A DNA stretch of 43,357 nucleotides, from contig JALMLS010000406.1 of the NCBI GenBank assembly GCA_038496445.1, positions 1-43,357 of the forward strand, in the 5' to 3' direction. Source of the DNA: Trichosphaerium sp. ATCC 40318. Lineage: Eukaryota; Protista; Tubulinea. The notes under the pieces are model-generated. The model saw only the letters and a program-made list of their open reading frames with translations. It had not been told where the DNA came from and made no database searches. The stretch's first letter is position 1. Each line of letters begins with the position of its first letter. Below are positions 1 to 43,357 of this stretch, piece by piece. The position numbers and the translations under genes are program-made.

Positions 1-29
1 GAATGAATACGATTTTCTGAATACAATTT

Positions 30-427
30 AGTCGGGCCTCTGCCTCAGCAGGTCGTCGCACCCGAAGGCTTGAGCGACTCCCTAGCTTACAACAGTAAAT
101 GCCCTAAGACCCTGTTCGAGTTCCCGTGGTTTACGGGGCCCCTGCGGGCGTTTGCTAAGACGTGCTACTTGTGCCATAGTGTAGAACCTTTGCGGGCCGA
201 AGCCTTTCGTTCGAGGAGGCGCAGCAACGACAATGTCGCCGCGCGGCTCTTGGCGGCTGGGTTTCCGACTTTAGAGGCCTTCAGCCGTACTCCCAATGGC
301 GTGGCTTCGCGAACCGCCCTCTCGGACGTCCGCGGACACTAGAGGCCACCGATGCCCGTTCCTCTCGTACTGAGGCATCGCTACCGACGACGCGCATGTT
401 AATAAAATAGGCCCACCAGTAGGGTAA

Positions 428-471
<44 letters not shown>

Positions 472-1188
472 GTAAGTGGGTGAACAATCCAACCCTTGGA
501 GCATTCTGCTACACCTGGATAGGAAGAGCCGACATCGAAGAATCAAAAAGTCGCGTCGCTCTGAGCGCTTGGCGACCACAAGCCAGTTATCCCTATGGTA
601 ATTTTTCTGTCACCCCAGTGTCAGGTTACATGACTAGTCACGAGGGATCTCTAGGCCTCCCGTTAGGGTGCAAGAGCGATGGCTCCACTCTTGCTCAAGG
701 GGGCTTTTAGCCTTGGCCTCTACGTGGGGTTTCTGTCCCCACTGAGCTCCCCTTAGGTCATCCGTGTTACCCTATAGCGGATGTGCCGCCCCAGCCAAAC
801 TCCCGGCCACGCGCTGTCCGCCTTAATGCTTGTCAAAGTCCCGGAATCGGAAGGTAATCCGCACTTTCGATTGGGCCCGCCTCAACCTAAGGACCGACTT
901 GTATGGTTCGAGCAGCGCCACGTCCTCCGAAGAGGCAGGCGCTTTCGCCCGTTTTGAATGCGTCTGGGGCCCGACCTCCGGAGTAGAAGTGTTACACCTT
1001 TCGTAAAAAACTACTTCCTACCCTATACCTCCAGTGCCAAGCCCCTAAGCGTGGTGAGAGTCAAACTCAACAGGGTCTTCTTTCCCCGCTGGTAGAAAAG
1101 TCGCCCGTTCGCGACTCTGTGGTTTCGCCACGGTCGGCGTAGGGACAGCGAGAACCTCATTCATCCATTCATGCGCGTCATTAGTTAC

Positions 1189-1238
<50 letters not shown>

Positions 1239-3848
1239 AACCCGTGCTTGGGTGAAATTAAGCACCGCAACTTTCAAAGCACTGGGCAGGAGTCACCCTT
1301 TGTCAGACCTCAGAGGAGGTATCAAAGGGCTAAGTTTTAAGTAAACAGTTGGGTTCTCTAAGCTTCTGAGAGTTCCGCCATGATCCGCTTGTGGACCTCT
1401 TTGCAGGGACTGTGCGCCGTTCCCGAAGGGGCTACACTAAAGTAGCGCAGACGCACGTCGTCCCGGGTCCCGGTCAGCAGAGCCAGCCCTTTTCCCGAAG
1501 TTACGGGCCGCGTATGCCGACTTCCCTTACGCCGTTTACACCGTGCAGCGCCAGAGGTGACTAACCTAGGGGACCTGATGCGGTTTTCGGTACGGTATGA
1601 GCCTGGAGGACACTGAACACCCGAAAGTGTCGGCTTCGGAGAGGAGCAGCCTCGTGAGAACGAGCTCACCAACACCCCTAGAAAGCAAAAGTGCTTTCCC
1701 ATTAGCTACCCTCGACTCTTTCCCTTCGCCGCTTTACGTGGCTCCGGGGAGTTTCCCTCGAATAGCTTAGGCGCGGGAGAAGGCCCCGCAGAAGTGTGGT
1801 TGCTCGCGTGCGCTCTCTCTCTCAGTGTTGCCACTTCTAAAGCAAATGCATCCTCCTTACCCATGCCCTGGATTACTCACCAGGTTGCCTTTCGCCGAGT
1901 TGAAAGCATCGCAGACTTCCACTATTTCAATACTTGTAAAAGTATATCTAACTAGTGTCGTCTGCCAGCATCAAACAGTATACTCTATTAGGAGCTGGCT
2001 TAGGACCGGCTAACTCGCAGCTGAATGCCATCACCGCGAAACCCTTCCCCACTTGGGCGACCTGGCTGTGATAAACACTGTTTCACCAGGCTCCAATTGC
2101 TACTACCACCAAGATCATCACTGCTGGTGGCTCCGGGTGGACGCCACCGCCCCCCTTCTACGCCACCAGCACGCCGTCCTACCGCACCCTGGGCCGAGCC
2201 GGGGCGATCGCGCAGCGGCGGCTAAGGCAGTTTAGCGCCATCCATTTTCGGCGCGTCCCAATTCGGCTGGTGAGAAGTTACTCACTCCTTAGAGGATGAC
2301 GACTTCCATGTCCACCTTCCAGCTGTCTAAACTGGAACACCGCCTTCGTTGTCTTGGTTACTGCCTATTCGGGCGCCTTTGCTGCTGCTCGCGTTTAAAA
2401 CCGTCTCGTCAGTCCTGCTTATCAAGACCGGCCCAATAGGGGTCCACCGTCTCGGTGACCACAGCCATTCGGCCTGTGGTCGGTCGCCTCTTATGTGTTT
2501 GATAATAGGTCGATGGCAACTTTGGCCTCCGATACCTCTTTCCAGTGGCTCTACGAGACGAGACCGGCGTCACGGACCCCCTCTATCCTTAGGGATACTT
2601 CGAACGGTACCAGCTACGTTGGCAGCTCGTTTGGTCTCTCGCCCCTATACCCAATGTCCGGCGAGCGATTTGCACGTCAGCAACGCTACGGGCGTCCAGC
2701 GGGATTTCTCCCGCCTTCCCCCTTTTCGGGTATAGATCGCTACCTTTCGGGTATCGCCCAACGTACTATCGCCTGCCAAGAGAACAACGCCGGAGATGGC
2801 AAAGTGTATCTACTTTGGTGTGACGTGTTTTTAATTACTTGCGTAACAAAAACATGATAATAGCATAGTCGGTTTTTTATGTCGATCTTTGCAAACTTAT
2901 ACATGTGACTGTAATACGTTTGTTTTTATATAAAGAACTTGACGGCCTAGGAGCTTATCCTTGGCTTCATTTCTGTGCGGGTTGGAGGTTTGATCTCTCA
3001 CCCTCGCACGCTCGGCGAACTCCTTGATCCGTGTTTCAAGACGGGATACACGGAGGCCATGGCCCAATAAGGGCATAGAGCCTCATTGAGGTTGTGGACG
3101 ATGAATGACGAGCTTCGTTCCTTTCGGAAGAAGACGTACATTCGGAGGTTTCAGTAATTTCAGTGAACCAACATCATTTAAAGGTTTAAAAGTGCTTTTT
3201 GATGTCCTTTCAACCAAACCCACGTTTTTATGCTTTTCAGCTTGTAGGATGGTGTGGACAGCACGATTAGCCAGTATGACTTTTTTGTGTTGGTCACCTC
3301 TATTACCTTCCCCTCGACGTTTTGTTTCATTATAATCTTCCAGGGCACAAGGCCCCGGTCGCTTTTCCCTCGCTACAAGAGCGTCTGCCATGTGCAGATT
3401 AGGTGCAGGGCACCTACGTACTCCGTGCCATTTGTACCCTTGCCGGCTTCGGGTCTTTTAACCCTCTATCGAGGAGTGCTGTTTCAGTCTTCCCTCACGG
3501 TACTGGTGCGCTATCGGCCACCTCCCGATACTTAGCCTTGCCGGGTAACCTCCCGGTAACTTCGTATGGCACGGCCAAACCATACTACTCCTGGACGATG
3601 GGACTCTATTTCCTCGGTTGACAGCGTACGGGGCTCGCACCCTCTACGGCTACGACTCGTGCGTAATTCCCGTCAACGTCTGGAAGAGCCACCACGCCTT
3701 AGCCCACAACTCCGATGCTAGGCTCGGATTCAGGCTTGAGCTTGTCCCCTTTCGCTCGCCGCTACTCAGGGAGTCCCTTTTGGTTTCCTTTCCTCTGCCC
3801 CAATGATATGCTTAACTTAGGCAGGTCGCCAAGTGTAACTCAGGACGC
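30..3848 (-). rRNA. LSU (28S-like) rRNA, ~3.8 kb, divergent, with AT-rich expansion segments
   Basis: Reverse complements of universal LSU motifs are present: sarcin-ricin loop (cgttcctctcgtact ~357), peptidyl-transferase region (gccagttatccct, gccgacatcgaag ~530-595), taagagagtcatagttactcccgccg (~1211), tccgtgtttcaagacggg (~3028) and the 5' GCATATCA motif (~3805). The 5' end GCGTCCTGAGTTAC pairs with the 5.8S 3' end. The 3' end is approximate. Confidence 0.97.
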
Positions 3849-4052
3849 AAGTTGTGTTTTTTTAATGCTTTCAGTTCAGTATGTAAACCAACCTTCCCTC
3901 TAAAGCTTCGCTTAAGTAAGCTAGGCATGAGTTCTGGAGGAACGTCACTTCCGGCAATTTATTTAATTAGTTGTGGCAACCACTTTCTTTTTTTAGAAGA
4001 TTAAGTGTGTACACCATACGCAGCACCAAATAAATTTAGTGTTTGTTTTGCT
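3849..4052 (-). other. ITS2
   Basis: AT-rich spacer between the 5.8S 3' end and the LSU 5' end. Confidence 0.8.
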
Positions 4053-4220
4053 GGCGTCGCTGAGTCACGCTCCTTTGCCTGTGATTCGTGAGAATACAGA
4101 ACGCGGCCTGAGGCATTCGGCAATGCCACCTTCAGATGAGAGCGATTCCGGTGGCTGGTTTCATAGTGATCCATGGCCTTCTTCGGGGGAGGTGCCTAAC
4201 CGTTCACCGACAAGGTTTGG
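4053..4220 (-). rRNA. 5.8S rRNA (very divergent)
   Basis: GC-richer ~165-nt island between SSU and LSU. Minus-strand GTCGGTGAACGG...CCGAAGAAGGCCATGG corresponds to the 5.8S CGGTGxA...GATGAAGAACGCAG region. Its 3' GTGACTCAGCGACGC pairs with the LSU 5' GCGTCCTGAGTTAC. Confidence 0.85.
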
Positions 4221-4456
4221 TTTCTTTCGAAAATCTTGACGTTCTTTATAGTCGTGCCACGACTGTGTTTTGGTTTGCCAAAATGGCGGTTGTGGAGCTG
4301 GCAGATATACAAGATATCACCACAGCAGAGGATGATTGCATCTTCACTTACCGAAGTAAGATTAGATTTACCAAACCAGAGCTGATACTCCAATTTTTTT
4401 CTTTTAAACTTGGTTAAAAGTTGGTTTAATTGCTTCTAAGGGTTTAATACCAATAG
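4221..4456 (-). other. ITS1
   Basis: Spacer between the SSU 3' end and the 5.8S. Confidence 0.75.
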
Positions 4457-7108
4457 TATTGATCCTTCAGCAGGTTCACCTACTGAAACCTTGTTACGAC
4501 TTCATCATCCTTTATGAGCGCAAGTTCGAGCAGGTTCGATAACCGGCAAGCCGGTCGTCCCCCCTGGTCTCACTCGCACCCACATCGGTCGATGCGACGG
4601 GCGGTGTGTACAAGCAACAGGGACAGATTCCAGGTGCGTTGATGACACACCTGTACGAGGCATTCCGCGTTCGTGGCTACAGTTACAGCAACCAGTCCCT
4701 AAGCACGCATGTGTCTTTTCGGAGAAGCAGCATTGAGCACACTTAACATCCAAATCGACCACACGGTGCGCTTTCATGTATTTTTTTATGAACATTGCAG
4801 AAACTTACTTCATAATAAAGTTTGCCTTGGTAAAGATATAATCTTCCAAGTCAAAGCATTTAAGTGAAGAAGAAACCTTATTTGTTAATTTGAAACGATC
4901 CACAGCTCTTTCAATGTTTACACTAAGGAACAAAGTCCAAAGATGTAAGTTTTCATCTAACAGCGCTTCTCATCTTAACATTAAAGGAATTTAACTTCCT
5001 AAAAAGCCTCGACGAGGGGGTTAACTCTTTATATTAGGTTCAGGACAGACTTTGTTTTTGAAGGTGGTAGTTTCCGAAGGTGCGTTTAAGTGTAGTCGTA
5101 TTTAGATAATTAAATCTGAGGTTTAACTCGCTGTCGTGAAGAAGTGTTCTGGCGGTTTCAGGGCTTGCCCGGATGCCTGTTCGGCCCAGGAACCCGTTGA
5201 ACTAAGCAGTGTAGGCCGCGTGCGGCCCGGAATATCTGGGGGCATCCCGGATCTGTTATAGCCGCCGCTTCTTACGACTTTTCGCCGTCAGTCCTGCACA
5301 GGGGTCCCGCACGAGGCGGGGGAATCAATGTGACAGTAGCGATCTCGCCCGTTATCGGAATAAACCTGACAGATAAGTCCACGAGCCTAAAACGACCATG
5401 CACCACCGTTAGCTAACTCGGAAAAGACCCTTCAGTCTGTTCGTCCCCTTAGAGCGTCCGATCCCGGTAAGTTGTCGCGCGTTGAGTCAAATTGAGCCGC
5501 AGCCTCCAGAGCCTGGTGGTGTTGCTCCGTCAATGCCTTTAAGTTTCAGCCTTGCGACCATACTTCCCCCCTGGGCCCGATTACTTCGGTTTCCCGTGGG
5601 AACGGGCCCCGAGCCTTGGTTTGCCCGGCGCCCATTCAGTCGGCATCGTTTACTGTGGAGACTACACGGGTCTCTAATCCGCTTCGCTCCCTCCACCATC
5701 GTTCTAGATCACCGGCCACGCCCTTGCAGAGCGCCTTCGCTTCGGGTAGTTTGGATCAGGTCAAAAGATTTCACTCCTCGCTGATACCACACTCTCTACC
5801 CCGTACGCACCTAGTAATCGTGTGTTCTTTATTAGTGTGAAGACTAACTCAAGGTTTTTTCTCAAAGTACTTTTGTAATTCACAATGTTTTTATTCCCTT
5901 AATGAAGAACATAAGTTTTCACTCAGACTTGCATTTCAGGATATTGTTCATACTTAGTTAAAATGAGACTTGAGCGTCGCACTTGGTAAAGTGTTGTTTT
6001 TGTTTTTTTAAAGCCCAATTCCAGGATGCTGGTGGGTGGCATAGCGGCCGAAGCCTAAACTGACCTTGCGTTTGAGCGAAGCCATTTATGCCTGGTCGGG
6101 CGATGAAAAAGAGTCGGGGGGTTTTGTCAAGGAGTAAACTCCTATCCAAACCTTGTCCCTCTCAGCTGTGTCGTTGTTTGGACTGCGAGCGCTTTAACAG
6201 CAACAGCAAAAGTATAAGCTTTCGGAGTGGGTGTTACCGCGGGTGCTGGCACCCAACTTGTCCTCCAATAGTTTCTCAGGGCGACATTCAGTTGCCCCTC
6301 ATTGCGACGACCGGTTTAAATGCCGGCCTCGTTACACTCAGTCGCTGGCTCGATTTGCAATCAATGGCCAAGTTACGCGCCTGCTGTTACCCGTAAGTAC
6401 AGGGGCCGTATCTAATGCCCCTTCTCCGGGAACCGAACCCTAGTTCCCCGTTACCCGTCACTGCCGCGGTAGGCCGTTACCCTACCGCCTGGCTGATAGG
6501 TCGGCCGCCCTTCCGACTCGTGGAGGGGGAGAACTCTCAACTTTATATCGATATGATCTTTATGAAGAAGCACATTTCAGCGAAGGATCGAGATTTGAAC
6601 AATGTTCATTTTTCTTTCACCTAGTTTCACTTATGTAAACTTTAACATTTTTTTTTAGAAACATGTCTAGTCAGAGAGAACTCCTCATAACTCCATCGCA
6701 TGCCCCAACGCCGCTCTTCCCGACGGAGTACGGACGCCGCTTCCTAAGGGGAGGCTGCTTCCCTTGGCGAACCAAGATGGGATCGGGTGATCGTCCGCTC
6801 CTGAGCGTTGGATGCGACCGATGGGTCCTTGCAGCAGAGGGGCCCATCGGCAGCGCTAGGCGCATTACGTATTAGCCGCAGGTTTCCTTTAATCCCGGTT
6901 ATCCGCGGGGGAGGCCACGAGTTTTGGTTATAGTGCGTTTAGGAAAACAAGTTCCTGTGTGCAAAATGACGTGACCATTATTAGTCTTGTCGGGTGGGTT
7001 ACGACCGTTTTAAGGAGCCGTTTGCGGCTCCGAGGATACCTCTTTGCTGAGCTTGCATGGCTTAATCCTTCGAGAAAGCTTATCACTCCTGGCAGGCTCA
7101 ACCAGGTA
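4457..7108 (-). rRNA. SSU (18S-like) rRNA, ~2650 nt, with large AT-rich insertions
   Basis: Minus strand begins TACCTGGTTGAGCCTGCCAG and contains GTGCCAGCACCCGCGGTAA, AAACTTAAAGGCATTGACGG and GTACACACCGCCCGTC. It ends GTAACAAGGTTTCAGTAGGTGAACCTGCTGAAGGATCAATA. Confidence 0.97.
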
Positions 7109-7548
7109 CCTTTTGCATCAGAGTTTTAAAGCAGATAGCTGCATTTAAAATAATTTCTCATCAGACCAAAGGTGGTTGAGGTTTTTAGGTGGTTTTTTGA
7201 AGAATGAACTTCATAAGAAACCATTCAATCTTTATTCCTATTCTCTTTCAAGGAGGATGTAAGATGAAGGTCTTTTTGATGAACATCACAAATACCTGGT
7301 GCCGGACAACATCAGCCTTTCTTGTTGGAGAAGAAGCTGATGTGTCTTGGTTATGGTTTTTATGGCAAGAGATGCTCATAGAGCACATTGCCACAACAGC
7401 ATAGGGTTGTGTCTTTTTAAAGGACTACTTTTCTTGATGAGTCATGCCTATTTTTACTGAGTAGCCCTTGAGGCATCGTCGGTAATAGCTTGCAACTGCA
7501 TCATTTTTTATACACTCTTTTTATTTTTTTTATTTTTCTTTACTATTC

Positions 7549-7720
7549 AAGTACTTGGACTGTGCCTTTCCTTGTCAACTCTTCAAGTTGTAGCTATTAG
7601 CTACACTTTGCTTTCATTGATGTACTTGGCTTGTGTGCCTTTCCATCAATTTGCCTTTCACATTTCTGCTTCAGGCTCACATCTATTATTTACCCAAGTA
7701 CTTGATACTTGTCTTTCCAT
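7549..7720. repeat. Three short degenerate spacer repeats (GTACTTG-N-TGTGCCTTTCC-like)
   Basis: caagtacttggactgtgcctttcc (~7549), tgtacttggcttgtgtgcctttcc (~7621), caagtacttgatacttgtctttcc (~7696). Confidence 0.6.
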
Positions 7721-7835
7721 TGGGTCTTTTGGATGTGGTTATACAACTTCTATGGATTAATTGGAATACTTTCGATTCCTTTCATCCGCCCAAGCATGTG
7801 ACTTTGCACATACTTAGAGCTGTAGTATTGTTATG

Positions 7836-8870
7836 ACTCGATTAACATTTCTACACCTTCTTGAGAGAGTGTTATAATGTTAGAAGAGAACATGTGTTCA
7901 TACATAGGCAGTTGTTGCCCACTAAGGGCTCCAGCTTGCTTTTTGTACCATCCAAGTCAATGTGACTTTGCACATCTTTGGATGCTCATGACTTTACAAC
8001 TCGATTAGCATTTCTACACTTCAGATGAGTGTTCTAATGCTAGAAGAGAAGTACATTTGTTGTCATCATCATAGAGTACTCGATTAGCATTTCTACACTT
8101 CAAAATGAGTGTTCTAATGCTAGAAGAGAATCTGTATGTTTTCTTACATAGGCAGGTTTTTTGCCCACTAAGGGCTTCCACTTGCTTTTGTAACTCCTGG
8201 TACTGTGACTTGCACACACACTCTAGGAACTATGTATTTGTAAACCTTTGAAACTCGATTAGCATTTCTACACCTCTGAATGAGTGTTCTAATGCTAGAA
8301 GAGAAACATGGTTTTTACATATATGGGTTAGTTGATGCCCACTAAGGACCTCAACTGGACAACTACTAGAGTTGTAACTCTCAAACCCTTTTTGAGTTTT
8401 AGTCAATACCTCGATTAACACCTTTCTCAATCTGCTACTATTACAAGTAACAGAGATAAGGTGAAAGAAGAGGGGATGACTCGTCTCCATTTTGTATTTG
8501 CACAATCGTCATCATTGTAGATGTCGTATTGCATTTACAAACATAGGGTGGTACAAAGACTCGATTAACATTTCTACGCTCGTTGTGTTTGGCGTTATAA
8601 TGTTAGAAGAGAGAAGAGCTTCATCAGTTGTGAGTAACTCGATTAACATTTCTACGCTCCATTATTACATTGGGCGTTATAATGTTAGAAGATATATAAC
8701 TTCACATAATGTGACTGATATGAACGAACTCGATTAACATTTCTACGCTCATGTGTGTTCAAGGCGTTATAATGTTAGAAGAGAAGAGCTTCTATCAGGT
8801 TGGGTTTGATGATGGCAACTCGATTAACATTTCTACGCTCGTTGTGTTCGGCGTTATAATGTTAGAAGAG
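7836..8870. repeat. Array of nine hairpin-forming repeats in the rDNA 5'ETS/IGS
   Basis: Consensus ACTCGAT-TARCATT-TCT-ACRC-loop-GYGT-TMT-AATGYTA-GAAGAG. Copies at 7836, 7999, 8078, 8253, 8410 (variant stem), 8559, 8637, 8728 and 8818. Confidence 0.95.
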
Positions 8871-10169
8871 AAGCACATGGTACCGTTTTGATTAAGGACA
8901 CACAGCTCTATATTACACGCACACACAATCACGCCCTACTACTCCACTTTGGCATCGTCATCGATGGATATACTAGGAAGGCAAAGCTCAAACAGCAAAG
9001 CCCCTTTCTATCTCATAAAAAGCTAGAGTAGCCGTAAACAAGTGGGTAGGTTGGGTTGGTTTTTCATGTGCGCCTACAGATTAATATCGGCTGTGCACCT
9101 TGCACTTAGGGCTCATCTCCTAGGTTAAAGAAGACAGCGACCTCTCAGGTTCTTGCGCTGTTTTTTTTTCGCATCTTTGTTGCGATTAACTGGCGCCGCA
9201 AATGTGCTGCACGGTGGGCGAACCCATGCCACCGTGCACTCCCTGTGGGCTTGTGTTTTGGGGGAAGAGGGGAAGGCAATTTCTGGAAAACGAAAAAAAA
9301 GAAGGGCTTGTTTTAACCCTTTTTTTTTTTTTTTTTTGTTTTCTTTCATAATTTGCCTTCAAACCACACCTCCTTTTGCCAAGGGAAGAGAAGCGACTTT
9401 CTAGAGGCGCGCACTACACTTTTTTTTTTGTTGCTCCTTCCGCGCGGTGCGTTCGCCTCGCGTTTTGCAGTAACTTGCTTTGTGTTGGTGCCCCTGTGTC
9501 GTCTTCTCCATTTGCGCCGCTTTAGGCTACACGGTTGTGAGACTCAGCCCCTTTCCCGAAAATATCGAGTTTTCGCCCAGCATTCGCACGAACGCGTTGT
9601 GTAAGAGCTGTACAGGACTAGTTTATTGTTTGGAGTGAAAAAGTTTTGAAAAAAGCGACTATTTGCGTATCCACAGGAGTTTTAACAACAAACTAAACCG
9701 TGCTACAAATGCTACGAATACCTCGTTTACGTTTAGGGACATGGTGGTACGCTGTAGCAATTGTGTGGATAAATTCAGTACGTTTTTTTTTGTTTTTGTA
9801 CGAAAAGTATCCACAACGGTATAAGATGCGACAAAACAGCGTAAAAAAGCACTTTTAGGCAAGTACGGGCTACAGACGGCTAGTACAGGCTGTTCATGTA
9901 CGTAGCGACTTCGCTTGAATTTTTTCTCTAGACAAAAAAAGTTGTGACCAGTACGATAAGACACAACCCTATATTAACACCAAGTTCTGTTAGTCGTCAG
10001 AAAAAGGAAATTGAGACAATAATATTAGCTTAATACGTTGTTTACTGTACATGTTTGCAAGAAAAAACTCCAATTACTATTTTACAAGGCCAATTAAAGC
10101 CACATTTCTTCCTTTGTTTGAAACTAAACCCGTCGGCAAAAAACAAGAAGAACTTTGTCTGAGGTGGGA

Positions 10170-13026
10170 CTACTTCGATGGCACAGTAGTTCTTGAACGT
10201 CGCTTTTTAACTCTCAGATTTGGTGTCATTGGTGCTGTCAACGGTTGAGAGGATCGCTTTGGCATAAATTTCCTTCTGGTACTTGGCATTGGTTGAGCCT
10301 TGTGTACGAGTCTTTTACGCAACTCACGAATCTCTCTGCGTTCACGTTCCTTTACAAAAAATGTCAACATTGAAAAAATTGTGAAAAACAACTGTCTACT
10401 CGTCAGCGTTGCAAGTAAAAGCGCCTACGCCAAAAAAAAAAATGATGATAGAAAAAAAGTTTGTAAAGATTCGTACCAATTGTATGACACGGCGTTTTCG
10501 TTCTAGCTCTTGCATGGCGAGTTCTTTCTCCAATTTCTTGTTCTCATATTGTTGTCTCTTTCTGGCGCGAATATCCGAGTTTAAGGAAATGTTGAGTACG
10601 TTTGTCAATGGCAGCTTCTTCTTTGGAATTACATGCTTCGCCTTCAATATAGGATGAGCCTTGAAATTACGTTCTTCGCGTTTTCTTTGCTCTTCTTGCG
10701 ATAGACGCTCTTTGAACTTCTCTTGCTTTACAGCTCCCTTCTCTTCAGTATGAAGACGGAAAGGTTTTGGTGCAGTACAAACCAATTCAACTGCGTTGTA
10801 GTTTGGCTTCTAAAAATACAATCAGGCGACACGAATTACAACAAAAGCCAAAAAATCAAGAAAATAAAAGGAATCCTTAAATCGTTGTGCTACTGACTTT
10901 GCCAGTCGTTAATTATTCACAAAAAAATGAATAAAATAATATAAACAAGTGAAATTTGATGAAGCGTACGAATGGCGAAACAACCAATATAGGGTTTGAC
11001 TTGAAGTTTCTAGCTTCCTCTAATTGTTGCTCTTCTTCTTTGAGCTTTTGTTCAAAGGTGGCCACGTGTTGGTGACCTCTGACTTTAGTCTTCAAAGCAG
11101 GTGTAGCTGGCTCTGTAAGACGTGTAACACTTCTTTGTGGCCTGAACGGAGAAGCCATTGGCATTGGTTGGGCTCTAAATGGTCTAGGTTTTGGTGCAAT
11201 ATCCTCAACAATGGCTGGTTCCCTTTTTTGTACCGCGTTAGTAAACGTAAATTGAGTTCTTGTCATTTTACCTGTGCGCTGATCTATTCTTGGTACTCAA
11301 CATAGGAGTTATTGGTACTGTTGGAACAAGAGGTGGAGAAGGCTCAGGTGAGCAATCAAATAGCTATAAACAATATTAGTACAACAACAAAAAAAAGCGA
11401 TGTATTCTACTTACATCGCGTTTTGGAATAGATGGCTGTGGCGATTCGTAATCTCTTCTGCTCTTGGCACGAGATGCAGTTGCAAAGCGAGGAGTTTTTG
11501 GTTGGGTTAGTGGTAGGGGCTCTACACGTGGTACGCCAATTTCGCCTCCATCGAGAATCTAAGATAAAGGTTAGCTTACGACATTCAAAGGTGACAGGTT
11601 GCGAGTAAACTGAACTTACTCTTCTATTGAGTGGAAGCGCTTTGAAGTGAGTGACAACCTCTTCTTCCTCTTGTGGCTCCATTTCGTAGCGAATACGTTG
11701 GTGTGTATGAAAGTCAAATTCGACAGGTTCTGTGAGTACACTGTAATCTACAAATAACGTATTAGGAAAACAGTTGAGAACGATAAACAAAAGTACCTCG
11801 GTATGGTGATTGTGGTGGCGAAGGCTCATAACCGGGACGGTTAGAATTAAATCTATGTGGTGTTTTTTCCCACTCCTTCATACGATTCTTCAATGACACA
11901 AATGGTGACTGAAAAAAGAAGTTAGAGTGATAGAAAGAGCAACAACAAAGTCTAAAGACATACGGCGACAACTTCTGGTTTAGGGCGTAGGTTAGCACGT
12001 TCAGCAACACGGAACTCGAAGCCAACTGGATCAGTAAGACCAATAGGCGTAGGTGGTTCGGAGAGCTCTTCTGTTGGACTGTGTTCAGGTGTACGTGGCG
12101 CTCTACGGCCAAATCGTCTGTCCATTACGAATTGAGGAGAGTGTGGTTGTGTGAGACCAATAGGCGTTGGAGGCTCGGATTCACAAGGTCGATGTTCTGG
12201 AGTCATAGGTGGTTTTGGTCCAAATCTTTTGTCGGTGTAGAAAACTGGAGAAACAGGTTCTGTGAGCGGTTGAGTCGACCTACAAAAAAAAAGTAAGTCA
12301 GTACAAAGGTAAGAGATCTACAAAATAGTAACGCGAGGCTCCTCCACAATGAGGCTTTTTGTACGCGAAAAACAAACCGTTTACGCACTTTACTGGTCCA
12401 ATATAATCAGCTGCGCACAGCGCCCGTTGTTTTCTTATCTGAGCTTCCATTCGCTCTTGTATTATTCTTTCTTCTTCTTCTCTGATGAGTGCTGCTTCTC
12501 TTTCCTGTGCCTTTTTGTTTTCTTCAATGGCGCGTCTAAAAAAGAAATACGTTACACGGATACAACTTCAATTCTACAAAACAAGCTTTTTTTTTTGCCT
12601 GCGTGTGGTGGTATGGCAAGAAGCGTACTTTGCTGTCCGTAAGTGTGGTGTGACAGGTATTGTATTTTCTGGCTGTTGGTCATGGTATCTTACAGTGGCG
12701 GAAAACGAGTCGTCTGGCGTTGGTAATGGTAGCGCTTGTTTAATATTCAGCTGGCGTAACTCTTCTTCAACTCCTTGCGTTTTTTCTACAGCCTCGTTAA
12801 TAACAATCTATTGGGCTCTAATACGCTAAATAAATTTGTCCAAAAGCCAATGAAGCGGGTTTTGATGAGTTTGGATAGTGGTGTGGCGTTTTGATCGCCA
12901 ACGCATTGTATACGTACCAAACCACTCGTCACGATTTGCCTCTGTCTTGGCGTCAAAATCGTGGTACATGGGTGCGTCAAAGAACTCATAGTCCAGGTCC
13001 ACGTAGGGTTTTGCGGAATCAGTCAT
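10170..13026 (-). CDS. TPX2: TPX2 (targeting protein for Xklp2) spindle-assembly factor, multi-exon
   Basis: N-terminal Aurora-A-binding motif VDLDYEFFDAPMYHDF. Repeated FKA(Q/H)P motifs and LTEPVEFDFHT. C-terminal ELRKRLVHKAQPMP...SSQPLTAPMTPNL. Internal duplicated TPEH..EPPTPIGLT segments. Confidence 0.9.
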
Positions 13027-13079
13027 TTTGCTATTCGTGGGGGGTTAAAAGTGTTAAATTATTGTTTTGTTTTGGTTGG

Positions 13080-13105
13080 TAACCGCTATTTGAAAAAGGC
13101 GGTTA
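13080..13105. promoter_or_regulatory. Candidate cell-cycle element in the TPX2/DTWD1 bidirectional promoter
   Basis: Inverted TAACCGC...GCGGTTA (Myb-like sites) flanking TTTGAA (CHR-like), in a 165-bp divergent intergenic region. Confidence 0.35.
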
Positions 13106-13191
13106 TTTTTTGACTGTGTTTGATTTTTATTTTTATACGTACTCGGCCAAAACAGCGTTACAGTACTTAATTCAACCGGTTATTTGGAAAA

Positions 13192-14226
13192 ATGGCGTCT
13201 GCGCCAATGACGGGACAGCCAAACAGTAAGTATGATAGAAATGTAAACATCATTAACATAAATAACACAAAATAACGTGCTACATAGCTACAGACGTGTT
13301 CTCAGAACTTAATATAGCCTCACATGCACCTCTTGATCAGGCTACAGAGAGGATTATTGTACAAATCGACGTAACATGTGTATTACAACTAATACGCGAC
13401 ACTAGTGTCCGACCTGCAATAGCAAACGCAAATATTTCTGCTTTAAATGTAATACAAATATAATTCCTAATTTCGTGCTCCCACGCGTAGAGTTACCATT
13501 AAACGTGGATATGTACGTGAATTAAACAAAAATTGCATCTAACACCAGCAGTCTACGGTCACCTCAAGAGCCTCTTAGTAAAACGACATCTGTACACGGT
13601 ACATTGCTTTCTCCGGATCACATATCCGTTGTAAATTACCCAAATATGCCTGAATATAATCCAGAGGAAGTTGTAGTTCTCTTCCCTTCAGAGGTACAAA
13701 GAACAAAATGTGTCAAATGATTGTGTTTTACTGTCAATTTTTTTTTCGGGTTACACTTGTCACAAACGTTCTCTCTTTCTTCTTTTCACTTGTTTTATAG
13801 GACGCTAAAAGCGTGAGCGACGTAGTCAATATGGAAAAACTGAAAACAGTGATATTTATTGACTGCCAATGGCATTCTGTTGGGCAGTTCTTACGCGATG
13901 AGAGAATAATTAATCTACCACATGTAAAAATCACATCAAAGCAATCTTATTATTGGCGTTATCACCATAGGAATAAAGGTCAAGTAGAGGATTGTCTTTG
14001 CACCATCGAAGGTACCCAAGGCATTCTTGATAAGCACCACATTAACAACATAAAATTAGCGATCTATCATTTTTTTTGTGAATATCACAAGCACAAGATT
14101 GGCGATTATGATGGCTCATATGATAATCTGTTGTACTATTTTTCTTATTTTTACAGGCTAATACAGAACCGCTACAAAGCCAGTGGCAAAGACTTTTCCA
14201 AGATTAAAGGTTGGCTAAAGAAGTAG
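13192..14226 (+). CDS. DTWD1: DTW-domain tRNA-uridine aminocarboxypropyltransferase 1-like, multi-exon
   Basis: Spliced protein contains RKYFCFKC, ELPLNVDI, E..SKTTSVH, VLFPSEDA, VIFIDCQW (DTW motif variant), YWRY, LCTIEAIY and YDNLLYYFSY, as in DTWD1 proteins. Confidence 0.88.
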
Positions 14227-14351
14227 AGATAAAAGAAAATAAATAAAAACAAAACAATTGTAAAGTACACAGGTTTGAGTATATTTTTAGAGCACGTAAA
14301 CAATTAAATCTTCACGTGCTGCTTTGGTTGTTCTATTTACATTATCTAATG

Positions 14352-14416
14352 CGGAATTTGTACATCAGCAAAACGGAATCCTCGTAGGTTTATCTGTATC
14401 GCTTCATTTGCACCCG
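14352..14416 (-). promoter_or_regulatory. Type-II SECIS element (3'UTR)
   Basis: Minus strand reads CGGGTGCAA-ATGAA-GCGATACAGAT-AAA-CCTACGAGG-ATTCCGTTTTGC-TGAT-GTACAAATTCCG. This fits AUGA-N12-AA-N23-GA, with a paired helix II, an apical mini-stem CCU/AGG and a lower helix. Confidence 0.85.
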
Positions 14417-14433
14417 GTTTAACCGATCAGACT

Positions 14434-14869
14434 TTAGCTAAAGGGGTTGTCAAAAAAAAAAAAAGTCAATTTCAAAGAGTTACCTTTTGTGGGCCACAAG
14501 GACCACAACAATGATTATAATGATTACAAAATTAAACCCACAGATGGGTAGAATGTACTTTCTGGCAAGATATTAGGTTTAGAGTGCTTTTATAACAAGA
14601 CGTACGAGTATCATTTTATTTCGCTCCATACGAACTCCCAATCAACCTTTTAGGCGTCAGACGTCTTTTTAATACCATTTGGTTTTTACAAATGAAAATT
14701 CGTACGCAATTTGTTGACACCGGTTTCTTTTCTCCGATATCGATCACCACGCTTTGAGAGTCGCTGTTTTCGCTCTGTAGAAGAGCTTTGTCTTCTTCAC
14801 ACTTACCGTTGCGTCAAGTGCCTATCAAATTGATTACAAAAACGGTGTTGTTGACGAATACGTACTCAT
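14434..14869 (-). CDS. Predicted novel 80-aa tail-anchored selenoprotein with two UGA-Sec codons
   Basis: Exons 14869-14866, 14821-14706, 14646-14606, 14561-14484 and 14437-14434 (GT-AG introns of 44, 59, 44, 46 nt). Protein: MSTURNGKCEEDKALLQSENSDSQSVVIDIGEKKPVSTNCVDWEFVWSEIKUYSKYILPICGFNFVIIIIIVVVLVAHKS*. TGA at 14814-16 and 14611-13. The SECIS core starts 27 nt after the TAA. Confidence 0.8.
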
Positions 14870-14971
14870 GCTTGTTTACGAGTGGTTAAATGCCGCTGAT
14901 TTGTTTTTCCGATTAAGCGACATAATTTTTACGCCAGCACTTATCAAAACGCGCACACAAGTAAAAGCGGA

Positions 14972-16294
14972 ATGTCTTTGTATCATTTATGTTGTGGCTT
15001 GGTTTTACTGAGCTTCTTAGTTCCGCTTTTAGCGTTAACTCAAGGGGAACAGGTATTTCTTTTTTGATAATTGCAAAAGTTTGTACACTTGCAATACAAA
15101 TATTCATATGCTCTTGGGGTTAATTCGTTGATACAGGAGAACCTGTGTACATTTAGAGCGAGGCTTTCTAATCCACCCGCTAATTGGCTTTGTACTGGTT
15201 CAGTACCAACGAGCGATGGTTGTACGTGGACTGGGATAACGTGTAATGCAACAAACATTATGAGCGTGTAAGTAGTACACTATCGCATTCTACAATCTTA
15301 TTTACGCACAGCAATCTCACAAACCTTGCCCTTTCTGGTTCTTTAGATACAGAATCGATCCAAAACATGACAAAGCTCACTACTCTGTACGTATAGCAAA
15401 TGGAACCGTACACAACATATAACTAACGCGAAAAACAGCGATCTTTCACACAATAGTTTCTTTTTTACCTTTCCAAGTGGTCTTGGTAACACACTGTTGG
15501 AGGAGTTGTACGTGGGAGCACAATTGGTACTCAATTCCTTTTGATAACAAAACGAAAAATAGGAATGTACAAAATAACTCTTTTTCTGGTCCTATCCCTG
15601 ATGATCTTCCTACTACTCTTAAAGTGCTCAACATGGGTGATAACCAATTCGATGGAGAGCTACCTTCATCTCTTTTCGGCCTTGTGAATCTCGTAGAATT
15701 GTACATTACAACAACTAGTGATCATAACTAATGTATTCAATTAGGGACTTGTCCAGCAACGCGTTTTCTTCAGACGACGCCTTAGTAGTACCTTCAGAGA
15801 TCTCAAACTTCCAGCAGTTGACATTATTGTACGTACAAAGAGTAGAAAGCGCCGAAATAAGTGCACAACTCGTCGTTTTTTCAATCAGCATAACTTTCAT
15901 TTTTCTCACCATTTTTTCAAGAGACTTGAGTGATAATACTTTCGAGGGTTGTCTACCCGAATCAATGGAAAAACTCACTCTCATCACCACGTGGTACTTT
16001 CTTTTTTGCGCTATGTTCGTCGTTCTTGGGTTTTTTTTGACGTAGTTGTATAGCGACTTATCGACCAACAGTTTGAACTGTGGTTGCGAGAGCAAGTTTG
16101 TACCAGATTCGTGCACACTTGACGCCAGACATTGCGACAGTACGTTTTTTATATTAATCTTTCAAAAAAATGATCGAAAAAACAAATTTGCATCGCTGAC
16201 TGATTACATAGTTGATGCACCAACGATTATCTTGATTCTATTAGCACCTGTAACACTCATTGGCCTTTGCTTCGTCGGCGTATTTTTGGCTTAG
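14972..16294 (+). CDS. Membrane-anchored LRR protein (signal peptide, plant-type LRRNT, ~6 LRRs, C-terminal TM)
   Basis: Signal MSLYHLCCGLVLLSFLVPLLA. LRRNT NW...DGCTWTGITC. LxxNxFSGPIP / LxMGDNQFDGELP repeats. C-terminal hydrophobic IILILLAPVTLIGLCFVGVFLA. The 3' end is uncertain. Confidence 0.82.
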
Positions 16295-16651
16295 ACATTT
16301 TATAACAGTAAAGACCTCATTGTCTACATCTGCTTCGTTAATATATTTTTTTAAAACCTCATAAAAAAGATGGTGCGATGGAATTACTCTGCTTGTGGTT
16401 GGGCGACTATTCAAGTAACAGTAACAAAACGCTAATTTTTAGCCTTGACATACGTGTGCGAAGGTTCCTGGAGGAGCTAGAGACTTAAAATCCGAGATAT
16501 TTGTGAATTTTCCTTAGGTTTGAAAGTGTCAAAATTTGACAGGCAAATGCTTACATTTCTCGAACTATTTTCCTGTTTCTGACTTGAACTATCTTCAAAA
16601 AACTAGATTGTCTTGCTATCAACAACATCTCTGTGTCAGTTATACTAGCCA

Positions 16652-19600
16652 ATGTACATACGTTAATGTTGGCAACACTGAGTCGTTTCTAGGACTACAT
16701 CAAGCATACTTGGATTCCCTAGGATTGGAAGAAAGCGACAGCTAAAGTGGTGGCTTGAAAAGTGCTGGAAGAACAAGCTCTCACCTACAGACCTCAAGCT
16801 AAAAGTAGATACGTTAAAATCGTCTCATTGGAGTATCATACGCAATGCTGGTATCACGCACATCCCAAGCAACGACTTCTCTTTGTGTACGCCCAGTAAC
16901 TGCGGTGTATTTTAACAATGTACTTACTATGGTGTTTGTTAGATGACCACGTTTTGGACATGTGCGTTACGCTTGGAGTAATCCCAAAGAGGTACAAATG
17001 GACCAAAGGCGATCCTGTAACTACTGAGCTGTACTTTGAGATGGCCAGAGGCAAAACCGGTGAGGTATCAGCAGAGTTTAATAAGGTTTTGTAGTAATTG
17101 TGATTTTAGAAACGCCTACCGGCTATGCAAATGACAAAGTGGTTTGACACAAACTATCACTACATCGTACCTGAATTGTCCTCCTCCACTGAATTCACAC
17201 TGTGCGCTGATGTTATTCTGGATAATTTCCGTAAAGCACGTGATCAAGGGATAGTCACCAGGCCAGTTCTATTAGGCCCAGTTTCGTTTTTGTCTCTTGG
17301 TCGGAGCACAGAAGGCAAGCTAGACTTTGTAACACTCACTGAAAAACTTGTACCTGTTTACACAGAGCTATTTGGTATTCTAGAAAAAGAAGGTGTCGAT
17401 TGGATTCAAGGTAATGATCTGACCATCAATTTTTTAAACTAACGCAACGCGTAGTTGATGAACCAATTCTAGCTTTGGATCTCGAACAATGGCAAAAGGT
17501 ATCTATCCGCTGATACGCCTCTCAACACTCCTGTTGATTTTTTAGCGTTTGTGGTTCTTATTTTTTCCGGAGGATGCCCTTGTTTCTGCTTACAAAAGCC
17601 TGTCCTCATCTGCGTTGAGAATCATGCTGACAACGTATTTTGGTCCTTTGGGAGACAACTTGAGTATAGCTACCGCATTACCTGTTGCTGGACTACACGT
17701 CGATGTGACGCGTGCATCAGAAGAATTAGATGACGTAGTTAAAGCAATAGGCGATAGCATGGTACTTTCACTTGGTGTAGTAGACGGAAGGAACGTTATG
17801 AAGCAAGATCTGAGATCTGTACGCTTTGTCTACACTGTTTATTTAAATTCTAACACCATGATTGTAGATGTACAACGTGTGTGCTAAGGTTGTAGACGCT
17901 ATTGGCAAAGAACGTGTTGTTGTATCATCGAGCTGTTCTCTTCTTCATGTACCAATCGACTTGGGTGCGTAGTCTTTTCAGCAGTCTGTTATTTATATCA
18001 ATTGTAGATAGCGAAACAAGGTTAAACAATGACGTCAAGCAGTGGCTCAGTTTTGCTGTACAAAAGCTGGATGAGATATCTCTTCTCACCAAGGCGCTTA
18101 ACGAAGGTATGTTAGAAGATGAAGCTTCACTTTGGAAGAGTAAATCTTGCTTACTCTGTTACTAGGTCTTGAAGCTCACAAAGATGCTTTTGATGCCAAT
18201 GAACGCTTCATCGAAAACAGAGCTACTTCTTCACTTATAAACAACGTGACTGTAAAGGAGCGAGTGTCCAACATAGATGCTTCTTTTTTGAGGTAAACGG
18301 AATATTGATAGTTGAACACTTACAATTGTACAGCCGCAAGAGCTCGTTTGCCGATAGGAAGGCATGTCAAGCACAAAAGTTGAATTTACCTTTGTTTCCA
18401 ACAACAACAATTGGTTCATTCCCTCAAACAGCACGTGTCCGTTCTATGAGAAGTAAGTCAATCAAGAAAGCGATATCTGAAGAAGACTATCAAAAGTTTC
18501 TTGGAGATGAAGTGAAGGCTTGTATCGAGAAACAAGAGGAGATTGGTTTGGATGTACTTGTTCATGGTGAATTTGAAAGAAATGACATGGTACTTAGTGT
18601 TGAAATGTTGTTTTTAAATTGGGTATAGGTTCAATATTTCGGCCAAGCACTTGACGGAGTCACTGTAACGTCTCAAGGTTGGGTACAAAGGCAAGTCATT
18701 TGTTGTTTTTTTGTTGTTTCTCGGAAAGTTCAAGGCGTCTTACATCTATTGTCTAGTTATGGATCTCGCTGTGTCAGACCACCGATTATCTATGGAGATG
18801 TTTCTCGCAGTAAACCAATGACTGTTAGTTGGACAACTTTTGCACAGAAGCTAAGCGATAAACCTGTAAAAGGTACAGTTGCATCGGTTGTTGTCACTGT
18901 GCATTCTAATTAACCATAGGTATGCTCACTGGACCTATCACCATATTACAATGGTCATTTGTACGGAGCGACATTCCAAGAGCAGAAGTATGCCAACAAA
19001 TTGCGTTAGCAATTCGCGATGAAGTAGAGGATCTTCAAAACGCAAACATCAAGGTATGCTACAATGTTCCTGATTACAACACCTTTGCGCTCTTTTTAGG
19101 CTAACCACAGGGTTTTAGATCATACAGGTTGACGAACCTGCTCTTCGAGAAGGTTTACCTCTTCGTAAGGCCAAATGGAAGGCTCATATGAGATGGGCGG
19201 TAGATTGTTTCAAAATAGCATGTGGAATTGCTAGAGACGACACTCAAGTACGCTTCATCAGCTAGACACATGTTCATTAATTTATGTATGTAGATTCACA
19301 CGCATATGTGTTATAGTGACTTCAACTCTATCATCGAGAGCATTGCTGAGCTTGACGCTGATGTTATATCAATTGAAACGTCAAGAAGTCACATGGAACT
19401 TTTAAAGATTTTCGAGTCCTACAAGTACGCCCTTGTAAAACTTCTTTGCGCTCTTCCACTAACACATTTTGTTTTAAAAATTAGGTACCCTAATGATATT
19501 GGTCCTGGTGTGTACGATATTCATTCCCCTGCTATTCCAGATGAAGAACAAATGAAGGGTTTGATAAAAAAAGCGCTGACTTACATTGACGCATCGCAAA

Positions 19601-19722
19601 TTTGGGTGAATCCTGACTGTGGATTAAAGACTCGGTCTTGGAATGAAGTTGTACCAGCACTTGAAAACCTCGTCAATGTTGCTAAGTATTTACGCAAACA
19701 CCACACAACAAAGACGGAGTGA
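16652..19722 (+). CDS. metE: Cobalamin-independent methionine synthase, many introns
   Basis: [112 protein letters not shown] and [11 protein letters not shown]. Ends in TGA. Confidence 0.97.
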
Positions 19723-19785
19723 AAAACAAAAGTACAAAAAAAAAACCAAAGAAAACAAAACAAGAAATAAACAGGAATATCCATT

Positions 19786-21360
19786 TTATGCATTTGCGTA
19801 TAATTCTTTGAGTACTTTTTGGGCTTGCTTGTTCTGTGGTGTAAAACTCGAGTCAGTGGCACCACCTTCATTAGGATTTGTCCACCATATCCACCTACAT
19901 GCCATAAATTAAGAAAAATCACGTGTACGTTCAACGTACCAGAAGATACCTTTCCACCAAGGTTCAGGGTGAAATGACTCAAAAGCGGCCTATTTATCAC
20001 GTTGTAAGTAACAGCTTTGTGGTTTGGTAAATGTACCCTGTAGCACAATGCTTGTTGAGTTTCGTTGATAGGGAAAGTAGTATTGAACCACGCTGGATGT
20101 ACTGCTGATGAAACTATACTACGATAACCAATCTCTGTAAATATAATGTCCTTGTTCCACTTTTTTGAAACGTCACCTAACGCTGTTAAAAAAGAAATAA
20201 CGAAGTACAATGAGCAGAATGTTTGGTTTTGTTTGTTGATTTACCCAAGTGAGATACTATTGGTTTCCAACCCTCAATGAGATCTTGGTAAGTAGGCATA
20301 GCGTTTTTTGTGAGGTAGTAGTAAGCATCAACACCTTTATAACATAATTAGTGAGCGCCCTGAAGATGTAAACTGAAAGATCATGCCTAAAATATCTAAA
20401 GCATCTAGCCACTTTACAGTTTCAAGTTCTCCACCCAAACTACTGCTCTCAGTCTAAAGGCTGTAAGCGCTTGATATTGTTTTTATAAGCATCGTACATC
20501 TCCGTTGATTGGTGGTAGCGCTTGATACTTTGTTCCCCAGTTTGCAGCGTATGTCACAGTACCAGAATATACGTTTCGTACTGCAGCAATGATCTCCCTT
20601 TTTTGGTAACTGTTAGCAAAGTTACACGTGAGTAAAAGTACCTCCACTCTTTCTCATGTGAAGATGCAGTAATCATCTCCACACCAACGCTGAACTGCTC
20701 AGTCTTAACGCTAAGCAATGAATCGTTAACCAACAAAGTAATACTCCAAAAACTTTTCGTAAAAGCATGAAAAACAATAGACGTAAAACTTGTATTGATA
20801 CCTTTCTGCAAGTTTTGCCATGTGAAGAATAAAGTGTGTATAGCTCGCGAACCATTCCTTCCATTCTTCATCAGTGAAGTAGCTACCAATAAGAGCTCTC
20901 CAAGTACCACTAAAACGGTAAAAATTAACAAAACAAGACGAACATTTAAACCAGTTTTAACCCAAAACAAAACCAACAAACCACGTGCTCTTTAACATCA
21001 AGGTGAGGCTTCAGCATAATCTTGACGCCTTTTGCGTGTGCGTATCTAATTAAACCAACAATCGATTCATCTGTTGATGTTGAGCCTTGTATTGGGTGTA
21101 CTAGTGACTATTAATCGAATAGAACCATTTGGAGGCGTACCATCAGTGTCGTTAATTGTGTCAACAAACCATGAAGCTCGCACTGCTAACCAATCAATGT
21201 TGGTGTTTATCATATTCTCCAATGATGTTTTAGACTCTTCTGAGTCGAATGGCACAATGTTGCTATAACCGTCGGTGTATGACATTCCTTTTTGAAAGGG
21301 AGTGCTCAAACATGACGAAACAGCGATAAAACAAGCAACTACAACAAGTAAGCGCAACAT
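19786..21360 (-). CDS. Secreted glycoside hydrolase family 113-like (beta-mannanase-type TIM barrel)
   Basis: Signal peptide, then QKGMSY, AHAKGVKIMLKPHLD..DGTWRA, WFASY, FSVGVE, VYSGTVTYAANW, DALDILGVDAYY, IIFTEIGYRS, Q..CY.A, WWKGIFWWIW and FTPQNK. Confidence 0.85.
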
Positions 21361-21479
21361 TGCGGTCTTTGTGTCAAACTGTTAAAAGCGTTGACTTTCA
21401 TTTTGTACTGGCTTATTGATTTAACCGCCAGTTACAATATATGTGTAGCTACGATGCGTAGGGCTTATGTGATCGAAGC

Positions 21480-24155
21480 ATGTTATGCGTTTCAAAAACT
21501 GTAGGATGTTATTGCTCAAATACAACCGCATACGGGTTTTCTAGGCGTAATAGTGCTGTGGTTGTCACGCGGTCATGTAATTATTTGATATTACAAGTTT
21601 TTATGTTAAATATCGCGTAGATAGCTATACACCATCTGGATTCTCAACTAACCTCCATGCAACGCATCATGTCAAAGAAATATTTGATTTGTTCACAACG
21701 CGCATTGCGCCTGATCTAAATGTCTATGTCGTACGCGACTGGTATAAAGTAACGCGTGAGGAGGTATTAAACCTTGATTATACAAGAGGGTCGTTCAGGA
21801 CGTACGGTAAAAAATTTCTGTTTTTTTCAGAAAACCAACAACCAAACGTTGTTCGATTTTAAACTCGATTCAATATTATTCTTACTATCAAATAGGCTTC
21901 CACTATCAATACCTAAGATAATACCATTAATATATCCAGATTTAAATTGGATTGAGTGGATGTTCAAGTGCGTGGAGTGATTGACAAAAACATGTAAAGA
22001 AAATCATAATTTTTCTTTCAGAGATACAACCCTTGGTAAATGGAACTCCTTAGAGAATCAACGCTCGAAAATGAGTAGTGTATTTAAAGCTCTTGGTGTT
22101 AAGACTATGGATGATTTGTACAGAATCAAGAAGAGTCAGATTGCAGGACAAAATGCAGCAGGACTTTTAAAAAGGTAAAAAAAAAGAAAAGGTTTATTTA
22201 TTACTTGTTTTATCGATACCTTTCTTGCTGTTTGTTTAATTTCTCTTCAGATATGGTGGATCATATCAACGGGCTTTTAGAAAGCTGTTCCCTGACTATA
22301 ACTTTGTAAACTGGAAGTTTGAGTATGCAGCAACTGTTTTCTTTTTTGGAAGGCGTTTTCTAACTGCAGTAATGTAGTGTAGCGCCACAGTATCATTGGG
22401 CTTCAGTGATTAACCAAAGACAGAGATTAGATCATATAGGAAGATTACTTGGTATCAAGACAATGGATGGATGGTATCCCATGTCAGCAGAAGAGCTTGT
22501 ATTATGTGGAGCACGTGGGTTGTTCAACATGTACGTTCAGATTGATCTTAAACTCAAGAACTTATCTCTTTTATTTAATTAGGTATGAAGGATCTGTAGT
22601 GTTAGCACTTCAAGGCATATATCCTCACTACAATTGGGTGCCTTGGAATTTCAGGTGCGATCACAAAATCAGAGTTTTGTTTGATGTCTGTTTTATTCTT
22701 TGTGGATTATTTTTGGCTTTGTACCTTATTTTCTTTATTTAGGACTGGCGTTCCTAGACGTTTTTGGTCTAAGTTAGATAACCAACGTGCATTTTTCAAT
22801 GACAGAGCTGAGAAGTTTGAGATAAAAGATCTTGATGGTTGGTATCGTATTACAAAAAATGACTTAACTGACTGTGGTGGCTCTGGGCTCATGAAGCAGT
22901 ACGACATCCATCAAGCATCAATTTTTAGTAGTTTATTAATATTGACACTATTAAAATGTAGGTATAAAAACTCAGTATCTCTTGCGTTACGCACTATGTA
23001 TCCCGATCATGATTGGGAAATTTTAAAGTTCAAGTACGGTCTTGTACTTTTCTTCTTTAATCTTAATTAATGTGCTCTTCTTTCAGAAAAGTACCACAAA
23101 GGTATTGGGCAAATAGAGAGAATAGAATTAAACATATGAAGCGTCTTGAGAAGCAGCTAGGCATCACTGATCCGAATGGATGGTACAAGCAAATTTTCTT
23201 TGAATTTTTTTCTTTATCCCTTATTTGGTTCTTAGGTATCGTGTTTCTGGACCTCAAATTGGCGAAATTGGATCTCCTGGGCTAATGACTCATTTCCCAA
23301 GGGTACTTTTAGAGCTTCATCCCAACGTTAAATGGGATTTTTCACAATTCTCAAAACGTACCGATAAGAAGTCACAACAAAGGTAACTGGATATTCGTTT
23401 GCTTTTGAAAATGGTTCTCACTCTGTCTTACAAGAACGCTGATGGAAATGATAAAATTTGTATTCCCAGATTCAGAAGTACAAGAAGAGTTTGCTATTGG
23501 CGTTGATAGAGAGACAGGGAACCCAGTTAATGTTGACGTGTACATATCAGACTACAATCTTGGTTTGGAGTATCAGGGTAATTGATCACAATTTTTGGCT
23601 TTTTTTTCAGTTGACAATACTAAAATTCCGCAAGGAGAGCACCACTATCATGATGTATATTCTTTTACACCTCCACGAACAGTCTTTGAAGCAAGAGATA
23701 GAGAAAAAGCACAAGAGTGTGCAGACAATGGTACAATCTCATTTTTCTTATTTTTTTCTTTCTTCTGGGTCTACTGATAGCGTTCAATTTTTCTCTTTAA
23801 AGTTCATTTCGTTTAGGTATATATTTGGTACCTATACCTTACTGGTGGGATGTACGATACCTTTTCTCCACTGAAATATTTCTTCAAAGAGAGCTCACGT
23901 TTTTTAAACAGGGAGAAGTGGATTCTTTGATAGAGCTTATTATCACAAATGCTCCTCATTTATCTGATGTACTTAGTCCTCGTATTGGTTCAACATCACC
24001 ATTATCTCTGTATTCACCAATAGAGATGTCAGGTACAATTACTAGTTCTCACTGCAGCCCTATACTTACTTTTTTTTCAATTAGAAAGAGTACTTGGTAC
24101 AAAAGTTATGTCTCCAGTTGTAGATTATGCCTCCGTGGTGAAATCTAGTACATAA
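21480..24155 (+). CDS. Trp-rich helical-repeat protein with C-terminal PD-(D/E)XK/RAP-like domain
   Basis: About five repeats of W...NQR......L.I...DGWY.........G..GL...Y..S...AL...YP...W..W.F. C-terminal NVDVYISDYNLGLEYQGEHHY...RDREKAQEC...GIYLVPIPYWWD. The start is tentative; the N-terminus is basic and acid-free (mitochondrial-targeting-like). Confidence 0.75.
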
Positions 24156-24456
24156 GAAGTTGTATAAATAAATGTATTTTGAAGAAGCAGTCACCAATAC
24201 TCAGCTCTTTTTTTAAGTAGCACGTGCAATCAACGTCTTTGCGACAGGGCATAAAATGTCATATGTAATAAATACCCAAGCGAGTACGCCCACATTCTAG
24301 TACGTTTTGTCGTTTACTGTTATTGATTGTATTGTAATAAAAAACTACAGTTTCCTTGAACACAAATGGTATTAAAACCAGAGAAAGTATGCTCATGTAC
24401 TGTAGGTTTGTGTATTTCGTGTTTTGTTATCTACCATTTGTCAGCGTATGAATTAT

Positions 24457-25296
24457 CTATTTGTTTTGTGGCTGTTGCTTTATTTCAGTTGAAATCGTTC
24501 CTATCTTTCTTTCTGATGGGTGTCCTCTAATCAGCACATCAAGAATAAAGTCCCATAGTAATTGATATAAAGATCTATACATCAATACCACATGACCGCT
24601 TACTCCAGGACCACACTCATTACCTGATAGCCACCATACACTTGCAATATTGCTATCATTAATATGAGATTTCTTGTTTTGAGTCATGGCTTTGTTAGTG
24701 TCAATATAAACACACTGCATCTCAGTTACTTCCTGCTTAAAGGGTCCCACAATACCTGTACCCTTTGCAATGCGGTAAAATCCTTTTAGCGACTCTTCAT
24801 CTGCATAGCCGAAGTCACCTTCTAATTCCATTTCTTGATCAAAGTAGTATCCACATGGCAGCACGTGTATTGTTCTCGTTGGTTCGGCAACTCCTTGAAA
24901 ACATAACTTTTCTGGCTTTTCCTGCATACATTTCAGAATAAGACCTTTAGGATGAGCATCATAGAATGACTTGAGCCAAAAGTTTGAGTTCAAAAGCTTA
25001 GCTAAGTTCTCGTCGTATTTTACTTGAAAATTGCTTAGATTGTTTACACCATCATTAAACTCTTCTGTGGAGAATCTTGAGAGCTCATTAAAGCATTCTA
25101 GAGGCGTTTTACCTGACAAACGAACACATGGAGAGCTTCGAGGTGATAAATAGCGTGGTACGTTAGTATTGAATATGGAACGTCGTATGTAAGTGTCAGT
25201 TAGCATTATACTTCGTAAACTCTTACAGACTAACGTCAAGCTATAATAATCATCATAGTGTGTATACGCTAGCGAGAGGTGTAGTGCTAGATTCAT
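24457..25296 (-). CDS. Intronless F-box-like protein (possible SMI1/KNR4-like C-terminus)
   Basis: 279-aa uninterrupted ORF. N-terminal Y..LTLVCKSLRSI resembles the end of an F-box. C-terminal VYID...VWW...MYRSLYQLL is weakly SMI1-like. Confidence 0.55.
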   Translation of the reverse strand: MNLALHLSLAYTHYDDYYSLTLVCKSLRSIMLTDTYIRRSIFNTNVPRYLSPRSSPCVRLSGKTPLECFNELSRFSTEEFNDGVNNLSNFQVKYDENLAKLLNSNFWLKSFYDAHPKGLILKCMQEKPEKLCFQGVAEPTRTIHVLPCGYYFDQEMELEGDFGYADEESLKGFYRIAKGTGIVGPFKQEVTEMQCVYIDTNKAMTQNKKSHINDSNIASVWWLSGNECGPGVSGHVVLMYRSLYQLLWDFILDVLIRGHPSERKIGTISTEIKQQPQNK

Positions 25297-25565
25297 TATT
25301 GTTTACATTGAAGCGACATTCTGTGAATGCGAGTGTCCAAGTTGTCTTTGCTCATGATTTGCTTTTGACCTTTCTAGTTTTCAGAATAGTCATCCCCGAG
25401 GAATCCAGTCAAATACTGTCCTTCAACAGTTATCGTACAACAAAGAATACCAAGTGTATGAAACACGTTGAAATACGTATCAGAGTAGTCGTTGCTATTG
25501 CTGTCTTGTAAATTAAACTAGCAGGCTATCATAACAAAAGGTTTATTTAAATCAATGAGGTTATT

Positions 25566-26935
25566 CTACTGAGTTATTGTCAAGTATTGAGAGCTATTAT
25601 TAACAGAAACAGGTAGAGGAGCAGATGTAGACGAAGCCATCGTACTTGAGCAACAACAAAAACATGACATGTATTCTTCTCTTACTTTCTTTGAGAACAG
25701 AACATAGAAGATGCCGTTTGCAAAGCCCTAAAGCTTTTAACAAACAAAAGTAGAATAAAAAGATTCAAAGGCAAACATCTACTTTAAAAAACACGTGCTT
25801 GTGCTGGGTCTCCAATAGAGTGCAAAATTTCAAGCCAATAGAACTTGTAAAAAGGAAATACTGGGGTTGTCCGAAGGTAGTTCATCTCAAGCACACTATG
25901 AGCCATCCCCCATATACGTAGCAGTATAAATACAAGTGGTATAAACGTTAGTTTTCCTACTATATTAAATTTCTTTAGAGATATACTTAGCTATAAACAG
26001 ACACTTAGAAGGTTAGATACAACACTGTTGAGTACCCTCTTTTGTTTCTTTATCATGATGCGTAGCTGTGCCCTCGTCAGTAAATAAAATATAAGAGATA
26101 ATATCCAAGCCAATGTTAGTGGTGTCTAGTTACAGAGTAAGCAAAATACAACTGGTGTTTGGACATACGTAAACAGTAACTATTCTGTATGTTTGCCAAT
26201 CAGGTGTAGGAGAAGGAATAAAGCACCAAACGCTGTGAGGTATTCTTCCACCAACTTTTGTTATTTCAACTAGTATTAGAGAGAATAGAGGATAACCCTT
26301 TTTTATAAAAAACATCAGCGTCAACAACCCACGTGATAAAAAAAAACTGAAAAAAAAAAGGCCAAGTGGAAAACAACTTTGTTGTACCCATGCCACTATG
26401 TGGTAGTATTTGAAGTATGATGTATTAATAGCCATAGTTTTTGTACATATATATAAATGTATTGCAATGCAACTTGTCCAGAAAAAACTCGATGAAGTAA
26501 AGAAAATATTAATACCAGCCCAATATCCACAAAATCCATCCTTTTTCGAAAAGAAAACTGTCGCAAAAAAAAAAAAACGTTAGCCAAATTTCGGTTCATT
26601 TTTATCACGTGCCTGAAGCCAAATAGCAAACAGCGGATGAAAAATCGGTAATACTGTAATTTCCATAAGTAAACAATAATCAAGTACGTCGTAATGGCGT
26701 TTCGAACCTGAGAATGACGACTAGAAGTCTTGAAGGTGATCTACACCTTTTGAAAGACCAACTCAAAATAATGAGGCCAGAACCGATCATTGACAATATA
26801 CTTATGTTTTACAGCGTTAAGAGAGTGTTTCACACATGGTTTGTGTTACATTATAAAAAACAAGGCCTACCTCATTACGATTACAATCACATTGATAACC
26901 AACGTTTTTGTAGCGTCTTCAGCGTCCCCTGTCAT
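25566..26935 (-). CDS. 7TM GPCR of the cAMP-receptor-like/GPR157 type
   Basis: LSMIGSGLII (TM1), WCFI in ECL2, FIPLVFILLRIW (TM6), DPAQGFANGIFYV (TM7), and a Cys-rich tail. Confidence 0.82.
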
Positions 26936-27237
26936 AATAAAGGCTTCTTTTTTTTTACGTATAAACCGTTTTTCTTTGTAGAAGATTGACGACTACTGTT
27001 CGAACATTCGTTCTGCTTTTTCGGAAGAAAAGTTGTACCGAATTTCATACTTGAGCTTTACAACCACTATTCTAATGACTGTGGTGCTATGCAAGTATTC
27101 AGTACAGATAACTAGAGCTACGCTATAAAGCATCAAGTATTACGCAGCTGAGGATGAACTATGTTTATTCTGTGACGACTAGTACTGCACTTGTTTTTTG
27201 CTCTGTTGCGTTTTGACCGAGATTCCATAGCTAGTAT

Positions 27238-27678
27238 TCAAACGCGTATTCTATAAATATTCGCACTACCTTGGAAAAATAAATCTGTAGGGCGATAGTG
27301 CCAATATTCACCGCCTATGCTAATGAAAAGATAGTCCCCAACCCATATCATGGTCGGCTTTGTACGTGACTTATAATGCATTTTGTCAAATATTGTTAAA
27401 GGAAAACTAAGATTAACAAGTACGAATATATTATTCACATATTTGTACACGTGAAATTCATCATCATCTAGAACTAAAACAAACATTGCATCACAGTCTT
27501 CATTATCACTCTTTGCCATTGCTTGTATTGATCCTCTATAAGTGAAACTGTAGTCTTTTACAACATTGATGTCTTCTTTCCCCATCTTAATAAAAGAACC
27601 AACACCTCTTCTAAATCCATAACTGCCATTGTAATACTTACAAGAGGTAATGACATAACACCCGATAGATATTGGTCC
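27238..27678 (-). CDS. Unknown protein or terminal-exon fragment
   Basis: About 145 open codons preceded by an AG acceptor-like site, ending in TGA. No recognisable family. Confidence 0.35.
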   Translation of the reverse strand, partial: GPISIGCYVITSCKYYNGSYGFRRGVGSFIKMGKEDINVVKDYSFTYRGSIQAMAKSDNEDCDAMFVLVLDDDEFHVYKYVNNIFVLVNLSFPLTIFDKMHYKSRTKPTMIWVGDYLFISIGGEYWHYRPTDLFFQGSANIYRIRV

Positions 27679-27793
27679 CTTATTTTACGGAGCTCTTTTA
27701 AAAGCATGAAAACAAGATACATATTTTTCTAACGGAAACAGGTGTCACTTTTTGACAGTGTTTTATTGTAAATATGGAACTCCAGAGGTGATG

Positions 27794-28780
27794 TTAGATG
27801 GCTCTTTCGCTACAGTAGTAGAGAGCAATGATAAAGGTGTAAATTTGAAGAATAACGAAAGGTGTGCCAAGTGGAGCGCCACTTGATGATCCTTGTGGTG
27901 CTGATGGAGCAATACTAGTGGGTACTGTGGGGACCGTGGGCGCTGTTGTTGTGGGAAGAATAGGTGCCGTGGCTGTTGTTGTGGGAGGAACGGGTGCTGT
28001 TGGCGGCTCAGTAGTAGTAGGTACTGTGGGGACCGTGGGTGCTGTTGTTGTGGGAAGCATAGGTGCCGTGGGTGCCTCTGTAGTAGGTACAACCTGCCAT
28101 GCTGGGCATGTTGGTGATGTTGTAGCGCTCATACAATCTGGTGTTTCGAACACTAATATAATACAATGTTAGAGGCTTTACCTTATTGTTAGACCTTCTT
28201 ACCTTCAAATTCTACATATCCAACAGACACAGTATCATTCGCTGTCTCAGACTCCGTCATGTTACCAATGTTAAGGTATGCAATGTAACCCTATAAGGAA
28301 TGTTAAAAGAAAACAATAAATGAAGTTGCAAACCATTCTAGCGCAATCTTCCATTGTGTACTCCAACGAGCCATTAACACTTGGCAAGGCAAACTTGTCT
28401 TTAACAGAGCATGTTAGCAAGAAACTGAGACACTATCCGTTCGGGAATGGATGTACCTATCCAAGCAAGGAACTCGCCGGTACCATCTGCTTGCCATATA
28501 CCAACCCACATGTCGGTTTCAGTGGCATTAGTCCAAGTAATTTTCTGCGTACCTCCCTACAAAAGAAAGGTCATTACTGATGACCTGTCTTCATCATGCG
28601 TTACCTGACAGATTGTCTCATTGCTGACTTGGATAGTATAATTATTTACTAAAAAACTAGACATGACAGTTTGTACTGAAAGCGCGCTTCGTTTCTCCAT
28701 GCCCATTTTAGCATCGCCTTGTTTTTGGCGAATGAGGTCTTGACACATTGGAACAGTATCATTCCTATGTAGCATATCAT
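27794..28780 (-). CDS. Putative GPI-anchored surface protein with Pro/Thr-rich stalk
   Basis: Signal-like MICYIGMILFQCVKTSFA. Spliced domain NETICQGGTQKITW... PT-rich tandem repeats. Ends GSSSG followed by a hydrophobic tail. Confidence 0.65.
27920..28090. repeat. Coding tandem repeats (PTTTAPTVPTVPT)
   Basis: ggtactgtggggaccgtgggYgctgttgttgtgggaag occurs twice ~100 nt apart, plus partial units. Confidence 0.85.
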
Positions 28781-30489
28781 GTACACTACGGCCCAGTCGT
28801 GTCATTGCACGCTTCAAGAATCCTTGTGAAGTCCCGTATACTATGTGGTTCTCGACGAATCTTGCAGTGTGTATACCCCAGCTACCACGGTTAAAACTAC
28901 AAGCATCTCCTGTTTCCTTCATGAAATTGATTTGCCAGTTTAGTGCACCTGTGTTGGTGGTAACACCAGCATAAGAATGCTTCCATTGGTTCTTGTAATG
29001 CCACATGTGATAAGATTCGATAGGCGGCAATAATACTTCCTGTCATCAAAAAGTCAGCTTTCCAGCACGTGAAAATAATGTGTACCTCCTTGATGCCGTG
29101 CGCTTGGGCTTTAGATAGCAATTGAGAATCCCAGTGCATATACGTGTGAATGGCTTCCTCATCAAATCCTCGGAGATCATGCCACTTTTTCTTTGACATC
29201 AGAATGAAATCTCCACTTGCAGCAAAGTACGGATCAGTAGTTTGCTCTACAATCCACATAAGCTAATTGATCGTTCACGCTAAAATGTTGCCCTTGATCA
29301 CGTGCCTTGATTGACGGAATTACGTTCTTCATTCCAAAATCGAGTAATCTCTTCATCCATTCTTGCTAACGACCTAAGGGTTGTTCAATATGATTAGCGA
29401 TAGGTAAACCATTTTGAACCTACCAGGATTGATCAACGTCAAAAGTTTGGTGTTTTCCAAAGATACTAGTTACATCATTACTAAGTGTCTTTGCAAGTTT
29501 CGAAGGTGCGATATCCTCAGGAACTATGTGACCAGTGTTCTGTAGACCAATGCGATAGTAAGAAGACTCTTTCATTCTTGTGATTTTAAAGTGTTAGAGT
29601 TATTTAGAGTGGCGATAATAGGATCGGTTTGCTTACTTGTCGCTAGCCAAACAGTCCCACGCAGCATCAGACAAGATAACATCACCATTGGTAGTTAGAA
29701 CCCATTTACCTTGTGCCTAACATGGTTACAACAATCGAAACATTCACATCCACCCTCACCCTTCTAATGCCGACATTTTTGGCTATGAACTCGTACATAT
29801 CTCTGCGCTTTGAGTGGGTAAATACTGAATGGTACGAGTGAGGCACCTGTACAAATTATTATAAGTAAGCATCTCACTAACAGCGATAACTAAATGAGGG
29901 TACCGTGATTATGTTTATGGAGGGAATGTTCTTGAGTTTTGACAATTCTAGCTCACGTGCAATGCGTTGTCTCCCTGAAGGAGGATTCCACTCTACAACA
30001 ACAAGTTCTAAACTGAAAGAAATCAGCGCTGAATAAGAGAAATGCCTCAAGAAGTCCAAAGTTGTTTCTACTTTTTCTTCGTAGAAAGTTCCAAAAAAAA
30101 AAGACTTGGAGTAGCTTCATTTCATTTACCGTATTCCAGTCCTCTTTGTTTGATAATCTATGTTTCGAACAAAGTGCTTGAATCGATGAAAGGCATTTCC
30201 TAAAAAGATTGTTGGACACAAAAAAAGCTGCTAACTAACTACACCTCCATAGTGGTCATTTCGTAGCGATACTACAACGCTCAAGTGCGGTCTAGCGAAC
30301 TTGTTATTAAAGAATTGAAAGTGACAACAAAAGAACAGAAGCTGTTTTGGAATGGTTTGCGTTTGTGATGCTGAAAAAACAACCACGTGTCTCATACCGG
30401 TTTATAAAGGGGAAAAGACCCATAAACACTAGCGGGCCAAGAAATCCCACTAAAAGTAAGCCTAAAGTTATTGTTTTGCTTGTCTTCAT
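28618..30489 (-). CDS. Type II membrane GT-A fold glycosyltransferase-like protein
   Basis: N-terminal TM, then LSVVVSLRNDHYGG, LELVVVEWNPP, EFIAKNVGIRRAQGKWVLTTNGD, ASGDFILMSKKKWHDLRGFDE and HWDSQL. The stop position is uncertain (see findings). Confidence 0.75.
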
Positions 30490-30786
30490 ATTGAAGGGAA
30501 GGACTTGTTGCTACAAGTGTTTGTTCTACACAACTACCCAAATGCGCGTTCACATTTTTTTATCATAATTTTTTTCTATTACCTAATAACCCAAAACGTT
30601 TTAGTACCTTCTGTTTACCTGACAAGAAAACTGCAGAAAAAACAAGTAGGAACAGAATGTGACGACTCCAATAGAGAACTATGTGGGTCGTCAGTACTTT
30701 TCGGTCAAACTATGTCGTGGCTTTATTAAGTATTTCGAAGAACAATACTTGTTCAACTTGCTCAAATTTATTTTGGGATATGATTG

Positions 30787-31693
30787 TTACTTATACCCTA
30801 CAAGGTAAATAGAAGCTCTGTGACAATTGTTCGTTTGGACATCATTGCATTGCACATGTACTTTTCTCTCTTCTGTTATTGGAAGCCAGAAATTTTCACT
30901 ATCGAAGGAAATAGCATTTTGACCATACCTAGCCGCAAATTTTGGTTTGTTGTACATCTGCCCGTCATTGCCAGTAGTCCAAATATGCACCCAGAAACTT
31001 CTACTTGGTGCTTCACTACCAGTTCTTATCTGATAACCCAACTAAAATAATCAATAAAATGGTCTACTAAGAAATACGCTCACTTAAATTGCAAGCAACA
31101 CTAAACAGTAGAAAAAACACGGAAAATAGTGAAATGATAGATTGTACCAATATGCTTTTGGCGCTTCTTGGGATAGTAGCTGGCAGGTTAAAGGATAATA
31201 CATCTTTGGAAGCAAAGGTGATTTCTCCAAATACAGGGATATTTTGCATTGGAGGCAACAAAGAAACAAACCTCTCATCTGTTAGTGTAGCAACCATGGT
31301 CTTCAGAGCCTCAACTTCGCGTTCCATTGTGTGTATCTTTGTTCTCATTGAGACTAGTTCTTTTTTCTCTGCGGTGAGTGTTTGTCGCTTTAACTCAACG
31401 GGAAATGGCACACCTGGGATTTGAGCATTTAACGTATTATTTGGTGTCGATTCGATTATAGGTATGCCGTTTAACAGATTCTCACGTAGAGCAGGCAGAA
31501 TCCACCCCTTAATGCTAAGGGATCCACTAAATACACTAGAATCTGATTCTCTTGTAGCTTCGACTTGTAGCTCGGCGGTGTTATCCTAACACGGTAAGAG
31601 CGAGTCCAAAAGAGCTCTTACAGTTATTATAGTAGTAGTCAACAAATAGCCTTCTAGCCGTTTTGTAAACGTGGATGGGGCAGGCTCACTCAT
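30787..31693 (-). CDS. Uncharacterised coiled-coil protein with C-terminal beta domain
   Basis: Coherent spliced ORF MSEPAPST..., coiled coil ELVSMRTKIHTMEREVEALK, ending NAISFDSENFWLP...YLVGYK*. Confidence 0.6.
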
Positions 31694-31887
31694 ATTAGTT
31701 GTCACTTTCCAATATCAATAATATTAAAGATCAGAGTGTACAAACGGGACTAACTACTTTGTAGGAACTCAACAGCTACCTTAACAACTGCCATTAAGTT
31801 TATTTATTTTATTGACTTCTTTGAGATAAGACAGTCTCGCTGAAAGAAATGCATGGTTGATTGTATGTACATTTTTTGTTTATTTAT

Positions 31888-32883
31888 TTACATTACTTGG
31901 TTAGTAGAGTCTACATCCATACTATGTTGTTTTGGTGTTGACATGTACGAAGCTGGTAAAGGATTACCTTCCATATGTACAGCCACATTTCCAGATGATA
32001 ATAAAATAATTGTAATCTGTTGAAACGCTGCTTTTCTTGCTCTTGTGAGTGCTGTTTTTTTGGCTCTATTTATAACCTCTCCACGTGAATCACCAACAGC
32101 ACGCCCATCTCCTACACCATTTACAGATCTTCCATCACGTAATGAGATGCATATTTTAGCTTGAAAGGTACAACAATAGTGTCCATCATCGCCTAAGAAC
32201 AAAAAAAAAATAAGCAAAAAAGTTCGATTCCGCCTTTGTTTGTTCTTGCTTTGTTCGTACCGAGAGCTGGTTGTTCTGTTTTTGCCATTGCGAGAATATT
32301 TGAACACCAACCGTTAAAGCCAAGGAAATAATTCGCTACTTCAATACTACCAGTAAGGGTTAGAGTGCTTTTGGGCAGTTTTTGTTTGATTGAAGTTTCG
32401 TACCATCTGCTTATTTTTAATCCGGCATCGAATGGTATGTACGTGTTTTCACTTGATTCTTGAGGCTTGAGAGGTAATAAACGCAAAGGTGCGTTGCCGA
32501 ATAAGCGAACGCCCTCTAAACTCTCTTTTGCGCGTAACGCGTGTTGTACCGCGTAGAATCGAAGTATAGCATACGTTGCCTGCCCTTAAATCGATGTCAG
32601 TTTAAAAAAAACAAAATATTTTACAGGAATAGCCAACGACACAACAAATATCACTTAGCTACCACGTAATACTATAAAATTAACACGAACCGTTTTGTGA
32701 TGGCTTTGAAAATATGTGTAAGCTGTGAATTAACCCAAACTCTAGAAATACGTCTTCTATGGTAGAAAACAGCCAGAACTCTTCTTCTTCTGAATTAATT
32801 TGTGGCAACCCGCAAACAAACAGCCCAGCATCGTCTACTGGCTTGACAAACTTTATAATCTCACCGCCAACACCTCTTTGCAT
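31888..32883 (-). CDS. RDM1: RAD52 motif-containing protein 1 (RRM + Rad52-like domain)
   Basis: RRM (LFVCGL...VFLEFGLIHSL...YAILRFY), then ANYFLGFNGWCSNI and AKKTAL..A..AAFQQITIILLSSGNVAVH, matching the RDM1 architecture. Confidence 0.85.
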
Positions 32884-33144
32884 TTTGTAGTGAACTGCAG
32901 ACAGAATAACATATTGAGTTCAAAGCAAGTCAAAACAGTTTTTTCATCGAAGATTCTGTGACATTTCAGGGTCAACAGCCATTTTCTCCAACCTCGTGCA
33001 AGTAAAAATAACACATGCCCTTCAACACTAATCACGTGCGAAAAGCTGGGTTATCAGAATAGATTAGGTTCAGGTGAGATACGGAAACATTACCTGAAAA
33101 TACTTCTTGGCGTGCAGCCAAATCAAAATAGGAAGTGACGAGTC

Positions 33145-34208
33145 ATGAGCTTACTGTTAGATCTGCCAAGTGAAATTCAAGTGCTAATATGCTCCACTAA
33201 TGAGGAGGTATTTGCCAAATACCATTGCTTGTCTTTGAAGGCAGCTACCAGCACCAATTACTCAAGGTAAATTGTATTTGTTTATTATTTTAGCAATAAT
33301 GTGGTTATTCAAGTTCACTTCAAAAAACAGGGGTTTGGCTGTCTTGGCATTACAACGGACAATTAAAGACTCAAATAAACATGACAGATGGCAAATACCA
33401 CGGCAAGATGATGCAGTGGCACGACAATGGAATCGTGTACAACACTGGCCTATATTTGGATGGCAAACGACAGGGAGAACATAAATTTTATGGTAAAAAT
33501 GGCAAACTCGGAACGTGCTGTAGATTCGTGGATGACAAGGAGAACAGCAAACGCGAGGAGTGGAGAAACGATCACCTTTTCCGTCTGTCGTTGTACAGGG
33601 ATCACAACTTGCATGGAAGGTTTCAAGAATGGCACGAAAATGGAGTGCTTATAGAAAAGTGCAATTACAAGGATGGTAGAAAGCATGGAGAGCGCAAAAC
33701 ATGGTTCAACAATGGACAACTCAAAATGAAATCTTTTTACATTGACGGTCGGCGTGAGGGTGATTTTATCACGTGGTACAAGGACGGAACAAAGCACCGG
33801 CAGAAAAGTTTTAAAAATGACATTATAGATGGAGAGTACAAGACTTGGTTTGAAAATGGACAAGTCGACAGCCTTTGGCACTACAAGGACGGCTACATAG
33901 ATGGAGAAAGCAAGGAATGGTATGAAAATGGCCAAATGTGCTATCATAACTGGTACGAGGACGGCAGATACCATGGAGAGTACAGAAAGTGGTGGAGAAA
34001 TGGACAAATAGCAGAAAGTCGGTATTACAAACGACAGCTTGCCCAAGGAGAGTTCAAAACATGGCGCGAAAATGGACAAATGCGCGAGCTTGGCTTTTAC
34101 AAGGATGACAAGAAACATGGCGAGTACAAAAGGTGGGATAAAAACGGAATTTTGATCGAACATTCCACGTACAACGAAGGCTCAAGAAGGAGTACATTCA
34201 ACACCTAA
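33145..34208 (+). CDS. F-box + MORN-variant (YwqK-like) repeat protein
   Basis: Exon 1 is MSLLLDLPSEIQVLIC (F-box). After one intron come ~12 repeats of G....W.ENGQ......YKDG.. Confidence 0.88.
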
Positions 34209-34688
34209 AAGATCTCTAACTCTACAGGCTATTACCATGATAGAGTATAAAAATGTGCCAATTTGTTATGCTGGCCAATATACTGTGCACAGTGCGCCAA
34301 CTAGGTTTTCGTTTGAATTTGAACCATGAGCTCCCTTTACGAGGAAGATAAGTCAGGCGTTATAGCCTTCTTCAGAACCCCAATAAACTAAGCACAATTG
34401 CATTGACTACCCTACCACGATGAACAGACACAAAGTCATATTCAAATGATTTGTTCTAATTCCCTGTATCGACTCCAAACGCATAGGAATGTGTTTTGTA
34501 CACTTGCAGACTATTTGATCATTTTTGAGCATCTCGCAAACCCAATAAAGGCTCAATTTTTTACCTACTATGGTGATACTCCTGCTAAATTCCTTTGCTT
34601 AGCGATACTAATTAGCTCACAAATTCTCCCGCACAATATGAACAAGGATTTGCTTCTCGAATTTTTGCAACAGTATCGCAACGTTTAA

Positions 34689-36745
34689 AGGAAAGTAAGT
34701 TTGGCTGATACTTTGTACACGGCACTTTCACAACACTGTAAGTTGTGCAGTGGAGCTAAAATGTATTTTTGAGCTAAATAAAGGTCAAAATTCATCTTTT
34801 TTTTTTTTTGCCGTAAAATTCATTTTTTTTGAAATTCACGTGCTGTCAAATAAATTACACTATAAAAGGTATAACAACATGAGTTATACCAAGGAGAAGT
34901 GTATCATGTGCAATAAATGTACTAAAAAAGGCAATAGACTAAAAGTTTCTAAAAATGATACCAATTGGACAATTGGTCACAAAATAGTGTTTCCCACACG
35001 TGAGATAACACTACAGGAAGGTTACATTCATAAATCATGTTTTAAAAAGTACCCAACCCGAGAAGATGTATGGCCCTCACACCTAAAAAAAATTAACAAT
35101 ATTTTTGGAATTCTGAAACTCTTATCTATCAAAAAATTTCATTACCTCAGTTGATGTCCCATACTAATCCAACTACAGCCTTTTTTTTTTTAATGCTCTT
35201 TTTTTTTTTCTCATCTTACCTTAGGTGTTGACATCAACATTTTCAGGCAATTGCCATGTTGAAAGGAGTGTGCCTAAAGGTGTTGAGCGTTGTACAACAG
35301 ATTCATATGTGTTTGCAAATGTGGGACAGATTTTGGAGCTTTGCAAACAATATTACATCATGGGGGCTAAAAACACTTGTGTGCTTAATGTAGACGTTTT
35401 TGTGGATGGTTGTGGTGCTAGCATGGTGGCAGAGACTTCTGACTACAGTATACATTGCGTAGACTTGGATGCTAGGGTATGTAAGGCAGTTTTTATGTTT
35501 TTTAATTGATGTCACTTGTTATTATTGTTTCTATTTTCTCATTTTTATACAGAAGGCTAATAGAAGATGGACTATTAATTGTTTGGTAGCCTCTGCTACA
35601 CTGCTCAATGGATTAAATTGGAAACAAGCAATGGATTTTTTGAAAGTGATCAAGGTGCATGGTATCACTCGAGACCGATTTAAACTATGTACCAAAATAT
35701 TTCAAACCAAAGTTGAGCAGTTAACTTTGATGGAGGACGAAGCCATGCTCACTGGTCTTAACAAAGTATATGCTTTAACAGGGCAAGGTGCATGTATTGA
35801 ATTTGATGAACAACACTCTAGACCTCAACGGATGGGCACCCAAGCCCCATATGCCACTGCAACTTTTATTTGTTCAAAAACACAAAAAATTATTGTTCAA
35901 GGCCATGCTGATGCTGCTATCAGCAAAGCCTATAACTGTCTTAGCAAAGAAAAAGCTTCTAGAAATCATGGTATGGGGTATTTGGCATCAAACTTAACCA
36001 AGATAGATCATTTAGTCAGTGATGAATCCAGTGGAGCTGCTAAGTCAATATGTGATATTATTAAAGCTATTCCTAGACATGGCGGCTTACAACATCATTA
36101 CGACGTTTGGCATAAACAACGAAAGGTAGTTAAAAAATTCAAAGCATTTAGGGATCAACGCTGGAAAGCACGTGGAAATTATGTGTACCCAGAACTGCAA
36201 AAAATCCCAATACCTTTTTTCAAAAAACATTGGGACTTTACATGTGAACATGCTTTTGGCAGTGAATATACCTTTCAATGTCATTGGCTCTCTTTTTTAG
36301 AGCGCAGTGTTGATGCAGGGTTTGTAACCAACTGTAGTTTCTCTTATGAAGGCCTTGGATTGTTTTTACTTGAAACAGCCCTCGATGAAAAGCACTATTT
36401 GTTGGGGTTACGAACTGCAAATTGTGAAAGCTTTCATGCCGTGGCAAACATGTATTGTCCAAAAGGAATGGATCAAACGTTTAAAATGTATTGCTGTAGA
36501 AAGTCTTTGGCTAGGTTACATTGGAATAGTGCTTTGGACTCACCTGAAAAAGTTATGCAGATCAAAAGATGGTTAATAAGTCAAACTTTGGACACTTATT
36601 TTTTGTAAAAAATTGAGCTTCACGACAACCATAGGAAAAAAAAATAAAATTAGCCTTTAGATTACCAACTGCAATACTAATTGACACCATGTGATGTCAA
36701 TTTTATTGAAATGTGTAATTTCTGGTATTCCAAACACAATATCCT
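34689..36745 (+). mobile_element. Kolobok-type DNA transposon, 2057 bp, TTAA TSD, imperfect 16-bp TIRs
   Basis: Left end TTAA|AGGAAAGTAAGTTTGG and right end CCAAACACAATATCCT|TTAA (12/16 TIR match), enclosing a DDE transposase. Confidence 0.82.
34879..36608 (+). CDS. Kolobok/Mutator-like (PF20700-type) DDE transposase, 2 introns
   Basis: N-terminal CxxC...HxxC, then FDEQHS (D1), LVSDES (D2), HHYDVWH, TANCESFH (E) and YCPK...R..LARLHWN. No stops after splicing. TATAAAAG at 34861. Confidence 0.85.
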
Positions 36746-36849
36746 TTAAGTTGTAATGAAATGCAAACTTTTTTATTTTTTTTTCAGTTTTTGTTTTCTT
36801 TTTTGTTTTGGTGACAAATTAATACAGCGTTGCTTATAGCCTTAATTAA

Positions 36850-38258
36850 CTATGCTTTTAACTGAACAAGAAGTAGTTTACGAATAGCATGAGTAACAAC
36901 GTTATTGTACGTCTTGATAGTAGTACGACATTGCCTAAAAGAAAAGTTTAACAAAGTTGTAAAACGCTACAAAAAATTGAGGTCAAGCCCCTTTGTCTTC
37001 TTTGACTGAATTACGTACCTTGTTGTTGGATTAGTCTCTACTCTTACCATACAAACAACTTGTCCATTACCGCTGTAAAATGTTCCAGCACCAACAAAAT
37101 TGTGCTTATTAGGATCAACATGATTGAGAATACTAAAGCGAAGTCCAAACGTCATAACCTTAGCAATAGCCTCCAAACCGACTTCAGGTTTAGCATTAAA
37201 GTGATCAGTGGCTTCATTAGGGGCTCCTTTAATTTGACGCCACATATTCTAAAGCAAGATAAGCCTCAAACACGTGGAACTTTAGAATAACAAAAAAAAA
37301 ATCAAAAATCAAAGAAATCTACAAATCAAAGTTCTTCTTTGCGAGACGTACAACAAATTGCGCTTGCGTCATGTTAATAAGAGGTTCGATGAATTTAACA
37401 GCGGTTACTGGTAGCTTTATCTTTAAATCACGACGATGACGACCGCCAACTAGAAAACTCAAATTCAGCATTGGGTGACTGCCAGTAAAAGGTGCATTGC
37501 ATCTCAATAGTAGAAGTAATTGTGCCTAACATTATCAGTATAAAATTAAATGTCATCACTCTGTCTGAATGAAGAAAAACAGCTCGAAACAAAACAGTTG
37601 TTTGTTTCTTTCAAACACAAACAGAAATTGTAGCGTACTTTGTCTCTTCCTTTAATTGCGCCAACAATATGGTTTGGGGCTTGTACAACGCAACTTGGAA
37701 AGGCCGGGAACATAGTGTTGACAGCTGTCAATGGTTCTTGCGTTATATTACACAATGTGAGTACCATACGTCCTATAATGAAGTTCGTTAGGTTAAACAC
37801 GCGTTAAATAGAAAAAAAAGTTCTGCTGTAGGTAAAAAAATTGCTGTAGCTAACCATACAATGAGCTATATAAAATTAAACAACGTGCAGATGGCGCAGT
37901 ACGTTTAGTGTACAAAAATAGACAAAATCCAAAATCGATGCGTATAGAAGCTATATAACGCACCCGAGTTGCCAGAGTACTCGCTCTTTAGGCTGATGTG
38001 TAGAACATCGTCCTCGTACAAAACGCCCTCGTATAGAACGCATAACCGCTTGAATAGAAGCTCGTTATGGTCACCAATGTTGTTAACAACTGGTTTAGCT
38101 TTTTCAGCTTTAGGCACTACAAATGGATCGATAGGTTTTGAGGCAGCGACTGGCGTTGGCATTATGAGTGGTTGAGCCACTGGTTGAGCTGCTGGAGCTG
38201 TAGTGGGAGATGGTGATGCCCCTGTGTCTAAAATGCCGAAAGGATCGTAGTTTGCCAT
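36850..38258 (-). CDS. Stand-alone AP-2 alpha-adaptin appendage (ear) protein
   Basis: FKRLCV..EGVLYEDD.L.I.LKSEY...GRMVL, LKLPV...KFIEP, VDPNKHNFVGAG and VCMVRVETN. Preceded only by a ~60-aa Pro/Ala linker; no trunk. Confidence 0.85.
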
Positions 38259-38376
38259 TTGAAGCGTTCACTTATGGCTTGTTTGTAATCCAAAACGTTA
38301 ATTTAATTGTATTGTATTTTTTTACTTTAGAACCTCTACGACTAGCGCTCCCAAGTCTTACAATGTCTGACAATGG

Positions 38377-38849
38377 TTAAACGCACGACCTCATATATGT
38401 AGTGCAAACGGTAGTGGCGTTACCCCCTGTTAACAATCAAAAAAGAAAACAAACCCACATACAGTGGGGAGTTGTATCCAATGGCAGAGCAGCAGTATAA
38501 AGAATGTGGGCAGGTGCGTAACGCGTCCGTTACTTTGGTTCGGGACGAAAACAAAAATCAAAGCCCCTTTTGGCACGGAAACTGTAACCTTGCTGAGTGT
38601 ATCGCTTCTCTACGAGAAAGTAGCGTCTACTGTCTTTTCCAGCAATTACGCAATTGTTTTTTATTTTACAAATTCTTTACTGTTTCACTCCTACGACGGT
38701 TGCACGATAGCACTGCGAGCATAAAAACAAAAGATTCTGCCAAGTTTTGTTCAAAAAGGTTACTTTTACTGATAGCTCATTACCTTTAGGGTGCTGATAC
38801 CAGTGACGAAGCGCCAGAGTATACCAAGTACGTTATCTAAACTACTCAT
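38377..38849 (-). CDS. Possible small multi-exon gene, unknown function
   Basis: MSSLDNVLGILWRFVTGISTLK|NLLFLCSQCYRA... continues across plausible GT-AG introns. The model is uncertain. Confidence 0.3.
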
Positions 38850-38931
38850 TTTGGCATTTGACGTAATTGCCACTTGTAGAATGCTCTTACGCACCGCCAA
38901 ACCATCCAGTAATCCTCCCCTAAAGTTTTCA

Positions 38932-41900
38932 ATGTCATCAGATGAAGAGGATATAAGCGACGAAGATTGGGAGGATGACATGACGTTTGAGAGCGGCGAT
39001 TTCTCTCATAGGTGCGTTATCCATTTGTAGAAGATTTATTTTCTCGCGTTGCACCTCATTCCATCAATTTCTAAGTGAGTGTAGTCGCGTAGCAACTGTT
39101 GGACGTCAGGGCAGAACACCAGAGGAATTAACTTTCGCAAAAGGTTGTGATTACACTTTCTCGCGTTCTCTTAGCTAATTGTGGTGCTATTCCTTTAGGT
39201 GATATCATTTACGTCTGTCAAGTTGACCAACAAACTGGATGGTGGTGTGGAATGTTAAATAACGCAATAGGATTATTTCCTGTAAATCTCACTGCTGCTA
39301 CCGGGGAGAGAGTGCGAGCTGAGGTAATATTTTTTATTGAATGTTTTTGAGTCTAACTTGTAGTTTAGTCTTCCACGTCTGATTGGGATGATTGGACATA
39401 CATTGCTGGTGAAGTGAGTGTTTCTTATTACGCACCTTTGTGTTTCTTATGGTTGCTTCTTCTAGCGTGAAAGCCAGTACAATATCACCGCATTACCAGG
39501 TGATGAGGGATTTAAGTATGTCGCTATAGCTGACTACGAAGCTACTAAAGACAGGGAATTATCGTATGTGATATTGCAAAGACTTTTACGAGTAGCCTTG
39601 TGGTGTAAATTAATGGTTTGTTGAAGGTTTTCAAAAGGAGATGTCTTTAGTAGTGTAGAGCAAGGAGAAAATTGGTGGTTAGCCTCACTTAATGGTGAAG
39701 TAGGAGAAATACCTTCTAACTATGTTCGGTTGGTTAAACACTCGAAAGCAAGGTAAACTCTTTTTTTTTTCCTGTTCATAAGTTACTTCTTTTCTTCTCA
39801 TGGATTGTTTAGTATTTCAAATGGTCTTAATGGTTTTGGCAATGAGACTTTCTCCCAAGGGAATATTATCCCACCTGCACCTTCAAGGCCAGTGTCAACA
39901 GTACCGCAAAAGATGGGTAAGAGAAAATCAGACTTATTAAGTAAAACCCTAACAATTTTCTTATATTTGTAGCAGCTCCACCTATTACTCCTAGAAGAAA
40001 AGGTAAACAAAACAATAGGAAAAAAGGACAAAACAAAACCAAGAAAGGACCTGAAAAATTACGGAATAACGTGTCAAATGTGCGTACCTTGTCAAGTCAT
40101 TTTTACAGAGAATATACAACAATTTTCACTCAAATCCGCCATCTTCTGTATGAACGCGTTTTAAGAGGCGCAACCCTTGTAAACATTTGGGAAAATGTCT
40201 CAAACTGCTAAATTCAGCACTGCCTCTGCTGAACAACCAGTTGGAGACTATTTATCTTCTCTTTGAAAAAAATCCCTAAAAACTGATTTGTTGTTTAGAG
40301 AGGACCAAAGCCACCAAAACGTTTACACCCACCTGGTGCCCCTAAAAATAATACAAGTACAAAAGATCAAAAGAGGGATAGTGCACGAAGGAACCAAACT
40401 CTTCGCAGTGAAGGCACAAAACGTCGTAAAAAAGGAAAAAAGAATACCGCTTCAACACTTCGTGGTACTAAAAGATCATTTGGTCCTAAGAAGATGCCAC
40501 GACCTGCAAAGAAGTCTATTATGCCACCTAAGAGTGGTCCTGGTGGCAAGAAGATGCCACGGTTCAACCAACCTAATTTAAGGCGACCTAAACGGCCTGG
40601 AGCAACGAAAAAGCAAGTACAAGGCAATCTTCCAAAGAAACGATATAATCAGCCTGTACCTGCTATTCCAAAGTCTCCTAGGAAGGTCTCAAGGTTTCAG
40701 GAGCCAAGTATACATGCCACTAGTTCTATGAGGGGCAAACTGAGCCCTCGAGGGAATGACTACGGTTCACCTAGACCTAGTGGTGTAGCTGGTGGGCAGT
40801 CCTTTCATAAACTGCCTACTGGAGCAAAACATGCCAAAAAGATTAGGAACGTTGATGTTGTTTATGTTTATTGCATAGCAGACTTTACAGCATCTCAAGC
40901 AGGTGATTTAACAATCATGAAAGGTGATAAGATCATATTGTTGTCTAAAGAGAAGGATCCATGGTGGCGAGGTGAATTCAATGGTGTAGTTGGCGTATTT
41001 CCTTCAAACTTTGTTTCAACTGGCAGCTCAAGAAAGGTACGAAAATTACTGGATAGTTTTTTTTGGATTTTTATTGCATGCTTTATTGTTGCCTCACACA
41101 TTTTCTTAGAGGAAAAAAGTATCAGTTACTAAAGCTAGAGCGTTATATGATTATACACCTAAATCTGATGACACAGAGCTTGGGTTTAGTAAAGGTGATG
41201 TAATCAATATTTTCACAAAGCTTGAAGGCTGGTGGGAAGCAGAAATTGATGGTGTAAGAGGTTGGGTGCCTTCAAAGTTTATGGAGGATGTTACAGATGA
41301 AGAGAGTAGTACAATGTCTTCATCTGGTCTCATTCATTGTCGAGCATTTGGTGCTTACACACCAAAAAGAAAGGACGAATTAGGCATGAAACCAGGTATG
41401 TAGTTTGAAATTTTCTGCGTTGAAGTTTTCGACCCAACCACTATGAAAAATCTTTCTTTTTCTAATGGATACGGCCATACAACCATGAAAGCTCCGTGTC
41501 TCTTTCCGAACCGCGAAGATAAGCATGGTATGGCCCTGCCAGTACTTGGGTCCGTGAGGACCAGGGAACGTAGGGTGCTGTATTCATTTTACTTTTTTGC
41601 TTTCACACTTCAGCCTACCCACGTGGGGTAGGAGTGTAAGCACGTTTTTGCCTGTGCTCAACCTAACGATTATTTCTCAAATTTTCTTTCTCAAGGTGAT
41701 GTTTTTGTTGTTTTGAATCAAAAGAAGCGATGGTGGAAAGCTAGAAATATTCAAGGACAAGTTGGTTTAATACCATCTAATCATGTTGAGATTGTTAACT
41801 GTACGACAAGGCTCACTATTTTAATCACAGATAGCTCTGTCTCTAAGCTCTGTGAATTTTTTTTTATGTTTTTCAAGTTTCGACTGACTTATATGTTAAG

Positions 41901-42602
41901 ATGACCTTCTTGTAACGGATGATGGTATCAACCTTGAGAATACGCTTAACCAGACAGTTGATGATACACGAAAGACTAGACGTGTACAAGTGTTCTCTGG
42001 CTTGTTGAAAAGAAAGGATGTCAATTCCGCATTAATTGATCGTGAAACTGCTGCTGCTTTGCAGCTTCAGTCTACTGAAGATGCATTAGAAGCTGCTAAA
42101 CATCAAGCTATGAATAAGACAAAGGCAGGGTGGCTTAAAAAGTACTCTGCATCACTAATCGGGAAGCGATGGAAGCCTGTATATTGCATATTGGATGTAT
42201 CACAAAACTCGATGATTTTTTACAAAAACGCTGCTTCAACCAAACCAAAACAAATTTTATCACTAGCAGATGTCGATTCTGTTCAGCCTGATTCTCCTAG
42301 TAACGTATCAAGTAGCGTAGTGTATTCTTTCACGCTCAATTACAGTGGTACGTACTCAAGAGGAAAACAACAAAAGAAGAAAACCAGAGTCGAGAATTCC
42401 TTTCGCTTTATTTTTTTTCAGTCGAAACATAGTGTACTCACAAAGTTATCACTTAGGGAAAGCAGGTTATTTTGGTGCTGATAGCGAACTGGAACGAGAT
42501 GAGTGGATGGACACTATTGACTTTTCTCTTGCGTTTAATAACGACAAGACTCTTTCAGAGTTTGGTAAACGACTAGTTGACCCTAAGAAAGGTAAAAAGT
42601 AA
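38932..42602 (+). CDS. Multi-SH3 (5x) adaptor with Pro-rich linker and C-terminal PH domain
   Basis: Five SH3 signatures (e.g. AIADYEA..DRELSFSKGD..NWW..GEIPSNYV; ALYDY..ELGFSKGD..GWWEA..GWVPS). PH domain KAGWLKK..KRWK..ERDEWMDTI. Confidence 0.9.
41467..41585 (+). rRNA. 5S rRNA gene (119 nt) inside an intron of the SH3-PH gene
   Basis: GGATACGGCCATAC...GGTGCTGTATTC, with helix I GGAUACGGC/GCUGUAUUC, CCGAAC loop, A-box AGATAAGC and AGTAC. T-run terminator follows; TATGAAAA lies at about -25. Confidence 0.95.
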
Positions 42603-43101
42603 TCTTTTATGCAAACCTTTTCTTTAAAAGGTTTTTTAAACACGTGTAATTATATGTAATATTTCCCCCTAAGATGTAATAATACCAGCAATCATTTCAA
42701 CGAGTTGTATGTTTTCTTATTTATGATGTTTAAAAAGGGTTTTTGAGCAGATAGATGTATATAAATTGGCGCTAGGAACTCTAGAATGTGTTTTGGCGTA
42801 TTTGTTTTTTATTGGTAGCAAGTGTCAGAATGTCAATAGTGGGCAACAATTGACGCTTGATAGTAACTCTCTATACCGGAGAATGCTTCTTTGAAGCATT
42901 TTAGCGCATTTTAATGTTTTTTCGTCTGTTCTTTGCTGCGTTCCACATCGTAGTAACGTGATGCAGTATTTTAATGGTGTCAAGCGTAGTGCGTGTAGTT
43001 AATAATTGTTTAAAACAATTCTTCAGGAGATTCGATGTGTTTGACAATTCTGTTCTGTGAACTTCATTAAACTTGCCAAAGTCACTTTTTAAGACACCAA
43101 C

Positions 43102-43357
43102 ATGGCACAACAACAAGCCTCTATCACTGTAAAGTCTAAACTCGTTGGAGAAAACGACTTGCGTCGTGTTACTCTCCCTGCTGAAGGACTAACATTTGTA
43201 CTCCTCGCGGAAAAGCTTAGAACTTTGTATGCATACAAGGACATCTCTAAAGCGAAGATTAAATACCTCGACCCTGAAAATGACAAGATTACCGTACGCC
43301 ACAGTGGGTCATAGTGGGAGTTCTTAAAATTGTCTTAGATATCCTCTGATGAAGAAT
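43102..43357 (+). CDS. PB1-domain protein (5' part, runs off the window)
   Basis: ITVKS....DLRR...IKYLDPENDKIT|ISSDEE shows the PB1 basic Lys and the OPCA acidic motif. Confidence 0.82.

Follow-up and report, generated by a model that had tools for sequence, protein, structure and literature searches.

An unannotated, expressed nuclear gene with five exons and four introns is located on the minus strand of the DNA analysed here (the window, a stretch of 43,357 nt from Trichosphaerium sp. ATCC 40318, contig JALMLS010000406.1), where it extends from position 14910 to approximately 14267. It is likely that this is a real selenoprotein gene with two selenocysteine (Sec) residues and its own SECIS element, relying on the usual recoding mechanism. 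That mechanism is already known, and it is the gene itself that is probably a new selenoprotein; Sec insertion itself is what we infer.

According to the proposed mechanism, the ribosome would start at the first AUG, meet UGA at codons 4 and 52, decode both of them as Sec and stop at UAA, and a type-II SECIS hairpin in the 3′-UTR would direct this recoding by recruiting the SBP2/EFSec/Sec-tRNA machinery. The predicted product comprises about 55 cytosol-facing residues and one C-terminal hydrophobic helix, which would be followed by HKS. If confirmed, this selenoprotein would have a topology (a tail anchor, with one Sec near the N-terminus and another at the membrane interface) unlike that of any family in the comparison, and the gene would make it possible to study in a natural setting how Sec is inserted at codon 4 and how one weak SECIS element serves two UGAs. 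If true, it would also mean that SECIS-directed recoding can act almost directly after initiation.

Gene Structure and Expression

The contigs of four public runs were compared with positions 12500-16500 of the window, the T-run at 14440-14476 being left out as a repeat. Three of these runs, which come from three independent studies and are referred to here as X1, X2 and X4, contain spliced cDNA contigs that match the window with at least 99% identity and lack precisely the introns predicted. The minus-strand ATG and the four introns that the initial annotation had proposed from the genomic sequence are therefore borne out, every junction base for base. The gene is organized as follows:

Exon 1, 14866..14910, minus strand: 41-nt 5′-UTR plus ATGA; start codon at 14869-14867; cDNA 5′ end at about 14908-14910; X4 contig
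Intron 1, 14822..14865, minus strand: 44 nt, GTACG...AG; contig junction
Exon 2, 14706..14821, minus strand: codons 2-40, with TGA at 14816-14814 (codon 4), the U-x4-C motif and an acidic/Ser-rich stretch
Intron 2, 14647..14705, minus strand: 59 nt, GTACG...CTGAC...AG; contigs of X1, X2 and X4
Exon 3, 14606..14646, minus strand: 41 nt; VDWEFVWSEIK, TGA at 14613-14611 (codon 52), Y and two bases of the next codon
Intron 3, 14562..14605, minus strand: 44 nt, GTACG...CTAAT...AG; contigs of X1, X2 and X4
Exon 4, 14484..14561, minus strand: juxtamembrane KYILPIC and the hydrophobic segment (predicted single C-terminal transmembrane helix, residues ~57-77)
Intron 4, 14438..14483, minus strand: 46 nt, GTAAC...T13...AG; adjacent pieces in contigs of X1 and X2
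Exon 5, 14267..14437, minus strand: last base of codon 80, TAA at 14436-14434 and the 3′-UTR

The junction of intron 1 (14821/14866) is present in X4 only, those of introns 2 (14646/14706), 3 (14561/14606) and 4 (14437/14484) are present in X1, X2 and X4, and for intron 4 the two flanking pieces are adjacent in record 5 of X1 and record 8 of X2. All four junctions correspond to GT..AG on the minus strand. The three GTACG donors noticed earlier were confirmed (the fourth donor is GTAAC), as were the CTGAC and CTAAT motifs near the 3′ ends of introns 2 and 3, respectively.

At position 14910, the end of the X4 contig is joined to the reverse complement of the SMART template-switch oligo, which marks the 5′ end of the cDNA and fixes its strand, and on the 3′ side the contigs end at 14267 (X4) and 14277 (X1). 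The SECIS-like hairpin described below lies inside all three contigs that reach exon 5 (X1, X2 and X4) and thus belongs to the mature mRNA, in agreement with what had been proposed. Strain differences were found in X4 only, at 14297, 14300 and 14316, all of them in the 3′-UTR beyond the hairpin. With contig word depths of 8-27, the candidate gene exceeds the neighbouring DTWD1 and LRR contigs of these runs by a factor of 3-5, contig depth being indicative only.

Reading Frame and In-Frame UGA Codons

When the exons are joined, they form a 451-nt RNA whose first ATG opens an 80-codon frame that ends at TAA 14436-14434 and has no interruption other than TGA at codons 4 (14816-14814) and 52 (14613-14611). 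The earlier statement that the frame is open across every junction except at these two codons can thus be seen directly in the spliced mRNA. An in-frame TAA is located three codons upstream of the first ATG. Stops are frequent in the other two frames, and without recoding no ORF that begins with ATG is longer than 17 codons; the 80-residue product proposed by the initial annotation corresponds to the sole long frame, which needs both UGAs to be decoded.

Splicing does not remove the TGAs, since both are retained in the spliced contigs. In addition, no base change relative to the genome was observed at either of them in the contigs (record 6 of X1 and record 13 of X4 for codon 4; record 8 of X2, with 0 differences, for exon 3), so RNA editing does not remove them either. 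The view that TGA is an ordinary stop in this genome, and that no code change is involved, was upheld by metE, whose last exon ends at TGA 11 residues past the end of the Meth_synt_2 profile, and the long ORFs of 279-379 codons in the window contain no TGA. A search of the window for tRNA genes returned none.

Exon 3 was confirmed to be closed in all three frames, and because it contains stops in each of them, a list of ORFs cannot show this gene. ORF-based annotation misses genes of this kind, which combine four short introns, a coding part of 4 nt in exon 1 and an exon closed in three frames.

The coding potential of the frame was assessed in several ways. A codon-usage log-likelihood trained on 1,482 local codons gave a score of 0.08; coding chunks score higher (0.23 +/- 0.11), random genomic chunks lower (0.03 +/- 0.09). 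When the mRNA is shuffled with its dinucleotides preserved, 3.5% of the shuffles contain a TGA-tolerant ORF of at least 80 codons starting at the first ATG. The lengths of all four introns are non-multiples of three, which lends weak support to a translated frame.

The single C-terminal transmembrane segment that had been predicted is matched by a hydrophobic segment at residues ~57-77 of 80; a C-terminal window of 19 residues reaches a Kyte-Doolittle value of 3.08, and three residues (HKS) come after the hydrophobic segment. A hydrophobic C-terminus with three residues behind it fits a tail anchor, and, judging from the sequence, tail-anchored insertion of the product is most likely. The function that we consider the best guess, although it is less likely than not, is that of a membrane-tethered selenol/thiol redox protein in which Sec4 and Cys9 would form a selenenylsulfide pair, while Cys40 or Cys61 would act as the partner of an interfacial Sec52. 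The EDKALL motif may serve as a dileucine sorting signal, as suggested by a pattern match only, and an endomembrane redox role of the putative protein is conceivable.

A SECIS-Like Hairpin in the 3′-UTR

The element with the order AUGA-N12-AAA-ministem-UGAU, which had been placed 27 nt after the TAA, was found exactly there (AUGA at 14407), and the fold agrees with it:

SECIS-like hairpin, 14360..14413, minus strand: unconstrained minimum-energy fold, pattern scan and UGAN/KGAW consensus

The unconstrained minimum-energy fold of 14425-14340 on the minus strand has the architecture of a type-II SECIS element. Helix I is short and pairs GUGC (14413-14410) with GUAC (14363-14360). The core consists of AUGA (14407-14404) opposite U-GA-U (14367-14364) within an internal loop, and it is followed by helix II, which has 12 positions with nine pairs, U.U and A.C being the mismatches. 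The unpaired AAA (14391-14389) begins exactly 12 nt after AUGA and is succeeded by a 3-bp ministem with a 3-nt loop. The core UGAA/UGAU of this hairpin matches the UGAN/KGAW consensus given in the SECISearch3 paper, where a minimum UGA-SECIS distance of 51-111 nt is also stated (PMC3753652); the element begins 257 nt downstream of the first UGA and 113 nt downstream of the second, so that both spacings are above this minimum.

The stability of the hairpin is weak: helix II and the apex together contribute only -6.5 kcal/mol, and the hairpin region is no more stable than its shuffles (z = -0.39). The initial annotation had called the element canonical and had named the Rfam SECIS models as a check on it. 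Here it fell short, as these models returned no match on the whole window (gathering threshold), on 14150-15000 or on the 98-nt slice 14335-14432 (E up to 10), and the Rfam search of the hairpin region gave chance matches only, such as SNORD49 at 9.4 bits.

The frequency of such an element was estimated with a SECIS scanner of our own, which searches for AUGA, 10-13 nt, AA and then GA, with at least eight pairs in helix II and closure at the core. Two matches were obtained in 68.7 kb of the non-rDNA part of the window (both strands), and the hairpin described here is by far the better of the two. The second match (22071-22115 on the plus strand, with a GGAU 3′ core) is probably due to chance, as it is weak (-3.2 kcal/mol) and falls within what looks like a coding ORF (21981-22178). 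When the scanner was applied to first-order Markov sequence totalling 2 Mb, it found 35 matches, four of which were as stable as the hairpin in the 3′-UTR. The chance of encountering a SECIS-like match in a 3′-UTR of 170 nt is therefore about 0.3%, or 0.03% at equal stability; these figures are optimistic, as the pattern was defined after the candidate had been seen, and are still small after a tenfold discount. Taken together, an 80-codon frame (3.5%) and a SECIS-shaped element (at most 0.3%) would arise jointly by chance at about 1e-4, a value that omits the spacing of 27 nt between the ORF and the element as well as the hydrophobic character of the last 24 residues.

Homology Searches and Possible Family Novelty

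Homologues were sought with pieces of the protein that were searched separately, in collections where few small spliced genes of eukaryotes have been called correctly. For the 47-residue piece between the two UGAs, no word-sharing candidate was present among 5.8 billion proteins. The 36-residue piece encoded by exon 2 was used for an exhaustive HMMER search over 1.84 billion representatives; its sole match, a WD40-repeat protein, was rejected as a chance hit aligned on an LLASGSSD-type repeat. The pieces gave nothing against Pfam, PDB sequences or the ESM Atlas, and two degenerate DNA patterns, one for WEFVWSEIK-TGA and one for KYILPICGFNF, had no match in JGI metagenomes. A search with the neighbouring DTWD1 ORF found no relatives. 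As no Sec- or Cys-containing homologue was detected among the collections searched, they contribute no evidence from conservation or covariation. Since a Sec gene of this kind would not be called and small spliced eukaryotic genes are rare in these collections, the blank searches say little.

A new selenoprotein family is plausible, no homologue having been found in the collections searched, which hold few small spliced eukaryotic genes. The stronger proposal, to which we assign slightly less than an even chance, is that the gene is the founder of an undescribed family of tail-anchored proteins of about 9 kDa with two distant Sec residues, one SECIS element and Sec at codon 4, and maybe with an amoebozoan N-terminal module of the form [C/U]-x4-[U/C] shared with Dictyostelium MSP.

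Genomic Neighborhood and Other Features of the Window

The candidate gene almost exactly fills a gap of 762 nt between two genes on the plus strand. On one side, the DTW-domain gene (DTWD1) ends at TAG 14226, and no stop interrupts the spliced model that the contigs described above give for it. On the other side, the LRR gene has its apparent start at ATG 14989, in an exon that resembles a signal peptide (MLWLGF...). The candidate and DTWD1 are convergent, with about 30 nt between their 3′ ends, and the candidate and the LRR gene are transcribed away from each other.

The 5′ end of the candidate cDNA (14910, minus strand) and the ATG of the LRR gene (14989, plus strand) are separated by about 80 nt, which would amount to a very compact divergent promoter. 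An initiator motif common to the two genes was considered and dropped, as the region 14880-15400 shows that the LRR contig is 5′-truncated. Within the LRR transcript, a junction seen in X4 (window 15826-15922) skips 95 nt with TT..AG ends and carries two extra letters (CT) between its sides; a non-canonical splice might account for it, as might a strain indel or an assembly artefact. Another small gene is expressed from the minus strand upstream of DTWD1 (12535-12741); its transcript, seen in X1 and X4, carries a template-switch oligo at 12741 and is spliced at an intron of 93 nt (12536-12628).

Elsewhere in the window, a complete rDNA unit on the minus strand (230-7108; LSU at 230-3848 and SSU at 4457-7108) adjoins ordinary protein-coding genes. 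Its SSU spans 2,652 nt, compared to the 1,831 positions of the model, which implies large expansions or insertions. A 5S gene is located at 41467-41586 on the plus strand, 34 kb from the rDNA unit.

A further ORF of the window, encoding 379 residues without a Pfam domain (35469-36605, 20 kb from the candidate gene), has a close counterpart in a Logan contig (L001:6-1557, SRR28397362). This contig is colinear with window positions 35199-36749 and 87.5% identical over 1.55 kb including the flanks, and its protein is 89% identical to that of the ORF; only two further relatives of the 379-residue ORF (~45% identity) are found among 5.8 billion proteins. This points to L001 being either from a sister species or a diverged second copy.

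Alternative Explanations

The transcript might be a non-coding RNA that is spliced and polyadenylated, or it might encode just a tripeptide or a micropeptide of 17 residues, in which case the frame, the hydrophobic tail and the hairpin would all be coincidental. Several of the above observations could be expected from such an RNA: the silence of the Rfam SECIS models, a hairpin that does not stand out from its shuffles, codon usage that is not clearly coding, the lack of homologues in the collections searched, a transmembrane segment derived from a T-rich, repetitive stretch and the share of shuffles that yield a TGA-tolerant frame of this length. This explanation is nevertheless unlikely, because it has to attribute to accident the joint presence of the frame and a SECIS-shaped element, an ORF that ends so shortly before that element, and a transmembrane helix placed at the very terminus; moreover, the transcript is compact and strongly represented among the contigs, and there is little room between it and the two neighbouring genes. 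On this evidence, we prefer a gene that encodes a selenoprotein.

If the gene does encode a selenoprotein, it might be a short relative or offshoot of the N-terminal module of Dictyostelium discoideum MSP ([C/U]-x4-[U/C], an acidic stretch and a membrane segment) instead of a wholly new family. MSP, which occurs in Dictyostelium, Chlamydomonas, Volvox and Ostreococcus, is a protein of ~170-230 residues with several transmembrane segments and an invariant GSUCWP in its membrane region, and among the membrane selenoproteins described, it is the one that carries two Sec residues in an amoebozoan (PMC2375036). In D. discoideum, one of these two residues belongs to a lineage-specific N-terminal C-x4-U motif, which is followed by an acidic stretch and lies ~40 residues before the first transmembrane segment (PMC2375036). 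The U-x4-C motif of the candidate and its acidic stretch align locally to this region with a score of 34 (shuffle p = 0.027, which is marginal), whereas the order of Sec and Cys is reversed, and neither GSUCWP nor the multi-pass body is present. The initial annotation had set the candidate apart from MSP by topology; that distinction holds for the multi-pass body and the invariant motif, but the weak N-terminal likeness to the Dictyostelium protein had been overlooked. By its sequence features the candidate is not an MSP, and a common N-terminal module is possible; descent of the candidate as an offshoot of MSP is distinctly unlikely.

UGA followed by C, as at codon 4, is a leaky termination context. 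Together with a SECIS element that no curated model supports, this speaks for a decoding of both UGAs in which either a near-cognate tRNA for Trp, Cys or Arg or some Sec-independent local recoding would yield a selenium-free protein of 80 residues, an explanation that is extremely improbable given that two independent efficient events would be required, that a SECIS-shaped element at the correct distance would be left unexplained and that TGA works as a stop at metE.

Comparison with Known Selenoproteins

The proposed selenoprotein gene resembles SECIS-dependent genes such as SelW, SelK and SelL in that UGA occurs in an expressed ORF, that a single candidate type-II SECIS element with AUGA, an unpaired AAA and a KGAW 3′ core lies in the 3′-UTR, and that the spacing between UGA and this element is above the functional minimum. 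The use of one SECIS element for two Sec residues is also known from SelL. Unlike the usual selenoproteins, it would carry Sec at codon 4, and its two Sec residues would be 48 residues apart instead of forming one UxxU or CxxU motif. To our knowledge, no described selenoprotein has Sec as early as codon 4. The hairpin, too, differs from the usual SECIS elements, being weak and without an Rfam score.

A thioredoxin-like fold, as in the Rdx/thioredoxin-fold selenoproteins SelW, SelT, SelH, SelM and SelF, is not possible for ~55 soluble residues of this composition. The contrast to these families that had been drawn at the outset was supported by the absence of a CxxU or CxU motif (Rdx-type selenoproteins require CxxU) and of any Pfam domain in the pieces searched.

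In being a small single-pass membrane selenoprotein with a Sec-bearing part in the cytosol, the predicted product is similar to SelK and SelS. These two proteins have their transmembrane segment near the N-terminus, a Gly-rich tail and a single Sec located 1-3 residues from the C-terminus. The candidate, in contrast, has its predicted transmembrane segment at residues ~57-77 of 80 and its putative Sec residues at positions 4 and 52, which corresponds to the opposite polarity and agrees with the distinction made in the initial annotation. In an algal survey comprising 42 selenoprotein families, the word 'transmembrane' is absent from the main text (PMC7539508), and lineage-specific 'hypothetical' selenoproteins are regularly found in protists that have large selenoproteomes (PMC2375036, PMC7539508).
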